A stretch of 64,000 bases of DNA. It comes from an uncultured Fibrobacterota bacterium. GTDB lineage: Bacteria; Fibrobacterota; Chitinivibrionia; Chitinivibrionales; FEN-1185. The DNA lies in contig CAVWBU010000036.1 of NCBI GenBank assembly GCA_963753345.1, positions 1-64,000 on the forward strand, given 5' to 3'. A program made the position numbers and the translations under genes. This document shows, one piece after another, positions 1 through 64,000 of this stretch. The number at the start of each line of letters is the position of its first letter. Within the stretch, counting starts at the first letter, position 1. Under the pieces are notes generated by a model, which saw nothing but the letters and a program-made list of their open reading frames with translations, did no database searches and was not told the origin of the DNA.

Positions 1-488
1 TCGCCTCCAGCCTGTTCCAAGCTCCCTGGAGAAGTGGCCCGGGATCGCCTAGCCCGAAGACAGTGCAGAAGCACACGACTTGGGACTGACGCATGAAGCT
101 GCCATCATCGGGAAACCAACCGGGATCCACCGTGTGGACCCTGCGCTCGCTCAAAGTCCTGACAACCTCCATCACGGCCATCGGTCGAGGTTTCGACTGG
201 CTTCCGGTCACAACCGACTGAAGCCTACTGTCAATAGCTGCCGCCTGGAAACCTGGCTGCAGCCGCCGGTTGCCCACCCGCACTTGTTGGCCTGATTCTG
301 AGTAGTCCGCGTGTCAACGACTTCAGCAAGTTCTCATAGGCCGCGAAGAGCAAGACGATAGCGCAACCCCTGGCCTCCCTTGCTGCCTCGCCCGGCTGCA
401 TTCGACCGCCAGGATCGGTGGCTATCACCAATGTCCTCGCCTGGTCCATTCGCTCGCAGAACTCGACACGATATCGCTTGCAGTCCAT
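1..488 (-). CDS. Putative HEPN-family (MAE_28990/MAE_18760-like) protein, frameshifted near 290, running off the window start
   Basis: ORF 231..488 has AIVLLFAAYEN. A second minus frame (VRVGNRRLQPGFQ...WFPDDGSFMRQSQV...FGLGDPGPLL...W) is open from about 285 to base 1. Starts 2 nt after the DUF262 stop. The RxxxxH motif is not in the window. Confidence 0.5.
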
Positions 489-490
489 GT

Positions 491-1042
491 TCAGCGCCCA
501 AGAAACCTATCCCTGCCAAGCTCGATGCGACCCCGCACCATCGCGCGGCTGTTCGTACCGCCCGAAGTCACCCGATGCATTTCCTCAGAATGAACCCATT
601 GAAGGTCATCTGGAATGGCCAGCGCAGCGTCCTGCTGAAGTGCCAACGCGGCCCCAACCGCAACTGCCTCAAATAGGTTGACAGGAGTTCGGTTGGTCCG
701 GGTCGTAATGCCGCTTGGGAAGCACGCTGACAGAAACCCAAATACTGGCTCGAACTCTCCGCGTCGACGGTCAAGGTCCTCAGAACTGCTGTCGCTGGCG
801 ATCTTCGCATAGTCGTTCAGGAAGTCGAGCACAGCGTGGTCGAACGCCTCATATCTGTCCAGGAACGCGAAGAACCGAAGAACAAACTCCTCCGGCGTCC
901 CGTCTCTCTTCTGCTTTTCCGTTAGCTTGATCACCGTGAGAAAGGTATCGGTACAACTCAGCTCGCCCAGCAAGTCCATGAACGGACCACGAAACACGCA
1001 TTCGCGGATCTCCTGGGCCGTCAATGATACGCCGCCGGTGTT
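491..1042 (-). pseudogene. C-terminal half of a DUF262 (GmrS/ParB-like) protein, 5' truncated
   Basis: Reads NTGGVSLTAQEIRECVFRG (end of the DUF262 domain), then EEFVLRFFAF and NLFEAVAVG. In-frame stop at about 1080 upstream and no N-terminal DGQQR part. Confidence 0.65.
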
Positions 1043-1044
1043 GC

Positions 1045-1425
1045 GCAGCGCTTTCGTGGCTGCAGGAAAGATATCATGTCAATTCCCAGCTCGACGTGTT
1101 GAACCTGGAATTGGAATATTTCGGCGCAAAGTACTATAACAGCGACAACAACGTCTTTGTCCAAAACAGCAACCCCTTGCCGTACCAGGCTTATAATAAT
1201 TCGTACTATTTCGATTCCCCTGGTGCACCCACAAAGAGCCTGGTCAAATGGTCGGTCTACGCGAAGAAGACCCTTCTCAATGGTCATTTTGCGGTTGCAG
1301 GTCAGGTGGGCCTCGATCATACGCGTATGTCAAATTACTCCTACGACAATTTGCAGCTCCGGAGTGAGCTGCTTGTCACAAGAGACGACTGGTGGTGGGC
1401 CCTCAAGACGAGCTGGATGTTCTAG
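1045..1425 (+). pseudogene. C-terminal fragment of a probable outer-membrane beta-barrel protein
   Basis: Amphipathic aromatic strands ending WWWALKTSWMF (terminal Phe). No credible start or signal peptide. Followed by a terminator. Confidence 0.55.
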
Positions 1426-1450
1426 AGAATGGCGTGAATTTGAGGAGTGC

Positions 1451-1488
1451 AGGGACGGGATCCGACAGGTCCCGTCCCTTTTTCTTTC
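1451..1488 (+). terminator. Intrinsic terminator
   Basis: AGGGACGGGA-loop-TCCCGTCCCT followed by TTTTCTTTC. Confidence 0.8.
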
Positions 1489-1497
1489 GTAAAGCCG

Positions 1498-2616
1498 TTA
1501 GAACCTGAAGTATTCCACCAGCATGCCGATCAGAAACAGCCCGACGCCGGCAGCCGTGTATATCGCGATGCGCTGCGCTTTGTGCCGCCATGAGCGTCCG
1601 TCAATCACCGCGACAACGTCTCCCATGGACTGGAACCGTTTTTCCCGCTTTACCGCAAGCATTTTTCTGAGGAGCCGTACCGTCGCCCGCGAAATGCGGG
1701 CATTGTACTTTTTCGGCGAAACAAAATTGCCGGTGAGGTGTTTGGTGAGAAGCTCCTGGGGAGAGTTGCCCGTGTAAACGGTTCTGCCCGTAAGCGCATA
1801 GTACAGGGTCGCGCCGAGGGAGTAGATGTCGGCCCTTCCGTCGATATCGCGGTTGCCGTCAACCTGCTCGGGCGACGTGTAGTAGAACGAGCCCACCAGG
1901 CACCCTTCCTGCGTGAGGGTCATGTGGTCTATGTCGTGGTGCATCACGAGCCCGAAATCGGTGATCTTGGGCGAGCCGCCCGCATCGAAAATGATGTTCT
2001 CCGGTTTCACGTCGCGGTGTACCACGCTGTTGGCGTGCGCGTGGCCGAGCGCCTGCGCGGTCGCGCGAATCACCGAAAGCGCCTCGTGCTCCGCAAGCAT
2101 TTTCTTGGAATCCACGTAGGCCTTGAGCGAGGGGCCGGGAAGGAGTTCCATGGCGAAATAGAAATGCCTGTTTATCCTGCCCGCGTCGTAAATGGTGACG
2201 ATATTGGGGTGTTTGAGCTTTGCCAGCGCGCGTATTTCCTGGAAGAACCGCGTTGCGTTGGTTTTGTCGTTGGTGACCGCCGCGTTGATGACTTTTATCG
2301 CCACGTTTCTGCCCATGAATTCGTGGACAGCCCGGTACACTTTGCCCATGCCGCCTTCGCCGATGAGCTCGGCCATGCGGTAGGCTCCGAATATTTTGCC
2401 GTCATCGGTGAGCTGGCTAATCTCGGAAAGCTCGTGCACCTGTTCGGGCGTGAGAAAGCCCTTGCTGACGAGCACGTCCTCGACCGAAGTCTCCAGTCCT
2501 AGTTTCCTGCTCTTCTTGGCGATGGACTTGCACAGCTCGAGCTGTTCTTCCGAGATGATCTTGCGGTCAAGGGCAAGCTTTACATAGGGGATTGCGGTTT
2601 CGGATTGTTCATTCAT
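1498..2616 (-). CDS. Hanks-type Ser/Thr protein kinase with C-terminal TM helix
   Basis: IGEGGMGKVY, VAIK, HRDVKPEN, DFG, SPEQ, DIYSLG; hydrophobic C-terminus. Confidence 0.93.
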   Translation of the reverse strand: MNEQSETAIPYVKLALDRKIISEEQLELCKSIAKKSRKLGLETSVEDVLVSKGFLTPEQVHELSEISQLTDDGKIFGAYRMAELIGEGGMGKVYRAVHEFMGRNVAIKVINAAVTNDKTNATRFFQEIRALAKLKHPNIVTIYDAGRINRHFYFAMELLPGPSLKAYVDSKKMLAEHEALSVIRATAQALGHAHANSVVHRDVKPENIIFDAGGSPKITDFGLVMHHDIDHMTLTQEGCLVGSFYYTSPEQVDGNRDIDGRADIYSLGATLYYALTGRTVYTGNSPQELLTKHLTGNFVSPKKYNARISRATVRLLRKMLAVKREKRFQSMGDVVAVIDGRSWRHKAQRIAIYTAAGVGLFLIGMLVEYFRF

Positions 2617-2781
2617 GGCAGAACCCGGAGGCTGAGGCCGTTGATACAATCAAGCGAACAAGGGTGATAACATGCCCCGCCGCCGACCATAAAATACATT
2701 ATTTCTTGTACGTTTTACTTTGCGTTCTTTGCGTGCTTCGACGAGCTCAGCGCAGGCCTTTGCGGTGAATTCCTTTGCCGG

Positions 2782-3553
2782 CTACACCGCCAGTTCAATT
2801 CCGATTGGACAATGGTCCGACCCAGTCACGTCGCTCAGGATAAATGCGTTCTTCACCTTCGGCTGAAGATCGCCGCTCACAAAAAAGTAGTCGATACGCC
2901 AGCCCACGTTTCTTGCCCGGGCGCCGCTCTTGAGGTCCCACCAGGTGTACAGGTGCGGCTCTTTGCGGAACATTCGGAGCGTGTCTACGTACCCGTGCGT
3001 TTCGTATTTGTCCATCCACGCGCGCTCAACAGGCAGAAACCCGGAAACGGTTTCGTTTTCTTTGGGACGGGCAAGGTCTATTTCATGATGCGCGGTGTTG
3101 TAGTCGCCGCACGTCACGAGCGGGAATTTTCTTCTTTTGAAGCCCGTCGCAAAAGGAAAAGAACGCGTCGTAAAAGTCCATTTTGTATCGCAGGCGTTCA
3201 TCGTTCTGCTTGCCGTTCGGGAAGTAGACGTTGAGAAGGACGAACGTGTCGAAGTGGACGACAAGCGTCCTGCCTTCGGTGTCGAAATTCTTCACGCCGA
3301 ACCCTTGTTCCACCTTTTTCGGTTTCTGTTTCGCGTACACGACCACGCCGCTGTATCCTTTTTTCTCCAGCGCACAGTTCCAGAACGAAGAATACCCGCC
3401 CGGCGACATGAACGACGGGTCGAGCTCCTGCGGGTCGAACACCTTGGTCTCCTGAAGGCAGATAACGTCCGCGCCGTCGTTGATGAGCCAGTCGAGCATT
3501 CCCTTTTTCGCAATCGCGCGGATGCCGTTGACGTTCCAACTGAGGATTCTCAT
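2782..3553 (-). CDS. xth: Exodeoxyribonuclease III, split by a +1 frameshift near 3122
   Basis: [15 protein letters not shown] and EGR in one frame; GDYNTAH, GWRIDY and SDHCP in the other. Confidence 0.92.
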
Positions 3554-3815
3554 ATAGTCAAGTCCTTCCCGGGTGAGGCGGACGGTTGATTAGTAGACAA
3601 ATGCACTTTGCAAAAATTGTAGGTTTAGAGTTGAGAGTTTAGAGTTGAGAGTGAGGACGAGGGCGAGCCGGCAATCGCCATGGTGCGGCCGTAATCGAGA
3701 CTCGTCCAAGAAGCAGATTTCACGCTGACGTTCACTCTCAACACTCAACTTTGAACTCTTATCCTCTTCTCTGTGTTCTCCGTGCTTTTATGGTGATTTT
3801 TCTTAGGCCGCAATA

Positions 3816-4160
3816 TTACCCGACCGCCCGCACCACGGCCGCAATGGCCGCCGCGCAAGCGCACCAGATCAATGTTGACAAAAGGAGACTCTGGACAAGC
3901 CCTGCTCTCATGACAAGTATATAGAACGCGGCTAGAAACGCAAGCGTCGCCGGCAGGCCCGCCATTGAAAACAGGGCGATCTTCCTGACGCCGGCCGTGT
4001 CGAGCGCGCTGCCGGCAAAGTAGAGTCCGACGAGCGTGACCAGGGGAAACAGCAGGAAAAGCCCGGCGAGAAGCGGGTGTCTGGTCTTTGCAAGAACCGA
4101 CACGCCGGCCACAAGGGTTCCGCCGGCAACAAAGCGCAGCGCGAGATCGAAGAGGTTCAT
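3816..4160 (-). CDS. GlpM-like small membrane protein
   Basis: 114 aa, about 4 TM helices, LAGLFLLFPLVTL pattern. Confidence 0.6.
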   Translation of the reverse strand: MNLFDLALRFVAGGTLVAGVSVLAKTRHPLLAGLFLLFPLVTLVGLYFAGSALDTAGVRKIALFSMAGLPATLAFLAAFYILVMRAGLVQSLLLSTLIWCACAAAIAAVVRAVG

Positions 4161-4397
4161 GGTCCTCCAAAAATCGTGGGGAGCGGGTGAAATAGGCGGG
4201 GGACACGTATCCCCGGATGGAAAATAGTTCGGGAGCGCAACGGCGAGGACTGGGCCGCGGTATTGTGTCGTGCGGACTGACGTCCGCCTGCAAATTGTTG
4301 CCGATTTTTTTTCGCGGCAACACCTATTTTATAGCAAACCGGCCGGGCGCGTATCGTCCCGGAGAGCATCACCCACGCTTGTCGAGAGGAATGCCCG

Positions 4398-4886
4398 ATG
4401 AAACAGCCAGCAGTGACCCCGAAAAAGCCGTCCAATGCCTGGATCTTGCTTGTCATTTCCATCGTCTTGGTCGCGCTGAGCGTCGCGGGGTTTGCGGTAT
4501 TCGTCAATCTCAACCGCACCATCAAGATGACGTCCGGGAAGGTTGTCGACTCCTACAGCAAGAAGGAGTTCGCCTCGCGCAAGCAGACTATTGACCAGGA
4601 ATACGATGTGGTGCAGTACACCATTGAAGGAAAACAATATACGGGAAAGACCGCGGCGCCCAAGACAGGGTATTCCTCCCAGTACGTGACGGTCTACTAC
4701 TACGAGAAGTTTCCCGGCATGGCGTGGTTCCGCAGCAAGAACAACTCCAGCATGGCGTTCTGCTCGCTCTTCGCCGTCGTATCGCTGGCGCTGCTCGCGT
4801 ATTCCGGGTATCGTTTGAGAAAAAATGCTCTGGCGGCAGCAACGTTCAAACAACAGCAGCCGAAGAAAGGTCAGAACAAGTCGTGA
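4398..4886 (+). CDS. Hypothetical 2-TM membrane protein
   Basis: RBS GAGAGGA; two hydrophobic segments flanking a small beta domain. Confidence 0.7.
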   Translation: MKQPAVTPKKPSNAWILLVISIVLVALSVAGFAVFVNLNRTIKMTSGKVVDSYSKKEFASRKQTIDQEYDVVQYTIEGKQYTGKTAAPKTGYSSQYVTVYYYEKFPGMAWFRSKNNSSMAFCSLFAVVSLALLAYSGYRLRKNALAAATFKQQQPKKGQNKS

Positions 4887-4938
4887 CAGGCACGGTTCGC
4901 CGCATCCCCGTACGGTGGTTATGAAAGAGGCTGATGGC

Positions 4939-5424
4939 ATGAGATCCATTATCCCACAATGTCTGGCGCTTGCACTCTTCCTGGCCTGGCCCTGTCCCGC
5001 CCAGATCGATTCCTCTCAACACCTGGACACCCTGCCGCTCAAGGTTCTTATCGCAATTGGACCAAGCTACCTGGAAAACGCCGTTTCTGCAATTGTCAAG
5101 GACAGCCTTCAGGCCCGCGGGTACGAAGTCGTTATTGTCAATAACAGCGTCCTTGGCGCCCAGGACAGACGCCGGTACAAAGCCTTTATTCTCTTCAGTG
5201 CGGTCAGGGAATCAAAGCTCACGCGGGCGGCCCAGAAACTCATGCGTTCACAGGATGGGCCTGGCGAAGCATCGAACATGCTCGTATGCGATGTTCTGGG
5301 GGAGCCGTGGAAAGGCGGGCACGAAGAAATGAGCGGTGTGGCCTCGGCCACCCAGCGCGTGAAGCCCGAGGATATCGCGGCACGTGTCGTAGCGAATTTC
5401 GACAGCATTTTTGTGAAGAAATAG
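4939..5424 (+). CDS. Hypothetical exported protein
   Basis: Signal-peptide-like MRSIIPQCLALALFLAWPCPA; alpha/beta pattern. Confidence 0.6.
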   Translation: MRSIIPQCLALALFLAWPCPAQIDSSQHLDTLPLKVLIAIGPSYLENAVSAIVKDSLQARGYEVVIVNNSVLGAQDRRRYKAFILFSAVRESKLTRAAQKLMRSQDGPGEASNMLVCDVLGEPWKGGHEEMSGVASATQRVKPEDIAARVVANFDSIFVKK

Positions 5425-5458
5425 GCCGGCTCCAACCTTCTTTCGTCCAAGTCCCCCT

Positions 5459-5977
5459 ATGATCGAACCCTGCAACCCCCGCGATTCCGCAACGATTCTC
5501 GCCATTGTCAATGATGCGGCCCAAGCCTACAAAAACGCGATCCCGGCCGACTGCTGGCACGATCCCTACATGTCGGCGGAGTACCTTCGCGGGGAAATCG
5601 AAAGGGGCGTCGCGTTTTACGGGTTCAGGGAAAACGGCCGCTGTGACGGCGTTATGGGAATCCAGCACCCGAAGGACGTGACGCTCATCCGCCACGCCTA
5701 CGTGCGCACCGCGTCCCGCAGAATGGGCATCGGCGGCGCGCTGCTGTCGTATCTTGTAAACCAGACCAGCAGGCCGGTGCTCGTGGGGACGTGGAAGGCG
5801 GCGACGTGGGCGATTGCGTTTTATGAGAAGCACGGGTTCAGGATGGTGGATGAGGAGACGAAGGATAAATTGCTCAGAAAGTATTGGGTGATATCGGACA
5901 GACAGGTTGAGACGTCGGTGGTGCTGGCAGATAAAACCTGGGTTGACAAGATAGGCAAGCAGGGGGCAAGCATATGA
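5459..5977 (+). CDS. GNAT family N-acetyltransferase
   Basis: HAYVRTASRRMGIGGALL and AIAFYEKHGF motifs. Confidence 0.9.
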   Translation: MIEPCNPRDSATILAIVNDAAQAYKNAIPADCWHDPYMSAEYLRGEIERGVAFYGFRENGRCDGVMGIQHPKDVTLIRHAYVRTASRRMGIGGALLSYLVNQTSRPVLVGTWKAATWAIAFYEKHGFRMVDEETKDKLLRKYWVISDRQVETSVVLADKTWVDKIGKQGASI

Positions 5978-6065
5978 TATGATGTGACTCGCGAATATCT
6001 GCTGTCGTATGCCCCTGGTATCACTCTCGACACATTTTGCTTTCATTTCCAGCTACCATGAATGA

Positions 6066-6194
6066 AGATTTGTGGCTGCGCCTATGGCCGTGATTTTAAG
6101 AACAACCCCCGCCTATGGCGGGTACCTCGTCAGGTACTTCCAAGGGTCGGGAGCTGGACGGCTACGCAACGGCACAGGTGCCGTTTCTTTTTTT
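6066..6194 (+). ncRNA. Candidate structured small RNA, copy A
   Basis: Closing helix GTGGCTG/CGGCTAC, internal hairpins, a motif shared with 60497-60582(-), and terminator AACGGCAC-AG-GTGCCGTT-TCTTTTTT. Confidence 0.5.
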
Positions 6195-6427
6195 CGCGGC
6201 CTATGGGCCGCTTCAAAAAAGCCACCGCCTGTGGCGGTGGTCGTTTACTCCGTATCAATCAAGATCGTCCACCTTCCTTTCCTCATCATTTTATCCCGCA
6301 AAATCATTATATTTGCCGTTAAGGTGACAGCTTGTCAGGATAATGCAGGGTAATTGAGTCAATCTTGTAACCTGCGCCGCTCTTGCGCGGTCAAATCTTC
6401 TGGTTCTATCAAACCAAAGGAGGTCGT

Positions 6428-7162
6428 ATGAAACAGTATCTCACCAATCTCCGCGTTGTCATTCTCACTTTTATTGCCGGAATGGGCTGCCTGCTTTCCG
6501 GCTGTGCCCGCAACGACAACATTTCCGACGAGTTCGCCCGCATTTCCGCGCAGGAGGTGTCGAACATGGACGCCAACTCCAGCACCATGATCAACGCTCC
6601 GGCGCTTGCCAAACGCGCCGCGGTCGCGGCCGACACCGTCTATTACGACTGGACCGTGTACCCCTATACCTGGGATTCCACCATCGGCGGCTATATCCGC
6701 AAAGCGACGATCACGGCGTCGGATGGCTACGACAGGCTTCGCGTGGACACGCTCATCTTCAAAGACGCCGCGGGAAACGGCCTGCGGCATCCGACCTTTG
6801 CCACATGCGATTCCATATACCATGTGCGCAACGTGAAACGGACCAAGGGGGGCAATGAACTTGACATAAGGGTTGAGATGCATTCCTCCATCAATCTCAC
6901 GCCCGACACCACGCATGTCAAGAACGGGACCATCTCGGGCACCTACGATGGCGAGCAGGCGGCAACGGGCACGATCACCGGCGTCACGCGCGTCTATTCC
7001 GGCGGTTACTGGCATTTTCCTGAAAGCGGCACCATTTCCGTGGACTTCCCCCGCCGCACCTACGAAGTTGATTTCCTCGGCAACGACAGAGCAAAGCTCA
7101 CGGTCACCAACACCGCGACCGGCAAGACCATTATTGTCACGTATCAGGTTGATCAGATGTAG
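6428..7162 (+). CDS. Hypothetical lipoprotein
   Basis: RBS AGGAGG, lipobox LSGC, Thr-rich beta strands. Confidence 0.8.
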   Translation: MKQYLTNLRVVILTFIAGMGCLLSGCARNDNISDEFARISAQEVSNMDANSSTMINAPALAKRAAVAADTVYYDWTVYPYTWDSTIGGYIRKATITASDGYDRLRVDTLIFKDAAGNGLRHPTFATCDSIYHVRNVKRTKGGNELDIRVEMHSSINLTPDTTHVKNGTISGTYDGEQAATGTITGVTRVYSGGYWHFPESGTISVDFPRRTYEVDFLGNDRAKLTVTNTATGKTIIVTYQVDQM

Positions 7163-7307
7163 CGGACGTCGGTTCGGTTGCCGCGTTTTCCCCGGAGCGG
7201 AGGCATTTGCGGCTTCCGCTCTTTCTCTATTGGCTTGACTCCGGCCTGCATTCATGGCTATTTTCAAGACGACATTTGAGCCGCACGTTTTTTTGCGAGG
7301 AACACAC

Positions 7308-8660
7308 ATGTATGATCTGATCATCATCGGCGGCGGGCCGGCCGGCTATGTTGCGGCCGAGCACGCGGGCAAATCGGGTCTCTCCGTGCTTCTCATCGAA
7401 AAGGGCGGCCTGGGCGGCGTGTGCCTCAATGAGGGCTGCATCCCGTCAAAGACGCTGTTGCATTGCGTAAAGCTCTTTTCCGCGGCGAAATCGTCGGCAG
7501 CGTTCGGCGTGACCGCGGAACGCGTTTCGTTCGATCTCGGCCCGGTCATGGCGCGCAAGCAAAAGACCGTGGAGACCATGCGCAACGGCATCGCATCGAC
7601 GCTTGCGAAGCACAAGGTAGAAATCTGCGCGGGCAGCGCCGCCATTCTGGGGAAATCCGGTGGAACATTCCGTGTTGCTGCGGCCGGGAAGGAGCACGAA
7701 GCCGCAAGGCTCCTCGTGTGCACCGGGTCCGAGGCGGTGCGGCTCGGCGTTCCCGGCGCACAGCAGGATTTCGTGATGACCAACAGGGAGATCCTGTCGG
7801 TTTCTTCCATTCCGTCAACAATAGCCGTGATCGGCGGCGGCGCCATCGGGCTCGAATTCGCATCGTTTTTGGCGGAGGCCGGCAGCCGCGTGAGCGTTGT
7901 GGAGATCCTCCCGACAATCGGAGGACGCCTTGACAAAGACATTGCGGGCGCACTCAAGCGCGAACTTGATAAAAAGGGAATCGTGTTTTATCTGCAGTCG
8001 AAAGTGACTTCCATCGGCGATCGCTCGGTAACATTCGAATCCGGCGGAAAAAGCCAAACGCTTCCTGCGGACATTGTTCTTATAAGCGTGGGACGCAGGC
8101 CCGTCGTTGGCGGATTCGGCCTCGAAACCTTGGGCGTGCTGGTGGAAAAAGGCGCAATAAAAACCGACCTGCAGGGCCGCACGAATGTGCCCGGCGTATG
8201 GGCTGCCGGCGACGTCAACGGCATTTCGATGCTTGCGCACACCGCGTTTCGCGAGGCAAAGGTCTGCGTGCACGACATGCTCGGCATACGCGACGCCGTC
8301 AACTACGACGCCATTCCTTCGGTGATCTACACCCACCCCGAGGCTGCGACGGTCGGGTTGACAAAGGATGAAGCCGCGGCCCGCGGCTTTGCGCCCGTGG
8401 AGGGGCGGCTGCCGCTTACGTTCAACGGCCGCTATTTTGCGGAGACCGACAACGAGCGCGGCACGATCCGCGTTGTCGCCGATGCAAAAAGCCGGAGGCT
8501 TCTCGGCGTCCACCTGCTCGGCGGAAACTGCTCCGAACTTATCGGGGGAGCGGCCGCTCTCATCGAGCAGGGACTTACCCTGGAAGACGCCGCGAAGATC
8601 GTTTTTCCTCACCCAACGGTGTCCGAGATCATCGGCGATGCCATGGCGCAGGTCCCCTAA
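7308..8660 (+). CDS. lpdA: Dihydrolipoyl dehydrogenase
   Basis: GGGPAGY, GGVCLNEGCIPSK, GGGAIGLE, HPTVSE. Confidence 0.93.
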   Translation: MYDLIIIGGGPAGYVAAEHAGKSGLSVLLIEKGGLGGVCLNEGCIPSKTLLHCVKLFSAAKSSAAFGVTAERVSFDLGPVMARKQKTVETMRNGIASTLAKHKVEICAGSAAILGKSGGTFRVAAAGKEHEAARLLVCTGSEAVRLGVPGAQQDFVMTNREILSVSSIPSTIAVIGGGAIGLEFASFLAEAGSRVSVVEILPTIGGRLDKDIAGALKRELDKKGIVFYLQSKVTSIGDRSVTFESGGKSQTLPADIVLISVGRRPVVGGFGLETLGVLVEKGAIKTDLQGRTNVPGVWAAGDVNGISMLAHTAFREAKVCVHDMLGIRDAVNYDAIPSVIYTHPEAATVGLTKDEAAARGFAPVEGRLPLTFNGRYFAETDNERGTIRVVADAKSRRLLGVHLLGGNCSELIGGAAALIEQGLTLEDAAKIVFPHPTVSEIIGDAMAQVP

Positions 8661-8666
8661 CGTTTC

Positions 8667-9836
8667 ATGCTCACCGTCCAACTCAAAAACGGCAAAGACA
8701 AGCCCGTCCGCATGGGACACCCTTGGATTTTCTCCGGGGCAATCGCCCGCCTGCAGGGAAGCGGCGACAGCGGGGCACTATGCGCCGTGGTCTCTTCGTC
8801 GGGCGAGGGGCTTGGAACCGGTTTTTACAACGCGAATTCCGCGATCCGCGTGCGCATGCTTGCGAAACAGGGCGAGGCCTTTGACGAGGCTGTGCTCGCG
8901 CGGCGGATCGGCGACGCTGTTGCACGCCGCGCGGCCATCCTCGACGGCCGCACCGACTCGTGCCGGCTTGTCAATTCGGAAGGTGACCGGCTGCCCGGCC
9001 TCATTGTTGACAAATACGCAGATGGCCTGTGCGTGCAGGTGCTCACCGCGGGCATGGAGCGGCTGAGGCAGCCGGTCGTTGATTCATTGGTGAAGGCCTG
9101 TTCGCCGGTATTTATCTGCGAGCGTTCGGACACGGACGCCCGCAGCCGCGAGGGTCTGCCGGAGAAAAACGGCCCGATGCGGGGCACGCTCCCGGAACAG
9201 GTCGTGATGAAGGAAAACGGGCTTTGTTTCCATGTCAATCTGTCAACCGGGCAGAAGACGGGCTTCTTTCTTGACCAGCGCGACAACAGGCGGCTGTTCG
9301 CGTCCTTTGCGGCGGGCAAGGCGCTGTGCGACTGCTTCTGCTACAGCGGCGGTTTTTCGGTGTACGGCCTTTCGGGCGGCGCGGTCTCGAGCACAATGGT
9401 TGACACATCCGAAGCCGCCGTGGCCGCCGCGCGTGACAACTGCGGCCGCAACGGCTTTGGAGCGGGCCGGTGCACCGGCGTTGCCGCAAATGTGTTCGGC
9501 TTCCTGCGCGCAACCGACCGGCGGTTCGGCTGCATCGTTCTGGACCCGCCCCCGTTCGCACGGCACAAAGGCGAGGTCGAAGCGGCGGCGCGCGGCTACA
9601 AGGACATCAACCTGCTCGCCTTCAAGAACGTGGAACCCGGCGGGATCGTGTTCACCTTTTCGTGTTCGAGCGCAATCGACCCGAACCTCTTCCGCCAGAT
9701 TGTGTTCGCCGCCGCGGCCGATTCGCAGCGGTTTGTGCAGGTACTTCATGTTCTGTCCGCAGGTCCTGACCATCCGTTCAACATCGCCCACCGGGAAGGG
9801 GAGTATCTGAAAGGGTTGGTGCTGAGGGTTGAATAG
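8667..9836 (+). CDS. rlmI: 23S rRNA m5C1962 methyltransferase (RlmI family)
   Basis: PUA-domain HPWIFSG, SEGDRLPGLIVD, GQKTGFFLDQRDN, LDPP, EGEYLKG. Confidence 0.9.
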   Translation: MLTVQLKNGKDKPVRMGHPWIFSGAIARLQGSGDSGALCAVVSSSGEGLGTGFYNANSAIRVRMLAKQGEAFDEAVLARRIGDAVARRAAILDGRTDSCRLVNSEGDRLPGLIVDKYADGLCVQVLTAGMERLRQPVVDSLVKACSPVFICERSDTDARSREGLPEKNGPMRGTLPEQVVMKENGLCFHVNLSTGQKTGFFLDQRDNRRLFASFAAGKALCDCFCYSGGFSVYGLSGGAVSSTMVDTSEAAVAAARDNCGRNGFGAGRCTGVAANVFGFLRATDRRFGCIVLDPPPFARHKGEVEAAARGYKDINLLAFKNVEPGGIVFTFSCSSAIDPNLFRQIVFAAAADSQRFVQVLHVLSAGPDHPFNIAHREGEYLKGLVLRVE

Positions 9837-9929
9837 GGGGGTGCAGTCTGTCAACTTTCACTCTTTAACTATTCTTCTCTGTGTCCTCCGTGCCCCTGTG
9901 GTGAAGATTTCTTTTCATATAAAAAATGC

Positions 9930-9958
9930 TTGACAATTCGGCCGGAATGGTGCATATT
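9930..9958 (+). promoter_or_regulatory. sigma70-type promoter upstream of rho
   Basis: TTGACA-N17-CATATT with an A/T tract upstream. Confidence 0.6.
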
Positions 9959-10249
9959 TAGTAGCATTAAAGAGCGCTAAGAATCAGTTTGATCCTGTTT
10001 TCAGCCTCACAAACTACCTGTTCGGCACGATACCCTATCCCGAACCAGTTTCGATACGAGCGATCTCCAATACGCAATGGAATTTCATAAAACGGCAGCC
10101 TGATTTTTTTCATCAGAAGTGATTTGAGCGCCCACTCATCCAAAGAAATCCTTTTCGGATTATACATCGGGTTGCGGCGGAGCCGCTTGCCTTCTGCCGC
10201 GGCGCAGGTGCTCAAGCTCGCATGATCATGGTTCTCCAATTTATCTCAT

Positions 10250-10420
10250 GTGAATCCCATAGCGAGCGCATTCCTCCAAGGTTCGCTGTCGCGGCTACTC
10301 CTGTAGTGTTGTATGCAGTTGCAGCCGTGGTGCTTCGGGGTTAGCGAGCGACTATGAGTATGTTTTTTTCCATAGGGATGGAAGATTCCTCGTCCCGCGG
10401 GACTGCGGGGTTCTTCAATA
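10250..10420. repeat. Small palindromic MITE/REP-like element in the rho leader
   Basis: Internal repeat TAGCGAGCG (about 10260 and about 10342) and a CCTCGTCCCGCGGGACTGCGGGG hairpin. Resembles dispersed non-autonomous elements (from recollection, not searched). Confidence 0.45.
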
Positions 10421-10520
10421 CGCATCACGAAGCTTTTTCACGCTCCGCATCCACCGAAGGCCTTTTGTAAAGCGGCCTTGGAAACGGGGTATTTGTTCCA
10501 TGTTCAAATAAAGTTGAGGT

Positions 10521-11774
10521 ATGTCGATGAATGTTGCCGAACTGAAGACCCGGGCCATGACCGAACTCTACGACCTGGCCACAAACCTGAACGTCGGAGA
10601 GCACCGCAATCTGCGCAGGCAGGAGCTCATTTTTAAAATCCTTCAGGCGCAGGCCGCGCAGAATGGACAGATGTTCGCCGAGGGCGTGCTTGAAATAATG
10701 CCCGACGGATTCGGTTTTCTCCGCTCCCCGCTCAACAGCTACCTTTCGGGCCCGGACGATATCTACGTCTCTCCATCGCAGATAAAGCGGTTCTATCTCA
10801 AAACCGGCGACACGGTGTCGGGGCAGGTGCGCCCGCCCAAGGATTCCGAGCGCTATTTTGCGCTGCTGCGCGTCGAGATGGTGAATTACGAGGACCCCGA
10901 GGAATGCAAGAAGAAGGTGAACTTCGACGACCTTACGCCGCTGTTTCCCAACCAGCGCTTCAACCTCGAATACGACGCGAAGGAAGTGTCCACGCGCATC
11001 ATGAACCTCGCCACTCCCATCGGCAAAGGCCAGCGAGGGCTTATCGTCGCGCCGCCCCGCACGGGAAAAACGGTGCTGCTCAAGAACATCGCCAACGCCA
11101 TCTCCACCAACCATCCGGAGGCGGTGCTCATCGTTTTGCTCATCGACGAGCGGCCCGAGGAAGTCACCGACATGTCGCGTTCCGTAAAGGCTGAGGTGAT
11201 CAGCTCCACGTTCGACGAGCCGGCCGAGCGTCACGTGGTGGTGGCCGAAATGGCCATCGAGCGCGCCAAGCGGCTCGTGGAGCACAACAAGGACGTGGTG
11301 ATCCTGCTCGACTCGATCACCCGTCTGGCGAGGGCGCACAACACCGTGGCGCCGCATTCGGGAAGGATCCTGTCGGGCGGCGTTGATTCACAGGCCCTTT
11401 ACAAACCGAAACGGTTTTTCGGCGCGGCACGGAACATCGACAACGGCGGCAGCCTCACCATCATCGCCACGGCGCTCATCGAAACCGGCAGCCGCATGGA
11501 CGAGGTGATCTTCGAGGAATTCAAGGGTACCGGCAACATGGAGCTCGTGCTCGACAGGAAAATCGCCGACCGCCGCATCTACCCGGCCATCGACCTCATG
11601 AAGAGCGGCACGCGCAAGGAAGAGCTGCTGCTCACCCAGGAGGAGCTCAACCGCATGTGGGTCCTGCGCAAGTTCCTCGCCACCATGACGCCGGTGGAAA
11701 TGATGGAATTTCTCAAGGAGAAGATCACCGGCACAAAGACGAACAAGGATTTTCTGGAGTCGATGAAGAGCTAG
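10521..11774 (+). CDS. rho: Transcription termination factor Rho
   Basis: [45 protein letters not shown]. Confidence 0.98.
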
Positions 11775-11908
11775 GGCGGAGAAAAGAGTTGAGAAGTTGA
11801 GGAGTTGAGAAGTTTGGTAGTTTGGTGCCGGTTACTTTACCCTGCGCGACCCATTCTTTTCAACGTTTCAACGTTTCAACGATTCAACTTTCCTTTTGGG
11901 GGCTTTCC

Positions 11909-12715
11909 ATGCGCGTAGCAGTGCTCGGTTGCGGCAACATGGGGCGGGCCATCATTGCGGGCCTCCTCAAGGCCTACGACGACGTTTCGATAATCGCGTT
12001 TGACAAGAGCGAAGCCGCGCTCAAGTTCCTTCCGGACGAGGCACTGGTGGTCCCGCCCGACGAGTGGGACCTCGATGAGAACCGGCCCGACGCCGTTGTC
12101 ATTTCGGTGAAGCCGCAGGACATCGCCGAGGCGCTCGCCCTGTTCTCGGGCCTTGCCCGGCGGGACGACAGCCCCCTGTTCATGTCGATTGCCGCAGGCA
12201 TCGCCATCGCAAGACTTGAAAAGCTTCTGCCGCAGCACGCGCGCATCTGCAGGGTGATGCCCAACACGCCGGCACTGGTGGGCGAGGCGATGTCGGCATA
12301 CTGCCTCAACAGCCGGTGCCGCGATTCCGATAAGTCAATTGTCGAGCGGGTCCTCGGCTCGTTCGGCAGGGTTGTCTGCGTGCCGGAGAAACAGCTCAAT
12401 GCGATCACCGGTCTCTCGGGAAGCGGTCCCGCCTATGTCTATCTGTTTATCGAGGCCCTCATCGAAGGCGGCGTGGCAGCCGGCATCCCCTATGCCGTGG
12501 CACGGGAATGCGCGGTGCAGACCGTGGTGGGAGCGGCGCGCATGGTCCAGCATGGCGACGAATCGCCGGCCGCACTCAAGGCGGCGGTGATGTCGCCTGG
12601 CGGCACCACGGTACGCGGTCTTATGGAGTTGGAAAAGAACAAGTTCAAATTCTCGGTTATCAAGGCCGTCACCGAAGCGGCCGTGCGCGCGGAGGAACTG
12701 GGCAGGCAGGAATAA
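11909..12715 (+). CDS. proC: Pyrroline-5-carboxylate reductase
   Basis: GCGNMG, RVMPNTP, SGSGPAY, SPGGTT. Confidence 0.95.
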   Translation: MRVAVLGCGNMGRAIIAGLLKAYDDVSIIAFDKSEAALKFLPDEALVVPPDEWDLDENRPDAVVISVKPQDIAEALALFSGLARRDDSPLFMSIAAGIAIARLEKLLPQHARICRVMPNTPALVGEAMSAYCLNSRCRDSDKSIVERVLGSFGRVVCVPEKQLNAITGLSGSGPAYVYLFIEALIEGGVAAGIPYAVARECAVQTVVGAARMVQHGDESPAALKAAVMSPGGTTVRGLMELEKNKFKFSVIKAVTEAAVRAEELGRQE

Positions 12716-12757
12716 GCCGCATTCGCGCGATTCGGGGAAATCACGAAAGGATCGGAC

Positions 12758-13580
12758 ATGAAGGTGATGAGCATTGTTGCCGCGCTGGTGATTGCCGGCG
12801 CTGTTTTCGGGGAAGACCCGCAGGAAAGCAAACTGCTTCCTGCCGGGAGCGCTGCGCCCAGCTTCTCCCTCCCTTCGCTCTCGGGCGACAGGGTCTCGCT
12901 CTCGACGTATTGCGGGGAGACCCTTTCCAAGCCTTATATCAACAAGGTCCGTCATACGGTGGTCCTCAGCTTCTGGGCAACCTACTGCAAGCCGTGCCAG
13001 AAGGAAATTCCCGAGCTTCAGGCGTTTGCCGAAAAGCACAGGAACAACGACATCATGGTCATATGCATAAGCATCGACAAGGAAGGCGCGGACATCGTGG
13101 GGCCGTTTGTAAAGGAGAAGGGATACGCCGTGCAGGTTCTTCTCGATCCCTACGCCAAGACCTCGGAGCGCTACGGAGTGAAATCGCTGCCCGCGCTGTT
13201 CGTTATTGACACAATGGGAATCATCCGGTTTGCTTCGCGCGGCTACGACGCGAAGAATCCGCTGGGCCCCAAACTTGAAAAGGTCCTTAAGAGCATTCGG
13301 GAAGGAACAAAAATTTCGGTCGTGGACGACGGCGGTGCGGTGGTTCCCGTCGAACCGGCCGGATCAAAGGGACCAAAGTCCGGAGGTGACGAGGCCGTCC
13401 GGCCGGGCAAGCTCTCTCCAAAGCAGCGATGGAACGCAATTGCGCGCGTGGAATGCGGCGAACCCATCGACAAGGTCGCGGCTGCGGTCGGCGTTGCCCC
13501 GTCGGAACTTCACGCATGGTACAGCGATCTTCAGGAAGGCCGCAACCGCACTGTGGGCCGCCGATACATCGGCCCGGTAG
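12758..13580 (+). CDS. Exported TlpA/ResA-like redoxin with C-terminal HTH-like domain; +1 frameshift near 13530
   Basis: Signal peptide and FWATYCKPC motif. Removing one base gives ...HAWYSDLRKAATALWAADTSAR*. Confidence 0.8.
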
Positions 13581-13679
13581 TCCGGTCTTCACCCCGCCGC
13601 ACGGGCGGTTCTTCTTTTTGACTTGGACGCCGGCAGCGGCGATTTTATATTTGAAAAGGAGAGGATCCGGAGATTCACC

Positions 13680-14549
13680 ATGCCTACCTTCACCATTTCG
13701 GTAAACAACAAAGTGCTGGGCACGTATGTTGTCAAAAAAACGGTGATTACCGTCGGCAGGTCCCGCACCAACACGATCTCCATCGCGAGCAAGGCAGTAT
13801 CCCGCACCCATGTCCGCATCGAGCTTTCCCGGGAAGGGTGGACCGTCACCGATCTCGGGTCGCTCAACGGAACGTATGTAAACGACATCAGGATCACCAA
13901 TGCGTTTCTGTCCGAAGGCGACAAGGTGACGATCGGTGCCTATGCCATCATGTTTTCGCCGGAGCCCGCGCAGGAGGCTTCGGAGGAGGAATTGCGGCCT
14001 GCTGCCGCCCAGCCTGAATCGGAAGAGGCGGACGCCGATGTCCGCGTGGAAGGCTCGCCGCCTTCCACCGAGACGGCTCTGGAACCGCCGAGAGACCAGC
14101 CGATACCCGTCGCGGAACCGCAGCCGTCTGCGAGGGAATTCCGCGCGGCGGAAGCTCCCGCTCCCGCCGCCGTGCAGAACACGGTTGAGGGCGACGCGGT
14201 TGAGGCCGATACCGGACCGCCTGCTCATCCAGACACGAAGGCATTCACGATTGCCGACGGCGCCGACATTGACAAAAAAGGAGAGGTTGACGGAGGACAA
14301 TCTTCAGACAACGGGAAGGAAGCGCGACTGGCGCTCCTCCGGAGCAATCCGGCCGGCCTCCAACTGGAGGACAGGGTTCGTCTGGCGGTCATCGAAAATC
14401 CTCTTGCCGATGAGGCCGATATCAGGAAACGGCTTTCGGATCCCGATTTCGGGGGTGCAAACGTCGGCAAATCGGAATTGCAGGCAATACTCAAGGCCCT
14501 CGGCCTTGAAACCAAAATCAAGCGGTACAACTATTTTCTGCATTCGTAA
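13680..14549 (+). CDS. FHA domain protein with acidic Pro/Ala linker and C-terminal helical domain
   Basis: VGRS...VSRTH...DLGSLNGTYVN. Confidence 0.88.
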   Translation: MPTFTISVNNKVLGTYVVKKTVITVGRSRTNTISIASKAVSRTHVRIELSREGWTVTDLGSLNGTYVNDIRITNAFLSEGDKVTIGAYAIMFSPEPAQEASEEELRPAAAQPESEEADADVRVEGSPPSTETALEPPRDQPIPVAEPQPSAREFRAAEAPAPAAVQNTVEGDAVEADTGPPAHPDTKAFTIADGADIDKKGEVDGGQSSDNGKEARLALLRSNPAGLQLEDRVRLAVIENPLADEADIRKRLSDPDFGGANVGKSELQAILKALGLETKIKRYNYFLHS

Positions 14550-14628
14550 ACAGGCGGGGTCGCTTGCCTGTGCATCTCGGGCGCAAGCCGCCTTGCTGGG
14601 GGAATTCTCTTTCTCTCCGCGGGTCCTG

Positions 14629-14964
14629 CTAAGCGGCTGGAGGCGGGGAAGACTCGGACGCAGGATTTCTTTTCCAGTAGTTGTCGTTCACACGTTTCCT
14701 GAGTTCCTTTGAGGCTTCGAACACCGGTTTATATCCTGCCTGCACCTGAATATGTTCGTTGGTACGAGGATTCCGGGCGCTTCTTGCGCGCCGCTCCTTA
14801 ATCTTGAACCTGCCGAACCCCCGGATTTCGATGTTTCTTCCCTCCTGAAGCGACTTGGAAACCGCCTCCAAGAGACTTTCCACAACAATCTTCGTGTCGA
14901 CTTGGGTGAGGCCGGTCGTATCTGAGATCTTTTCCACAAGATCCTTTTTTGTGATGTTACTCAT
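14629..14964 (-). CDS. HU/IHF family DNA-binding protein
   Basis: TKKDLV, IEIRGFGRF, ARNPRT. Confidence 0.93.
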   Translation of the reverse strand: MSNITKKDLVEKISDTTGLTQVDTKIVVESLLEAVSKSLQEGRNIEIRGFGRFKIKERRARSARNPRTNEHIQVQAGYKPVFEASKELRKRVNDNYWKRNPASESSPPPAA

Positions 14965-15448
14965 GGGCGTTGCTCTTTCGCTGGGAAGTTAACGTACCTT
15001 ATCCTGTCTTAGGAGGGTTCAAGTAAGAACCAGGATTATAGTAACTGCTTTATGTCTTTATCAAGAAATAGAATATATTTGGTTATCCGCCAAAATCAAG
15101 GTTTTTTTTAAGATTGGAACTGCCACAAGTAACTGAAAAGGGGTGAGTTAAGGAAAGGCCACGATATATGGTGTATGGCGCAATGAGCAGCCACTAGAGG
15201 GCAATTTTGATTTCGAGCGCGGTGCATTAAATGAAGCTGCTCCATACTATTGTGAAACCGCGGATGGCATTCGCAAGTGTGCGGAAGCACATTAGTCTTG
15301 AGAAAGCGATTCCCTTTTGTGAAGAAAAGGCGGCCTTGTCACGACAGCCGCCGGGATTATGGCGCCTGCTTCCAAGACATTGCATCACCGGCTGCTGGAA
15401 GGATCATCACAAACCCAGCCGGGAACATTCGTATTTGCTCAAAAATTC

Positions 15449-15477
15449 TTGACACCTCAATACAGTTGTGTTATATT
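15449..15477 (+). promoter_or_regulatory. sigma70 promoter of the groE-dnaK operon
   Basis: TTGACA-N17-TATATT with extended -10 TG. Confidence 0.8.
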
Positions 15478-15478
15478 A

Positions 15479-15505
15479 TTAGCACTCATTTACGATGAGT
15501 GCTAA
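15479..15505 (+). promoter_or_regulatory. CIRCE element (HrcA operator)
   Basis: Perfect TTAGCACTC-N9-GAGTGCTAA; hrcA is in the same operon. Confidence 0.97.
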
Positions 15506-15565
15506 TAATTCTCTTATCAAAACGTAATTCTGTCAAACTTAACCACATTTCAAGGAGGAGTTGTT

Positions 15566-15850
15566 ATGAACGTCAAGCCTTTGGCCGACCGGATTGTTGT
15601 AATGCCGTTGGAAGCGGAAGAAAAGACAAAAGGCGGGATCATCATTCCCGACAATGCCAAGGAGAAACCTCAGAAGGGTGAAGTGATCGCCGTGGGACCC
15701 GGCAAGATTTCCGACAATGGAGCGAAGATTGCCATGGAACTCAAAAAGGGCGACAAGGTGCTGTACGGCAAATATTCAGGGACCGAGGTCACCGTGGACG
15801 GCAAGGAATACCTTATTGTAAGAGAAAGCGACGTGCTGGCGATAATCTGA
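15566..15850 (+). CDS. groES: Co-chaperonin GroES
   Basis: [23 protein letters not shown]. Confidence 0.98.
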
Positions 15851-15924
15851 TTTTTACCGAAGGAAGCCGGAACTATCGCATCAGAAAGAAATTCATCCCA
15901 TCAAATAAACAGGAGTGAGTAACC

Positions 15925-17574
15925 ATGTCAGCAAAGCAATTAGCGTTTGATGTCGTTGCGAGGGAAAAACTGCTCAGGGGAGTGGACGTCCTTGCCAATG
16001 CGGTAAAGACAACCCTCGGTCCCCGCGGCCGCAACGTTGTTCTTGACAAAAGCTTCGGCTCTCCCACCGTCACCAAGGACGGCGTGACCGTTGCCAAAGA
16101 GATCGAGCTTGAAGACAAGTTCGAAAACATGGGCGCCCAGATGGTGAAGGAAGTCGCGTCCAAGACCTCAGATGTTGCCGGCGACGGTACAACCACCGCC
16201 ACGGTGCTCGCCCAGGCAATTTCCCGGCAGGGAATCAAGACGGTAACCGCCGGTGCGAATGCCATGGCCGTAAGGCGCGGCATTGACAAAGCGGTGAAGG
16301 CCGTTGTGGAAGACCTGAAAAAGCAGTCCAAGCCCATTGCCGGCAAAAAGGAAATTTCGCAGGTCGCCGCGATTTCGGCAAACAACGACCAGGAAATCGG
16401 CGAGCTTATCGCAGATGCCATGGAAAAAGTGGGAAAAGACGGCGTCATCACCGTGGAAGAGGCCAAGAGCATCGATACGACGCTCGAAGTCGTCGAGGGC
16501 ATGCAGTTCGACCGCGGCTACGTTTCCCCGTATTTCGTCACCAACACCGAGACCATGGAATGCATTCTCGAAGAACCGTATATCCTCATCCACGACAAGA
16601 AAATCAGCGCGATGAAGGACCTTCTGCCCCTGCTCGAAAAAACCGCGCAGTTGGGCAAGGGCCTCCTCATTATCGCCGAAGAGGTCGAGGGCGAGGCGCT
16701 GGCGACGCTCGTGGTGAACAAGCTCCGCGGAACGCTCAAGGTCGCGGCTGTAAAGGCTCCCGGCTTCGGCGACCGCAGAAAGTCGATGCTCGAAGACATC
16801 GCGGTCCTCACCGGCGGCATCGTGATCTCCGAGGAGGCGGGCTTCAAACTCGAGAACACCACCGTGGATTCGCTCGGCAAGGCCAAGCGCGTGACCATTG
16901 ACAAAGAGAACTCAACCATCATCGAAGGCGCGGGCAAGAAGGAAGACATCAAGGGCCGGGTGAACCAGATTCGCAAGCAGATAGACGAAACGACCTCCGA
17001 TTACGACAAGGAAAAACTGCAGGAACGCCTTGCCAAGCTCGCCGGCGGCGTCGCCGTGATCAACATCGGCGCAGCCACCGAGACCGAGATGAAGGAAAAG
17101 AAGGCGCGCGTGGAAGACGCACTGCACGCGACCCGCGCCGCGGTCGAGGAAGGCATTGTGGCGGGCGGCGGCGTTGCTCTTATCCGCGCCGCGGCGGCGC
17201 TCGATTCGCTCAAGACCGAGGGCGATGAGAAAATCGGCGTTGACATTATCCGCAGGGCAATCGAAGAACCGCTCCGCTGGATCGTGCAGAACGCCGGCAT
17301 GGAGCCGTCGGTGGTCGCCAATGAAGTCAAGAACCATAAGGGCGGGTACGGTTTCAACGCCTACACCTGCAAGTACGAAGACCTGCTCGCGGCCGGCGTC
17401 ATCGATCCGACCAAGGTCGTGCGTTCCGCGCTCGAAAACGCGTCGAGCATCGCGGGCCTTATCCTGACAACGGAATGCATTGTCACCGAGAAGCCGAAAG
17501 AGGAAAAAGAGCCTGCGACGGGAATGGGTGGCGGCGGCATGGGCGGCATGGGCGGTATGGGCGATATGTATTAG
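15925..17574 (+). CDS. groEL: Chaperonin GroEL
   Basis: GPRGRN, GDGTTT, GGM tail. Confidence 0.99.
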
Positions 17575-17601
17575 ACCGTTAGTCTGTTTTAGAAAAGGAA
17601 G

Positions 17602-17627
17602 CCATGGGGAGGCGTTTCTCCCCATGG
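17602..17627 (+). terminator. Stem-loop between groEL and hrcA (stabiliser or partial attenuator)
   Basis: CCATGGGGAG-N6-CTCCCCATGG without a strong U tract. Confidence 0.5.
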
Positions 17628-17642
17628 TCCTATATAAAAGCC

Positions 17643-18680
17643 ATGAGTGAAGACCGATTATCAGACCGTGAGCATCATGTCCTTGAGGCGGTGGTGCGGA
17701 ATTACATTCTGAGCGCGTCGCCGACAGGCTCGCGATTTCTGTCCAAACAGCCGGATTTCGATTTCTCTCCGGCCACGATCCGGAACATCATGGGCGACCT
17801 GGAGGAGCGCGGGTTTATATCGCAGCCGCACACCTCCGCAGGCCGGGTCCCCACGGACAAGGGATACCGGTACTACGTGGACAGGATGATGAGCTCCATG
17901 GAGCTCCCCGGGGAAGTCAAAGAGCAGATAAAGACCTACTTGACAAAGGTCGAACCGTCGGACCTCCATCTCCTTATGGAGGCGACGTCAAAAGCGCTGT
18001 CGCGCGCTACGCACCAGCTTGGCATCATTCTCGCGCCGAAGCTCAGCAGCGGCGTATTTCGCCATGTGCACATCTTTCCCATAGATTCGCAGCGCGTGCT
18101 GATGCACCTCACCATAGATTCCGGTTTTGTAAAGACCATGGTGCTCGAGCTCAAGACCGAACTGTCTCCGGACAGGCTTCAACGCGCCTGCCAGGTGATC
18201 AACGAGCGCTTTTACGGGCTCACGCTTGAGGACATGCTCGTGAAGGAAGACACCGTATTCAAAAACGTCGAACCGTTCGAACTCGGCCTCATCCGCCTCT
18301 TTGTGCCGTCGATAAAGCGGCTCATAGAATCGGAGCGGGACGAAGCGGTGTTCGCCGAAGGCGAAACTAATATCATGGTGCAGCCGGAGTTCTTCTCCAG
18401 GGACCAGGTGAGCGGGATCATTGAGATACTGGAGGAGAAAAAGCTGCTCCTTCATCTGTTCGAAATGGAACAGGCGAGCCAGTCCGGCGTGGTTATCTCC
18501 ATCGGCGGCGAAAACAAGGAGGGACAGCTGCAGTCGTTTTCCGTTGTCAAGACGCAGTATCAGCTTGGACACATGGAAGGGACGCTGGGGGTTATCGGCC
18601 CAACGCGCATGCCGTACCCGTTCCTGGTGAGCGCGGTTGACTATACGGCAAAACTGCTCGGGCAGTTGTATTCCACCTGA
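17643..18680 (+). CDS. hrcA: Heat-inducible transcription repressor HrcA
   Basis: SPATIRNIM, QPHTSAGRVPTDKGYRYYVD, GVIGPTRM. Confidence 0.96.
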   Translation: MSEDRLSDREHHVLEAVVRNYILSASPTGSRFLSKQPDFDFSPATIRNIMGDLEERGFISQPHTSAGRVPTDKGYRYYVDRMMSSMELPGEVKEQIKTYLTKVEPSDLHLLMEATSKALSRATHQLGIILAPKLSSGVFRHVHIFPIDSQRVLMHLTIDSGFVKTMVLELKTELSPDRLQRACQVINERFYGLTLEDMLVKEDTVFKNVEPFELGLIRLFVPSIKRLIESERDEAVFAEGETNIMVQPEFFSRDQVSGIIEILEEKKLLLHLFEMEQASQSGVVISIGGENKEGQLQSFSVVKTQYQLGHMEGTLGVIGPTRMPYPFLVSAVDYTAKLLGQLYST

Positions 18681-18701
18681 TCCGGGGGTGAAGGAAGGAC
18701 C

Positions 18702-19502
18702 ATGGAACAGCATACCCATAATCACAAGCACGACAATCCCGAACATCCGCATCCGCACAATCATCATGCAGGCGGAAGCCATGGTGATGCGGAGAAGATG
18801 CATCCTGAACCGGACCAGCAGAAACCGGCAGGACATTCGGATGATGCGCAGCCTAAGAATTCCGATGCAAAGGCAGGGGAGCAGACGGCGGCTCAACCGG
18901 CAGAAGGCCGGCAGCAGAACAAGGACAAGGAAAAAATCGCGGATCTCGAATCCCGGCTCGCCGCTGCAAACGACAAGTATCTGAGGCTGATGGCCGAATT
19001 CGACAATTTCAAACGGCGAACCGCCAAAGAGTATCAGCAACTCATAGAACAGGCGAACGAAAAGCTTATCAAGGACATCATTGATGTGCGGGAAAATTTC
19101 GAACGCGCGTTCAAGACCCATAAGGAGGGTGCTGATCCCAAGCCGTTTGTGGATGGAATGAAGATGATTTTTTCGAAACTTGACGGTGTGCTCCACAAAC
19201 ACGGGCTCGAGGTGTACTCAGAGGCCGGGCAGGAATTCGATCCGCAGTTGCACGACGCGATGATGAAATCGGCGCACGAAACGGTTCCCGAGCACCACAT
19301 CGCCGAAGTATGCGAGAAGGGATACAAGCTCAGGGGCAAGGTGATCAAGCATTCGAAGGTCATCGTTTCGAGCGGGAAACCCTTGCCGGGCGATGAAAAG
19401 CAGGCTGCACCCTCGTGCGTGGATACGGGAGACGAAACGGTCTTTGAAGTGTCGGTAAAACCGAAAGAAGAGGGAACAACTGACGATACGGCAGGCGCCT
19501 GA
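18702..19502 (+). CDS. grpE: Nucleotide exchange factor GrpE with His-rich N-terminal extension
   Basis: YLRLMAEFDNFKRR, FDPQLHDA, KGYKL. Confidence 0.95.
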   Translation: MEQHTHNHKHDNPEHPHPHNHHAGGSHGDAEKMHPEPDQQKPAGHSDDAQPKNSDAKAGEQTAAQPAEGRQQNKDKEKIADLESRLAAANDKYLRLMAEFDNFKRRTAKEYQQLIEQANEKLIKDIIDVRENFERAFKTHKEGADPKPFVDGMKMIFSKLDGVLHKHGLEVYSEAGQEFDPQLHDAMMKSAHETVPEHHIAEVCEKGYKLRGKVIKHSKVIVSSGKPLPGDEKQAAPSCVDTGDETVFEVSVKPKEEGTTDDTAGA

Positions 19503-19560
19503 TCGCCTTACAATACTGCGTCAAGATGCACGTTATTCATAGAGAACAGAAGGAGTTTTT

Positions 19561-21514
19561 ATGGCTAAGATAATAGGAATAGATCTAGGCACCACGTTCT
19601 CGTGCGTGGCGATCATGGAAGGCGGAAAACCGGTTGTGATCCCCAACGCCGAAGGCGAGCGCACCACGCCCTCGATGGTCGGGTTCACCAAGGCGGGAGA
19701 AAAACTCGTTGGTTCGATCGCGCGCCGCCAGGCGATCACCAATCCGGAAAACACCGTGTATTCAATCAAACGGTTCATGGGACGGCGCCACAGCGAGGTG
19801 GAGAACGAGGAGAAACGCGTTCCCTACAAGGTGACCGGCGGGGCGAATGAACTTGTCAAAGTGGAAGCCGGCGGCAAGGAATACACACCTCCCGAAGTCT
19901 CGGCGATGATTCTCCAGTACCTCAAGAAGGCCGCGGAGGACTATCTTGGCCAGGAAGTCAAGGAAGCGGTCATTACGGTGCCGGCGTACTTCAACGACGG
20001 CCAGCGCCAGGCCACCAAGGACGCGGGCCGCATCGCGGGGCTCGACGTGAAGCGCATCATCAACGAGCCCACGGCCGCGTCGCTCGCCTATGGGCTCGAC
20101 AAGAAGAAGAACGAGACCATCGCGGTGTACGACCTGGGCGGCGGCACGTTCGACATATCGGTTCTTGACATCGGAGAAGGCGTGTTCGAGGTCCGCTCCA
20201 CCAACGGCGACACGCACCTCGGCGGCGACGACTTCGACCAGGTGCTCATCGACTGGATCGCCGACGAGTTCCAGAAGCAGCAGGGCATCGACCTGCGCAA
20301 GGACCGCATGGCGCTCCAGCGGCTCAAGGAAGCCGCCGAAAAGGCCAAGCGCGAGCTGTCAAGCGCCATGCAGGTGAACATCAACCTGCCGTTCATCACG
20401 GCCGATGCGAGCGGCCCCAAGCACCTCGACATGAACCTGACCCGCGCGAAATTCGATCAGCTCACCGCGTTCCTCGTGGAACGCACGGTGGAGCCGTGCC
20501 GCAAGGCCATCGCCGACGCGAAGGTGAAGCTCGAGGACATCGACGAGGTGATCCTGGTGGGCGGACAGACACGTACCCCTGCGGTGCAGAAAAAAGTTGA
20601 GGAGATATTCTCAAAAGTTCCGAACAAGAGCGTGAACCCCGACGAAGTGGTGGCGGTGGGCGCGGCGATTCAGGGCGCCATACTCGGCGGCGACGAGACC
20701 GTGAAGGACATTCTGCTCCTCGACGTGACGCCGCTTTCGCTCGGCATCGAGACGCTCGGCGGCGTGATGACCAAGCTCATCGAGCGCAACACCACCATTC
20801 CCACAAAGAAAAGCCAGATCTTTTCCACCGCGTCGGACAATCAGCCCGCCGTGTCGATCATGGTGTTCCAGGGCGAGCGCGAGCTCGCGTCGCACAACAG
20901 GCTGCTCGGAAAGTTCGACCTCGTGGGCATCCCGGCCGCGCCGCGCGGCGTGCCGCAGATCGAGGTGACGTTCGACATCGACGCCAACGGCATCCTCAAG
21001 GTGAACGCCAAGGACCTTGGCACGGGCAAGGAACAGCAGATTCGCATCGAATCGTCGAGCGGTCTTTCCGAATCGGAAATCAAGAAAATGGTCAAGGAGG
21101 CGGAATCGAACGCGGAGCGCGACAAACAGGAACGCGAAAAAATCGACGTGAAGAACCAGGCCGACCAGGTGATCTACCAGACGGAAAAGACCCTGTCTGA
21201 AGTAGGCGACAAGATTCCGCTCGACGACAAGAACAAGATCCAGTCGGCCGTCGACGACCTGCGGAAGAAGCTCAAGGGCGACGACATTGCCGCGATCAAG
21301 GCGAGCATGGATGCGCTCATGAAAGCGTCCCACAAGATGGCAGAGGAAATGTACAAGAACGCGGGTGCGCAGGCGCAGGGCGGGCCGCAGGGTCAGGCCG
21401 GGACCCGGACCGCAAGGGCAGGCAGGACCGGGGCCGCAGCCTGGGCAGCAAGATGGGAAGAAGGACGGAGAAGGGCCGGTGGATGCGGATTTTACGGTGG
21501 TAGACGACAAGTAA
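19561..21514 (+). CDS. dnaK: Chaperone DnaK; apparent +1 frameshift near 21401, true stop probably 21512-21514
   Basis: [15 protein letters not shown]. The shifted frame gives the canonical tail ...[15 protein letters not shown]. Confidence 0.97.
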
Positions 21515-21732
21515 AAGGCATTCTTAGCGCACTGGATATTTTGAAAAATAAAATTCAAGATATGGAAGGGCCTCGCTGGCCCTTAGACCCGGCAAGGAAA
21601 ATGCTTGTTATAACGCCCCACCAACCTCCCCCCGGGGAGGCTATTTATAAAGGGTTTATTTTCGTGAAGAAATTCTTGTAAATAGTCGAGTAATTTCACC
21701 TGGTCTATTTTTTATAAAAAAAGAATTGATCT

Positions 21733-22608
21733 ATGAATTCGGAAAAAGATTTACAGCAGGAAACCCCAGCAATTGGATTTGCTGAATTTCTTGAAGAAAT
21801 CCCGCCGGGACAGTTAAAAAAAATTTCGGAAATTTCGGAAATTATTTTTTCAGGTAGATTCGGGCGGGATATTGATGTTTTAATTTGTCCAGAAATACAA
21901 TTATACTGTGATAATGAAACTTGTAATGGGAATAGGTTTTTTAGATGCACAGGCAAAGAACCTCCGTGGATAAGTACAGAAAAGTTTGATAATTTATATA
22001 TAAACTACTTATGTTCAAATTGTCAAAAAACCGCGAAAACATTTTCTGTTGCAGTCCTCAAAGATAAAGGAACAACCTCAGGTCAAGCATATAAATTTGG
22101 CGAATTTCCGAATTTCGGTCCACCTACTCCTTCAAGATTAATCAAACTTATTGGCCCAGACAGAGAATTGTTTCTTAGTGGAAGGCGATGTGAAATTCAG
22201 GGTTTAGGTATTGGCGCATTTGTTTATTATCGCCGCGTAATAGAAAACCAAAAGAATAGAATATTTGATGAAATTATTAAAGTGTCAACAGTGCTAAATG
22301 CACCACAAACAACATTAGATGTCCTTAAAATAGCCAGAGATGAAACCCAATTTAATAAAGCAATGTCCGCAGTAAAAGATGCAATTCCCCAGGTGCTTCT
22401 CATTAACGGTCATAATCCAATTACGCTTCTTCATTCTGCTTTAAGTGACGGTCTTCATGAAAGAACAGATGAACATTGCCTTGAATTAGCCACTAGCATA
22501 AGGGTTGTCCTTGCAGAACTATCTGAACGCATTTCCCAGGCTTTGAGAGACGAATTAGAGATAAAAACCGCTATTTCTAGACTGTTAAAAAAAGGTCAGC
22601 AACAATGA
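21733..22608 (+). CDS. AT-rich hypothetical protein with Zn ribbon and DUF4145/HEPN-like helical domain
   Basis: CxxxxC...CSNC, GIGAFVYYRRVIE, LHSALSDGLHE; composition very unlike the flanks. Confidence 0.65.
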   Translation: MNSEKDLQQETPAIGFAEFLEEIPPGQLKKISEISEIIFSGRFGRDIDVLICPEIQLYCDNETCNGNRFFRCTGKEPPWISTEKFDNLYINYLCSNCQKTAKTFSVAVLKDKGTTSGQAYKFGEFPNFGPPTPSRLIKLIGPDRELFLSGRRCEIQGLGIGAFVYYRRVIENQKNRIFDEIIKVSTVLNAPQTTLDVLKIARDETQFNKAMSAVKDAIPQVLLINGHNPITLLHSALSDGLHERTDEHCLELATSIRVVLAELSERISQALRDELEIKTAISRLLKKGQQQ

Positions 22609-22678
22609 TTATTAGTTCGAAAGAATTCTACTGATTTATAGGCGCGTATTTATCATAAAAGAATTTTAGAAAGCAACT

Positions 22679-23842
22679 ATGGCCTTACGCGACTTCTACG
22701 AAGTCCTCGGCGTCCCCAAAAACGCCTCCGAAGACGACATCAAGCGGGCCTACCGCAAGCTCGCCATGAAATACCACCCGGACAAGAACCCGGGCGACAA
22801 GAGCGCCGAGGAGAAGTTCAAGGAGGCTACGCAGGCGTACGAAGTGCTCAAGGACCCCAAGAAACGCTCGCAGTTCGACCAGTTCGGGACCGCCGCGTTC
22901 GAGGGGCCGGGCGCACAGGGCGGAGGGTTCGGCGGATTCGGCGGCGCCGGGTTCGACATATCCGACGCGCTGCGCGCGTTCATGAACGATTTCGGCGGCG
23001 ACTCGTTCTTTTCCGATCTCTTCGGCATGGGCGGCGGCGGCAGGCGGCGTGGCGGCAGGCGGGGCGGCGGCTCCCGCGGCAACGATCTGCAGGTGCACCT
23101 TTCGCTCAAGCTTTCCGAAATAGCAACCGGCGTCACCAAGACGCTCAAGGTGAAGCGCAAGGACGCCTGCACCGAATGCAAGGGGACCGGTTCGAAAAGC
23201 GGCAGGCGCGGCACGTGCCAGCAGTGCAACGGGTCGGGCCGCGTTCAGCACGTTTCGAATTCATTTTTCGGCCAGCTCGTGCAGGAATCGGTGTGCCCGG
23301 TGTGCAGGGGCGAAGGCCAGTTGGTGACTGATCCGTGTGCGAAATGCTCGGGCAGCGGCCGCCAGGCCGCGGAGACCACGGTATCGGTCGACATTCCGGC
23401 GGGCGTGTCGGAAGGCAATTACCTGACCGTGAACGGCAAGGGCGACGCGGGTCAGGGCGGCGGGCCTGCGGGAGACCTGATTGTGGTGATCCAGGAAGAA
23501 CCGGACACGTTTTTCGAGCGCCACGGCATCGACGTGGTGTGCTCAATCGATATATCGTTTTCCGAGGCGGCGCTCGGCGCCTCAACAACGGTGCCGACGC
23601 TTGACGGAAAGGTAAGCCTCAAGATCCCGCCGGGCACGCAGTCCGAAAAGATATTCCGGCTCCGCGGCAAGGGCCTGCCCGCGCTGCACAGCTCCCAGCA
23701 GGGCGACCAGCTCGTGCGCGTGCACGTGAAAACGCCGGAGCGGCTTTCCAGAGAGGAAAAGGAGCTGTTTGAGAGGCTGGCAGGGCTGGGGACAAAGGAC
23801 AAGGGGAGTTTTGAGAAGTTGAAAGGATTCTTTGCTCAGTAG
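22679..23842 (+). CDS. dnaJ: Chaperone DnaJ
   Basis: HPD J-domain, G/F region, four CxxCxGxG motifs. Confidence 0.98.
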
Positions 23843-23848
23843 GCACGA

Positions 23849-24148
23849 CTAATCAATCTGATCGCGATTCGGAATTCTCCTTGAATGAACGATCCCGATG
23901 ATTGCCACTCTGTGCTCGGTCAGAATCTTATAGAGAATTCGGTAGTTGAAGACTTTCAATTCCCTGTACAAATCCTCCCGCAATTCGGGAATCATATGCC
24001 CAATACGAACATTGACCCTTAAGCGGCTTGATTCCTTGACGACAAGCTGTACAACGCGCCTTGCCTGAAACGGCGAATCCTTTGCAATGTATTCTCCGAT
24101 TTGGTCAAGGTGTTCGTAGGCCCGAACCGCCCAAATCACTTCAGCCAT
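23849..24148 (-). CDS. RelE/ParE family toxin
   Basis: MAEVIW...LDQIGEYIAKDSP...IGHMIPE...YRILY...IVHSRR. Confidence 0.85.
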   Translation of the reverse strand: MAEVIWAVRAYEHLDQIGEYIAKDSPFQARRVVQLVVKESSRLRVNVRIGHMIPELREDLYRELKVFNYRILYKILTEHRVAIIGIVHSRRIPNRDQID

Positions 24149-24318
24149 TTTGCCAGCTTTCGGCGTACCTCGTTTTCCGTAAGCACTTTTCCCGTTTCGA
24201 TATCTTTCTCGCCCCGCTCGATACATTCGAGTACATACAGATGGTACTGGATGTCATCTAAGGTTGCCTCCTCGGGCAAACCGGAAATAACTTTCTGGGC
24301 CTTTTCTTTCACCGTCAT
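24136..24318 (-). CDS. Putative antitoxin
   Basis: 60 aa, LPEEATLDDIQYHLYVLECIERG; overlaps the toxin start. Confidence 0.8.
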   Translation of the reverse strand: MTVKEKAQKVISGLPEEATLDDIQYHLYVLECIERGEKDIETGKVLTENEVRRKLAKWLK

Positions 24319-24598
24319 ACAGCGCTCCTTTGCGTCGGGTTCTCAGGAACAATGCTGGCTCAAAAGGAAAATATACCACCGGACGGGATAAAAATAAAGG
24401 TTGTTTGTCATGATTTGGTGATGTTGGAACACAACATCCAAGACTTCAATTCGAGGTAAAAAGCACAATTATCCCCGGGCGGGGAAATGCACGGCATCGA
24501 AGCGCATAGCGGAATATTGCAATACTGACGCTTCGTTAACAGGAACCTGAGCCAAAGCTAAGGTTGATTTTAGATAAAAATTATAGGCCGCCATTAGC

Positions 24599-25162
24599 CT
24601 AGCTGAAGTTCACCTTCTCCAGTTCCTTCTTCATCTGTCCCACCCGCTCCATTATTTCCTTGTTCCCCGCCGCGCCCTGTTCAATCAAGGCAAGTTCCTC
24701 ATGTATCTTTTTAAATACCAGCCTGTAATGCTCGGCCATGGCGTTACACTCCTCGGTCAGTTCCTTCATTTCCTCGTCTTCCCTGAATGAAATCTTCGTA
24801 TTGAGGTTGCCGTTTCTCAACTGGGTAACCCATTTCTCGAATTTGTAAATCGGCACGGCCATTTTTCTCGAGGAAAACAGCCCGATGCCCAGGCCGATCA
24901 CGATGCTGAACACCTGTGCCGCCACCACGCTCGGCAGAATGAATTCGAGGATGTTCTTGAGCTCGAGGTCCTGCCGGGTGTCGTTGCTCATGTAGTAGAA
25001 ACTGCCGTTGCGCGATTTGCTGTCGTACAGGACGGTGAGCGCGGCGGTGGTGATCACGGCGGAAAGGAGCACCACGAGAAGGATTCTAAAAATAATTTTG
25101 AGCTGCAGCGACTTCTTGATGAAGAAGTTACGCACCGGTCGGCGTTCATTTCTCTGCGGCAT
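24599..25162 (-). CDS. Two-TM HAMP-domain protein without an output domain
   Basis: Two TM helices, then MAVPIYKFE...GNL...REDEEMKEL...N and a short coiled coil. Confidence 0.75.
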   Translation of the reverse strand: MPQRNERRPVRNFFIKKSLQLKIIFRILLVVLLSAVITTAALTVLYDSKSRNGSFYYMSNDTRQDLELKNILEFILPSVVAAQVFSIVIGLGIGLFSSRKMAVPIYKFEKWVTQLRNGNLNTKISFREDEEMKELTEECNAMAEHYRLVFKKIHEELALIEQGAAGNKEIMERVGQMKKELEKVNFS

Positions 25163-25247
25163 GATGGCACCTGCCTGCACCGGGCGGTCTCCCACGATCG
25201 CTGTGTGCGGCACAAATAATATACGTTATGTGAAGCAGACGGCAAAA

Positions 25248-27476
25248 CTACGTGCCGGCGCGTGTCCGCGTTATGGTGAAAAGGGCCGTGGCCGCGGTCC
25301 AGACGAAATCCTTGTTGTCAAGCTGTTGATGCAGGAATGCACGTAGCCCGTCCGCGGCGTCGGGGCCGAAAAGCGTTGCGGTCCTTTCGCCGAGCGATTT
25401 TCTTTCGCCCTCGCCGCTGCGGCGGAACCAGTGTTCAACGAGGTCGGGCGTGATGCGGCGGCGGGCGGCTGCCGTGACGGTTCGCGCGGAAAACGCACAC
25501 GGAAGAGCCTCGGCGCATGCCTTTTCAAGGCCGGCCGGAGTCCAATTGACAAGCGGGTCATTCGGGTCGCCGAACAGCGCATCTTCCGCCGAGGCCAGAT
25601 GGGACACGCGTTCGGCGTTTCCGGCGCCCTCCGGTACGAGGTTTGAAAGTCTCTGACCCTGGGCATAAACGGTTTCCGCAAGCACCACGCACCCTGCGGC
25701 GCCGGTGAGGCCAAGGGCCTTTTTGACGACGGCAATCTTGTCTGGAAGCGCCGCGATAACGTTTCTGCCCACCACCGCGTCGAAAACGACGCCGGCGTCT
25801 GCGGCTTTCCGGACGTCGGCGTCAAACGTTGACAGAGAGGACCGTACCACCGTGGGCCTCCGGAGCGTCTCGTACTGGCGAGCCATGGCGGTGACGGTCT
25901 CGAATTCCTTTTCGTCGTGGGCGAGCGCCCACACGCTGCCCTCGGGCGCGCGGCGCACGGCCTCGAAGGTAAGCAGACCGGTGCGCGCATGGAGATCGAG
26001 CACGAGCGAGTCGCGCTTGACCCCGGCGCTCTCGAATATCAGGTCGCGCGTCTGGGCGAGCTTGTCTCCGCCGCTTGCGCGGCGCGCCCATTCGGCCCGC
26101 ACCGGCTTTGCTCCACCGGGTTCTTCCCGGGGATCGGCTTCGTCCGCGGTCATTGCCTCGACCATGGCTTCGCGCCTGCGCGTCACGGCCAGCGCGATTT
26201 CCTTTTCGTAGCCGATGTCGGCGGGCTGGTAGAAAAGTTTTCCCTGCAGGGCAGGCGGCAGATACTGCTGCGCCACCCAGTGGTCGCGGTACGCGTGCGG
26301 GTACAGATATCCTTCGCCGTGGCCGAAACCTTCCTTGTCGCGTGAGGAATCCTGCAGATGAGAAGGCACTTCGTCGTTCGTTTCCTGCGACACCGCTGCC
26401 AGCGCGTCGAAAAAGGCCATGGACGAATTGCTCTTCGGCGCGGTGGCGAGATACAGGCACGCGTGGGCCAGGTGGTAGCGGCCCTCGGGCATGCCGACGT
26501 AGTCGAACGCGGCGGCGGCGTCGGCCACCACCGAGAGCGCGCGCGGGTCTGCCATGCCGACGTCTTCACAGGCGAGAATGAACATGCGCCGGAAGATGAA
26601 GCGCGGGTCCTCGCCGGCGTATACCATTTTTGCCATCCAGTAAAGTGCGGCGTCCGGGTCCGAGCCGCGCACCGACTTGATGAACGCGGAGACGGTGTCG
26701 TAATGCGCGTCGCCGTCCTTGTCGTAGAGCACGGCCTTCTGCTGGATCGACTCCTCGGCGACTTTGCGCGTGATGCGGATGAGACCGTCCGGGCCGCGGC
26801 CGGTGGTCTCGACGGCGAGCTCCAGCGCGTTGAGCACGCCGCGCGCGTCGCCGTTGGCGACCGCCACAAGATGATCGAGCGCGTCATCGTCGATCACGGC
26901 GTTGCGGCCGCCCAGGCCGCGTTCCGTGTCGGCGAGCGCGGCGCGCGCCACGGCGCGCAGGTCGTCCTGCGAAAGTTTTCTGAGCTGGAAGATCCGCGAA
27001 CGCGACACGAGCGCCTTGTTCACCTCGAAGTATGGATTTTCGGTGGTCGCGCCGATAAGGATGATGACGCCGTTTTCCACGTGGGGGAGCAGCGCGTCCT
27101 GCTGCGCCTTGTTGAAGCGGTGCACCTCGTCGATGAACAGGATGCTTCGCCGTCCGTAGAGCGAGAGCGTCTTCTTCGCGCTGTCGATAGCGTCGCGGAT
27201 GTCCTTGACACCCGCGAGCACCGCGTTGATGGAAAGGAACTGCGCCTTGGTGGTCTGCGCGATGATGCGCGCGAGCGTGGTCTTCCCGGTGCCGGGCGGC
27301 CCGTAGAAGATGAGGCTGGAAAGCTGGTCGATCTGGATGGCGCGCCGCAGGAGCCGTCCGGGACCAACGATGTGCTCCTGCCCGAAGAACTCGTCGAGCG
27401 TGCGCGGCCGCATGCGGTCGGCGAGCGGGGCGGTCTTCGCGAGCAGGTCGTCGCCCCGTTTTTCGAACAGGTCCAT
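25248..27476 (-). CDS. rarA: Replication-associated recombination ATPase RarA/MgsA with C-terminal methyltransferase-like extension
   Basis: [47 protein letters not shown]; about 300 extra residues ([11 protein letters not shown]). Confidence 0.9.
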
Positions 27477-27727
27477 CGGTATCTCTTTGGCCGGACTGGT
27501 TTTCTCTCCTACGGCCGCAGGCTGCGACCGGCAGACAACATCCGGTACAAAATACATTGGGTGACCCGCAGTTTGCGTCTGCCCCATCCGGGCACCGGTC
27601 CTTCGCCGCAGAATTCACTGTCTGGTTGATCGTCGAATCACTATTTTATATTTTCGGATTCAGGGAGGCGTTGTCCGCCGGTCCGGGGAAGCCTTTTCAC
27701 AAACCGTCAAGCAAGTCAAATCCCCCT

Positions 27728-29029
27728 ATGAAAGTACGCAACGATATCCTCAAACTCCTCTACGCCACGATGCTGGTGGAATTGCCTTCCGAGCAGGTGA
27801 AGGAATTCTGGCTCGACCATCCGCTGGAAAGCGGGGGGAAGGTCATTCGGGACGCGGACCTCCTGAGGCACCTCTGGGAAGAGGACAGGCACGCCGACCT
27901 GGCATACGTATTGTCGGTGCTCAATTCGGTTGAGCCCTTTCTTGTTTCGCACGGCATCCCCACGCTGGAATTTGTCGACAAGTTCATCGCCGGCCTCAAC
28001 GGGGGTTCAATTGTAGGGGTCGGGCCCCTTCTTGGCGCCATGGCGCCGTTTTTGCGGCTGCTGTTCTCATCCACGGACATCGTGCATTTTGCAAATAAGA
28101 ATGTCCTGCCCTCTATCCTGCGGAAGGTTGTGCCGTCGATCCGTTGCCAGATGGTGAAACACGAGGCCAGGGCAGGCAGGGCGACATCGGTGCTCCTTCT
28201 GAATTTCGACAAGTCTTCCAGGAAGGAATTGCCGTCCTACGATCCTTACCTCTACTTTGCGCGGCCCCTGCAGCTCGGTCCTACGCGGATCGGCATGGCG
28301 CCTCTGGAGGAGGTTCGGCTCCTGAGCGACATGAGAACGGTCGAGGGGATCATCGAAAAGGGACTGGTTTCCATTGACAAAGATGAAGTCCGCATCATGG
28401 GCCGGCCGGCAGGTTCTCGTATCGGATTTCACGAGCACTGCCGCAAGAACGGCATTTCGGTCCGCGGCCTCGGCGTTCCCGACAAGCCCGTGGTCGAGAT
28501 GTCGAGAAGCTACGTGTGTCCGGTAAGAAAACGCGAGGTGCTTTCCAAGGGATGCGCCTACGGCGCGCCGCTGTGTCTCGTGGGGGTGCGGTACAGGGTC
28601 AATGCCCGGCAGCCGGAGCACTTCCTCGCGCCCATCATCGCCGAGGGCGTCTCGGGCAAAAACGATGCATGGCGGAAGGCCGCCGACAGGCACGCGGCCC
28701 TCCTGAACGATCTGGAGCGGAAAATCGTGTTTGCCTTCGACCGCTCCGCCGAGACAATCTCGGCGAACGGCCGTCGGCTGGCAAAATCGGCCCCGGCTCT
28801 TATCCTCAGGAACATTGTCCGGCAGCACGTGTCCGGGGGAAAGACCGAGTTTTCGAACAGCGATTTCACCGGCGACGGCACGGGCACGCCGCCGGACAAT
28901 TTTTCCCTCAGGCTGCAGCGGCTCTCGGCGGTTCTTTCCGAAAAGCTCCCCGAGGTTGCCATTGTAAAGTCCGGCCGCGGGCAGTTCAGGTTCCAGGCGC
29001 CCTGCAGGGTCGAACTCAAAGAGTTGTAG
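27728..29029 (+). CDS. Hypothetical protein with C-terminal winged-helix-like domain (putative regulator)
   Basis: Long ORF; C-terminus ISANG...ALILRNIV...TEFSN...NFSLRLQRL...GRGQF. Confidence 0.6.
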   Translation: MKVRNDILKLLYATMLVELPSEQVKEFWLDHPLESGGKVIRDADLLRHLWEEDRHADLAYVLSVLNSVEPFLVSHGIPTLEFVDKFIAGLNGGSIVGVGPLLGAMAPFLRLLFSSTDIVHFANKNVLPSILRKVVPSIRCQMVKHEARAGRATSVLLLNFDKSSRKELPSYDPYLYFARPLQLGPTRIGMAPLEEVRLLSDMRTVEGIIEKGLVSIDKDEVRIMGRPAGSRIGFHEHCRKNGISVRGLGVPDKPVVEMSRSYVCPVRKREVLSKGCAYGAPLCLVGVRYRVNARQPEHFLAPIIAEGVSGKNDAWRKAADRHAALLNDLERKIVFAFDRSAETISANGRRLAKSAPALILRNIVRQHVSGGKTEFSNSDFTGDGTGTPPDNFSLRLQRLSAVLSEKLPEVAIVKSGRGQFRFQAPCRVELKEL

Positions 29030-29138
29030 ACGTTCCCCGTACCGCCCTGTATTCTTGTCAAAAATACCCCGCAGGAAGTATCTTTATTTAATTTTGCGTT
29101 TCTAATTCCAGGCGCCTGCGCGCCGCACAGGAAAGACC

Positions 29139-30473
29139 ATGTTCGAAGAACTCACCGGCAGGTTTGAGTCGATTTTCCGGAAGATCCGCGGCCAGGGCAG
29201 GATATCCGAGGAAAACGTGGCCGAGGCCATGCGCGACGTCAAGCGCGCGCTTCTTGAGGCCGACGTCAACTACAAGGTCGTCAAGAAGTTCACCGCCGCC
29301 GTTTCGGCCAAGGCCCTGGGGGCCGATATCCTTGCGAGCATCACGCCGGGCCAGCAGTTTGTCAAGCTCGTCTACGACGAACTCGCCGCCCTCATGGGCG
29401 GCAGCGCGCGCGCCATCAGGTTCCACACCAACCGCCTCAACATCGTGGCGCTGGCGGGCCTCCAGGGCTCGGGAAAAACAACCACCTGCGCGAAGCTCGC
29501 GCTCTACTACCGAAAACAGGGACACCGGCCGCTCCTTGTCGCGTGCGACACGCACCGCGCCGCGGCAATCGACCAGCTCGAAACGCTGGGAAAATCGCTC
29601 GGCGTTCCGGTGTTTTCCGACCGGACAAAATCGCCGGTTGAAATCTGCAAAGAGGCGCTCGCGTATGCGCAGCGCGAAGGGTTCTCGCTTGCCGTTGTCG
29701 ACACCGCCGGCCGGCTGCATATCGACGCCGGCATGATGGCGGAGCTCAAAGAGCTCTGCGCCGCAGCAAGACCCGACGAGATCTTTTTCGTCGCCGACGC
29801 CATGGCAGGCCAGGACACGGTGAACGTTGCCGCCGAGTTTCACAAAGAGATAACGTTTTCGGGCGTCATCCTCACCAAGATGGACGGCGACGCACGCGGC
29901 GGCGCCGCGTTGTCGATCCTCGACGTGGTCGGCGTGCCGCTGCAGTTCGTCGGCGTGGGCGAGAAGCCCGACGGGCTGGAGCTTTTCCACCCGGAGCGTA
30001 TGGCCTCGCGCATCCTCGGCATGGGCGACATTGTCTCGCTCGTGGAAAAGGCGCAGGAGAATTTCGACCTCGAAGAAAGCAGGAAGCTCGAAAAGAAGTT
30101 CAGAAAGAGCACGTTTTCGCTGCAGGATTTTCTCGACCAGCTCCGGCAGATCAAGAAGATGGGCTCGCTTACGGATCTCCTTGCAATGATCCCGGGCGCG
30201 GGACCGCAGCTTTCCGGCGCCGATGTGGACGACAAGGCCCTGTCGCGCATCGAGGCGATGATCTGCTCCATGACCGCGGAAGAGCGGGACCGGCCGAACA
30301 TCATCGACGGCAACAGGCGGCGCAGGATAAGCACGGGCAGCGGGACCACGGTGCAGGACATCAACAAACTGCTCAAGCAGTTCGATTCGATGAGATCGAT
30401 GATGAAGCGTATGAACAAGATCGGCTCCCGGCGCGGCCAGACTGCCGCGCTTAAGAGCATGTTTCCCTATTGA
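29139..30473 (+). CDS. ffh: Signal recognition particle protein
   Basis: GLQGSGKTT, DTAGR, DGDARGG, M domain. Confidence 0.97.
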   Translation: MFEELTGRFESIFRKIRGQGRISEENVAEAMRDVKRALLEADVNYKVVKKFTAAVSAKALGADILASITPGQQFVKLVYDELAALMGGSARAIRFHTNRLNIVALAGLQGSGKTTTCAKLALYYRKQGHRPLLVACDTHRAAAIDQLETLGKSLGVPVFSDRTKSPVEICKEALAYAQREGFSLAVVDTAGRLHIDAGMMAELKELCAAARPDEIFFVADAMAGQDTVNVAAEFHKEITFSGVILTKMDGDARGGAALSILDVVGVPLQFVGVGEKPDGLELFHPERMASRILGMGDIVSLVEKAQENFDLEESRKLEKKFRKSTFSLQDFLDQLRQIKKMGSLTDLLAMIPGAGPQLSGADVDDKALSRIEAMICSMTAEERDRPNIIDGNRRRRISTGSGTTVQDINKLLKQFDSMRSMMKRMNKIGSRRGQTAALKSMFPY

Positions 30474-30533
30474 CGGAAAGTAAAATCATCCTGAGATTGT
30501 TTTTTTTCACCTTTCACCAAAGAGGAGTAACTC

Positions 30534-30908
30534 TTGTCTGTAAAAATCCGTCTGGCCAGAACAGGGCGTAAGAACGTGTCCCGATTCCGCGTCGTTGCGA
30601 TTGACGGCCGCACGCAGCGCGACGGCAAGTTTCTGGAAGTGATCGGCACGTACAATCCGCAGGCGACCCCGAAACAGTTCACGCTGAACGCCGACCGCAT
30701 AGCGTACTGGATCGAAAAGGGCGCCGAAGTTTCGGAGACCGTGCACAACCTTCTCAAGCAGGACCGGTTTTACGAAAAGCTCGAAGGAAAGAAGAAAGGC
30801 CTGGGCATCGAAAGCATGAACCTTGAGCGCCTCCCGGAACGCAAGAGAAAGCCGAAGAACGTCTCGAAGAAGTCCAAGGAAGAAGCGCCCAAGCCCGCGG
30901 CCGCATGA
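30534..30908 (+). CDS. rpsP: 30S ribosomal protein S16 (TTG start)
   Basis: VKIRLAR, RDGKFLEVIGTYNP; RBS GAGGAG. Confidence 0.95.
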   Translation: MSVKIRLARTGRKNVSRFRVVAIDGRTQRDGKFLEVIGTYNPQATPKQFTLNADRIAYWIEKGAEVSETVHNLLKQDRFYEKLEGKKKGLGIESMNLERLPERKRKPKNVSKKSKEEAPKPAAA

Positions 30909-31450
30909 GCGGTACTGCCGCTGATATCGGCGCCGATTCGCTTGTGGCGATCGGCATGGTGCGGAGGCCCGTTGGTCTGAAGGGCGAGTGTTATGCTGAG
31001 GCGTTCGGCGCAACCCTGGAGTCGCTCTCGCCGCCGGCTGCGCTGAGGGGCGGAACCGATCCCGCCACCACGCGCGAACTTGTCCTGCGGACAATGCGAA
31101 AAACCCCGCGCGGTCCGGTGTGCAGCTTCGAAGGGATCGACGATGTTGACGCGGCGGGAACGCTGCGCGGATGGTATCTGTTCTGCGGCCGTGACCTCCT
31201 TCCGCCGCTTCCCAAGGGCAGGCACTATCATTTTGAGCTGGAAGGGCTCACGGTTAAGGGCGCGGAATCGGGACGGGTGATAGGCACCGTTGCCGCGGTC
31301 CGCAGCTATCCGACGGTTGACGCGCTGGAAGTGAGAAAAGGGGACGGCTCGACGATTTTGATTTCGATGACCGGCGAGACCGTTAAGGCCGTCGATACTG
31401 CACGAGGCGCGGTGACGGTTGCGGAATCCGCGATCGAGGAGATCGTGTAA
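30905..31450 (+). CDS. rimM: Ribosome maturation factor RimM
   Basis: IG...GLKGE, PRC barrel, conserved position in the operon. Confidence 0.9.
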
Positions 31451-31473
31451 CATGTTACCGGATTTGTGCGGCA

Positions 31474-32178
31474 ATGCTCTTTGAGATACTCACCCTGTTC
31501 CCCGCGATGTTCGACGGCCCGTTTTCGGACAGCATCATCAAGCGCGCGGTTGACAAGGGGCTGGTTGCGATACGGTTTGTCAATTTCCGCGACTTTACGG
31601 AAGACAAGCACCGCACCGTGGACGACGCGCCGTACGGCGGCGATCCCGGCATGCTCTTGACGCCCGAGCCGCTGGCAAAGGCGATTTGCGCGAGCAGGGA
31701 GCGGCTTGCAAGCATGTCGCCGAAGGTGGTCTGCCTCTCGGCGCAGGGCGAAACGCTTACGCACGGGACCGTGGAGTCGCTTGCGGGCGAGCAGTCGCTC
31801 ATTCTCGTGTGCGGCAGGTACAAGGGCATGGACCAGCGGGTGATTGACAAATACGTCGACCGGGAGGTTTCGGTCGGCGATTACGTTCTGTCGGGCGGCG
31901 AGATCCCGGCCATGATTCTTGTGGACGCGGTCACGCGGCTCATCCCCGGCGTTCTCGGCAACAGCGAGAGCGCGGGAAAAGACTCGTTCTTTGACGGCCT
32001 TCTGTCGCCGCCGCAGTACACGCGGCCCGAAGTGTTTGAGGGTATAAAGGTCCCCGACGTTCTGTTGTCGGGCCACCACGAGAACATCAGGAAATGGCAA
32101 AAGGAACAGGCGGAAAAGTTGACGCGGGAGCGAAGGCCGGATTTATGGGAGAAGTACAATAGGAAAGTTGAAAGTTGA
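31474..32178 (+). CDS. trmD: tRNA (guanine37-N1)-methyltransferase
   Basis: [29 protein letters not shown]. Confidence 0.96.
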
Positions 32179-32238
32179 CGGTTTGCAGTTGACAGGTGAA
32201 GATAAATATCATTTATCAATACAACCCAGGAGGTTATT

Positions 32239-32592
32239 GTGCAGGGACTTCAGGAAATCATCAAACAGGTGGAAAAAAAGTATCTGACGAAGAACGCCGC
32301 CGATTTCAAGCCGGGCGACACGGTTTCGGTGTCGCTGCGGATTCTCGAGGGAGACAAGGAGCGGCTCCAGGCGTTTTCCGGCGTGGTCATCCAGAAGCGC
32401 GGGACCGGCATGGGCCGGACGTTCACCCTCCGGAAGGCGTCGGGGAGCGTGTACGTTGAAAGGACCTTTCCGCTCCATTCGCCGCTTGTCTCCGAAATCA
32501 AGATCATCCGGAAGGGAAGCGTGAGAAGGGCGAAGCTCTTCTACCTTCGCAACATCAGCGGAAAGTCGACAAGGATAAAAGAGAAAAAGTAA
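32239..32592 (+). CDS. rplS: 50S ribosomal protein L19 (GTG start)
   Basis: FKPGDTV, ERLQAFSG, VRRAKLFYLR. Confidence 0.96.
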   Translation: MQGLQEIIKQVEKKYLTKNAADFKPGDTVSVSLRILEGDKERLQAFSGVVIQKRGTGMGRTFTLRKASGSVYVERTFPLHSPLVSEIKIIRKGSVRRAKLFYLRNISGKSTRIKEKK

Positions 32593-32641
32593 ATTTTATA
32601 TTGTGATGAGACGCAATGACTCATCAATTGAGAGAACAATT

Positions 32642-32679
32642 TCCGCTCGGACGCAGCAGCCCGGGCGGATTTTATTTTT
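32642..32679 (+). terminator. Intrinsic terminator after rplS
   Basis: TCCGCTCGG...CCGGGCGGA followed by TTTTATTTTT. Confidence 0.7.
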
Positions 32680-32754
32680 AGCAAGCGGCGCCGTTCACCA
32701 CGAACCTTGTTCGGTTTGCCGCATTTGCTTTTTGCCTAATACTATTTTCACTGC

Positions 32755-33336
32755 ATGGTCCCACACGACCCGAAAAAACCCTTCAAAGGTTCGATTTTCA
32801 CCTTTCTCTCGGATCTGTTTGCGAGGCACGGCGTGACCGGTGTCCTGGTGGGCGGGTACGCACTCATTGCCAACAAAGTCCAGAGGATGACATTTGACAT
32901 AGACTTTATCACCACGGCTGAGGATTGCGCGAAATTGGAACCGGACCTGTTTTCCGCGGGCTATTCCGTGCGCAACCGCATGGAGGCGTTTGTCCAATAC
33001 AAGAGCGAAACAGCCGGGCTGCGGGACCTCGACATTCTCATCTGCGACCGGAAGACGCTGGACGCGCTTATTGCGCAGGGGAGGCAAATAACCATTGCGG
33101 GGAAACAATTTATTGTACCGTCGCCGGCGCATCAGATTGCCATGAAGCTCCACGCTGTTTCTTCCAACAGGGGAAGAGAACCCAAAGACTTTCCCGACAT
33201 CGTCAGGTTGATTTCCGCAAATTCGATTGATCCGCGGTCGGAGGCAATCAAAGAACTTTTTGTACGATACAAGGCCATGGATTTATTCGACAGGGTCCTC
33301 AAAGCGACAGGAACTGGCTATGGAACCGGATCTTGA
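32755..33336 (+). CDS. Pol-beta-like nucleotidyltransferase (DUF6036/AbiEii-like)
   Basis: LVGGYAL...RMTFDIDF...DLDIL...IAMKLHA...KDFPDI. Confidence 0.8.
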   Translation: MVPHDPKKPFKGSIFTFLSDLFARHGVTGVLVGGYALIANKVQRMTFDIDFITTAEDCAKLEPDLFSAGYSVRNRMEAFVQYKSETAGLRDLDILICDRKTLDALIAQGRQITIAGKQFIVPSPAHQIAMKLHAVSSNRGREPKDFPDIVRLISANSIDPRSEAIKELFVRYKAMDLFDRVLKATGTGYGTGS

Positions 33337-33493
33337 TCTGCCCCGGCTCGAACGCGAACCCCTTGATCCCTCGCTTCGCTCTATCGACGAAATAAACGAA
33401 TGGATAGAGCAGGATTACTTGTCTCTATTCGATCGTGAAGCCTATGAAGAAGAAAAGAAGCGGATGTCCGTTAATGTTCCGTTCAGATTGTAG
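33320..33493 (+). CDS. Small acidic protein overlapping the nucleotidyltransferase
   Basis: 57 aa MEPDLDLPRL...VNVPFRL; 17-nt overlap. Confidence 0.6.
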   Translation: MEPDLDLPRLEREPLDPSLRSIDEINEWIEQDYLSLFDREAYEEEKKRMSVNVPFRL

Positions 33494-33542
33494 CAATCCC
33501 CACACCCCGCACTCGCGCTGCCCCATTTTCTTCTTGTCAAAG

Positions 33543-33571
33543 TTGATTCAAACTCCAAAAAACCTTATATT
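33543..33571 (+). promoter_or_regulatory. Candidate sigma70 promoter for the beta-helix cluster
   Basis: TTGATT-N17-TATATT (same -10 as the groE promoter). Confidence 0.5.
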
Positions 33572-33675
33572 CTCAATAAGGGCCCGCACAGCCAAGGCCG
33601 GGAATGCCCGGACCGGCCAACGAACAGGCCTCATATATTAAATGTCAATGAACAACAGCGACAGGGGGGTGCTCG

Positions 33676-35799
33676 ATGAAGTTCATGTCACAATGGTTTT
33701 TGATTTCGGCATCAGTAGTCACACTCCTAGCCTTTCCGCCGGCTTCCCATTCCCAGCCCTGGTCAGGCATAGTTTCCGCCCCGCGCGCCATTGATTGGAG
33801 CGGGGCTGGCGTGCAGGGCGGCATCGTGAACCGGACAACCGTGTATCAGACGCTGAATCCCGGCGTGACGGCAGATCAGATCAACGCGGCCATCGCCGCC
33901 TGTCCGGCAGACCAGGTGGTCTACCTGAACGCCGGGACCTACAATTTGACAAGCGGCATCGTGCTGAAAAGCGATGTCACGGTGCGGGGCGCGGGCGCCG
34001 ACAAGACGTTTCTTGTCTTTTCCGGGGTCAATGCCTGCTTCGGCGGGTACAGCGCGGTTTGCTTCACAACAGAGAACCATGTCTGGGGCGGCGACGCCGA
34101 CGCCCTGCCCGGCGGGTCCAACGCCGCGCTCTGGACCGCCGGGTTCGCGCCTGGAACCACGCAGGTGACCCTCACGAACGTGGGCAGTTCGGGCCTTGCG
34201 GTGGGGCAGTACATCATCCTCGATCAGGCGAACCTTGGGGCGGACAACGGCGAGTTTTTCGTCTGCGACAACACCAACTATCCCTGCTCGCTCGAAGGAG
34301 GCAACGGCGGCCGCGTGATGAACGGAATCCAACACGGCCAGACTCAAATAGTGAAGATCACGGCAATCAACGGAAGCACCTACACCATAGCGCCGGGCCT
34401 GTATGCTCCCAACTGGAGCGCTACGCTTTCTCCGGGCGCGTGGTGGGTGCACATGATCCAGTTTGCCGGGCTCGAAAACGTTTCAATCGATCACAGCGCG
34501 GCCAGCGGCGAGGTCAACGGCATCAGCATGTACGGCGCGATCAACTGCTGGGTGAGGGGAATCCGGTCGCTTCGGCCCAACCGCAATCATGTTCAGTTCT
34601 GCCTGTCTGCACACAACACCGTGGCCGACTGCTATTTCAACGGCACGCAGCACGGCCAAACGCAAAGCTACGGCATGGAAGTGTACCTTGCATCGGACAA
34701 TCTTGTTGTCAACAATATTTTCCAGCAGGTCACCGCGCCGCAACTACTGCAGCTGGGCGTGGGAAACGTGGTTGCGTTCAACTTTTCCATCAAGGACTCC
34801 GAGGTCGCTTCCGCCGATTTCATGTATGGAAGCGCGACCGACCACAATGAGGGCAATGAGTACAACCTGTTTGAAGGGAACGACGGGTCCATGTTCGGCG
34901 CAGATCTTTTCCACGGCACCGGCGGCATGAATACGCTATTCCGCAACCGCTTTACAGGATGGGAATTCGGCAAGCTGAACAACCTGATTGCGATCCGGCT
35001 TGACTCCTACAAACGGTACTGCAATGTCGTCGGCAATGTTCTGGGTACGAAAGGAATCACGACAAGCTATCAGATACTGGCCCCGTACGGGAGCGGCACG
35101 GTCTATTACCTGGGCAGCGGAAATTCGGAAGGCACAGTGACCGTTCCCGCCGACCCGAAGGTGGCCGCCACCATCATGCGCTGGGGCAATTACGATGTTG
35201 TCAACGACTCCGCGCGGTGGGAGGCATCGGAGGTCCCGAGCGGGATCGCCAAGTACGCCAATCCCATTCCCCCAAACCATACCCTGCCCGCGTCGTTTTT
35301 CCTGTCCGGAAAGCCTTTCTGGTGGCCATCCGGCATTGCATGGCCGCCCATCGGGCCCGATGTGGTCGGCGGCAACATTTCGGGCCTTGCAGGTCACGCC
35401 AACCAGATTCCCGCGTGTAACTGCTATTTGAATGTGATGAAAGGGCCGGCCGACGGCAGCGGCGCGCCGCTGAGCTTTAGCGCGGACAACTGCTACACAA
35501 CAGGCGTTCTGGTGAGTCCGATACCTTTTGTCAAGCAGGGACAAGTGTCCATGTCCGTGCGCCGCATTGCGTCGGGGCATGTGTGGATGATTTCGGTACG
35601 TGGTGTACCGGCGGACTTCCGCCTCTGCGTGTACGATCTCGAAGGGCGCGTGGCAAGGACCCTTTTGTCAAGCGGCAGACAGGAAGGCATTTTGACGTAT
35701 TTCTGGGACGGTACCGACGATCTGGGGAGAAGTCTCGCCCGCGGGCTTTACGTGATAGGAACAACGGGTGGGATAAGGAAGATTATCGGGATATTCTGA
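33676..35799 (+). CDS. Secreted right-handed beta-helix (pectin-lyase-like) protein with FlgD-Ig/T9SS-like tail
   Basis: Signal peptide, INAAIAAC..VVYLNAGTY..VRGAG, Asn-ladder repeats, VYDLEGR..WDGTDD.G..LARGLY. Confidence 0.85.
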   Translation: MKFMSQWFLISASVVTLLAFPPASHSQPWSGIVSAPRAIDWSGAGVQGGIVNRTTVYQTLNPGVTADQINAAIAACPADQVVYLNAGTYNLTSGIVLKSDVTVRGAGADKTFLVFSGVNACFGGYSAVCFTTENHVWGGDADALPGGSNAALWTAGFAPGTTQVTLTNVGSSGLAVGQYIILDQANLGADNGEFFVCDNTNYPCSLEGGNGGRVMNGIQHGQTQIVKITAINGSTYTIAPGLYAPNWSATLSPGAWWVHMIQFAGLENVSIDHSAASGEVNGISMYGAINCWVRGIRSLRPNRNHVQFCLSAHNTVADCYFNGTQHGQTQSYGMEVYLASDNLVVNNIFQQVTAPQLLQLGVGNVVAFNFSIKDSEVASADFMYGSATDHNEGNEYNLFEGNDGSMFGADLFHGTGGMNTLFRNRFTGWEFGKLNNLIAIRLDSYKRYCNVVGNVLGTKGITTSYQILAPYGSGTVYYLGSGNSEGTVTVPADPKVAATIMRWGNYDVVNDSARWEASEVPSGIAKYANPIPPNHTLPASFFLSGKPFWWPSGIAWPPIGPDVVGGNISGLAGHANQIPACNCYLNVMKGPADGSGAPLSFSADNCYTTGVLVSPIPFVKQGQVSMSVRRIASGHVWMISVRGVPADFRLCVYDLEGRVARTLLSSGRQEGILTYFWDGTDDLGRSLARGLYVIGTTGGIRKIIGIF

Positions 35800-35854
35800 G
35801 GTTGGGCTGCATGACAATGTTTCTGCAGGGGTGCCACCAAGGAGGCAATCAATC

Positions 35855-37249
35855 ATGAGGACGTTCATCAACCTCGCGATCCGAACCCTTCCAGCTATTG
35901 TCCTTATTTTTTTGCCCGTCACAATCCATGCCGCCGTCATTAATGCAACAAGTTGCTCGCAGGCAGACGTGCAGACCGCGATAAATTCGGCGGCGAGCGG
36001 CGACACCGTGGCAATGCCCGCGGGCACCGGCACATGGACCGGCGTGGTCACCATGCACAAAGGCATAACCCTGCAGGGCGCGGGGGCAGGCGCAACCATC
36101 ATCAACAATGCCATGACCGGTTCCTACACCGGCCAGCTTGTCTGCGACACCGGTGCGTTCAGGCGGTTCACCGGCATCACCTTCAATGGCAACACGGCCG
36201 CGGTCACGGTTTACAATCTGGAAGTAGGCGGCGCGGGCGTGTTCCGCATTGACCATTGCGTCTTTACGGTCCCCTCGGGCGGCACCGCGGTGCAGCTCTG
36301 GGGCGGGACCCTGATCGGCCTCATCGACCACGACACGTTCAATGCCTCGGGCAACGCCGAAATAATCCACAACAGCGCGTACGGGCCGAGCGACACCAGC
36401 GGCTGGAGTTACGACATCGTGCCCGGCAGCGGCGACGCGGTTTACATTGAGGACAATACGTTCTTCAACAACGCCACGGGAAATCCCGCCTATTTCTGGG
36501 GCTGCTCCGCGGTGCAGTCGTATTACGGCGCGCGCACGGTGTTTCGGCACAACAGCGTCGAGATGGCGCAGATCGACCAGCACGGCACGGCCGGCATGAT
36601 CGGCGCCCGGTGGTGGGAAATCTACGAGAACACTTTCAGCACCACCGTGCCGAACGCAAGCCAGTGCTGCTACATCACCCTTCGCGCGGGGAGCGGCGTG
36701 GTGTTCAACAATCACCATACCGGCGTCAATCAGGTGGTTGGCTCGATTGATTTGTACGAAGAGGACAGCGGATACCCGGCGCTGTACCAGATCGGCCGAG
36801 GCAAGAACCAGGTGTCCGATCCCGCGTATGTCTGGAACAACGACACCTCCATGCCCGTGGGAAGCCAGACGCCTGCCATGGTGCAGGTGAACCGCGATTA
36901 CTATTTGAGCGCAAGGCCTGGGTATGTTCCCTACACCTATCCGCATCCGCTGGCTGCGGGAATCGGAATGTCGGTGACCGGACAGCGCACGCGGCAGTCG
37001 GCATCCGGGATGATGCTCAGGATCAGTCATGATCAATCAAACCGCACAGTTGCATTTAAATTGCTGAATGTCAATGGCACCGCGGATATTTCTGTTTTTT
37101 CTCTAGCAGGGAAGAGAATCGATTCATTTTCCTGTGCCCCCAATGAAAAGATTCTGCGGGACGCGGCACTGTATCCAAGGGGCGTATTCGTCGTGAGCGT
37201 GCGAGCAGGCACAATCGACCTTGTCAAGCGCGCGCACCTTACACAATGA
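35855..37249 (+). CDS. Secreted beta-helix protein with T9SS-like tail
   Basis: RBS GGAGG, DVQTAINSA.SGDTV.MPAG, ITLQGAG, YTYPHPL, VFSLAGK..GVF. Confidence 0.8.
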   Translation: MRTFINLAIRTLPAIVLIFLPVTIHAAVINATSCSQADVQTAINSAASGDTVAMPAGTGTWTGVVTMHKGITLQGAGAGATIINNAMTGSYTGQLVCDTGAFRRFTGITFNGNTAAVTVYNLEVGGAGVFRIDHCVFTVPSGGTAVQLWGGTLIGLIDHDTFNASGNAEIIHNSAYGPSDTSGWSYDIVPGSGDAVYIEDNTFFNNATGNPAYFWGCSAVQSYYGARTVFRHNSVEMAQIDQHGTAGMIGARWWEIYENTFSTTVPNASQCCYITLRAGSGVVFNNHHTGVNQVVGSIDLYEEDSGYPALYQIGRGKNQVSDPAYVWNNDTSMPVGSQTPAMVQVNRDYYLSARPGYVPYTYPHPLAAGIGMSVTGQRTRQSASGMMLRISHDQSNRTVAFKLLNVNGTADISVFSLAGKRIDSFSCAPNEKILRDAALYPRGVFVVSVRAGTIDLVKRAHLTQ

Positions 37250-37362
37250 GGCACCGGATCAGATTACGGCAGCATTTGGTATTAGGGAAACCTCTATTCG
37301 TTCATACGACTTGATTTTGATGTCGCCTGTTTACCAAATGATAAATGACATTGGGGGAAATC

Positions 37363-38928
37363 ATGGACAACCGTTTTCCGACAACAAGCGCTGCAGCCCG
37401 TTCGGTCATGGCACCGGCGCCTTGGGCCACTCTTGTGTTGTGTCTTGGCCTGCTCGGATTCACCCATGGTACAACCGCTGCAACCTATTACGTCAACAAC
37501 GCCGCTTCCTCTGCATGCGGAAACGCCGCGGGCGGCGGCACAATGGCCCAGCCCTTCTGCACGATTTCCTATGCTCTCGGCCGCATTGCCGGAGGCGACA
37601 CCGTGTATGTACGGTCCGGCACCTACAACGAAGCGCTTTACATAGCGGGACCCGCTGGAAAGACAGGCGCGAACACGACCATTTCCGCCTATCCCGGCGA
37701 CACGGTGGTGCTCCGCGGCGACAGCGTCAACACGGGCAGGTGCAAAATAATAAACACGAGCTTCGTTACGTTTGCGGGCTTTACGATTACGAATTACAAC
37801 CAGGGGCTTTTTGTCGACTCGTCGAGCAATATCACCATACGCCGGTGCACCATCCATCATGTCGGGCAGGAAGGGCTGCACGTCCACGTTAATTCATCCT
37901 TCGTTACCATAGACAGCTGCACGGTCCACGATACACGGCAATGGCAGTACAATGGGGAAGGGATTTACATCGGCACGGGCGACGCCGCGCCCGTGGACAA
38001 CACGAACAACGTGACGGTGCGCAATACCACCATTTACAACACCACCGACGAGGGCATTGAGTTCAAGATAGGGACCCATCACATCACCGCCGACGGAAAC
38101 AACATCTACAATGTCAACCTGGGGTCCGACTGGTCCCAGAACGGCAATGACGTGGGCGCAATAGAGGTGAACAATGCCGTCGGGGCCGTCCAGAATTACG
38201 GCAGCGATCCGCAGCAGGTGGTGAGGAACAACTACATTCACGACGTCAAGACCGCGATTCGGGCAGGGACGGGAATAACCGTCTACAACAATGTCATCCG
38301 CAACGTGAGCGGCTACGGGATTTACGTTGACAACCAGTCGAACGATTCCTACACCCGTGCCATGTACCACAATACCATCGACGCAGCGGCGGCGAACGCC
38401 GTGTTCCATGTGAGCGGAACGCAGGATGTGAGGAACAACATCGGGCCGGCGACGGCAAAGAATCTTCCGACACAGGACAGCTTCTATGTGAATAAAGCCG
38501 CAGCCGATTACCATCTGGTCAAGGGAGCCCCGCCGATTGACGCAGGCGACGATCTTACGGCGATTGTTCCCACGGACAGGGACGGCGTGAGCAGGAAGAC
38601 GAATGGGCCGCCGGACTTAGGCGCCTATGAATATTCCGGTTCAAGTTTGATAGGTGAACCAGCGATATCTGAACCTTCTTCTCTGGGAGCCAGATTCTTG
38701 AAGGCCGGCATGAATAGAATCGATTTTGCGATACCTCAAACAGGCCAAGTTGATCTTGAAATCATTGACATTTCGGGAAAAAAGGTCTGCACCCTGGTGG
38801 ATGCGGAGATGGAAAAGGGCAGACATTCGGTAACGTGGGACAGGCAGGGGTATCATGCCGGGATTTATCTGGTCAGACTGGTGGCCGTGGGATTATTGTT
38901 GGTGCAGAAAGAAATAATCATGAAGTAA
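37363..38928 (+). CDS. Secreted beta-helix (DUF1565/PL9-like) protein with T9SS-like tail
   Basis: ATYYV..GT..QPFCTI..GDTVYVRSGTY, DYHL...IDAG, PDLGAYE, IDISGK..AGIY. Confidence 0.82.
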   Translation: MDNRFPTTSAAARSVMAPAPWATLVLCLGLLGFTHGTTAATYYVNNAASSACGNAAGGGTMAQPFCTISYALGRIAGGDTVYVRSGTYNEALYIAGPAGKTGANTTISAYPGDTVVLRGDSVNTGRCKIINTSFVTFAGFTITNYNQGLFVDSSSNITIRRCTIHHVGQEGLHVHVNSSFVTIDSCTVHDTRQWQYNGEGIYIGTGDAAPVDNTNNVTVRNTTIYNTTDEGIEFKIGTHHITADGNNIYNVNLGSDWSQNGNDVGAIEVNNAVGAVQNYGSDPQQVVRNNYIHDVKTAIRAGTGITVYNNVIRNVSGYGIYVDNQSNDSYTRAMYHNTIDAAAANAVFHVSGTQDVRNNIGPATAKNLPTQDSFYVNKAAADYHLVKGAPPIDAGDDLTAIVPTDRDGVSRKTNGPPDLGAYEYSGSSLIGEPAISEPSSLGARFLKAGMNRIDFAIPQTGQVDLEIIDISGKKVCTLVDAEMEKGRHSVTWDRQGYHAGIYLVRLVAVGLLLVQKEIIMK

Positions 38929-39034
38929 ATGGGAACCTTGTCACAACCTACGATGAATCGCTATTATGAAATTTAGCGCCTGGCGGGCAAATACATCCTG
39001 CAAAATGAAGAATCGTTTACAAAAGGTAGGTTCC

Positions 39035-41110
39035 ATGAAAAAATCCATTTTCATTTCGCTCATTTTCGCCGGCTCTGTCTTGGCACAAACAATCCAGTCT
39101 CCCATTGCCCCCAGCCGCTGCATCGACTGGACCAAGGCCGGGGTCGAAGGCGGCATCCCGGACCGCACCACCGTTTACACCACGCTCAACCCGGGCGCGA
39201 CCGTTGCGCAGGTCAATGCCGCGCTTGCGGTATGCCCCGCAGGCCAGGTGGTTTATCTGAGCGCCGGTACCTACAACTTGACATCAGGGATAGACTTCAA
39301 CGGCAGGGACAGTATCACCCTGCGCGGAGCAGGACCGGACAAGACGTTTCTGGTCTTCACCGGCAGCTGCACCTGCCGCGGCATGGGGGCCGACATTTGC
39401 GTGGGAGCCGCGAACAGCTCCTACTATGTGGAAACACCGACGCACACCGCAGACTGGACAGCGGGCTTTGCAAAAGGCACTACCCAAATCACCCTGAGTA
39501 ACACAACCGGGTTGGCGCCGGACATGGTTCTGGTCATGGACCAGCTCAATAACGATGTGGATGCAGGCGGCGTCTATGTCTGCGAAACCAATGGCGTGTG
39601 CTCGGACGGCGGACCGGGCGGCGGCGAACAGCCCAACAGGGCGCAGGAGCAGTATGTGAGAGTCACCGCTATCGATGGCAATGTGGTCACCATCTCACCG
39701 GGCGTGTACATGCCCAACTGGAGCGCTTCGCAGAGCCCGCATGCATGGTGGGGGAGCGCGCAAGGTTTTGCTTTCGGCCTCGGCGTTGAGGATTTGTCGG
39801 TAGACAATACCGGAAACACTTCGACAAACTTGTCGGACATTTACCTTATCTGGGCCTTCGACTGCTGGGTCAAGAATGTGGGGGACCTGAATTCCAACCG
39901 CAACCATGTGTGGCTGTACCAGACAGCGCACAGCACTGTCCGCGACTGCTATTTCTACGGTACGAAAAATGCAGCCTCGCAGAGTTACGGCGTTGAATCG
40001 TACATGGGTTCCGACAATCTTGTGGAAAACAACATTTTCCAGCATATCACCGGTCCTCTTATGGGCGGCGGCGCCACGCCCGGCCTGGTCGAGGCCTATA
40101 ACTACGCGATTGACGATTACTACACGCCGTCGCTTGCCTGGATGCAGGGCAGCGACTATGCGCATGCGGCCGGCGACGGCTATGTTTTGCATGAAGGAAA
40201 CGACGGCGTCGGATTTACCGCAGACCTTGTCCACGGCACGCACAACTTTCTCACCGCGTTCCGCTGTTACTTTACAGGATGGGAAACCGGCAAGACCGCG
40301 CAGACAGTCCCGATCAACCTTTATGCCGGAAGCAGATTCATGAACATGGTCGGCAACGTGCTCGGTACCCCGAACTATCACAACAATTATGAATCGGTTC
40401 CGCCCGCATTTACCGGCCACGAGACTTCGATTTACCGGTTGGGCGACAATGGCAATACACTGCCTGCATCGTATGCGGACCCACTGGTGAAATCCACGCT
40501 CCTGCGCTGGGGCAACTGGGATGTGGTGACCGACTCGGCTAGGTTCCTCGCGTCAGAGGTGCCGAGCACCATCAGCCAGTATGCCAACCCTGTGCCGACC
40601 GATCAGACAATTCCGTCGACGCTTTACCTGTCCGGCAAACCAAGATGGTGGCCGTCAACCATTCCGTGGCCGTGCATCGGGCCTGATGTGACAGGCGGTG
40701 ACAGGGCCACCGGACTGGGAGGCCATGCGTATAGGAACCCGGCGCATGTGTGCTACGACAATTCGACCAAGACCAACGGTATCCTGAATTTCAATGCGAA
40801 CAACTGTTATGGAAATTCTTACGCAGATGTGAAACAATTTCCCGGGCTAGGAATTTCAGGTCGGTCAAATGCAGTGAAGATATTTACAGATGCAGGCCAG
40901 AAGATACTATGGTTCGAACCATTGTCGAGTGACATTGCGCTGGTAAGTGTTTCAATGTATGCAATTGACGGGAAAAGAATATTGCAGAAGTCAATGAATC
41001 TGAAGACGGAAAACGTGGTGGATGTGTCGGGGGTGACGGCAGGGGTTTATTTTGTGAGAATAGCCGGGGAGGAGGGGAAGACGGTACAGAAGGTGATGAT
41101 TGCGAGGTGA
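39035..41110 (+). CDS. Secreted beta-helix protein with T9SS-like tail (paralog of 33676)
   Basis: IDWTKAGVEGGIPDRTT, LRGAGPDKT, NRNHV, SQSYGVE, WPCIGPDV. Confidence 0.85.
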   Translation: MKKSIFISLIFAGSVLAQTIQSPIAPSRCIDWTKAGVEGGIPDRTTVYTTLNPGATVAQVNAALAVCPAGQVVYLSAGTYNLTSGIDFNGRDSITLRGAGPDKTFLVFTGSCTCRGMGADICVGAANSSYYVETPTHTADWTAGFAKGTTQITLSNTTGLAPDMVLVMDQLNNDVDAGGVYVCETNGVCSDGGPGGGEQPNRAQEQYVRVTAIDGNVVTISPGVYMPNWSASQSPHAWWGSAQGFAFGLGVEDLSVDNTGNTSTNLSDIYLIWAFDCWVKNVGDLNSNRNHVWLYQTAHSTVRDCYFYGTKNAASQSYGVESYMGSDNLVENNIFQHITGPLMGGGATPGLVEAYNYAIDDYYTPSLAWMQGSDYAHAAGDGYVLHEGNDGVGFTADLVHGTHNFLTAFRCYFTGWETGKTAQTVPINLYAGSRFMNMVGNVLGTPNYHNNYESVPPAFTGHETSIYRLGDNGNTLPASYADPLVKSTLLRWGNWDVVTDSARFLASEVPSTISQYANPVPTDQTIPSTLYLSGKPRWWPSTIPWPCIGPDVTGGDRATGLGGHAYRNPAHVCYDNSTKTNGILNFNANNCYGNSYADVKQFPGLGISGRSNAVKIFTDAGQKILWFEPLSSDIALVSVSMYAIDGKRILQKSMNLKTENVVDVSGVTAGVYFVRIAGEEGKTVQKVMIAR

Positions 41111-41201
41111 GGGGGATTAAAGAGAATATTTTCCTATTTTAGATTTCGACCTTTATTAGGATTTCACGCACGAACAAAACTGGCAGGGATTGTTCAGAAG
41201 T

Positions 41202-41266
41202 GCCGTTCGTGGTGAGCTTGTCGAAGCATGAACGGCCGCCCTTCGACTTGGCTCAGGGCGAACGGC
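41202..41266. repeat. REP-like palindromic element
   Basis: GCCGTTCG..TGAGCTTGTCGAAG...CTTCGACTTGGCTCAGGGCGAACGGC imperfect inverted repeat; partial copy CTTCGACGAGCTCAG at about 2736. Confidence 0.7.
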
Positions 41267-41413
41267 TGTTACCTATGTTTTTACCAGAAAAATAGTCTGA
41301 ACGAAGAAATGCCATTCGTAGTGCACGTGATGAAGCATTGTTGAAGGATGAAAATTATTTTTTCACCAATCTGTTTTACACGGAATAGGTTATTCTCACC
41401 AAAGGAAGACGGA

Positions 41414-43411
41414 ATGAATCATCGATCACTGACACTCTTTGTGGCTCTGTCAATTGCATCCCTTTTCACGTCCTCCGATCTTTACGCCCAGATAATTCCT
41501 GCAAACCGCCGCATCGACTGGTCCCAATCCGGCATTCCAAACGGAATCCCGGCGCGGACAACGATATCCGCAACTGTCAATGCTTCCACTTTCGGTAATG
41601 GCGCAAATGACGCCACTGCCGGAATTCAGGCCGCGCTTAACGCCTGCCCGGCGAACCAGGCCGTCCTGCTTTCCGCCGGAACGTTCCGCATCAACGCGGG
41701 TATCCGAATCCCCAGCAACGTCACCCTGCGCGGCGCAGGGCCTTCACAAACGATACTCGACGCGCACGGAACGAGCGGCGCGGTTGTCGCGTTCGGCCAG
41801 GACGCCACGCCGTACGCGGCGAATTCAATAGCGATTACCGGCGGGACCGCTGCCGGTTCATCTTCCATCACGCTCGCGAGCGCTGCAGGAGTGAGCGTCG
41901 GGTCTTATCTGTTAATTACGGAACTCAACGACACGAGCTTCGTCACCATCAAAGGCGGGGAGGGAAGCTGCACGTGGTGCGACGGCGGCATCGGCTGGAA
42001 CGGCACGCGCGCGCTGGGCCAGATCGTGGAAGTCTCGTCCGTGAGCGGCGCGACTATCGGCATTGCTCCGCCGCTGTACATTGGTTACAGCGCCGCGCTT
42101 TCCCCGCTCGCCACGCCGTTTTCCGCCGGCGCAAAGTACGCGGGCCTCGAGAATGTGCAGGTGTACATGAACAACACCGGCTATACGGAAAACATCCTCA
42201 TGAACGGTTCGGCCTATTGCTGGGTGAAAAACATAGAGAGCAATTACGCCGACGGAGACCACTTCCGCGCGTTCTGGGCGTATCGCTGTGAAATCCGCGA
42301 CAGCTATTTCCACGACGCGTTTCTCCACTCCCCGGGCCAGACCGACGCCGACGTTTTTGTCGCCGACAAGTCAAGCGGATTGCTTATTGAGAACAATATC
42401 ATGAGGCGCATGCATGTGTCAATCATGCTGAACTGGGGCGCGGCGGGCAACGTGATCGCCTACAACTACTCGGCAAACGACTTTGACGAAAGCGCCTATA
42501 ACGTTGTGATGGGCGACCTCAGCATGCACGGTTCTCACCCGATGTTCAATTTGTACGAGGGCAATATCGCAACCTCGTTCCACCCGGACGGTATCTGGGG
42601 ATCCAACAGTCATAATACCGTTTTCCGCAACTGGCTTGTCGGAACGACAAAGATATGCAAGCCCCTGTCCGGACGCGGCGCGGAACAGACAGACTCAGCC
42701 TGGTGGGCGTGCCAGGCCAATCGGGCGTGCAATGTTGATTTTGCAGGACGATACTACAATATCCTCGGCAATGCGGTGGGATCCACGGACCTACTGAATG
42801 TCACCTCGTACAACAACGGCACCCATAAAATTCCGTCGGTGCGGATGATCATCGCGCCACAGTACCGATCCTACGACGCGACCACCTACTGCTACTGCTT
42901 CGGGTACAGCGAGGCGAACGACGACGGCTCCTCGGGCACCTATCCCGAAGACAACACGCTGCCGTACACCACCGCTTTGCTTCATGGCAATTATGATTTC
43001 ACGTCCGATTCCATTGTCTGGGACGCGACCATCGCCGACCATAGCCTTCCCGCCTCTCTTTACCTTTCGTCAATGCCCACCTGGTGGTGCGGTGCGCCGT
43101 GGCCGCCCATAGGTCCCGATGTTGCCGGCTATGTAAACGACATTCCGGCCAAGCTTCGGTTTGAGGGCCTTCCGTGCAATGTAAAAGTTGAAAGGATGAT
43201 TCTTAAAACTCCGGTTGCAGAATCACGAGAGTGCTACATGATTTACAATGTGCAGGGCAGGCTGATCGCATCTGGTATCATCAACGGCGCCGTAACGGCC
43301 GCCCGCGTCAAACATCTCGTCGGCCCGATGGGGAGTATGCCCTCTGGAATTTATCTGTGCAGGATGACTCGCAGCGGTGTAGAGAGGACCGTGAAGGTGC
43401 TGGTCAGGTAA
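41414..43411 (+). CDS. Secreted beta-helix protein with T9SS-like tail (paralog of 33676 and 39035)
   Basis: RRIDWSQSGIPNGIP, AGIQAALNAC, LRGAG, NLYEGN, WPPIGPDV, IYNVQGR..SGIY. Confidence 0.85.
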   Translation: MNHRSLTLFVALSIASLFTSSDLYAQIIPANRRIDWSQSGIPNGIPARTTISATVNASTFGNGANDATAGIQAALNACPANQAVLLSAGTFRINAGIRIPSNVTLRGAGPSQTILDAHGTSGAVVAFGQDATPYAANSIAITGGTAAGSSSITLASAAGVSVGSYLLITELNDTSFVTIKGGEGSCTWCDGGIGWNGTRALGQIVEVSSVSGATIGIAPPLYIGYSAALSPLATPFSAGAKYAGLENVQVYMNNTGYTENILMNGSAYCWVKNIESNYADGDHFRAFWAYRCEIRDSYFHDAFLHSPGQTDADVFVADKSSGLLIENNIMRRMHVSIMLNWGAAGNVIAYNYSANDFDESAYNVVMGDLSMHGSHPMFNLYEGNIATSFHPDGIWGSNSHNTVFRNWLVGTTKICKPLSGRGAEQTDSAWWACQANRACNVDFAGRYYNILGNAVGSTDLLNVTSYNNGTHKIPSVRMIIAPQYRSYDATTYCYCFGYSEANDDGSSGTYPEDNTLPYTTALLHGNYDFTSDSIVWDATIADHSLPASLYLSSMPTWWCGAPWPPIGPDVAGYVNDIPAKLRFEGLPCNVKVERMILKTPVAESRECYMIYNVQGRLIASGIINGAVTAARVKHLVGPMGSMPSGIYLCRMTRSGVERTVKVLVR

Positions 43412-43470
43412 ATCAAGGGATTAAAGGTTCCTATCAGTAAATCTGATTATAGATAAAAACAACCGATGCC

Positions 43471-43490
43471 ATTCCCGCGAAAGCGGGAAT
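43471..43490. repeat. dRS3/RPE-like short palindrome
   Basis: ATTCCC-GCGAAAGC-GGGAAT (ATTCCC-N8-GGGAAT). Confidence 0.65.
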
Positions 43491-43525
43491 CCATGTATTT
43501 TTCTTGTCAGGCATATACAAATCCT

Positions 43526-44275
43526 ATGAAACCCCTGTCCTTCTACAAATCCCTCCGCGACGCCAAGGCTCGCCGCGAGGCGGACATGTTTCTCGTCGAA
43601 GGCGTCCGCGCCGTCACGCAAATCGCAGCGTCGCATCCGGAAAGCATTGTCGAGGTTCTCGTGGAGGAAAAGAAGAAACCGCCCGCCGGCCTCAAGTATC
43701 CGGTGCGGTTTATCTCCCCGTCGCAATTTCGCGCGATATCCACCTCGACGACTCCCTCAGGCCCTCTCGCGGTTGTCAAGATTCCGGAGGGCGCGTACTC
43801 CTCGTCGCTTCCGGCCGACACGGGCGTGCGCGTGCTCGCGCTTGAAGACGTGCAGGACCCCGGCAACGTGGGCGCGCTTGTGCGCAGCGCCGCGGCGTTC
43901 GATTTTTCCGGCGTGGTGCTCAGCGACAAATGCGCCGACCCATTCGGGCCCAAGGCGGTTCAGGCGTCGGCCGGATCGCTGCTGTCGCTGTGGGTGCGCA
44001 GAACCAGGGAGTTCCACGCCGGGCTGCGCGAACTTGCGGGGAGAGGATTCCGCTGCATTGCAGCGGATGTTCGCGGGACCGAGCCCCTGCGCTCCGGAGA
44101 TTCGTCCAGGGTGGTATTGATAATGGGGAATGAGGGAAGCGGCGTTTCCGCCGAAGGCCTTGCGTGCAGTCACAGCGTAATGCGAATCCCCATAAACACG
44201 GCAAAGGCCGAGTCGCTCAACGTCGCGGCGAGCGGAGCGGTGTGCATGTACGCGCTGGCCGGTCTTCGGGGGTGA
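43526..44275 (+). CDS. TrmH/SpoU family RNA methyltransferase
   Basis: FLVEG, VQDPGNVGALVRSA, MGNEGSG, ESLNVA. Confidence 0.92.
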   Translation: MKPLSFYKSLRDAKARREADMFLVEGVRAVTQIAASHPESIVEVLVEEKKKPPAGLKYPVRFISPSQFRAISTSTTPSGPLAVVKIPEGAYSSSLPADTGVRVLALEDVQDPGNVGALVRSAAAFDFSGVVLSDKCADPFGPKAVQASAGSLLSLWVRRTREFHAGLRELAGRGFRCIAADVRGTEPLRSGDSSRVVLIMGNEGSGVSAEGLACSHSVMRIPINTAKAESLNVAASGAVCMYALAGLRG

Positions 44276-44292
44276 CGCGCAGACCGCGCGGG

Positions 44293-45207
44293 TCAGTCGG
44301 TGCCGCGCTCTCCCTCATCGACCCTGGTTTTCGTCTCACCATACTCGGTTTCCTTGTACGATACCCCCACCGTCGACTTGTATACGTCAACGATCATGTA
44401 CCCCGACCCCGGGTATTTGTCGCCTATCTTCCAGTTCGGCAGGAGGCGCGCGTTGGTGAAAAAGGGGACGCCGTTGCGGTAGCCGGACCATCGGGCGTGA
44501 TAGTGGCCGGAAAAATAGGCGAGAACATTGTGATCGTCAAAGAGCCGGAACAGCTCTATCGAATTGAACACGCCAAAGCGCGGCGACTCGGGATGAAGCG
44601 GATAATGGGAAAACACGATGATCGGCGTTGTTGTCGGGACGAACGCGAGCATCTTTTTGAGCCATAGCTTGGTGGACACCAGGACCTCGACCTGTTTCTT
44701 GTCGTCGTTTGACAAATCGAGAAATATCAGCACCACGTTCTTGTGAACGACAAGGTAGTCTCCTCGATGTTCTCCGAACACCGCGAAATAGTTTTTCTTT
44801 CCCGAGTCGCCCGGCGCCGTGATGTCGCTGTTGCCGATGACGGGGTAGTACGGCTTGCCTATTTTGTCAAGGTGTTCCTTGAGCAATTTCATCTTGTCGA
44901 TGTTGCCGTGGTTCGTAAGGTCTCCCGCCACCACCGCGAAATCCCATTGCTGTACTTCGGTTTTCCATTCGTTGATGATCTTCGCGAGCATAACGGCGTC
45001 TTTCTCGCCCCGGAAATGGATATCGTTGGCGAAAATAAAGCGGAACCGCCGCTGGGACCGCTGCGCCGGAGATTCCGGAGGATTGCAGGATTGCACGAGA
45101 AGCAAACCGAGGATACATGCCATGCCGAAACCAAGGCAACGTCCCCGCATCAAGCCTGCGAACATGTTCTTCCGTTCCATACCATGCGTTTTCCTTCCCG
45201 CCATCAT
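44293..45207 (-). CDS. Calcineurin-like metallophosphoesterase, probably an exported lipoprotein
   Basis: NDIH, GDLT, GNSD, SHYP, SGHYH; start overlaps the upstream stop (ATGA). Confidence 0.82.
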   Translation of the reverse strand: MMAGRKTHGMERKNMFAGLMRGRCLGFGMACILGLLLVQSCNPPESPAQRSQRRFRFIFANDIHFRGEKDAVMLAKIINEWKTEVQQWDFAVVAGDLTNHGNIDKMKLLKEHLDKIGKPYYPVIGNSDITAPGDSGKKNYFAVFGEHRGDYLVVHKNVVLIFLDLSNDDKKQVEVLVSTKLWLKKMLAFVPTTTPIIVFSHYPLHPESPRFGVFNSIELFRLFDDHNVLAYFSGHYHARWSGYRNGVPFFTNARLLPNWKIGDKYPGSGYMIVDVYKSTVGVSYKETEYGETKTRVDEGERGTD

Positions 45208-46937
45208 TCGTTCTGAAACTGCTGCTTTACTTTCGCGTACAGTTCCGAACGCAGGTACGTGCCTCCCCGGAAAGGCAGAGGCCCGTCTGCGAGGGGAACG
45301 TTGAGCAGATTCGTGCCCTTTGTGTGAAGCTGGTACGGAATGCCGCTGGCGGCAAGCACCGTGGGGGCGACATCGATAAATGAAGCGGCGCATTTGGTTT
45401 CATAGTGCACGCGGGAATCCGGGGTGATGATGAACATGGGCACGAATTCGAAGAGCTTCCCCTCGGCCGTGTAGGACGCTTTCTTGAACTCGCGGAACGT
45501 CCCGATGGGGGTGTGGTCCCCGTAAATGAATATGTAACAGTTCGGCCGCGCCTTCCGGATAAAGGTGACGAACTTTTCCAATTCCCTGTCCACGTACGCC
45601 ATTGATTTTAGGTAGGCCATCGCGTGCTTGTCGGACATCGAGTTGAAGCGATTGTCCTTGTAGTAGGGGTTTACAAGCGTGAAAGGCTCGTGGCTGCTCA
45701 TGGTGATTACATGGTACAGAAAAGGGTCGTGCTGCGTGCCGAGCTGGCCTAGAGCGAAATTAAAAACGTCGCCGTCCGGTGCGCCCCAGCTTATTTCCTT
45801 GAGTCCCATGCGGGTAAGATCCCAGAACGTCTGAACACCTATCTTTCCGTACGTTTCATCCCTGTTATCGAAATGGCCCTGGTTGCCGTGAAAGGCGACA
45901 ATGCTGTAATCGTATTTGGCGAGCCGCTTGTACATGGAATTGAGATACCGGTAATTCACCAACCGCATCGTCGGAAAATCTCCGAGAGGTTCAATGCTGT
46001 TGATAACCGAGAACTCGCAGTCGGTGGTGAGGCCCGCCTCATGGTAGCTGAACGCATACGGGAAGTAGATGCTTTTGGTGGTGAGATTGTGAAGAAAGGG
46101 CGCCGCATGAGCGCCGTGATATACGCGGTGAATGGCATATGCGCCCATCGATTCCAGCTGGATCAGCACGAAATCCGGACGCGGCCCCTCGGTTCCCGGA
46201 GAGGACACGGTCGGCCCGGCCCGCAGGCTTAACGTCTGCGCTTTTGTTCTCCCGTAATGAATCATATCCATGATATTGAATGCAAGCAGTCCGTATTTCT
46301 TGACCATGGCGGCGTCGGAGTACTGGGAATTGTCCGGGGCCAGCGTCGGGGAACGTGACAGCGGGTTCCACAGAAAGAGCGCCGCGACCATGATCAGTGC
46401 GGCGAGCACCAGCGTCGGCTTGAAAAACATGCGCTTGTTTGCATTGGAGAACTTCGAATAGACAACAACCATTGCGATGAAGAAAGGCAGGTCGACGGCA
46501 AGGATCCACAGGCGTGTGTCAAGAGGGATATTCGTGTATTTCACGAGGTCGATGGCCTCCGACTGAAGTCCTACGAATTGGCTGAACCTCAGAAAGTCGC
46601 CGAGGCTGAGATGATAAATGAGATTGAGAGCCATGTAGAAGGTCTGAACAAGATAGAACCCGGCAAACCAGTACCACCGCCGCGGCCTTGTGAGGAGGAC
46701 CAAGACGAAAGTGAGGGGAAGAATGTCCCTGACAAAATAGAAAACCAGGGTCTGCCAGTCGGATGTTTTGCCGGTGTCGAGGAGAAGGCAGGAAAAGCAT
46801 GCGGTCTTGAGCGCGTTGGCGAAAACAAAGAGGACGAAAACAAGGACTGCGACCCCCGTTGGAGATCGCGCAACTGTCTGAAGACGGCCGATGAAAGATT
46901 GCATTGCGGTTTTGCTGATGAAGCGGTTGTGGTTCAA
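45204..46937 (-). CDS. LTA synthase/sulfatase family membrane protein
   Basis: About 5 N-terminal TM helices, QLES, TTDCEF, FHGN, TMSSHEPF, YGDH. Confidence 0.88.
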   Translation of the reverse strand: MNHNRFISKTAMQSFIGRLQTVARSPTGVAVLVFVLFVFANALKTACFSCLLLDTGKTSDWQTLVFYFVRDILPLTFVLVLLTRPRRWYWFAGFYLVQTFYMALNLIYHLSLGDFLRFSQFVGLQSEAIDLVKYTNIPLDTRLWILAVDLPFFIAMVVVYSKFSNANKRMFFKPTLVLAALIMVAALFLWNPLSRSPTLAPDNSQYSDAAMVKKYGLLAFNIMDMIHYGRTKAQTLSLRAGPTVSSPGTEGPRPDFVLIQLESMGAYAIHRVYHGAHAAPFLHNLTTKSIYFPYAFSYHEAGLTTDCEFSVINSIEPLGDFPTMRLVNYRYLNSMYKRLAKYDYSIVAFHGNQGHFDNRDETYGKIGVQTFWDLTRMGLKEISWGAPDGDVFNFALGQLGTQHDPFLYHVITMSSHEPFTLVNPYYKDNRFNSMSDKHAMAYLKSMAYVDRELEKFVTFIRKARPNCYIFIYGDHTPIGTFREFKKASYTAEGKLFEFVPMFIITPDSRVHYETKCAASFIDVAPTVLAASGIPYQLHTKGTNLLNVPLADGPLPFRGGTYLRSELYAKVKQQFQNE

Positions 46938-47274
46938 GAATCCTCCAGCCAGTCCCGATGTTTAAAAATAATTCTACCCGTTCGTTTGGCCAAAATGCGA
47001 TTCGGTCCGCACAAGAATATTCGCCTTCTCCTCCTGGTGATCTTCCGCTGATGCTAAGCCACGAACCGGACGGTTTTGCCCCGTTTGCATTCAGTGGTTA
47101 TTTATTTTGTGGTATGCACCGTCTTTCATTAATTCCCGGCCCCCATGGATCGTGGCTCCTGCTTCCGGGAGCGGGCAAAGGTCGGAGAAACGACTGCTGT
47201 GATTATATCATTTTAGGCCGCAAAAAGTCCATCACCCTGGAGTCGAATACGAGAAACTTGACAGAGGGACAATC

Positions 47275-48756
47275 ATGATCCGGGAATTTCGTGAACGTCT
47301 GAGATCGGACTGGCCGGTTGTCGGTGTGACTGCTGCGATTCTGCTTCTCCTTCTCCTTCTTCCCCTTTTCTTTGGGGGACTGAGGGAAGATGGATACTGC
47401 ACGTACAGGATAATGTGGCTCAATTACCTCGGGCACCGGTTCAAGCTGCCCCTGGAAACCCCCAAGCCGCTGTACGCTCTGTTGTGCGGCGTCGTGGGCC
47501 ATGGCGCGCTGTATCCCGTGACGTGCACGCTGTGCGCCGGCATATGCGCGCTGCTGATGAAAATGGCGCAAAGGCTCGGGGCGAGCGCATGGCAGGGACT
47601 TGTCGCGTTCTGCCTGTTCCTTGTCGGCAACGCCATGGTCCTGCCGGAGTTTGTGATGGCGTCATACTACACGATACCCTATTTATTCCTCACGCTGGCG
47701 GCGGTATATGCTTTTGTAAGTAAACGCCCCCTCCCGGCGATGTTCTTTCTGCTGGGCGCGGGACTCCTCAGGCCCGAGGCGTGGCTGTTTGCGCCGGTGT
47801 TTATCCTTGCATCGGTATTCAGGAAAGAACGGGGGTTTTCCTGGTGGCTTCTGGCCTCTTTGACCGCCCCCCTCATATGGGTTCTGTTCGACGAAAGAAT
47901 ATCCGGAAGCCCCACTTACTCCCAGGATCTCACGGACTACTATGTGAAAACCCTGGGAATCATGCCTGTTTCGTTCGGCCAATTCTGGGGAGAGGCGGCC
48001 CGCGCCACGGCATCGACCTTTTTCCCGCCGACGCATCTGTTCGGGCTCGCGGCGCTGGTCTATGTGGCGGCCAGGACGCGGAGGCACGAGCACCTTGTGA
48101 TGGCAATCCTCGCGGTGGTGCCGTTTATGTTTCTCTGGCTCCTTTCCGCCGGTCATCCCGTGCTGGTTCAGACCAGATTTTTTGCTTTCCCGATGCTCGT
48201 ATGCTGTTTCTACGCAGCGCTTGTCATGAGGGAATTCTCAAAGAACAGGTGGATTCTTGTTCTGCTCTCCGCGGCACTCCTCTGCGGTTCGTTTCAATTC
48301 GGCATGCTGTCCGACACGGCGCGGCGGATACGGAATGACGGTGCGATAGAAGAGGCGCGAAAAGACCTTGTGGAATCCGTTAGAACCATGGAGAGCAATG
48401 CCGACGTTATCCTGTGCGGCCGCTCGGCCAGCTATTTTGCCTATCACCTCGGGGAGAGAGCGTCGCGCAAGCTGTTCATGTTCAGGGAGGCGGAAGCAAG
48501 AACGGATTTTGAAAAGAACTTTTCAAACGGGGTGGCTGTTTACATTCAGGACGATATGGCGGGCCTGGACAATGCCTTCAAGTTTCTTTCCGCACCGCGA
48601 ATATACGAGGTGAACGGCTACCGTTTCTCGCCAGTGAAGGTGACGACGCGCGGCAACGGGATCGTGTATGCCGTTGAGAGGCTGCCCCGGCGGCTCATCC
48701 CGCCGCAGGGCCTTGGCGCGGCGCCCCCGGCCGACAAAGCAGGCGGCAACCGGTGA
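47275..48756 (+). CDS. Polytopic membrane protein, GT-C glycosyltransferase-like
   Basis: More than 10 TM helices, PKPLY, AGLLRPEAWLF, soluble C-terminus. Confidence 0.6.
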   Translation: MIREFRERLRSDWPVVGVTAAILLLLLLLPLFFGGLREDGYCTYRIMWLNYLGHRFKLPLETPKPLYALLCGVVGHGALYPVTCTLCAGICALLMKMAQRLGASAWQGLVAFCLFLVGNAMVLPEFVMASYYTIPYLFLTLAAVYAFVSKRPLPAMFFLLGAGLLRPEAWLFAPVFILASVFRKERGFSWWLLASLTAPLIWVLFDERISGSPTYSQDLTDYYVKTLGIMPVSFGQFWGEAARATASTFFPPTHLFGLAALVYVAARTRRHEHLVMAILAVVPFMFLWLLSAGHPVLVQTRFFAFPMLVCCFYAALVMREFSKNRWILVLLSAALLCGSFQFGMLSDTARRIRNDGAIEEARKDLVESVRTMESNADVILCGRSASYFAYHLGERASRKLFMFREAEARTDFEKNFSNGVAVYIQDDMAGLDNAFKFLSAPRIYEVNGYRFSPVKVTTRGNGIVYAVERLPRRLIPPQGLGAAPPADKAGGNR

Positions 48757-48914
48757 AGCTCCCCGAGCTGCCGCAAGGAGTTTTCCAGCAGAAAACGTTT
48801 TCTTGCGGACAGCCTTGCCAAGGTGCCTCTTTTGTCTTATATTGTAGAGTGATCATTGGAGATTTGATCGGTGCCGGGACAGGTGCGCAAAAACAACCTT
48901 TTTTAGGGGGTATC

Positions 48915-50705
48915 ATGAAAAGACAGTTGTTCATTGGTGCAACGGCATTGATGGCGTTCCTTATTGTTGAGGCCAATGCAGGTTTGGTGGCGTACTGGGA
49001 TTTCAACGAGGGGAGCGGAGCCTTATTGCATGATAAAAGCGGACATGGCAACGATGGGACAATTTACGGCGCATCGTGGGCCTCGGGATTGACAGGCTCG
49101 TCACTCTATTTCAACGGAACAACCAACTACGTCGTACTGCCTAATCCGCTCCCCTTCGAGCTCCCGCGTTTTACCATCGCATGCTGGATAAAGCCGCAAG
49201 ACCCATATGTCGCGCAGTCAAGGGCCTTCTTCAGTAACTTGGAGGCGGTGTCCGGCGTGTCCAATGGCGTTTGCATTGAGCTCGATATCAGACATTATCT
49301 TCACTTCGTCGTTGCCAGGGCCGATAACCAGGATTACTGGTTGGAAATTAATGCAACAGTTAGCATCTCCGATAGTTCCTACCATTTTGCCGCCTGTAGC
49401 TATGACGGGGCGAGTCTCAAACTGTTTTTCGACGGCGTATTTGTTGCACAGGCACCATACAGCGGCGGCATCAGGTATAGCAATGTGATGCCCTATATCG
49501 GCGCTTCACCAAATGATATAAACCATCTAGGCTATTATAAGGGAAATATCGACGAAATGCGAGTGTATGACCAAGCGCTTTCCCTTTCGGAGTTGCTTGC
49601 TCTCTACAACAACAGGGGGCAAAGCGCCCTGGCGGAGTTCCTTATTCCGGTCCCGTCGCCCACCTATGACCGCCGTCCGGTCTTTTTCTGGCATCCCGTG
49701 AAAGGCGCAGGCGGATACAACATCCAGATTGACACCACCAGAAACTTCACCAATCCAATTATAAGCGTGGCTACAGCGGACACCTCTTTCAGGCCGGGTG
49801 CGGACCTTCCTATTGACACCATTTTTTGGCGGGTCATGGCAGGCGTCAATGACACACTCACCTATTTCTCGGACATCGGCTCCTTCCTCATACAGAATCC
49901 GAAGGTGCCGCTTCTCATCCCGTACGAGCCCAAGGTAACCCTGGAGCGGAAGCCCCTCTTACGGTGGCATCCGGTTGCGGGGGCTTCTTCGTACACGCTC
50001 GAGATCGGCAATGATGTCGCCTTTATCAATAATTCTTACATCATTCCTCTCAGCGACACTCAGTATTCGCCAACGGTCAACCTTCCCTTTGGCGAAACGT
50101 ACTGGCGTGTGCAATCAAGTCTTGCGCCTGCGTGGTCTGCCTTCGACATGTTCCAGATCGTTCCGGATTCGATACCCTTCCTGATCCGCTACAACGGGGC
50201 CGTGGTTTCGGCAGCGAAACCGTTGTTCGCGTGGCACCCGGTGGTCGGCGCCGCTTCATATACGGTTGAATTCGCCGGCAACGCTTCGTTTACAGGAGGA
50301 TATGTCGTGCCTCTCACTGACACGTCTTTCGCGCCTTTGGTTGCTCTATCGAATGGCACGTGGTTTTGGAGGGTAAGCTCAAGCAGGAACCCTGCGTTGT
50401 TTTGCGCCCCGGACAGCCTTGTGATCGCATCGGTGCTGGCGAGGACCGAACGCAGATCAGCGGCCGTACCGTTTGCCGTGCGGTCCTTTAAAAGCCGTTT
50501 CGAGATAACGGCCGACTTCTCCACAAATGCGAACGTGAAAATCACTCTGTTTACGGCGGGTGGAAAGAAGGTTCTGGAGCGTTGCGTGACCGCCTGCGGT
50601 ACAACGGTTTCAATCGACGCAGTAGAAGTCCCGACCGGCATTTACCTGATGGAATTAGTGGCAGGGGAGAAGTGCATCAGGCAGAAGGTGATGGTGGCAC
50701 GGTAG
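48915..50705 (+). CDS. Secreted LamG-domain protein with three Ig/FN3-like repeats and T9SS-like tail
   Basis: LVAYWDFNEGSG..DKSG, GNIDEMRVYDQAL; three P.(F/L).WHPV.GA..Y repeats; LFTAGGK..TGIY. Confidence 0.85.
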   Translation: MKRQLFIGATALMAFLIVEANAGLVAYWDFNEGSGALLHDKSGHGNDGTIYGASWASGLTGSSLYFNGTTNYVVLPNPLPFELPRFTIACWIKPQDPYVAQSRAFFSNLEAVSGVSNGVCIELDIRHYLHFVVARADNQDYWLEINATVSISDSSYHFAACSYDGASLKLFFDGVFVAQAPYSGGIRYSNVMPYIGASPNDINHLGYYKGNIDEMRVYDQALSLSELLALYNNRGQSALAEFLIPVPSPTYDRRPVFFWHPVKGAGGYNIQIDTTRNFTNPIISVATADTSFRPGADLPIDTIFWRVMAGVNDTLTYFSDIGSFLIQNPKVPLLIPYEPKVTLERKPLLRWHPVAGASSYTLEIGNDVAFINNSYIIPLSDTQYSPTVNLPFGETYWRVQSSLAPAWSAFDMFQIVPDSIPFLIRYNGAVVSAAKPLFAWHPVVGAASYTVEFAGNASFTGGYVVPLTDTSFAPLVALSNGTWFWRVSSSRNPALFCAPDSLVIASVLARTERRSAAVPFAVRSFKSRFEITADFSTNANVKITLFTAGGKKVLERCVTACGTTVSIDAVEVPTGIYLMELVAGEKCIRQKVMVAR

Positions 50706-51155
50706 GCCGCGGCGTTTGAGTACGACTGGGGACTGCTCGATTGCCCCTCTTGCCGGAGAGTGCCGAACTCCGATCGTGTGCCACGTTCCGGGCGATCCGT
50801 ATCCCGCCGAAGATGGATCAATAGAAAATGCTTGGAGAATGGGACTTTCGCAACGGTATTGATTCTCTTTTGCAAGTCACTTTCTGCGCCGCAGTTGCCG
50901 TATTCCAACGGCGCTTTGGCTTTTTCTGCCGATTCGTGCACCCGGGAATCCGCAAACCAAAACGTAACTTCCACACACCAAAACGTCACAGAGAGGGACG
51001 ACGGGTGATAGGTCGTCTGTTTTCACATGGCCAATCGAACATTCTCCCTCTGGCATAGGCTTTGCGGTTACAAGGACATTCATGACCCGTGCATGGAACA
51101 CGGAAACGGTCTATTTGCAAATTCACCAAATCCCTTTCTTCACGGAGGAACTGCT

Positions 51156-51869
51156 ATGCGCAAGCGAATGGCTGGTTTATTCGTCTGTCTGATCGTCTGC
51201 TTTGTTGTGGCGCAGGATCAAGATTCTCCGCGTTTCGGCATTAATGTGACGACCAACACCTTGTCACTGAGTAATACCGACTATGGAGCAAAGGGATTGC
51301 GGAACACCGGAATGCTCGGCGGAAGATACTTTGTCATTCCGTCACTTGCCGTCGACGCCGCCGTCGGATTCGGTTTCAGCACCTCGACCAACGCCGATAC
51401 CGCGGCGCTCACACCCAAAGACCCCGGCATTACGGAAGTGAGCGGGCAGGTGGGCGTGTTGTGGAAGTTGACACCTGGATCCTGGAAATCATATCTGGGG
51501 GTGGTCGTCGACGGCGGCGTTGCCTACCAAAAATGGTATGATGCCATAACACTCAAAGATACGACGAGAGTAATGCCCGCCCCTCCGGCAAAGAATTATG
51601 TGTCCTATACTCTGGTCGAACCCTATTCCGTTGTCATCCCGTTTATTTTTGCAGGCATCGAGCCGGGATTCGCATTCGACAATCATTTCTCGCTTTTCGC
51701 AAGTTTCGGCATAAACGCGATTTTCTACCCCGATTCCAAGGCAATCGATCAACGTTCGGTCAGTACGAATACCACCTATATAACCTCGCTTCCCCTTATC
51801 GAACGTAAAGACGCCAGTATCGAACTGTCGGTCTCCTCGGTCGGCCTCGGGGTCCGCTTTCTTTTTTAG
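51156..51869 (+). CDS. Outer-membrane beta-barrel protein
   Basis: RBS GGAGG, signal peptide, alternating strands, terminal GLGVRFLF. Confidence 0.75.
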   Translation: MRKRMAGLFVCLIVCFVVAQDQDSPRFGINVTTNTLSLSNTDYGAKGLRNTGMLGGRYFVIPSLAVDAAVGFGFSTSTNADTAALTPKDPGITEVSGQVGVLWKLTPGSWKSYLGVVVDGGVAYQKWYDAITLKDTTRVMPAPPAKNYVSYTLVEPYSVVIPFIFAGIEPGFAFDNHFSLFASFGINAIFYPDSKAIDQRSVSTNTTYITSLPLIERKDASIELSVSSVGLGVRFLF

Positions 51870-51883
51870 CCGCCGTTATAACC

Positions 51884-51910
51884 GCCCTTTCCGGCATTGC
51901 CGGAAAGGGC
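51884..51910. terminator. Hairpin between convergent genes
   Basis: GCCCTTTCCGGCA-T-TGCCGGAAAGGGC. Confidence 0.7.
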
Positions 51911-51940
51911 CCCGATATTCCGTGCCGGCTGATAGTTCCC

Positions 51941-53098
51941 TTACCCTTCCAGCGTTATCCTCGCCCTTCCCTCGCGCTTTGACCGGTAGAGCGCCTCGTC
52001 GGTCCGCTTCACGATGCTCTTTTCGTCTTCGCCCGCCATTGCCTCCGCGATGCCGATGGAAAGGCTCACCCTTCCGAATTTGAACGCGCCGAACTGCTTG
52101 GAGATACGCTCCGCCGCGACTTTTGCCTGGTTCTTGTCGGTGTCGGGAAGAATGACGGCGAACTCGTCGCCGCCGTAACGGAAGCCGGCGTCGACGTCTT
52201 TACGGATGCATACCTTGATTACCTGGCCGAGCGACCTGAGCACCTGGTCTCCCACCTGGTGGCCTTCGGTGTCGTTGAGCTCTTTGAAGTGATCGATGTC
52301 GATGAGCATGATCGACAGCTTGCGCTGCGGGTTGCGCTTGAGCCGGGAGAGCTCGCGCACGATCTGGTCGTAGAAATGCCGCACGTTGAACAGTTCGGTG
52401 AGGCTGTCGGTGATGGCAAGCTTCGACAGCAGCTCGTTCTTCTTGACAAGCTCGTTTTCGAGCTTCTTCTTCTCCGTGATGTCCTTGGCCGTCACCACGA
52501 GGCCGATGATCTGCTCGGCGTCGTTTTTCATCTCAGAAATGCTCAGGTTGAGAAGGATGATTTCACCCTGTTTGGTTTTCATGGGGATTTCTTCGTTCAC
52601 CGATTTTCCGGAAAGAATGACCGCATTGAGGATCTTGCGCTCGTCGGCTTCATTGACAAAAAGTTGCTTGAGCGGCACGCCTACGATCTCCTCCTGAATG
52701 TAGCCGAAGTGCATTTCCGAGCCTTTGTTGAATTTGAGGATGAAGGCGTCGACGTCGGTGGTGAAGATGATGTCGGTCGAATCGTCCAGGATGCTCTGGA
52801 GATAGTTCGATTTCGCAAGGGTCCTTCGCATCGTAAGCTGGGTCTTCTCCATTCTCTTGACAAATTCCCTGATGTACTTGAAGAAGCCGAAGAGGAGGCC
52901 GCCAAGGAGTGAGGCGGCGAGCAACGAAACGAATGCGGCCCAGATCCATTGCGGGGACTTAAACAGCCCCAGAAACACCGCGAATACGAGAATCACCGCA
53001 AAGCACAATGCTCCCGCAGCGACAATCGTTTTTTGCGGTATACCGCTGTAGTTGTTGTAATTTGGAAGAAACGGCTTTATCAGGTTCACGTTGTTCAT
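51941..53098 (-). CDS. Membrane-anchored PAS-GGDEF diguanylate cyclase
   Basis: 2 TM helices, PAS/PAC (DITEKK), TDSLT, DIDHFKELND, RYGGDEF with RKDVD I-site-like motif. Confidence 0.92.
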   Translation of the reverse strand: MNNVNLIKPFLPNYNNYSGIPQKTIVAAGALCFAVILVFAVFLGLFKSPQWIWAAFVSLLAASLLGGLLFGFFKYIREFVKRMEKTQLTMRRTLAKSNYLQSILDDSTDIIFTTDVDAFILKFNKGSEMHFGYIQEEIVGVPLKQLFVNEADERKILNAVILSGKSVNEEIPMKTKQGEIILLNLSISEMKNDAEQIIGLVVTAKDITEKKKLENELVKKNELLSKLAITDSLTELFNVRHFYDQIVRELSRLKRNPQRKLSIMLIDIDHFKELNDTEGHQVGDQVLRSLGQVIKVCIRKDVDAGFRYGGDEFAVILPDTDKNQAKVAAERISKQFGAFKFGRVSLSIGIAEAMAGEDEKSIVKRTDEALYRSKREGRARITLEG

Positions 53099-53345
53099 TC
53101 ACCTGATGAAATGTATCGTGAAGCGCAACCGCACTTTACAGCTTGCGCATCAACCGTTGAAAAAGGAATCATCTCATCTTATTCTACACTAATTTGTTAA
53201 ATAATAGAAGCAAAAAATGAGACGCTTGGTTTTTCGGTTTGTTTAAGCGCTTATTGATGATTACGAACCATGCTCTTTTTTCTTGTACGAAATGGACAAG
53301 CATATAGTATTTATGTCCAGGTTTGAGCAACAAGTAAGGTAAATC

Positions 53346-53726
53346 ATGCTCGGCAGAATAGACAAGACAAAAGGTCAGATGGAGGCCGAAATAAGCGACG
53401 CCGTCACCCGGTTCGAAAAAGAATTCATGGGACGGGGCCCGCTGGAGACGAGGACCTACATCATAGACGACATGGTGATCGTCCGGCTCAAGGGCGTGCT
53501 TACCAGAGCGGAATACCGCCTTGTGAAGTCGGAGCGCAACTCCAAGGCCCGCGACCTTGTCAAGCAGGTGCGCATTGAGCTGCTCGAAAACGGCAGGCCG
53601 CTGCTCGAGGACATCATCAGGGACGTGCTCAAGCGCAAGGTCAAGAGCATGCACACCGATATCAGTACCATGAGCGGGGAGCGGATCATTATCTTCACCC
53701 TCGACAGGGCCGCTCTGGAAGACTGA
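53346..53726 (+). CDS. DUF2294 / MpsC-family protein
   Basis: KTKGQMEAEIS..FEKEFMGRGP..LTRAE..HTDISTMSGERIIIFTL. Confidence 0.88.
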   Translation: MLGRIDKTKGQMEAEISDAVTRFEKEFMGRGPLETRTYIIDDMVIVRLKGVLTRAEYRLVKSERNSKARDLVKQVRIELLENGRPLLEDIIRDVLKRKVKSMHTDISTMSGERIIIFTLDRAALED

Positions 53727-53833
53727 TTCCGCATATCGCAGAGTTTTCTTTGTCGCGCCCGGCAACCGTGAGTGTGACATTTTTCACCGGCGTGCAATTG
53801 CGTCTAAGTTTTTTCTTGCCGTTTTCCCGGGGC

Positions 53834-53842
53834 TGTTATAAT
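53834..53842 (+). promoter_or_regulatory. Extended -10 promoter for the pckG leader
   Basis: TGTTATAAT with TTGCCG upstream. Confidence 0.6.
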
Positions 53843-53849
53843 TTTTTAG

Positions 53850-54028
53850 TGCCGTACGGAAGCCGCGTGCAGGCGACCTGCTTGGTCGCGGGCGCTTGCG
53901 GATGCCGGAACGGACGCGGCCGGTTTGCAACCGGCCCGGTATCAAGCCCGGTTGACTCTTGCTCAAGGGGCAGTCCGGGGGTGAGGGCCAAGGAAATGCC
54001 GAAGGGTATTTCTCTGGTCTTTTTTTTT
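53850..54028 (+). promoter_or_regulatory. Candidate riboswitch or attenuator with intrinsic terminator
   Basis: Hairpins GGCCGGTT-TGC-AACCGGCC and CCCGG..CCGGG. GGTGAGGGCC overlaps the terminator GGCCAAGGAAATGCC-GAAG-GGTATTTCTCTGGTC-T9, about 100 nt before the pckG ATG. Confidence 0.65.
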
Positions 54029-54131
54029 ACCAGGATATCCGGGATTAAAACCGATTATCAGGATAACAGGGCAACAGACGGCATCACCGCAGGAATTGCG
54101 GTGGCTTCCTGACAAGAAAGAAAGGAATACC

Positions 54132-55940
54132 ATGGATGTGAAGGCGACCGCTTCCAACAAGAAACTCGAGCAGTGGGTAAAAGACATTGCCGGCATGTGT
54201 CAACCTGACGGCGTTCACTGGTGCGACGGCTCGCAGGAGGAATACGACGGCCTGTGCGCCCGGATGGTTTCGTCGGGCATGGCCACGCAGCTCAATCCGG
54301 CAAAGAAGCCGGGGTGTTTTCTGTTCCGCAGCCACCCGTCCGACGTGGCGCGCGTCGAAGACCGTACCTACGTGGCGCCGCATTCAAAGGATGATGCCGG
54401 TCCCACAAACAACTGGATGGATCCCGACGCGCTCAAGAAGAAAATGACCGGTTTGTACACAGGCTGCATGAAGGGCCGCACCATGTATGTCATTCCTTTT
54501 TCCATGGGGCCAATCGGCTCGCCGATATCGAAAATCGGCGTGGAAATCACGGATTCGCCCTACGTTGTGGTGAACATGAGGATTATGACCCGCATGGGAA
54601 AAAGAGTGCTTGACGCGCTCGGCGCGGACGGAGAGTTCGTTCCATGCCTTCATTCGGTGGGAGCGCCGCTTGCCAAAGGACAAAAGGATTCCGCATGGCC
54701 CTGCGCGCCCGATATCGCCAACAAATACATAAGCCATTTTCCCGAGGAGCGGACCATCTGGTCGTACGGGTCGGGCTACGGCGGCAACGCGCTTCTGGGC
54801 AAGAAATGTTTCGCGCTGCGCATTGCGTCGGTGCAGGCGCGCGATGAAGGGTGGCTGGCCGAGCACATGCTTATTCTGGGCATAACCAATCCTCAGGGAA
54901 AAAAGAAGTACTTTGCGGCAGCTTTTCCAAGCGCCTGCGGCAAGACCAACCTTGCCATGATGATTCCCACGATTCCCGGCTGGAAAGTGGAAACCGTCGG
55001 CGACGACATCGCCTGGATGAAGTTCGGCCCGGACGGAAGGCTGCACGCCATCAACCCTGAATCGGGTTTTTTCGGCGTGGTGCCGGGAACCTCCATGGAT
55101 TCGAACGCCAATGCCATGCTTTCCATTGAGAAGAACACGATTTATACCAATGTAGTGCTCACTCAGGACAAAGATGTCTGGTGGGAAGGAATAGGGTTCG
55201 ATCCTCCTGCGGGAAAAAACATCGACTGGACCGGACAGGAATGGGACATGACCATGCGCCGGACAGGCGCGCATCCGAATGCGCGGTTCACGGCCCCGGC
55301 CGCGCAATGCCCGGTCATTGATCCGGCATGGGAGGATCCGCAGGGAGTTCCGATAAGCGCGATCCTTGTCGGCGGCCGCAGGCCGACAACAATACCGCTT
55401 GTGCATCAGGCTTTTTCGTGGAACCACGGCGTTTTTCTCGGATCGATTGTCGGCTCTGAAACCACCACGGCAAACATCGGTGCGGTCGGCGTGGTCCGGC
55501 GCGACCCGTTTGCCATGCTTCCGTTCTGCGGATACCACATGGGCGACTATCTGGCGCATTGGATTGAAATCGGCAAGAAGACCGCGGCCGACAAACTGCC
55601 CAAGATTTTTTATGTGAACTGGTTCAGAAAAAGCGACGACGGCAAGTGGCTGTGGCCCGGCTACGGCGAAAACAGCCGGGTGCTCAAATGGATATTCGAG
55701 CGCACCGACGGCGCGACCAATGCCGTTGAATCTCCAATCGGCTACCTGCCCGCTCAAGGCGCCATAGACACCAGCGGTCTGCCGGTTGCGGCCTCGGACA
55801 TGAAGGAGCTGTTCAGGGTGGACGCAGCGGAGTGGAAGAAGGAACTGGAGGGGATCAAGGACCATTACAGGAAATTCGGATCAAGGCTGCCTGCGGCTCT
55901 TTCCGGCGAGCTTGCGGCTCTTGAGAAGCGGCTGGGATGA
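54132..55940 (+). CDS. pckG: Phosphoenolpyruvate carboxykinase (GTP)
   Basis: [40 protein letters not shown]. Confidence 0.97.
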
Positions 55941-56068
55941 CGGGCTACGATTGTTCACCAGGCTAGGGGTTTATTATATATTAATGAACCAGGCCACAAT
56001 CGCCCTTCCGGCTTGGCCAAAACCATAAAGAAACATCGCACTGCGACCACAACAGAAGGACATGAGCC

Positions 56069-56905
56069 GTGCCTTGGTTTATCAAGTCTAAGACTGCGGA
56101 AAAGCAGACCAAACCGGTCAAGGACGACATCTGGGTCAAGTGCGATTCCTGCAGCGCTCATGTTTTTAAGGAAGACTGGTACAATTCCCTCAATGTCTGT
56201 CCCAAATGCGGATTTCACGGCAAGCTCACGGCGTATGAGCGCATCGGGCAGATCCTCGACATTGAGACGTTCAAAGAAATGTTCGCCTCAATAACTCCGT
56301 CCGACCCACTCTCCTTTGTGTATGCCAAGGGCAGTTACAAAGACAAGGTGAAAGAAACCCGCGATAAAACCGGGCTCAATGAATCGGTCGTGTGCGGCAC
56401 GGGAGAAATCCATGAAATTCCCGTTTCGATAGCCGTAATGGATTTCCGGTTTTTCGGCGGCAGTCTGGGCAGCGGTACCGGAGAAAAGATCCTGCTTGCC
56501 TCAAACTACGCATACGAGCACAAAATCCCGTACATCATTTTTTCCGCCTCAGGCGGCGCGCGCATGCACGAAGGGATCCTTTCGCTCATGCAGATGGCCA
56601 AAACATGCGCCGGCATTGCACGGCTTCGCGAAAAGAAAATCCCCTACATTTCGGTCCTTACGGATCCGACGACGGGTGGCGTCGTTGCTAGTTATGCCAT
56701 GGTAGGCGACATCAACATCGCGGAACCAGGTGCGCTGGTCGGCTTTGCCGGCAGGCGCGTGATAGAGCAAACCATAAAGCAGAAACTGCCCGAAAATTTT
56801 CAGACCTCAGAGTACTTTCTTGAGCATGGCTTCATCGACCTTATCGTTGAGCGCAAGAATCTTAAAGAAACCTTGAAAAACGTTCTCCTCTACTACACCC
56901 GGTAA
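56069..56905 (+). CDS. accD: Acetyl-CoA carboxylase carboxyltransferase beta subunit
   Basis: WVKCDSC..CPKC Zn finger, SGGARM, PTTGGV, GFAGRRVIEQT. Confidence 0.94.
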   Translation: MPWFIKSKTAEKQTKPVKDDIWVKCDSCSAHVFKEDWYNSLNVCPKCGFHGKLTAYERIGQILDIETFKEMFASITPSDPLSFVYAKGSYKDKVKETRDKTGLNESVVCGTGEIHEIPVSIAVMDFRFFGGSLGSGTGEKILLASNYAYEHKIPYIIFSASGGARMHEGILSLMQMAKTCAGIARLREKKIPYISVLTDPTTGGVVASYAMVGDINIAEPGALVGFAGRRVIEQTIKQKLPENFQTSEYFLEHGFIDLIVERKNLKETLKNVLLYYTR

Positions 56906-56929
56906 AAGGTCCCAGCGGGGCAAATTCAT

Positions 56930-57880
56930 ATGAGCGATTATCTTGAATTTGAAAAGTCGATTGCCGAGATGGAGAAAATGATCGAGAAGCTCAAATCGAT
57001 CTCTCCCGACGAGAATCATTACAGCGACGAAATCGCCGAGCTTGAGAAAAAATGCCTCCACCAGAAGCAGGAGCTATACTCCAGCCTCACACCCTGGCAG
57101 ACGGTCCAGATCGCAAGGCATCCAAAGCGTCCCGTGCTGCAGGATTACATTTCGCTTATTTTTTCAGATTTCATCGAGCTTCACGGGGACCGCTGTTTCG
57201 GCGACGACCAGGCGCTCATCGGCGGGTTCGCCACCATCGGCAAGCGCCGGGTGATGCTTGTCGGCCACAACAAGGGCAAGAACGTCGACGAAAACGTATT
57301 GCGCAATTTCGGCCAAGCAAAGCCCGAGGGATATCGCAAGGCGCTCCGTCTCATGAGGCTTGCCGAGAAGTTCAATCTGCCCATACTTTGCTTTATCGAC
57401 ACGCAGGGCGCGTATCCAGGCGTCGACGCCGAAGAGCGCGGTCAGCCCGAAGCCATTGCCACCAACCTCACCGAAATGGCGCGTCTCGAAGTGCCCATAA
57501 TAGCCGTGGTCACCGGCGAAGGCGGCAGCGGCGGCGCGCTTGCCATCGGCGTGGGTGATTCGGTGCTCATGCTGTCGCATGCGGTGTATTCGGTGATTTC
57601 TCCCGAAGGGTGCGCATCCATTTTATGGCGCGATGCGTCATTTTCGCCCCAGGCCGCCGAGGCGATGAAGCCCACGGCCCAGTCGCTTCTGTCGCTGGGC
57701 GTGATAGACGAGATAATTCCTGAGCCCCTTGGAGGCGCCCACCGTAACCACGAACAGACCGGCCAGGAAATCAAGCGCGTGCTTCTCAAGCACCTCAAGA
57801 AACTGTGCGCCCAGTCTGCGTCGAGACTGGTGAGACACAGGTTCGAGAAATATTCAGCGATGGGATTGTTTGCAGATTAG
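56930..57880 (+). CDS. accA: Acetyl-CoA carboxylase carboxyltransferase alpha subunit
   Basis: YLEFEK, ELHGDR, PEGYRKA, GEGGSGGA, SVISPEGCA. Confidence 0.95.
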   Translation: MSDYLEFEKSIAEMEKMIEKLKSISPDENHYSDEIAELEKKCLHQKQELYSSLTPWQTVQIARHPKRPVLQDYISLIFSDFIELHGDRCFGDDQALIGGFATIGKRRVMLVGHNKGKNVDENVLRNFGQAKPEGYRKALRLMRLAEKFNLPILCFIDTQGAYPGVDAEERGQPEAIATNLTEMARLEVPIIAVVTGEGGSGGALAIGVGDSVLMLSHAVYSVISPEGCASILWRDASFSPQAAEAMKPTAQSLLSLGVIDEIIPEPLGGAHRNHEQTGQEIKRVLLKHLKKLCAQSASRLVRHRFEKYSAMGLFAD

Positions 57881-58079
57881 GTGCGCGTTTTTATGATCTG
57901 ACCGCAAAATCACCACAGAGACACAGAGGCCACAGAGAAAACGAGAGCGAGAATCAAGAATGAAATTCACCAGGTGCACCGTTTTTTCAAGGCTTTCAAC
58001 TTCCAACTCTCAACTTTGAACTCTTCTTCTCTCCACGGGGTGAAAGTATTTTAGTTTTTCAAACCAACAGGATACAACC

Positions 58080-60071
58080 ATGGCCGCCATAAAAAAACTG
58101 ACCATAGAAAACAAACTCCACAAGATCCCGCTGCGCATCACCGACACCACGCTGCGCGACGCGCACCAGTCGCTGTGGGCCACCCGCATGCGCACCGCGG
58201 ATATCGAAAAAATCATCGACGTCATCGACAACGTCGGCTATTATTCGCTGGAATGCTGGGGCGGCGCGACGTTCGACGTGTGCCTCCGTTTTCTCCGCGA
58301 GAACCCGTGGGAGCGTCTGAGGCTCATCAAGTCGAAGGCGAAGAAGACGCCGCTGCAGATGCTTCTGCGGGGGCAGAACCTTGTGGGATACCGCAACTAC
58401 GCCGACGACGTCGTCGACCGGTTCGTGGCCCTTGCCTGCGAAAACGGCATGGATATCTTCCGCGTGTTCGACGCGCTTAACGACACGCGCAACATCGAAG
58501 CAGCAGTGAGGGCGGTCAAGAAACACGGCGGTCACGCGCAGGGGACGCTGTGCTACACCATAAGCCCGGTGCACACCATCAAGAAATTCGTGTCGTACGC
58601 GCGCGAGCAGAAACAGCTCGGCGTGGATTCGATTTGCATCAAGGACATGGCGGGAATTCTTTCGCCCATCATGGCCGAGCGGCTCGTGAGCGCGCTTATC
58701 AAGGAGCTTGAAATACCCATCCAGCTCCATTGCCATGCCAGTTCCGGCATGGCGATCTCCAGCTACGTTGAAGGCGTCCGCGCCGGCGCGGGCGCGATCG
58801 ACTGCGCCATTGCCGCAATGGCCGGAACCAGCAGCCAACCGCCTGTTGAGACCATGGCCGCCATTTTTTCGGAGACCGACTATCACGCCGATCTCAACCG
58901 TGATGCCATGCTCCGCGTGCACCGGTACTTTGCCGACCTGTACGCTCAGCGCAACACCGACACGTCGCTCGTGTTCTGCATCGACCCCCAGATCCTCATC
59001 CACCAGATCCCGGGCGGCATGATCTCGAACTTCCGCTCCCAGCTCGCGAAGCAGAATGCGCTTGACAAACTGGAGGACGCGCTCACGGAAGTCACGCGCG
59101 TGCGCGAGGACCTCGGATGGCCGCCGCTCGTGACGCCCACGAGCCAGATCGTGGGGACACAGGCGGTGATGAACGTGCTTTCCGGCGAGCGATACAAGAT
59201 CGTCCCCAACGAGGTGAAGGACTATTTCCGCGGCCTGTACGGCCGCGCGCCGGCAAACGTGAACCCGGAACTGGCAAAGAAGATCCTCGGCGACGAGAAG
59301 CCCATCACCGTGCGGCCCGGCGACACCATCGCTCCCATGCTGCCCAAGGCGACCGAGGGAATAGATCCCAAGTACATCAAGAACGAGGAAGACATTATTT
59401 CGTACTGCATTCTTCCCGAGCCGAGCCTTGAGTATTTCAAGTGGCGCGACATGCCGCCGGACAAGCGTCCCGAAACGCCGGCGGACCTGGAGCTTAAGAA
59501 ACTGAGCGCTGCCGCAGAAAAGAAAACCGCGGTGACAACGGAGAAGAAAGAGGAGGCTCCTTTCCTCGACCAGATACTGCACCCCGAAGATTACCGCGGA
59601 CTCGGCGAACTCCTCAACAGGGCCGGAGGGCTTCGGCTTGACGAATTGACAGTTAAGAAAGGCGATTTTTCCCTGTCGCTCAGATCGGACACCACGAGAA
59701 TGCCTGTAATTCCCAAACCGGTTCCAACTGCCGCTCCCGGGGAGGCTTCTACAAAAAAAGAGGGCAAACCGGCAGAAGCCGGACCCGCGGCCGCAAAGGA
59801 AGAAAAGAGCGCGCCGATCCCAACGGTTGGACCGTCGATCAAGGCGCCTCTGGTCGGCGCGTTCTATTCCACGTCCGGACCGGGCAAGCCGAAGCTTGTG
59901 AACGTGGGAGACGTGGTGGAGGCCGGGACCAAGGTGTGCATCGTGGAGGCCATGAAGCTGTTCAACGAGATAGTTGCCCCTGTCAGGTGCAAGATCCTTC
60001 AGTTCCTCGTGGAGGACGGGACCACGGTGGAAAAGAACCAGCCGCTGATTGCCATAGAAGAATTAAAGTAA
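58080..60071 (+). CDS. Pyruvate/oxaloacetate carboxyltransferase (PycB/OadA/5S-like) fused to an AccB-type biotin carrier
   Basis: LRDAHQSL, WGGATFD, IKDMAG, HCH, PLVTPTSQIVG; C-terminal LDELTVKKGDFSLSL, linker, APLVGAFYS..PGKP, EAMKLFNEI. Confidence 0.9.
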   Translation: MAAIKKLTIENKLHKIPLRITDTTLRDAHQSLWATRMRTADIEKIIDVIDNVGYYSLECWGGATFDVCLRFLRENPWERLRLIKSKAKKTPLQMLLRGQNLVGYRNYADDVVDRFVALACENGMDIFRVFDALNDTRNIEAAVRAVKKHGGHAQGTLCYTISPVHTIKKFVSYAREQKQLGVDSICIKDMAGILSPIMAERLVSALIKELEIPIQLHCHASSGMAISSYVEGVRAGAGAIDCAIAAMAGTSSQPPVETMAAIFSETDYHADLNRDAMLRVHRYFADLYAQRNTDTSLVFCIDPQILIHQIPGGMISNFRSQLAKQNALDKLEDALTEVTRVREDLGWPPLVTPTSQIVGTQAVMNVLSGERYKIVPNEVKDYFRGLYGRAPANVNPELAKKILGDEKPITVRPGDTIAPMLPKATEGIDPKYIKNEEDIISYCILPEPSLEYFKWRDMPPDKRPETPADLELKKLSAAAEKKTAVTTEKKEEAPFLDQILHPEDYRGLGELLNRAGGLRLDELTVKKGDFSLSLRSDTTRMPVIPKPVPTAAPGEASTKKEGKPAEAGPAAAKEEKSAPIPTVGPSIKAPLVGAFYSTSGPGKPKLVNVGDVVEAGTKVCIVEAMKLFNEIVAPVRCKILQFLVEDGTTVEKNQPLIAIEELK

Positions 60072-60086
60072 GACTACGAAAAAGAT

Positions 60087-60257
60087 GGGCGTTCCCCCGG
60101 CTGTGCAGAGGCGTAGCGCGCTACGCCTCTGCACAGCCGGGGTCGGTCTCCCTACGGGCTCGGCTATTCGCCTCGTTGCCGGACCGCCCCTAGTCGCCTT
60201 CGGCGAGGGGTCGGCCGGCAATGCGCTCTGGCGCACCCTCCGGTCCCCCTAACGCGG
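60087..60257 (+). repeat. Structured palindromic element (Flavo-1-like) with a 48-bp perfect palindrome
   Basis: GGGCGTTCCCC...GGGGTCGG...CCCTAACGCG ends; perfect palindrome 60095-60142. Family name is from recollection only. Confidence 0.55.
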
Positions 60258-60414
60258 CGGCAACGGAATTCATTTCAGTCAATTACTTCTTCTTGCGCCA
60301 ATTGGTATCCACCTAGTCAACGTTATTTCTTCTCAACTCCTCAACTTCTCAACCTCTCAACTAATCTTCTTGGTGCCCCCGCGACCAAGGTTTCTTTCTT
60401 GCAAATTTACTCTC

Positions 60415-60582
60415 TAGGGGGCTACCCAAGAGAGGAAAGCGCCCGCCCAACAGGAAGGGCGGAAAGCGCTGCCGAGGACCGCGAAGAGGGCCGAGGCCGG
60501 GGGAGACGACCCTTGGAAGTATGCCCCTTCGGGCATCCCTGAAGAGGGACCCGACGGGGTATACCTCTCCCCCGACAAATCT
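60415..60582 (-). ncRNA. Candidate structured small RNA, copy B
   Basis: 11-bp closing stem GTCGGGGGAGA/TCTCCCCCGGC, tetraloop hairpins, motif shared with 6066-6194, downstream GC hairpin with a pyrimidine tract. Confidence 0.5.
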
Positions 60583-60766
60583 TTTGATGTAATAGCAACC
60601 CTGCCTGCCGGAATTGTTGATTTTTCGCCCCCGACAGAGTAATTTTTAAGCGTTTTAGGGGGGTAATCAAATCCTCGATTTGTGGGACGGCGCAACCAGA
60701 CGTAAATGATTGCGGCGGTATGTGTTGACTACTGCGACATCACATGAGTCGGAAGCCTGGAAAACC

Positions 60767-62738
60767 ATGATATCGTCATCAATAAAAACTCGGGTGGGGC
60801 TGCGCCGGGGTGTCGGCAAGAATGCAGAGCCTTCAGTCACCCAACGAACTTGTACCGCTCTGGCTTTTTTCCTTCTCGCTGCGGCGCTGTTTGCCGGCAG
60901 CAGTGCGCAATCTCCCGACGAGCCCATCATAACTCCTTTTGGCCAGACGGGGCTCAAGTACACCGAAAGCGCGAAAACGCTCGGCGCCGGGAGGCTGGTT
61001 TTTTCGGCGTTCGGCGATATGAGCCTTGACGCTTCGGAAATAGATTATGTCAATATCAACAACCTCAGCGTCGACCGAGGACTAACGCCCAAAAGCAACC
61101 AGTACTCCCTTATGCCCGCGTTGGGGTTGGGCATTACCCGCATCCTGGATTTTTCCGCCGCCCTTCCATTGAACATCGACTGGACGTCACGGTACGCGGA
61201 TACAATTTTCGGTCATGTGGAAGGTTACGGAGGTCTGCAGGGCGGCATCGGCGATCTGGAAATGAAGCTCAAACTGCAGGTGCCTCCGCGCAACGGCCCG
61301 CGTGTTGTCGATATGGCGCTGCTGGCGGGAATGAGCGTGCCCACGGGCAGCAAGACACAGGGATTTTTTCCCCGCCACACTTACTACCTTCTTAAGGATT
61401 CCTTGTTGACGAACACGCCCAGCGGCGACACCGCGCAGGCCATTTCGGAATATTATTCGTCGGGCGCCGTGGAAACCGAAGGGAAAATCATCCTTACCTT
61501 CAACTGCTGGGAACACGGCGCCGTGATTCCGCTCCAATTGCATCTCAATCTCGGGACCCGGCTCATTTTGGCGCGCGGATTCGATGAAGTCATCCTTTTT
61601 GATGCCGCAGCCGAATACAGGCCCGCGCCGTGGTTTTCACTGTATGCGGAATTGAGCGCGGAACCGAGGCTGGGCAGCATCACAAACGGATTCAAAATCG
61701 GCGAACGACCCGCTCAGGATTTCTCCGGGTTTCACCATGCACCTCCCGGAAGGCATGTTTATCTCGTTGGGCGGCGACTGGGGACTTTCCTCGCACGATC
61801 CCATCACCTACGAAAAGGACGGCTCCTTCACCGAGGCGCGGCTGCAGCCCGATTGGATGGTGAGCGTGGCGGTGGGATGGACCGGGTTCCTTTACAAGGT
61901 TGAACCCGGGAAGAAAGTGGTAAAGAGCGGCGACAGCGACAACGACGGAATCCCGGATTCAATTGACAAATGCCCCATGGTTCCCGAGGACTGGGACGGG
62001 TTTGAAGACCAGGACGGGTGTCCGGATTACGACAACGACAAGGACGGCATCGCCGACTCCGTCGACGAGTGCCCCGACGATCCCGAGGATTACGACGGGT
62101 TCAAGGACAAGGACGGATGTCCGGACCCGGACAACGATAGGGACGGCATCTGCGATCCTTGGGTCGCCGACCAGCACCGCGAGGACCAGTATGCAAAGAT
62201 CTGCACGGGCGTTGACAAATGCCCCAACCTGCCTGAGGATTTCGACGGGTTTGAAGACCAGGACGGTTGCCCGGACTACGACAACGACCTTGACGGCGTT
62301 CCCGACAGCCTCGACAGGTGCCCCAACGAACCCGGCCCTGCCGACAACCAGGGATGCCCCAAGCCAGTGGAGGCTCCGAAGGTAAAAGAGATCAAACACG
62401 GCAGGCTTATTCTCAAAGGCGTCGAATTCAAGGGAACCTCCGCCGATCTTACGGCAGAGTCCTTTCAGAAACTCGACGACGTTTTCGAATCGCTCAAAGC
62501 GTATCCGGGAACAAAGATTGAGATTTGCGGTTACACCGACAACACCGGCAACCCGGCCGCCAACAAAAAGATTTCGCTGCGCCGCGCCGAAACCGTCCGG
62601 GCCTACCTTATTCTGCGCGGGATAGATTCCTCCCGCATCACCGCCGTAGGCAAGGGCCCGGAGGATCCGATCACCAACAATACGACCCCCGAGGGCCGCG
62701 CGTTCAACCGTCGTATCGAAATGAAGCGCATCGACTGA
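60767..62738 (+). CDS. OmpA-family protein (beta-barrel, TSP3 repeats, OmpA C-domain); +1 frameshift near 61704
   Basis: GIGDLE barrel strands, DxDxDGIxDxxDxCP repeats, GYTDNTG..SLRRAETV..NRRIE. Removing one base gives IGNDPLRISPGF. Start uncertain. Confidence 0.85.
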
Positions 62739-62788
62739 CGCAGGGATTCGGTGCGGCCGCGATCGTTAGTACAACAGGGAACAATGCG

Positions 62789-64000
62789 ATGAACCTGGCC
62801 GGGAGAATCCGTTTGTGTTTCGTGTTGTGGTGGTGCGCCTGCGCCGCGTCGCACGCGACCGACAACACCGACGGCCTGGACGGCGTGGTGCGCGTCCAGT
62901 CGGCAAAGACCCTCGGCCGCGCGAAAATGAACGTGGGGCTGGGCGTGGAGTTCCAGCAGTCCTCCGATTATGTAAAGGGCCCCACCTGGGATATCACGCG
63001 TATTGAGCCCCACGACACGACATTGACAAACGTGATACAGGACCCGGCCAAGATCATTTCCGGCAATTTCTTCCTGTCCATGGGACTGCTTGATTTCTGG
63101 GACCTTGCCGCGTCCCTGCCGCTGTACTACGACTGGAGCGGGTTCGGGCCGTACGACGCCGGGCTCGGCGACGTCGAGGTGATCTCCAAGTTCATGATGC
63201 CGCCGGTCTCGTTCAACAAGCTGTTCTACGAGGCTGTTATCATTGCGGCGACTCTCCCCACCGGCATGAAAGGCAACGGCCTCTTTCCGCGCCATCTGCA
63301 CTTTGCCGCCGACGCCGACACCAATCCTGCCAAGGATTTCTACACGGTCGGCTACGCCACCGTGAAACCGATGCTGGCGCTCACTCTCGATCTTGGAAAG
63401 CGGCACGTGCCGCTGCAGATCCACGCCAATCTCGGCGGCGTTTTCGCGGAAGTCAACACGGAGAATACGGTCGTGGGCGGGCTGGCCGTTGAATACACGC
63501 CGGCCGAATTCGTCACGCTTTTTGCCGAGATCACTGCGGAATCCCGCTGGAGCAACATTTCGTCCGGGTACGACATCCGGAAGGACCCGCTGTCGCTCAC
63601 TCCCGGGATAAGGATCAGCGCGCCCAACGGACTTTACTTCTTTTTGACCGGGGATTTCAGCCTTTCGTCGAAGGACGACCGGTACCGGTACAACTGGGAC
63701 AAAAAGGGATACAACTATTCCACCGGGATCCAGCCGGACTTCGGCGTGCAGTTCACGTTCGGATGGTCCGGGTTCGTGACAACGCAGGACCGGGACCACG
63801 ACGGCGTTCCCGACAACGTGGACCGCTGTCCCGACGATTCCGGGCCGGCGGCGAACAACGGCTGTCCCGACCCGGACAACGACAAGGACGGCGTCTGCGA
63901 TCCGTGGGTCTCCCAGAAACACCAGGAAAGCAAGTACGCCGACGTGTGCAAAGGCATTGACAAATGTCCAACACAGCCCGAAGACATGGACGGGTTTCAG
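62789..64000 (+). CDS. Second OmpA-family barrel/TSP3 paralog, truncated by the window end
   Basis: MNLAGRIRLCFVLWW.. SAKTLG, GLGDVE, FPRH, DPLSLTPG, DRDHDGVPDNVDRCP. Absent from the ORF track because no stop falls in the window. Confidence 0.85.
   Translation, partial: MNLAGRIRLCFVLWWCACAASHATDNTDGLDGVVRVQSAKTLGRAKMNVGLGVEFQQSSDYVKGPTWDITRIEPHDTTLTNVIQDPAKIISGNFFLSMGLLDFWDLAASLPLYYDWSGFGPYDAGLGDVEVISKFMMPPVSFNKLFYEAVIIAATLPTGMKGNGLFPRHLHFAADADTNPAKDFYTVGYATVKPMLALTLDLGKRHVPLQIHANLGGVFAEVNTENTVVGGLAVEYTPAEFVTLFAEITAESRWSNISSGYDIRKDPLSLTPGIRISAPNGLYFFLTGDFSLSSKDDRYRYNWDKKGYNYSTGIQPDFGVQFTFGWSGFVTTQDRDHDGVPDNVDRCPDDSGPAANNGCPDPDNDKDGVCDPWVSQKHQESKYADVCKGIDKCPTQPEDMDGFQ

Follow-up and report, generated by a model that had tools for sequence, protein, structure and literature searches.

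An uncultured Fibrobacterota bacterium carries, within the 64,000-nt stretch of DNA analysed here (the window), a gene for a small DUF2294 protein, mpsC, which is followed by pckG, encoding a GTP-dependent PEP carboxykinase (PEPCK). The spacer between the two genes is 405 nt long. What does this spacer do, which genes does it serve, and does the protein encoded in front of it take part? A first-pass annotation had described here an extended -10 element, several GC hairpins, a GGT/CCCGG..CCGGG module and a T9 terminator; each of these is present where it was placed, and all of them fall inside the spacer (Table 1).

Table 1 Features of the leader and of its neighbouring genes, with positions in the window
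Feature	Position	Strand	Basis and remarks
mpsC (DUF2294)	53346..53726	+	126 aa, pI 9.29; PF10057 match; candidate trans-acting effector
Short hairpin and T-run after mpsC (weak terminator-like site)	53789..53814	+	Pattern scan
Predicted leader promoter, -35-like and extended -10	53815..53842	+	Sequence; arrangement recurs in relatives
5' domain, long irregular hairpin	53849..53917	+	MFE fold; compensatory changes within the genus
Short GC linker hairpin (GGCCGG..CCGGCC)	53918..53936	+	MFE fold; specific to the window genome and near relatives
3' domain	53938..53984	+	Covariance models R1 and R2; GGU, helix 1, internal loop, hairpin
Intrinsic terminator	53985..54028	+	15-pair stem with internal mismatch, GAAG loop, U9
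Spacer to pckG	54029..54131	+	Local hairpin about 54085-54103; Shine-Dalgarno region GAAAGGAA
pckG, GTP-dependent PEP carboxykinase	54132..55940	+	PF17297 and PF00821 (PEPCK_N, PEPCK_GTP); predicted first regulated gene
accD	56069..56905	+	Pfam; NCBIfam equivalog
accA	56930..57880	+	Pfam
Pyruvate carboxylase subunit B-like (pycB-like) gene, 663 aa	58080..60071	+	HMGL-like, PYC_OADA and biotinyl domains; NCBIfam/PRK09282

Promoter, fold and terminator of the leader

Between the extended -10 element and pckG, the leader is ~283 nt long, and its first ~180 nt make up the conserved RNA, with the terminator at their end. The extended -10, TGTTATAAT, occupies 53834-53842, and a -35-like hexamer, CTTGCC, lies at 53815-53820, about 15-16 nt away; transcription is predicted to start near 53849. 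A consensus promoter scan lists the terminator core (53992-54013) and not the leader promoter, because the hexamer spacing is 15-16 nt and the scan window is 16-18. The arrangement itself recurs: CTTGC, followed after 16-19 nt by TATAAT or TATCTT, could be assigned in front of the RNA in 30 of the 46 related places, which comprise 41 from strict searches and five weaker ones found with filters off beside mpsC.

The fold predicted for 53840-54135 by RNAfold has an energy of -127.8 kcal/mol, compared with a mean of -102.4 (sd 5.0) for shuffled sequences (z -5.06), and none of 200 shuffles folds as well. In the 3' domain, helix 1 is formed by UCA and UGA (53942-44 paired with 53982-84), and encloses a 2x2 purine-rich internal loop and then the CCCGG..CCGGG hairpin with an inner A.G mismatch. 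The elements of this module follow one another closely, with GGT at 53938-53940, CCCGG at 53947-53951, CCGGG at 53975-53979 and GGTGAGGGCC at 53980-53989, and the final GGCC of the last of these opens the terminator stem (53985-54019/20), which runs into T9 at 54020-54028.

This stable stem-loop with its U-tract, the signature of an intrinsic terminator, is present in the window and in all 30 aligned relatives. The lower part of its stem is unusually conserved in sequence, across families, and the mismatch position within the stem is non-Watson-Crick in 27 of the 30 sequences (A.C in 19). We make no claim that the A.C mismatch senses pH, since the position holds several kinds of mismatch. Two other candidates were set aside: CsrA-like GGA motifs, which the family consensus lacks, and a 120-aa open reading frame (53750-54112) running across the leader, which is not kept in relatives of the same genus (no frame of at least 100 aa on that strand in L002, L004 or L005).

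Conservation and covariation

By BLASTN, the 3' part of the leader also occurs in four of the five further genomes of the genus and in a single genome from a different family, each copy preceding a PEPCK gene, and a six-sequence alignment of the leader already displays compensatory changes. R1, a covariance model built for the 3' domain, matches 30 of the 81 genomes of the order, and a second model, R2, built on those 30 matches, reaches 36 of the 81 (the class contains the same 81 species genomes). Across the 30 sequences, 94.4% of the cells of the 3' domain are standard-paired, and in 25 of 30 pairs both partners have changed. The covariation score of 0.436, against 0.173 for shuffled alignments (none of 500 reaches it) and at most 0.125 with slid partners, comes from an alignment fitted to the model structure, which favours it, the slid controls carrying the same bias.

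An equivalent of the long irregular 5' hairpin is predicted in all 30 RNAs with a placeable -10 element. In a sub-alignment of 16 sequences, 87% of its cells are paired, and the covariation of 0.429 (0.226 shuffled; none of 500 as high) is a score that leans towards itself, the structure having been copied from one member. The linker between the 5' and 3' domains differs among genera. RNAalifold recovered the terminator alone when full-length RNAs of all families were aligned with MAFFT, and nothing from mixed 5' hairpins, for which only the sub-alignments worked. Taken together, the alignments show that the leader RNA is conserved, with covarying predicted structure in both hairpin domains; conservation and covariation in relatives, which the first-pass annotation had proposed to look for, are both found.

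Position before carboxylation and fatty-acid genes

The position and orientation of the RNA before PEPCK, accD or fabD genes are fixed. In all 46 places the gene directly 3' of the RNA is co-directional with it, and encodes PEPCK in 31, AccD in 12 and FabD in three. A further R2 match (G064:C23, E 6.6e-4), with none of these genes near enough downstream, is probably false and was left out of the 46. In three genomes of a single family the RNA occurs two or three times, and these copies precede a divergent GTP-PEPCK, accD-accA and fabD-fabG. The proposal of a structured leader ahead of pckG, and possibly of the acc genes, is borne out by the R2 matches in 36 of 81 genomes, by the covariation and by this gene context, in which the acc genes appear in relatives.

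The pckG start codon of the window (ATG 54132) lies 104 nt beyond the U-tract of the terminator. In the 11 relatives with a called start, the U-tract ends 33-76 nt ahead of the start codon, an interval that includes the Shine-Dalgarno sequence and leaves no space for an ordinary separate promoter. Because of this short spacer, and because a promoter-like arrangement is kept upstream of the RNA, the downstream genes should be read through the terminator, which would therefore be a control point. The leader is very probably a cis-acting transcription attenuator, and it probably switches genes of carboxylation and of the start of fatty-acid synthesis on or off in one branch of the Fibrobacterota. 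Control of this kind would unite pckG, accDA and fabDG, in a lineage that has been little studied, as one set under RNA control.

The pckG-accD spacer in the window contains no T-run terminator, and in relatives without pckG at the corresponding site the RNA lies directly before accD; accD, accA and the pycB-like gene (56069..60071) probably belong to one operon with pckG. Upstream, a PAS-GGDEF gene (Pfam) lies in divergent orientation.

A predicted competing pairing with the terminator base

Helix 1 (UCA/UGA) stops two bases short of the terminator stem, whose first bases are G(G/A)CC. A possible pairing partner for these lies immediately 5' of AUCA, in three or four bases that read GGU in the window and GGUU in most other members. 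When RNAs cut before the 3' strand of the terminator are folded with RNAfold, this pairing of GGUU-like bases with G(G/A)CC appears in most of the 30. In an alignment at fixed register, 63% of the cells of the competing helix are paired and covariation is absent, for which reason we regard the competing fold as plausible and unproven. The first-pass annotation had seen in these overlapping elements the mutually exclusive folds of an ON switch; the alternative pairing in truncated RNAs agrees with that reading, whereas the lack of covariation in the competing helix weighs against it.

A working mechanism can be formulated on this basis. From its own promoter near 53849, transcription would yield an RNA of ~180 nt comprising the 5' hairpin, the 3' hairpin (AUCA..UGA, with purine-rich mismatches) and the strong terminator. 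In the default state the terminator would form and pckG would be off; termination should indeed be the default, because the terminator is far more stable than an extension of three to five pairs, and read-through should therefore need an effector. For read-through, the 3' hairpin would have to be extended by pairing of GGU (53938-40) with GCC (53987-89), which would take away the base of the terminator stem, and the mismatch in the terminator stem would destabilise the very part of it that has to be displaced. MpsC, perhaps carrying a small ligand, may bind the 3' hairpin and act as the antiterminator. We infer both the exchange of one fold for the other and the effector behind it.

MpsC as candidate effector

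The window MpsC matches PF10057 along the full profile (positions 1-111 of 111) with 128.9 bits, the Pfam cut-off being 23. The function of DUF2294/MpsC, a widespread small protein, is to our knowledge not known, and a role in antitermination would be its first testable functional hypothesis. The idea of a DUF2294-linked antiterminator, raised in the first reading of the locus, fits both gene neighbourhood and co-occurrence. On the same strand and within 600 nt upstream, mpsC is found in 33 of the 46 RNA places; the 13 places without an adjacent mpsC include all fabD copies and most copies before the divergent PEPCK. PF10057 is present in 54 of the 81 genomes of the order, among them all 36 R2-positive genomes, and R2 finds the RNA in none of the 27 genomes that lack an mpsC match. 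The candidate regulator gene and its RNA target are in this sense linked across genomes, in relatives that are not independent of each other, so that these counts overstate the support.

Several smaller observations bear on the same linkage. Among the 18 genomes with mpsC and no strict RNA match, five have weaker matches right after mpsC, and these lie before pck or accD. The three multi-copy genomes have one mpsC match each, which is beside the accD copy in two and apart from the copies found in the third. In other parts of the phylum, different genes come after mpsC, again behind leaders with a terminator: a second type of leader after mpsC precedes an mpsC paralogue and DUF4914, and further contexts comprise a putative carbonic anhydrase with citrate synthase, and ~600-aa proteins whose sole family match is a sub-threshold PEP carboxykinase model. 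A conserved syntax of mpsC and leader with varying target genes would be expected of a regulator with an RNA site, not of a metabolite riboswitch.

The MpsC proteins encoded beside the RNA are basic, with a pI of 9.2-10.3, against 5.4-8.2 in other contexts. An AlphaFold2 model of MpsC has a pLDDT of 91, and its Foldseek matches, weak even at best (E 0.014), are to YslB, TRAPP Bet3 and H-NOX-like small-ligand domains; the best VIA-align Z among the matches listed is 6.7. These matches give MpsC no recognisable RNA-binding fold, which speaks against a role as antiterminator; no chain of HutP, TRAP, PyrR, CAT or ANTAR is among the matches listed for MpsC, although weak or missing matches exclude no fold. 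Compared with the PDB by sequence, MpsC gives chance-level rows alone (E at least 0.26).

That the leader attenuates the pckG-accD-accA-pycB-like operon with MpsC as its effector is the reading we prefer, tentatively and at somewhat short of even confidence. A more far-reaching proposal, which in its full form we consider rather unlikely, is that MpsC is a new kind of ligand-sensing RNA-binding antiterminator, which would recognise the AUCA..UGA hairpin with its purine mismatches and make the expression of PEP carboxykinase, acetyl-CoA carboxyltransferase and FabD/FabG respond to a metabolic signal, either inorganic carbon or a thioester of the acyl or malonyl type. Were MpsC an antiterminator, the leaders before DUF4914, before the carbonic anhydrase and citrate synthase genes and before the PEPCK-like genes would be further targets of the MpsC family. 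The adjacency of mpsC could instead reflect a partnership of its product with the downstream enzymes.

The first-pass annotation gave as known that MpsC is encoded with the MpsAB/DabAB inorganic-carbon transporters. In the accessible part of the report on them (PMC6689103), this link holds only in staphylococci, and deletion of mpsC in S. aureus had no phenotype, which counts against MpsC as the effector.

Alternatives to an MpsC-dependent attenuator

A leader that senses a metabolite directly is a close rival, if a somewhat less likely one. Here the 5' and 3' hairpins would be the aptamer for a compound of the PEP/oxaloacetate/malonyl-CoA/bicarbonate node, the ligand alone would decide between the folds, and mpsC would be no more than a functionally related neighbour. 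The layout is the classic one for such an RNA, i.e., promoter, covarying structured domain and terminator ahead of related genes, in several copies per genome. In the genus g22, moreover, pckG is present in seven of seven genomes and an mpsC match in none of the seven; the three of these genomes that we examined still have the promoter and the conserved terminator, and R2 matches the terminator alone and not the AUCA..UGA hairpin. The joint absence of the hairpin match and of mpsC speaks for MpsC as the effector, whereas the persistence of these leaders where the genome has no mpsC match shows that at least their promoter and terminator can function or survive on their own. An adjacent mpsC is also lacking in 13 of the 46 places. 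Literature searches on riboswitches found nothing for pckG or for PEP carboxykinase in Fibrobacter, and nothing relevant among the papers listed for accD and fabD.

Against an aptamer, the loops and lengths of the hairpins vary widely and few unpaired positions are conserved; the 2x2 internal loop itself varies (AG/GG, GG/AG, UA/AU). The strongest sequence conservation is in the terminator stem, not in a junction, and the tight co-occurrence of mpsC and RNA would be left unexplained. If the effector is nevertheless a metabolite, the leader would represent a new class of orphan riboswitches, and its clear regulon would help in guessing the ligand. In sum, the largest share of our expectation for the effector, still under half, goes to MpsC, a smaller one to a metabolite acting directly, and the remainder to other factors or a trans role.

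Such a trans role, in which the leader would be a small RNA gene, possibly besides its function in cis, with pckG transcribed from its own promoter, is improbable. The conserved promoter and strong terminator would suit it, as would the preserved sequence of the terminator stem, which is expected of a functional stable RNA, and the 104 nt between terminator and pckG in the window. A free-standing gene, however, should occur independently of its neighbours, whereas the RNA is co-directional with, and directly before, one of three kinds of gene in 46 of 46 places, with the fabD and PEPCK copies following the same syntax, and the 33-76 nt before the start in 11 relatives have to include the Shine-Dalgarno sequence.

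We give very little credit to a non-regulatory origin, with the hairpin and U9 as the terminator or insulator of mpsC at the end of a long structured 3' UTR: the element does follow mpsC in 33 of 46 places, but the two are separated by a conserved promoter, mpsC is missing upstream of the RNA in 13 places, and the covariation indicates selection on the upstream hairpins. The loose resemblance to the DUF1646 (Na+-I) riboswitch noted in the first-pass annotation consists in a leader with a terminator, the associated genes being different, and membership of that family or of nhaA-I has next to no probability, since neither matches 52900-54400 at E<=10 in a cmscan with the Rfam 15 models, and no Rfam 15 family matches the window leader at E 1 or 19 related loci at E<=0.1.

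Relation to known systems and families

Leaders with protein-dependent antitermination include those of HutP in the hut operon, of BglG, SacY and LicT with their RAT, and of PyrR. By analogy, the present leader would resemble them in that a small regulator gene adjoins the leader, in that a hairpin overlaps or abuts an intrinsic terminator, and in that one regulator gene per genome can serve several target leaders. Unlike those proteins, MpsC has no fold similarity to them among the matches listed; the RNA here has its own predicted promoter downstream of mpsC, and the binding of MpsC is putative.

The adenine (pbuE/ydhL) ON riboswitch belongs to the terminator-based class. Its domain-closing helix shares bases with the 5' strand of the terminator, so that a stabilised domain leads to read-through, and the leader may be built along similar lines. 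In contrast to the adenine riboswitch, it has no conserved multi-helix junction, its shared segment comprises three to five pairs without covariation, and it has no Rfam family. Known regulators of genes for fatty-acid synthesis include the DNA-binding repressors FapR, FabT and FadR. The genes concerned overlap with those found here (acc, fabD, fabG), whereas control in the present case would be exerted by an RNA leader and would include PEP carboxykinase.

A cmscan of 52900-54400 against the 4227 families of Rfam 15 at E<=10 returned five chance-level rows, of which those overlapping the leader are the snoRNA sn2343 (15.2 bits, gathering threshold 60) and RsmY (11.2 bits, gathering threshold 57); no Rfam 15 family is found on the leader element of the window even at E 1, and the 19 related loci give no match of any family at E<=0.1. 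Within the literature covered, which leaves subscription journals and supplements aside, we found no riboswitch or leader RNA for PEP carboxykinase or for the onset of fatty-acid synthesis, and no riboswitch candidate with accD and fabD is among the matches listed. Nothing relevant was retrieved on DUF2294 or DUF4914, nor is any relevant title on MpsC among the papers listed. In the accessible text of a 2020 review of orphan riboswitches (PMC7266159), the term 'fatty acid' does not occur. The leader is a new RNA family with its predicted regulon, and its probable mechanism is of a known kind.

Distribution of the RNA

Among 151 sampled genomes of the phylum, R2 matches lie inside the order only, with none in the 79 genomes outside it, including none in the 55 of one family (f10). 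With filters off, two mpsC loci of another family outside the order (f13) match R2 at 48.7 and 35.8 bits, so that the count by strict search is too low. From 185,579 species genomes, a pattern scan yielded 19 stretches. Nine of them (Jeotgalicoccus, Verrucomicrobiales, Planctomycetia and others) score at most 30.5 bits or nothing with R2; the other ten are confirmed at 60.9 bits or more, and all ten are labelled Fibrobacter, Fibrobacteres or Chitinispirillaceae. The same kind of scan in metagenome contigs gave 17 stretches, 12 of which are confirmed, and all 12 share the gene context of the PEPCK/accD/fabD type.

A second leader type after mpsC

After mpsC, a second conserved leader type, distinct from the pck/acc leader, was found at seven loci in related genomes. 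Its hairpin reads GGCARGU..GAGAAG.., and GUGAGGAA lies in the 5' strand of its terminator. The leader is followed by an mpsC paralogue and DUF4914, by DUF4914 alone, or by a putative carbonic anhydrase and citrate synthase. The motif GUUAG occurs twice, at the 5' side and within the terminator 5' strand; the two copies being identical, the first could compete for the partner of the second.

In an alignment of 40 MpsC sequences (A5), the protein splits into two groups by charge. MpsC adjoining the pck/acc leader is basic (pI 9.2-10.3); MpsC adjoining DUF4914 or carbonic anhydrase is near neutral or acidic (pI 5.4-8.2), and the downstream paralogues have pI values of 4.6-6.3.

pckG and PEPCK-like genes in other lineages

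In genus g22, pckG is present in 7/7 genomes and an mpsC match in 0/7. All three of the pckG leaders inspected from these seven genomes retain the promoter and the conserved terminator, and in place of the AUCA..UGA hairpin, the 3' domain of the main leader, they have another conserved stretch with two GGAGCGG-like repeats. In family f13, outside the window's order, the mpsC leader precedes proteins of ~590-600 aa at two loci. These matched no Pfam family, and their sole match was to the phosphoenolpyruvate carboxykinase model NF006821, at profile positions of about 170-290 and below threshold (22.5-22.6 bits; cut-off 369).

Leaders and associated genes in stretches from related genomes (coordinates local to each)
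Feature	Stretch	Coordinates	Strand
Second leader type	L065	2886-2985	-
Second leader type	L066	1440-1541	+
Second leader type	L070	2891-2990	-
Second leader type	L071	1438-1536	+
Second leader type	L072	2897-2993	-
Second leader type	L112	2820-2918	-
Second leader type	L110	924-1017	+
g22 pckG leader	L115	1310-1473	+
g22 pckG leader	L116	1355-1519	+
g22 pckG leader	L117	895-1057	-
f13 PEPCK-like protein gene	L113	960-2729	-
f13 PEPCK-like protein gene	L114	1233-3038	+

Gene neighbourhood and terminator in the window

The window cluster at 54132-60071 comprises pckG-accD-accA and a gene for a fusion of a 5S-type carboxyltransferase with a biotin carrier; biotin carboxylase had no match in the four ORFs scanned downstream. 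This gene content would fit malonyl-CoA formation via transcarboxylation from PEPCK-supplied oxaloacetate.

Nearby lie genes for a 650-aa Laminin_G_3 protein (48753-50705), with a weak, sub-threshold match to Por_Secre_tail, a type IX secretion sorting tail, and for a PAS-GGDEF diguanylate cyclase divergent from mpsC (51941-53098). Neither is retained next to the leader RNA among the relatives inspected.

The terminator stem of the main leader contains a conserved internal mismatch, window 53991/54014 (columns 72/123 of A4, the alignment of 30 leader RNAs), which is non-Watson-Crick in 27 of the 30 sequences and A.C in 19.

Follow-up and report, generated by a model that had tools for sequence, protein, structure and literature searches.

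Within the window, the 64,000-nucleotide stretch of DNA analysed here from an uncultured bacterium of the order Chitinivibrionales (Fibrobacterota), four co-oriented open reading frames were confirmed on the forward strand at positions 54132–60071, as described in the first-pass annotation: pckG, accD, accA and a gene encoding a 663-aa fusion protein (Table 1). The source assembly had a size of 4.52 Mb, a completeness of 94.26% and a contamination of 4.8%. The pckG start was placed at the ATG at 54132, with an alternative in-frame TTG at 54096. Residues C25, C28, C44 and C47 of AccD were invariant among 20 orthologs, and the AccA orthologs (n = 20) had a mean column identity of 72%. No RNA run contained the locus. 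Promoter-like sites in the locus region were no more numerous than in shuffled sequence. Since the 199-bp spacer between accA and the fusion gene contained one weak promoter-like site, co-transcription of the locus genes, including pckG, is an assumption.

Table 1. Genes of the locus and parts of the fusion protein, with positions in the window.
Feature	Positions	Strand	Evidence
pckG, GTP-dependent PEP carboxykinase	54132..55940	+	NF003253 971.8 bits (cut-off 504); PEPCK_N and PEPCK_GTP domains
accD, carboxyltransferase beta subunit with N-terminal Zn ribbon	56069..56905	+	TIGR00515 372.8 (cut-off 317.45); Zn_ribbon_ACC PF17848
accA, carboxyltransferase alpha subunit	56930..57880	+	NF004344 477 (cut-off 357); TIGR00513 444.9 (319.3)
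Fusion gene, 663 aa, oxaloacetate/pyruvate carboxyltransferase and whole AccB	58080..60071	+	HMGL-like, PYC_OADA and Biotin_lipoyl domains
Carboxyltransferase part, residues 18–488, TIM barrel and PYC_OADA helical domain	58131..59543	+	PDB matches, motifs, AF2
AccB-type N-terminal segment, residues 502–534, helix then beta-hairpin	59583..59681	+	aligns to E. coli BCCP N-terminal region
Pro/Ala-rich flexible linker, residues 535–584	59682..59831	+	sequence and length vary among orthologs
Biotinyl domain, residues 585–663, thumb ~597–605	59832..60068	+	PF00364 55.9 bits

The carboxyltransferase part of the fusion was of the OadA/PycB/5S type and was modelled confidently by AF2. Its barrel matched V. 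cholerae OadA (2nx9, 481 bits), PycB (5ks8, 440 bits) and the transcarboxylase 5S subunit (1rqb, 410 bits) in the PDB, and the PycB domain model NF006761 scored 755 bits. The motifs TLRDAHQS, IKDMAG (K188) and QLHCH (H217, H219) were the same in 20 of 21 fusion orthologs. Identity over this part was 65–93% in 19 of 20 orthologs; the exception, G010 (47%), had a degenerate copy with K188N, H29N and other substitutions, and the copy of G008 was interrupted by an internal TAA. Both of these genomes had accC. All 12 of the genomes lacking biotin carboxylase that were inspected had whole catalytic motifs, and the barrel is therefore, judging from its residues, not vestigial.

The C-terminus of the fusion had been read in the first-pass annotation as a whole AccB, consisting of an N-terminal segment, a Pro/Ala linker and a thumb-bearing biotinyl domain, and two alignments bore this out. 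Tail residues 508–660 covered positions 6–155 of the 156 positions of the whole-protein AccB model TIGR00531 with 104 bits (E 1e-29), slightly below the cut-off of 115.2, which was passed by the equivalent tail in 16 of 41 relatives. In a phmmer comparison with PDB chains, the tail aligned from its N-terminal segment onward, through to the end, with full-length E. coli BCCP (4hr7_B) at 60 bits, gapless across the thumb-holding stretch from the FY motif to the biotinyl EAMK, as against 24 bits for PycB (5ks8) and 29 bits for the 1.3S transcarboxylase carrier. The biotin-lysine was K626 within EAMK (codon 59955–59957), and the motif VEAMKL was invariant in 21/21 fusion orthologs; the N-terminal segment pattern DY.G..LL...G...E....KGDF was likewise kept in 21 orthologs. 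AF2 placed a helix (502–515) and strands (523–534) in the N-terminal segment (pLDDT ~60), and linker residues 539–583 had a pLDDT of ~30. The thumb residues were found in the fusion tails as in free AccBs, whereas the order's own OadA2 and PYC carriers lacked them. In the carrier tree, 21 fusion tails formed one clade (100/98) nested among the free AccBs of the phylum, and a 100/98 split separated them from the OadA2/PYC carriers. By HMM scores, PDB scores and tree, the biotinyl domain thus grouped with AccB and not with PycB/OadA.

Neither a biotin carboxylase nor OadB had been noticed in the window, and both were also absent from the whole assembly. The profiles PF02785 (biotin carboxylase) and PF03977 (OadB) gave 0 matches, TIGR00514 gave only CarB- and PurD-like matches (31–67 bits), and tblastn with three AccC and one OadB queries from the same order returned CarB at ~25% identity or nothing. 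A genome-wide search, as suggested earlier, found no accC, pycA, oadB or free accB in this genome. The accD-accA pair was the only PF01039 locus, leaving no second acyl-CoA carboxyltransferase, and the fusion was both the sole PYC_OADA match and the sole biotin-type carrier; the remaining PF00364 matches were the lipoyl domain of an E2 and, on a FabH-like protein, a domain of lipoyl type. The biotin-carboxylation system of this genome thus appears, from its gene content, to be closed, with one keto-acid carboxyltransferase, one acyl-CoA carboxyltransferase locus and one carrier. The genome also encoded birA and fabD (329.9 bits, cut-off 260.9). PckG was its only PEPCK_GTP match; no PEPCK_ATP and no PEP carboxylase of the PF00311 type were found.

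The order was surveyed in 61 genomes that were each at least 90% complete, most of the relatives being multi-contig assemblies. The fusion was present in all 61, and in 41/41 relatives. Its tail was the best TIGR00531 match in 41/41 genomes and the only full AccB in each, with free full-length AccB in 0 of the 41 genomes searched; the fusion thus appears to be the AccB of the order. Biotin carboxylase was missing from 44/61 order genomes and from 27/41 relatives. It was found by PF02785 in 0/8 genomes of the same family, some of the other seven being 98–99% complete, and its absence was consistent within genera (g1, 0/4 plus the source genome; g22, 0/6; g7, 0/4; g30, 0/5; g31, 0/3; g11, 0/3; g16, 0/3). 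Because of this recurrence in family, relatives and order, the missing gene does not appear to be an assembly artefact.

A free accC was encoded by 17 of the 61 genomes (710–723 bits, equivalog cut-off 626.5) with no adjoining accB, and the fusion must therefore serve there as the AccB for AccC. The AccB-like N-terminal segment and thumb, which the first-pass annotation had singled out, were indeed present, but they do not stand as an adaptation to transcarboxylation, being equally conserved in these accC-bearing relatives. They were apparently inherited from a resident AccB. The fusion alone is therefore no sign of ATP independence, which would be indicated instead by the loss of accC. In E. 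coli, the N-terminal segment and thumb of AccB are tied to the interaction with AccC. Since both remained fully conserved in lineages from which accC is gone, a partner that has escaped recognition could still use them.

Synteny in relatives was conserved. The order accD-accA-fusion was kept in 19 of 20 loci, and 28 of the 37 genomes with a GTP-PEPCK encoded it at most 6 kb upstream and in the same orientation; in G029 and G014 the locus-linked PEPCK was a paralog with 31% identity to the PckG of the window. As a locus partner, pckG was hence frequent but not universal, and 13 of the 44 genomes that lacked biotin carboxylase had no PEPCK. Six of the 61 genomes had none of biotin carboxylase, PEPCK and OadB. 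PckG can therefore not be the general source of oxaloacetate; G021 had a PEP carboxylase, and malic enzyme was found in four of the five genomes searched for it. Among the 61 genomes, 11 had accC only, 31 PEPCK only, six both and 13 neither, and accC occurred in 2/28 genomes with an operon-linked PEPCK versus 15/33 others. The presence of accC and PEPCK was thus largely complementary. Since the relatives are not independent, the evolutionary events behind this pattern are modest in number.

Malonyl-CoA is the building block of fatty acids, and other bacteria need an ATP-using enzyme to make it. We consider it probable that a natural oxaloacetate:acetyl-CoA transcarboxylase replaces the ATP-dependent acetyl-CoA carboxylase (ACC) here, with PckG supplying oxaloacetate. 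AccD, AccA and the fusion would form a biotin-dependent complex, the organism's only route to malonyl-CoA. PckG would convert PEP, CO2 and GDP to oxaloacetate and GTP. The OadA/5S-type barrel would take CO2 off oxaloacetate, freeing pyruvate and carboxylating the K626-linked biotin in its own AccB-type tail, and the Pro/Ala arm of ~50 residues would swing this carboxybiotin over to AccA/AccD, at whose active site acetyl-CoA would be carboxylated with neither biotin carboxylase nor ATP. The net reaction would be PEP + CO2 + GDP + acetyl-CoA → pyruvate + GTP + malonyl-CoA, and the FabH/FabF condensations would release the CO2 again. Gene content, domain identities, conservation, synteny and the gene absences are direct observations; from them we infer that a complex forms, that flux runs from oxaloacetate to malonyl-CoA and that oxaloacetate comes mainly from PckG. 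In the ancestor of the order, the resident AccB may have been fused to a pyruvate/oxaloacetate carboxyltransferase, giving one biotin hub for three sites (AccC, the keto-acid carboxyltransferase and AccAD), after which accC would have been lost in most lineages, including that of the source genome. If this is true, malonyl-CoA is made without an ATP-using subunit, its carboxyl group coming from oxaloacetate via one biotin arm. The computational results that could have spoken against this reading, the grouping of the carrier and the search for an AccC, PycA or OadB partner, were all in its favour. A literature search found no description of a natural oxaloacetate:acetyl-CoA transcarboxylase.

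A conventional ATP-dependent ACC, with a biotin carboxylase that is unassembled, mis-binned or non-homologous and a barrel that is vestigial or has a PycB role, is an improbable alternative. The fusion must act as AccB in the 17/61 relatives with a free accC and no accB beside it, the N-terminal segment and thumb persist in lineages without biotin carboxylase, and the source genome is 94% complete. Against this, PF02785 found nothing here or in the seven other genomes of the family, 44/61 good genomes lacked the gene in a genus-consistent manner, the AccCs of the order itself retrieved only CarB by tblastn, and a vestigial barrel is at odds with whole catalytic motifs in 12/12 genomes. We know of no non-homologous biotin carboxylase.

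The complex might also run in reverse or catabolically, either as a malonyl-CoA:pyruvate transcarboxylase or as a soluble oxaloacetate/malonyl-CoA decarboxylase. It would then make oxaloacetate or remove malonate, and the malonyl-CoA needed for lipids would have another source. In Malonomonas, malonate decarboxylase relies on AccA/AccD-like carboxyltransferases. Transcarboxylation of the EC 2.1.3.1 type is near equilibrium (ΔG0′ = −2 ± 10 kJ/mol; PMC8085960). We regard this as unlikely, since accD and accA exceeded ACC equivalog cut-offs and were the sole acyl-CoA carboxyltransferase in a genome with fabD, and no other malonyl-CoA source was seen among the carboxylase and carboxyltransferase families searched. 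Oxaloacetate is argued to be the donor because the locus is linked to pckG, whose product makes it. Least plausible is a role of the fusion as alpha subunit in a Na+-pumping oxaloacetate decarboxylase, incidentally linked to accDA and conserving energy together with PckG as PEP is turned into pyruvate: V. cholerae OadA is the closest structural relative of the barrel, JGI homologs are named 'oxaloacetate decarboxylase alpha subunit', such an enzyme is predicted for the class in the Chitinispirillum genome paper (PMC4814513) and OadB exceeded its cut-off in 23/61 order genomes, but the source genome and 38/61 had none above cut-off, OadB adjoined its own OadA2 (~600 aa, thumb-less carrier) in 9/9 genomes checked, the fusion scored 676 with the oadA model TIGR01108 (cut-off 756.5) and its carrier was of the AccB type in the tree.

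The chemistry of the proposed oxaloacetate:acetyl-CoA transcarboxylase has precedent. The transcarboxylase of Propionibacterium shermanii (methylmalonyl-CoA carboxytransferase, EC 2.1.3.1; 12S, 5S, 1.3S) is likewise a biotin enzyme without biotin carboxylase, in which swinging biotin couples a keto-acid to an acyl-CoA carboxyltransferase, and its 5S subunit resembles the fusion barrel (410 bits to 1rqb). While its CoA-side carboxyltransferase is a 12S hexamer, the locus has the split AccA/AccD of fatty-acid ACC. The biotin of the locus sits on a whole AccB, N-terminal segment and thumb included, which is joined in cis to the 5S-type subunit and scored 60 bits with E. coli BCCP vs 29 bits with 1.3S. 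The proposed role is anabolic, malonyl-CoA for FAS II, whereas the P. shermanii enzyme serves propionate fermentation. With the E. coli-type ACC (AccA, AccB, AccC, AccD), the locus shares AccA/AccD equivalogs, the AccD Zn ribbon and a carrier of AccB architecture within the AccB clade; however, AccC is missing from the source genome and 44/61 order genomes, and AccB, free-standing in that ACC, is here the C-terminus of an oxaloacetate/pyruvate carboxyltransferase. PycB of the two-subunit pyruvate carboxylase (Methylobacillus flagellatus 5ks8, 440 bits) and OadA of the V. cholerae Na+-pumping oxaloacetate decarboxylase (2nx9, 481 bits) have the same barrel and PYC_OADA domain and, like the fusion, a C-terminal biotinyl domain behind a Pro/Ala linker. 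Unlike the fusion, their carriers have no thumb and no AccB N-terminal segment (5ks8 carrier, 24 bits), and PycB needs PycA and OadA needs OadB/OadG, of which PycA and OadB were not found in the source genome. The fused transcarboxylase of Giardia intestinalis, reportedly described by Jordan and co-workers in 2003, is said to contain a carboxyltransferase of the 12S type and not of the AccAD type; by that description, it would be another example from an anaerobe in which modules for carboxyltransferase and BCCP have undergone fusion and fission.

The first-pass annotation had described four co-oriented genes, pckG-accD-accA-fusion, and this arrangement was confirmed by the open reading frames and, for pckG, accD and accA, by profile scores above the respective cut-offs. 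The fourth gene, here called the fusion, encodes a keto-acid carboxyltransferase barrel joined to an AccB-like, biotin-bearing tail. The four cysteines of AccD were invariant in the ortholog comparison. The flanking genes were unrelated, with a PAS-GGDEF gene upstream on the other strand, as also in relative G017, and OmpA-like and unknown genes downstream. A promoter scan of the cluster returned three promoter-like sites (2.8 expected), and no convincing terminator was found between the cluster genes, including the accA-fusion spacer. A search of sequencing data for the locus listed no RNA run; the matches were metagenomic DNA contigs of peat, freshwater-sediment and soil origin. We infer that the cluster is co-transcribed.

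Coordinates of the cluster genes and of other features mentioned in the text (positions without prefix are in the window; C, contig; L, locus cut from a relative's genome; G, relative's genome)
Feature	Position	Strand	Remarks
pckG	54132-55940	+	full-length GTP-dependent PEP carboxykinase; NF003253, 971.8 bits (cut-off 504)
in-frame TTG of pckG	54096
accD	56069-56905	+	TIGR00515, 372.8 (cut-off 317.45); Zn ribbon (PF17848 match)
accA	56930-57880	+	NF004344, 477 (cut-off 357)
fusion, 663 aa	58080-60071	+	HMGL-like barrel, PYC_OADA and Biotin_lipoyl domains
accA-fusion spacer	57881-58079		199 bp; approximately 20-150 bp in relatives
sigma-70-like site	57869-57897		weak; at the accA-fusion spacer
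PAS-GGDEF diguanylate cyclase gene	51941-53098	-	upstream of the cluster
PAS-GGDEF diguanylate cyclase gene of G017	L032:3074-4276	-
lipoyl-type/FabH-like gene	C49:94478-95863; L008:1468-2790	+	440 aa; PF00364, 44.8 bits
carB match	C15:90288-95666		66.6 bits; second domain 43.7
carB match	C55:1388-6766		66.6 bits; second domain 43.9
fusion ortholog of G010 (contig C20)	L041:7004-8923		degenerate barrel
in-frame TAA in fusion ortholog of G008 (contig C3)	L071, position 4681		near residue 400
GTP-PEPCK paralog of G029	L028:10958-13096	-	upstream of accD
GTP-PEPCK paralog of G014	L035		upstream of accD

The window belongs to contig C36 of an assembly of 4.52 Mb in 55 contigs (94.26% complete, 4.79% contaminated). 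The lack of accC, pycA and oadB noted for the window extended to this whole assembly, which also yielded no free accB. Biotin_carb_C (PF02785) had no match, the accC model TIGR00514 matched only CarB (two contigs) and PurD, and tblastn with three AccC proteins of the order Chitinivibrionales found only CarB at approximately 25% identity. OAD_beta (PF03977) was likewise without a match, tblastn with the OadB of the order returned nothing, and tblastn with one free AccB of the same phylum recovered only the fusion tail. PEP carboxylase of the PF00311 type had no match in the assembly. The fusion was the sole PYC_OADA match and accD-accA the sole Carboxyl_trans (PF01039) locus; the mmdA model TIGR01117 scored 59 (cut-off 998.8). 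Both fabD (329.9 bits, cut-off 260.9) and birA were present. Judged by its gene content, the organism needs malonyl-CoA and biotinylates something, and its biotin carrier, its keto-acid carboxyltransferase and its acyl-CoA carboxyltransferase are each present exactly once. No known means of carboxylating biotin by ATP or a Na+ gradient is encoded in this genome.

The remaining PF00364 matches were a lipoyl domain in the E2 component of a 2-oxoacid dehydrogenase and a domain of lipoyl type on a FabH-like protein of contig C49. The latter was considered as a free BCCP and rejected for its lipoyl-type ESAKA motif. Its architecture, in which this domain and a Pro/Ala linker lie N-terminal to a FabH/KAS III-like protein, is odd; it is not a biotin carrier. 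The two carB matches showed equal spacing and are probably a duplicated or redundant assembly region.

By their source names, the closest homologs of the fusion were from Chitinivibrionales, Chitinispirillaceae and Chitinivibrio alkaliphilus (Fibrobacterota), with two from MAGs labelled Bacteroidales. In the source records the homologs are annotated as 'oxaloacetate decarboxylase alpha', 'pyruvate carboxylase subunit B' or 'AccB'. All 41 relatives searched had a full-length fusion, as did 61/61 genomes of the order with a completeness of 90% or more and, from a neighbouring order, the single genome G041. In the rest of the phylum, the matches lay in free AccB-sized frames (154–277 aa, mostly 160–210) or in small proteins of approximately 130 aa. 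The unpublished genome G175 is among the rows listed, but no conclusion draws on it. The best AccB match was the fusion tail in each of the 41 relatives, and a free full-length AccB was found in none.

Biotin_carb_C was absent from 27 of the 41 relatives and from 44 of the 61 genomes, and none of the eight genomes of the window organism's family had a biotin carboxylase. This absence was consistent within genera (g1, 0/4 plus the present genome; g22, 0/6; g7, 0/4; g30, 0/5; g31, 0/3; g11, 0/3; g16, 0/3) and included genomes that were 98–100% complete, which rules out chance loss during assembly. Where present, accC was free-standing and at equivalog level (710–723 bits, cut-off 626.5). Three complete loci were examined, and neither accB nor a carboxyltransferase gene adjoined it there. 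Wherever AccC is present, it must rely on the fusion as its AccB. The genus-level consistency also counts against the strongest alternative, a biotin carboxylase that is hidden or non-homologous to known ones. We regard this as unlikely, and the best argument for it is that the tail has retained the N-terminal segment and the thumb.

Among 14 named control genomes, only Thermotoga maritima was without a Biotin_carb_C match; it does match fabD, Carboxyl_trans, PYC_OADA and OAD_beta. From this profile, bacteria that need malonyl-CoA and have no biotin carboxylase may exist outside the order. The available part of an earlier survey reports ACC-type biotin carboxylase as absent from Thermotogales and Spirochaetes and does not mention Fibrobacteres (Lombard and Moreira 2011, PMC3199775).

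The last 155–170 residues of the fusion had been read as a whole AccB rather than a short PycB/OadA-type carrier, and profile, alignment, thumb and tree agreed with this reading. Residues 508–660 matched positions 6–155 of the 156 in the whole-protein AccB model TIGR00531 (104 bits, E 1e-29, cut-off 115.2), and the orthologous tails of 16 of the 41 relatives passed the cut-off. In a phmmer search of PDB chains, E. coli BCCP at full length (4hr7_B) gave 60 bits, in an alignment running from the N-terminal segment of the tail to its C-terminus, compared with 24 bits for PycB (5ks8) and 29 bits for the 1.3S transcarboxylase subunit. The BCCP alignment had no gap across the stretch that bears the thumb, FY motif to biotinyl EAMK motif. 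The tail thus has the AccB features (N-terminal segment, Pro/Ala linker, thumb-bearing biotinyl domain with the EAMK lysine) in fused rather than free-standing form. Its AF2 model consisted of a helix (502–515), a hairpin (523–534), a disordered stretch (539–583) and a well-folded biotinyl domain. In a maximum-likelihood tree of 39 biotinyl domains, the AccB-type carriers (21 fusion tails and 12 free AccBs of the phylum) were split with support 100/98 from the PYC carriers and those of OadA2, a separate OadA-like protein of the order. The 21 tails formed a single clade (100/98) nested among the free AccBs; the biotinyl domain is short and the deeper branching soft. The thumb insertion, an independent character, agreed with the tree.

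The N-terminal segment, linker and thumb were conserved to the same degree whether or not a genome had accC, which identifies them as inherited AccB features and not as adaptations to a new partner. The assignment of the tail to AccB stood, but its features, being ancestral by this comparison, are not a sign of such an adaptation.

The barrel resembled several biotin-dependent enzymes. Its closest PDB matches were V. cholerae OadA 2nx9 at 481 bits, PycB at 440 and the transcarboxylase 5S subunit 1rqb at 410, and the PycB domain model NF006761 scored 755 (cut-off 402) over residues 18–660 of the fusion. The oadA models fell below their cut-offs (TIGR01108, 676 vs 756.5; NF008985, 628 vs 718), yet 2nx9 was the best PDB match. 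The motifs TLRDAHQS, IKDMAG and QLHCH, in which we place the metal ligands and the carbamylated lysine, were identical in 20 of 21 fusion orthologs. Barrel identity was 65–93% in 19 of the 20 orthologs compared and 47% in G010, which was also the only ortholog with a barrel not better conserved than its tail. The AF2 model of the fusion (mean pLDDT 75) had a confident barrel and helical domain.

Two relatives had damaged barrels. G010 combined a degenerate barrel (K188N, H29N, changed GGMISN and TPTSQ) with an intact AccB tail, and the fusion ortholog of G008 was interrupted by an in-frame TAA, downstream of which a C-terminal frame of 267 aa kept the AccB tail. The TAA may reflect a genuine split or a pseudogene, or it may be an error of sequencing. 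Both genomes have accC, which fits a barrel that would be indispensable only in lineages without accC, on two cases of which one could be a sequencing error.

Within this closed enzyme inventory, the sole route to carboxybiotin would be oxaloacetate decarboxylation on the fused barrel, and its only consumer would be AccAD. We therefore read AccD, AccA and the fusion as a candidate oxaloacetate:acetyl-CoA transcarboxylase. PckG would supply it with oxaloacetate from PEP and CO2, for a predicted net reaction of PEP + CO2 + GDP + acetyl-CoA -> pyruvate + GTP + malonyl-CoA. The net PEP-driven reaction is close to equilibrium by textbook values; FAS II would draw it forward through its decarboxylative condensations. 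Relative to the combination of pyruvate kinase and ACC, the saving would be one ATP equivalent per C2 unit. The three proteins are expected to form a complex, and we infer its direction of flux. Structure prediction of AccD and AccA with the tail as partner, using alignments as input and run without controls, scored 0.01 against a mark of 0.32, a value that counts neither for nor against the complex. We consider it improbable that the complex runs in reverse or has a catabolic role. The transcarboxylase interpretation was supported by every computational test available, with two corrections, namely that the AccB features are ancestral and that pckG, though a frequent partner, is not a universal one.

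The survey of synteny in the relatives bore out the core of the cluster, as accD-accA-fusion was contiguous in 19 of 20 loci (exception G021). The proposed partnership with pckG fared less uniformly. GTP-PEPCK was present in 37 of the 61 genomes, and in none did ATP-PEPCK exceed its cut-off. Of the 37 genomes with GTP-PEPCK, 28 carried its gene on the contig and strand of the fusion, no more than 6 kb from the tail. The other nine were unlinked, and in four of them short contigs or a contig end held one or both genes. At the place of pckG, G029 and G014 carried a distant GTP-PEPCK paralog (approximately 710 aa, with an N-terminal extension, 31% identical to the PckG of the window), so that different PEPCK genes have been placed in front of accD. 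In pckG-less relatives, the genes upstream of accD were unrelated (hybrid histidine kinases, TPR, ApbE, PAC2 and PAS-GGDEF proteins).

Across the 61 genomes, 11 had accC only, 31 PEPCK only, 6 both and 13 neither. Of the 28 genomes in which PEPCK is operon-linked, only 2 had accC, compared with 15 of the remaining 33. No statistic is attached to this pattern because the genomes are not independent by kinship; it recurs across genera within family f5. OadB exceeded its cut-off in 23 of the 61 genomes, among them 7 of the 13 with neither accC nor PEPCK. Six genomes (G011, G025, G050, G051, G019, G021) had the fusion without biotin carboxylase, PEPCK or OadB. G021 has a PEP carboxylase, and malic enzyme was found in four of the other five, the exception being G050.

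That the fusion is an oxaloacetate decarboxylase alpha subunit, as its OadA-like barrel might suggest, is very improbable, since OadB is missing here and elsewhere adjoins its own OadA2 of approximately 600 aa with a thumb-less carrier (nine genomes checked); as the alpha subunit of the order's OadB pump, the fusion was rejected. Returning to the transcarboxylase, we think it somewhat better than an even chance that most of the order has abandoned ATP-dependent acetyl-CoA carboxylation and feeds FAS II by a natural AccA/AccD/5S-AccB-fusion transcarboxylase. AccC (ATP) and PckG (PEP) would then be interchangeable carboxyl donors on one biotin hub, the PckG version netting +1 GTP per malonyl-CoA rather than -1 ATP.

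To our knowledge, ATP-dependent acetyl-CoA carboxylation counts as the universal committed step of bacterial fatty-acid synthesis. If the interpretation is correct, a free-living lineage with FAS II, AccA and AccD and no biotin carboxylase would question this universality, as the step could be driven by PEP via oxaloacetate, saving a fermenter one ATP equivalent per C2 unit. The enzyme would be the first transcarboxylase known to replace ACC in nature, and it would offer a finished blueprint for supplying malonyl-CoA without ATP. A route that appears in the engineering literature only as a side activity of the Propionibacterium enzyme would thereby gain an enzyme that is natural and co-evolved. 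The order holds natural controls, with sister genera that have accC, pckG, both or neither and two accC-bearing genomes with a decaying barrel, which makes the hypothesis directly testable. The current decarboxylase, pyruvate carboxylase and AccB names on fusion proteins are a warning for annotators.

In the open-access PMC and bioRxiv literature, which excludes subscription journals and supplements, no description of a natural oxaloacetate:acetyl-CoA transcarboxylase or of an ACC without biotin carboxylase was found. Transcarboxylation between oxaloacetate and acetyl-CoA is an established side activity of the Propionibacterium enzyme according to the available part of a review, whose authors knew of no pathway design yet using such energy conservation (PMC8085960, citing Swick and Wood 1960). 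The available part of the Chitinispirillum genome paper predicts a Na+-pumping oxaloacetate decarboxylase and makes no mention of biotin; outside that term, 'carboxylase' appears a single time, in 'pyruvate carboxylase' (PMC4814513).

Among known systems, the Na+-translocating oxaloacetate decarboxylase (OadGAB) shares the OadA-like barrel, but OAD_beta is missing here and the alpha-subunit equivalog cut-offs were not reached. Two-subunit pyruvate carboxylase shares the PycB-type subunit (NF006761), whereas PycA is missing. Multi-subunit ACC (AccABCD) shares AccA, AccD with its Zn ribbon and an AccB-type BCCP, and differs in that AccC is missing and AccB is fused. The propionibacterial transcarboxylase (EC 2.1.3.1) also has a 5S-type keto-acid carboxyltransferase with conserved motifs and works without a biotin carboxylase. 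Unlike that enzyme, the present system has split accD/accA instead of the defining 12S carboxyltransferase, and its carrier is not of the 1.3S type. Its working mode is nevertheless predicted to be like that of the propionibacterial transcarboxylase.
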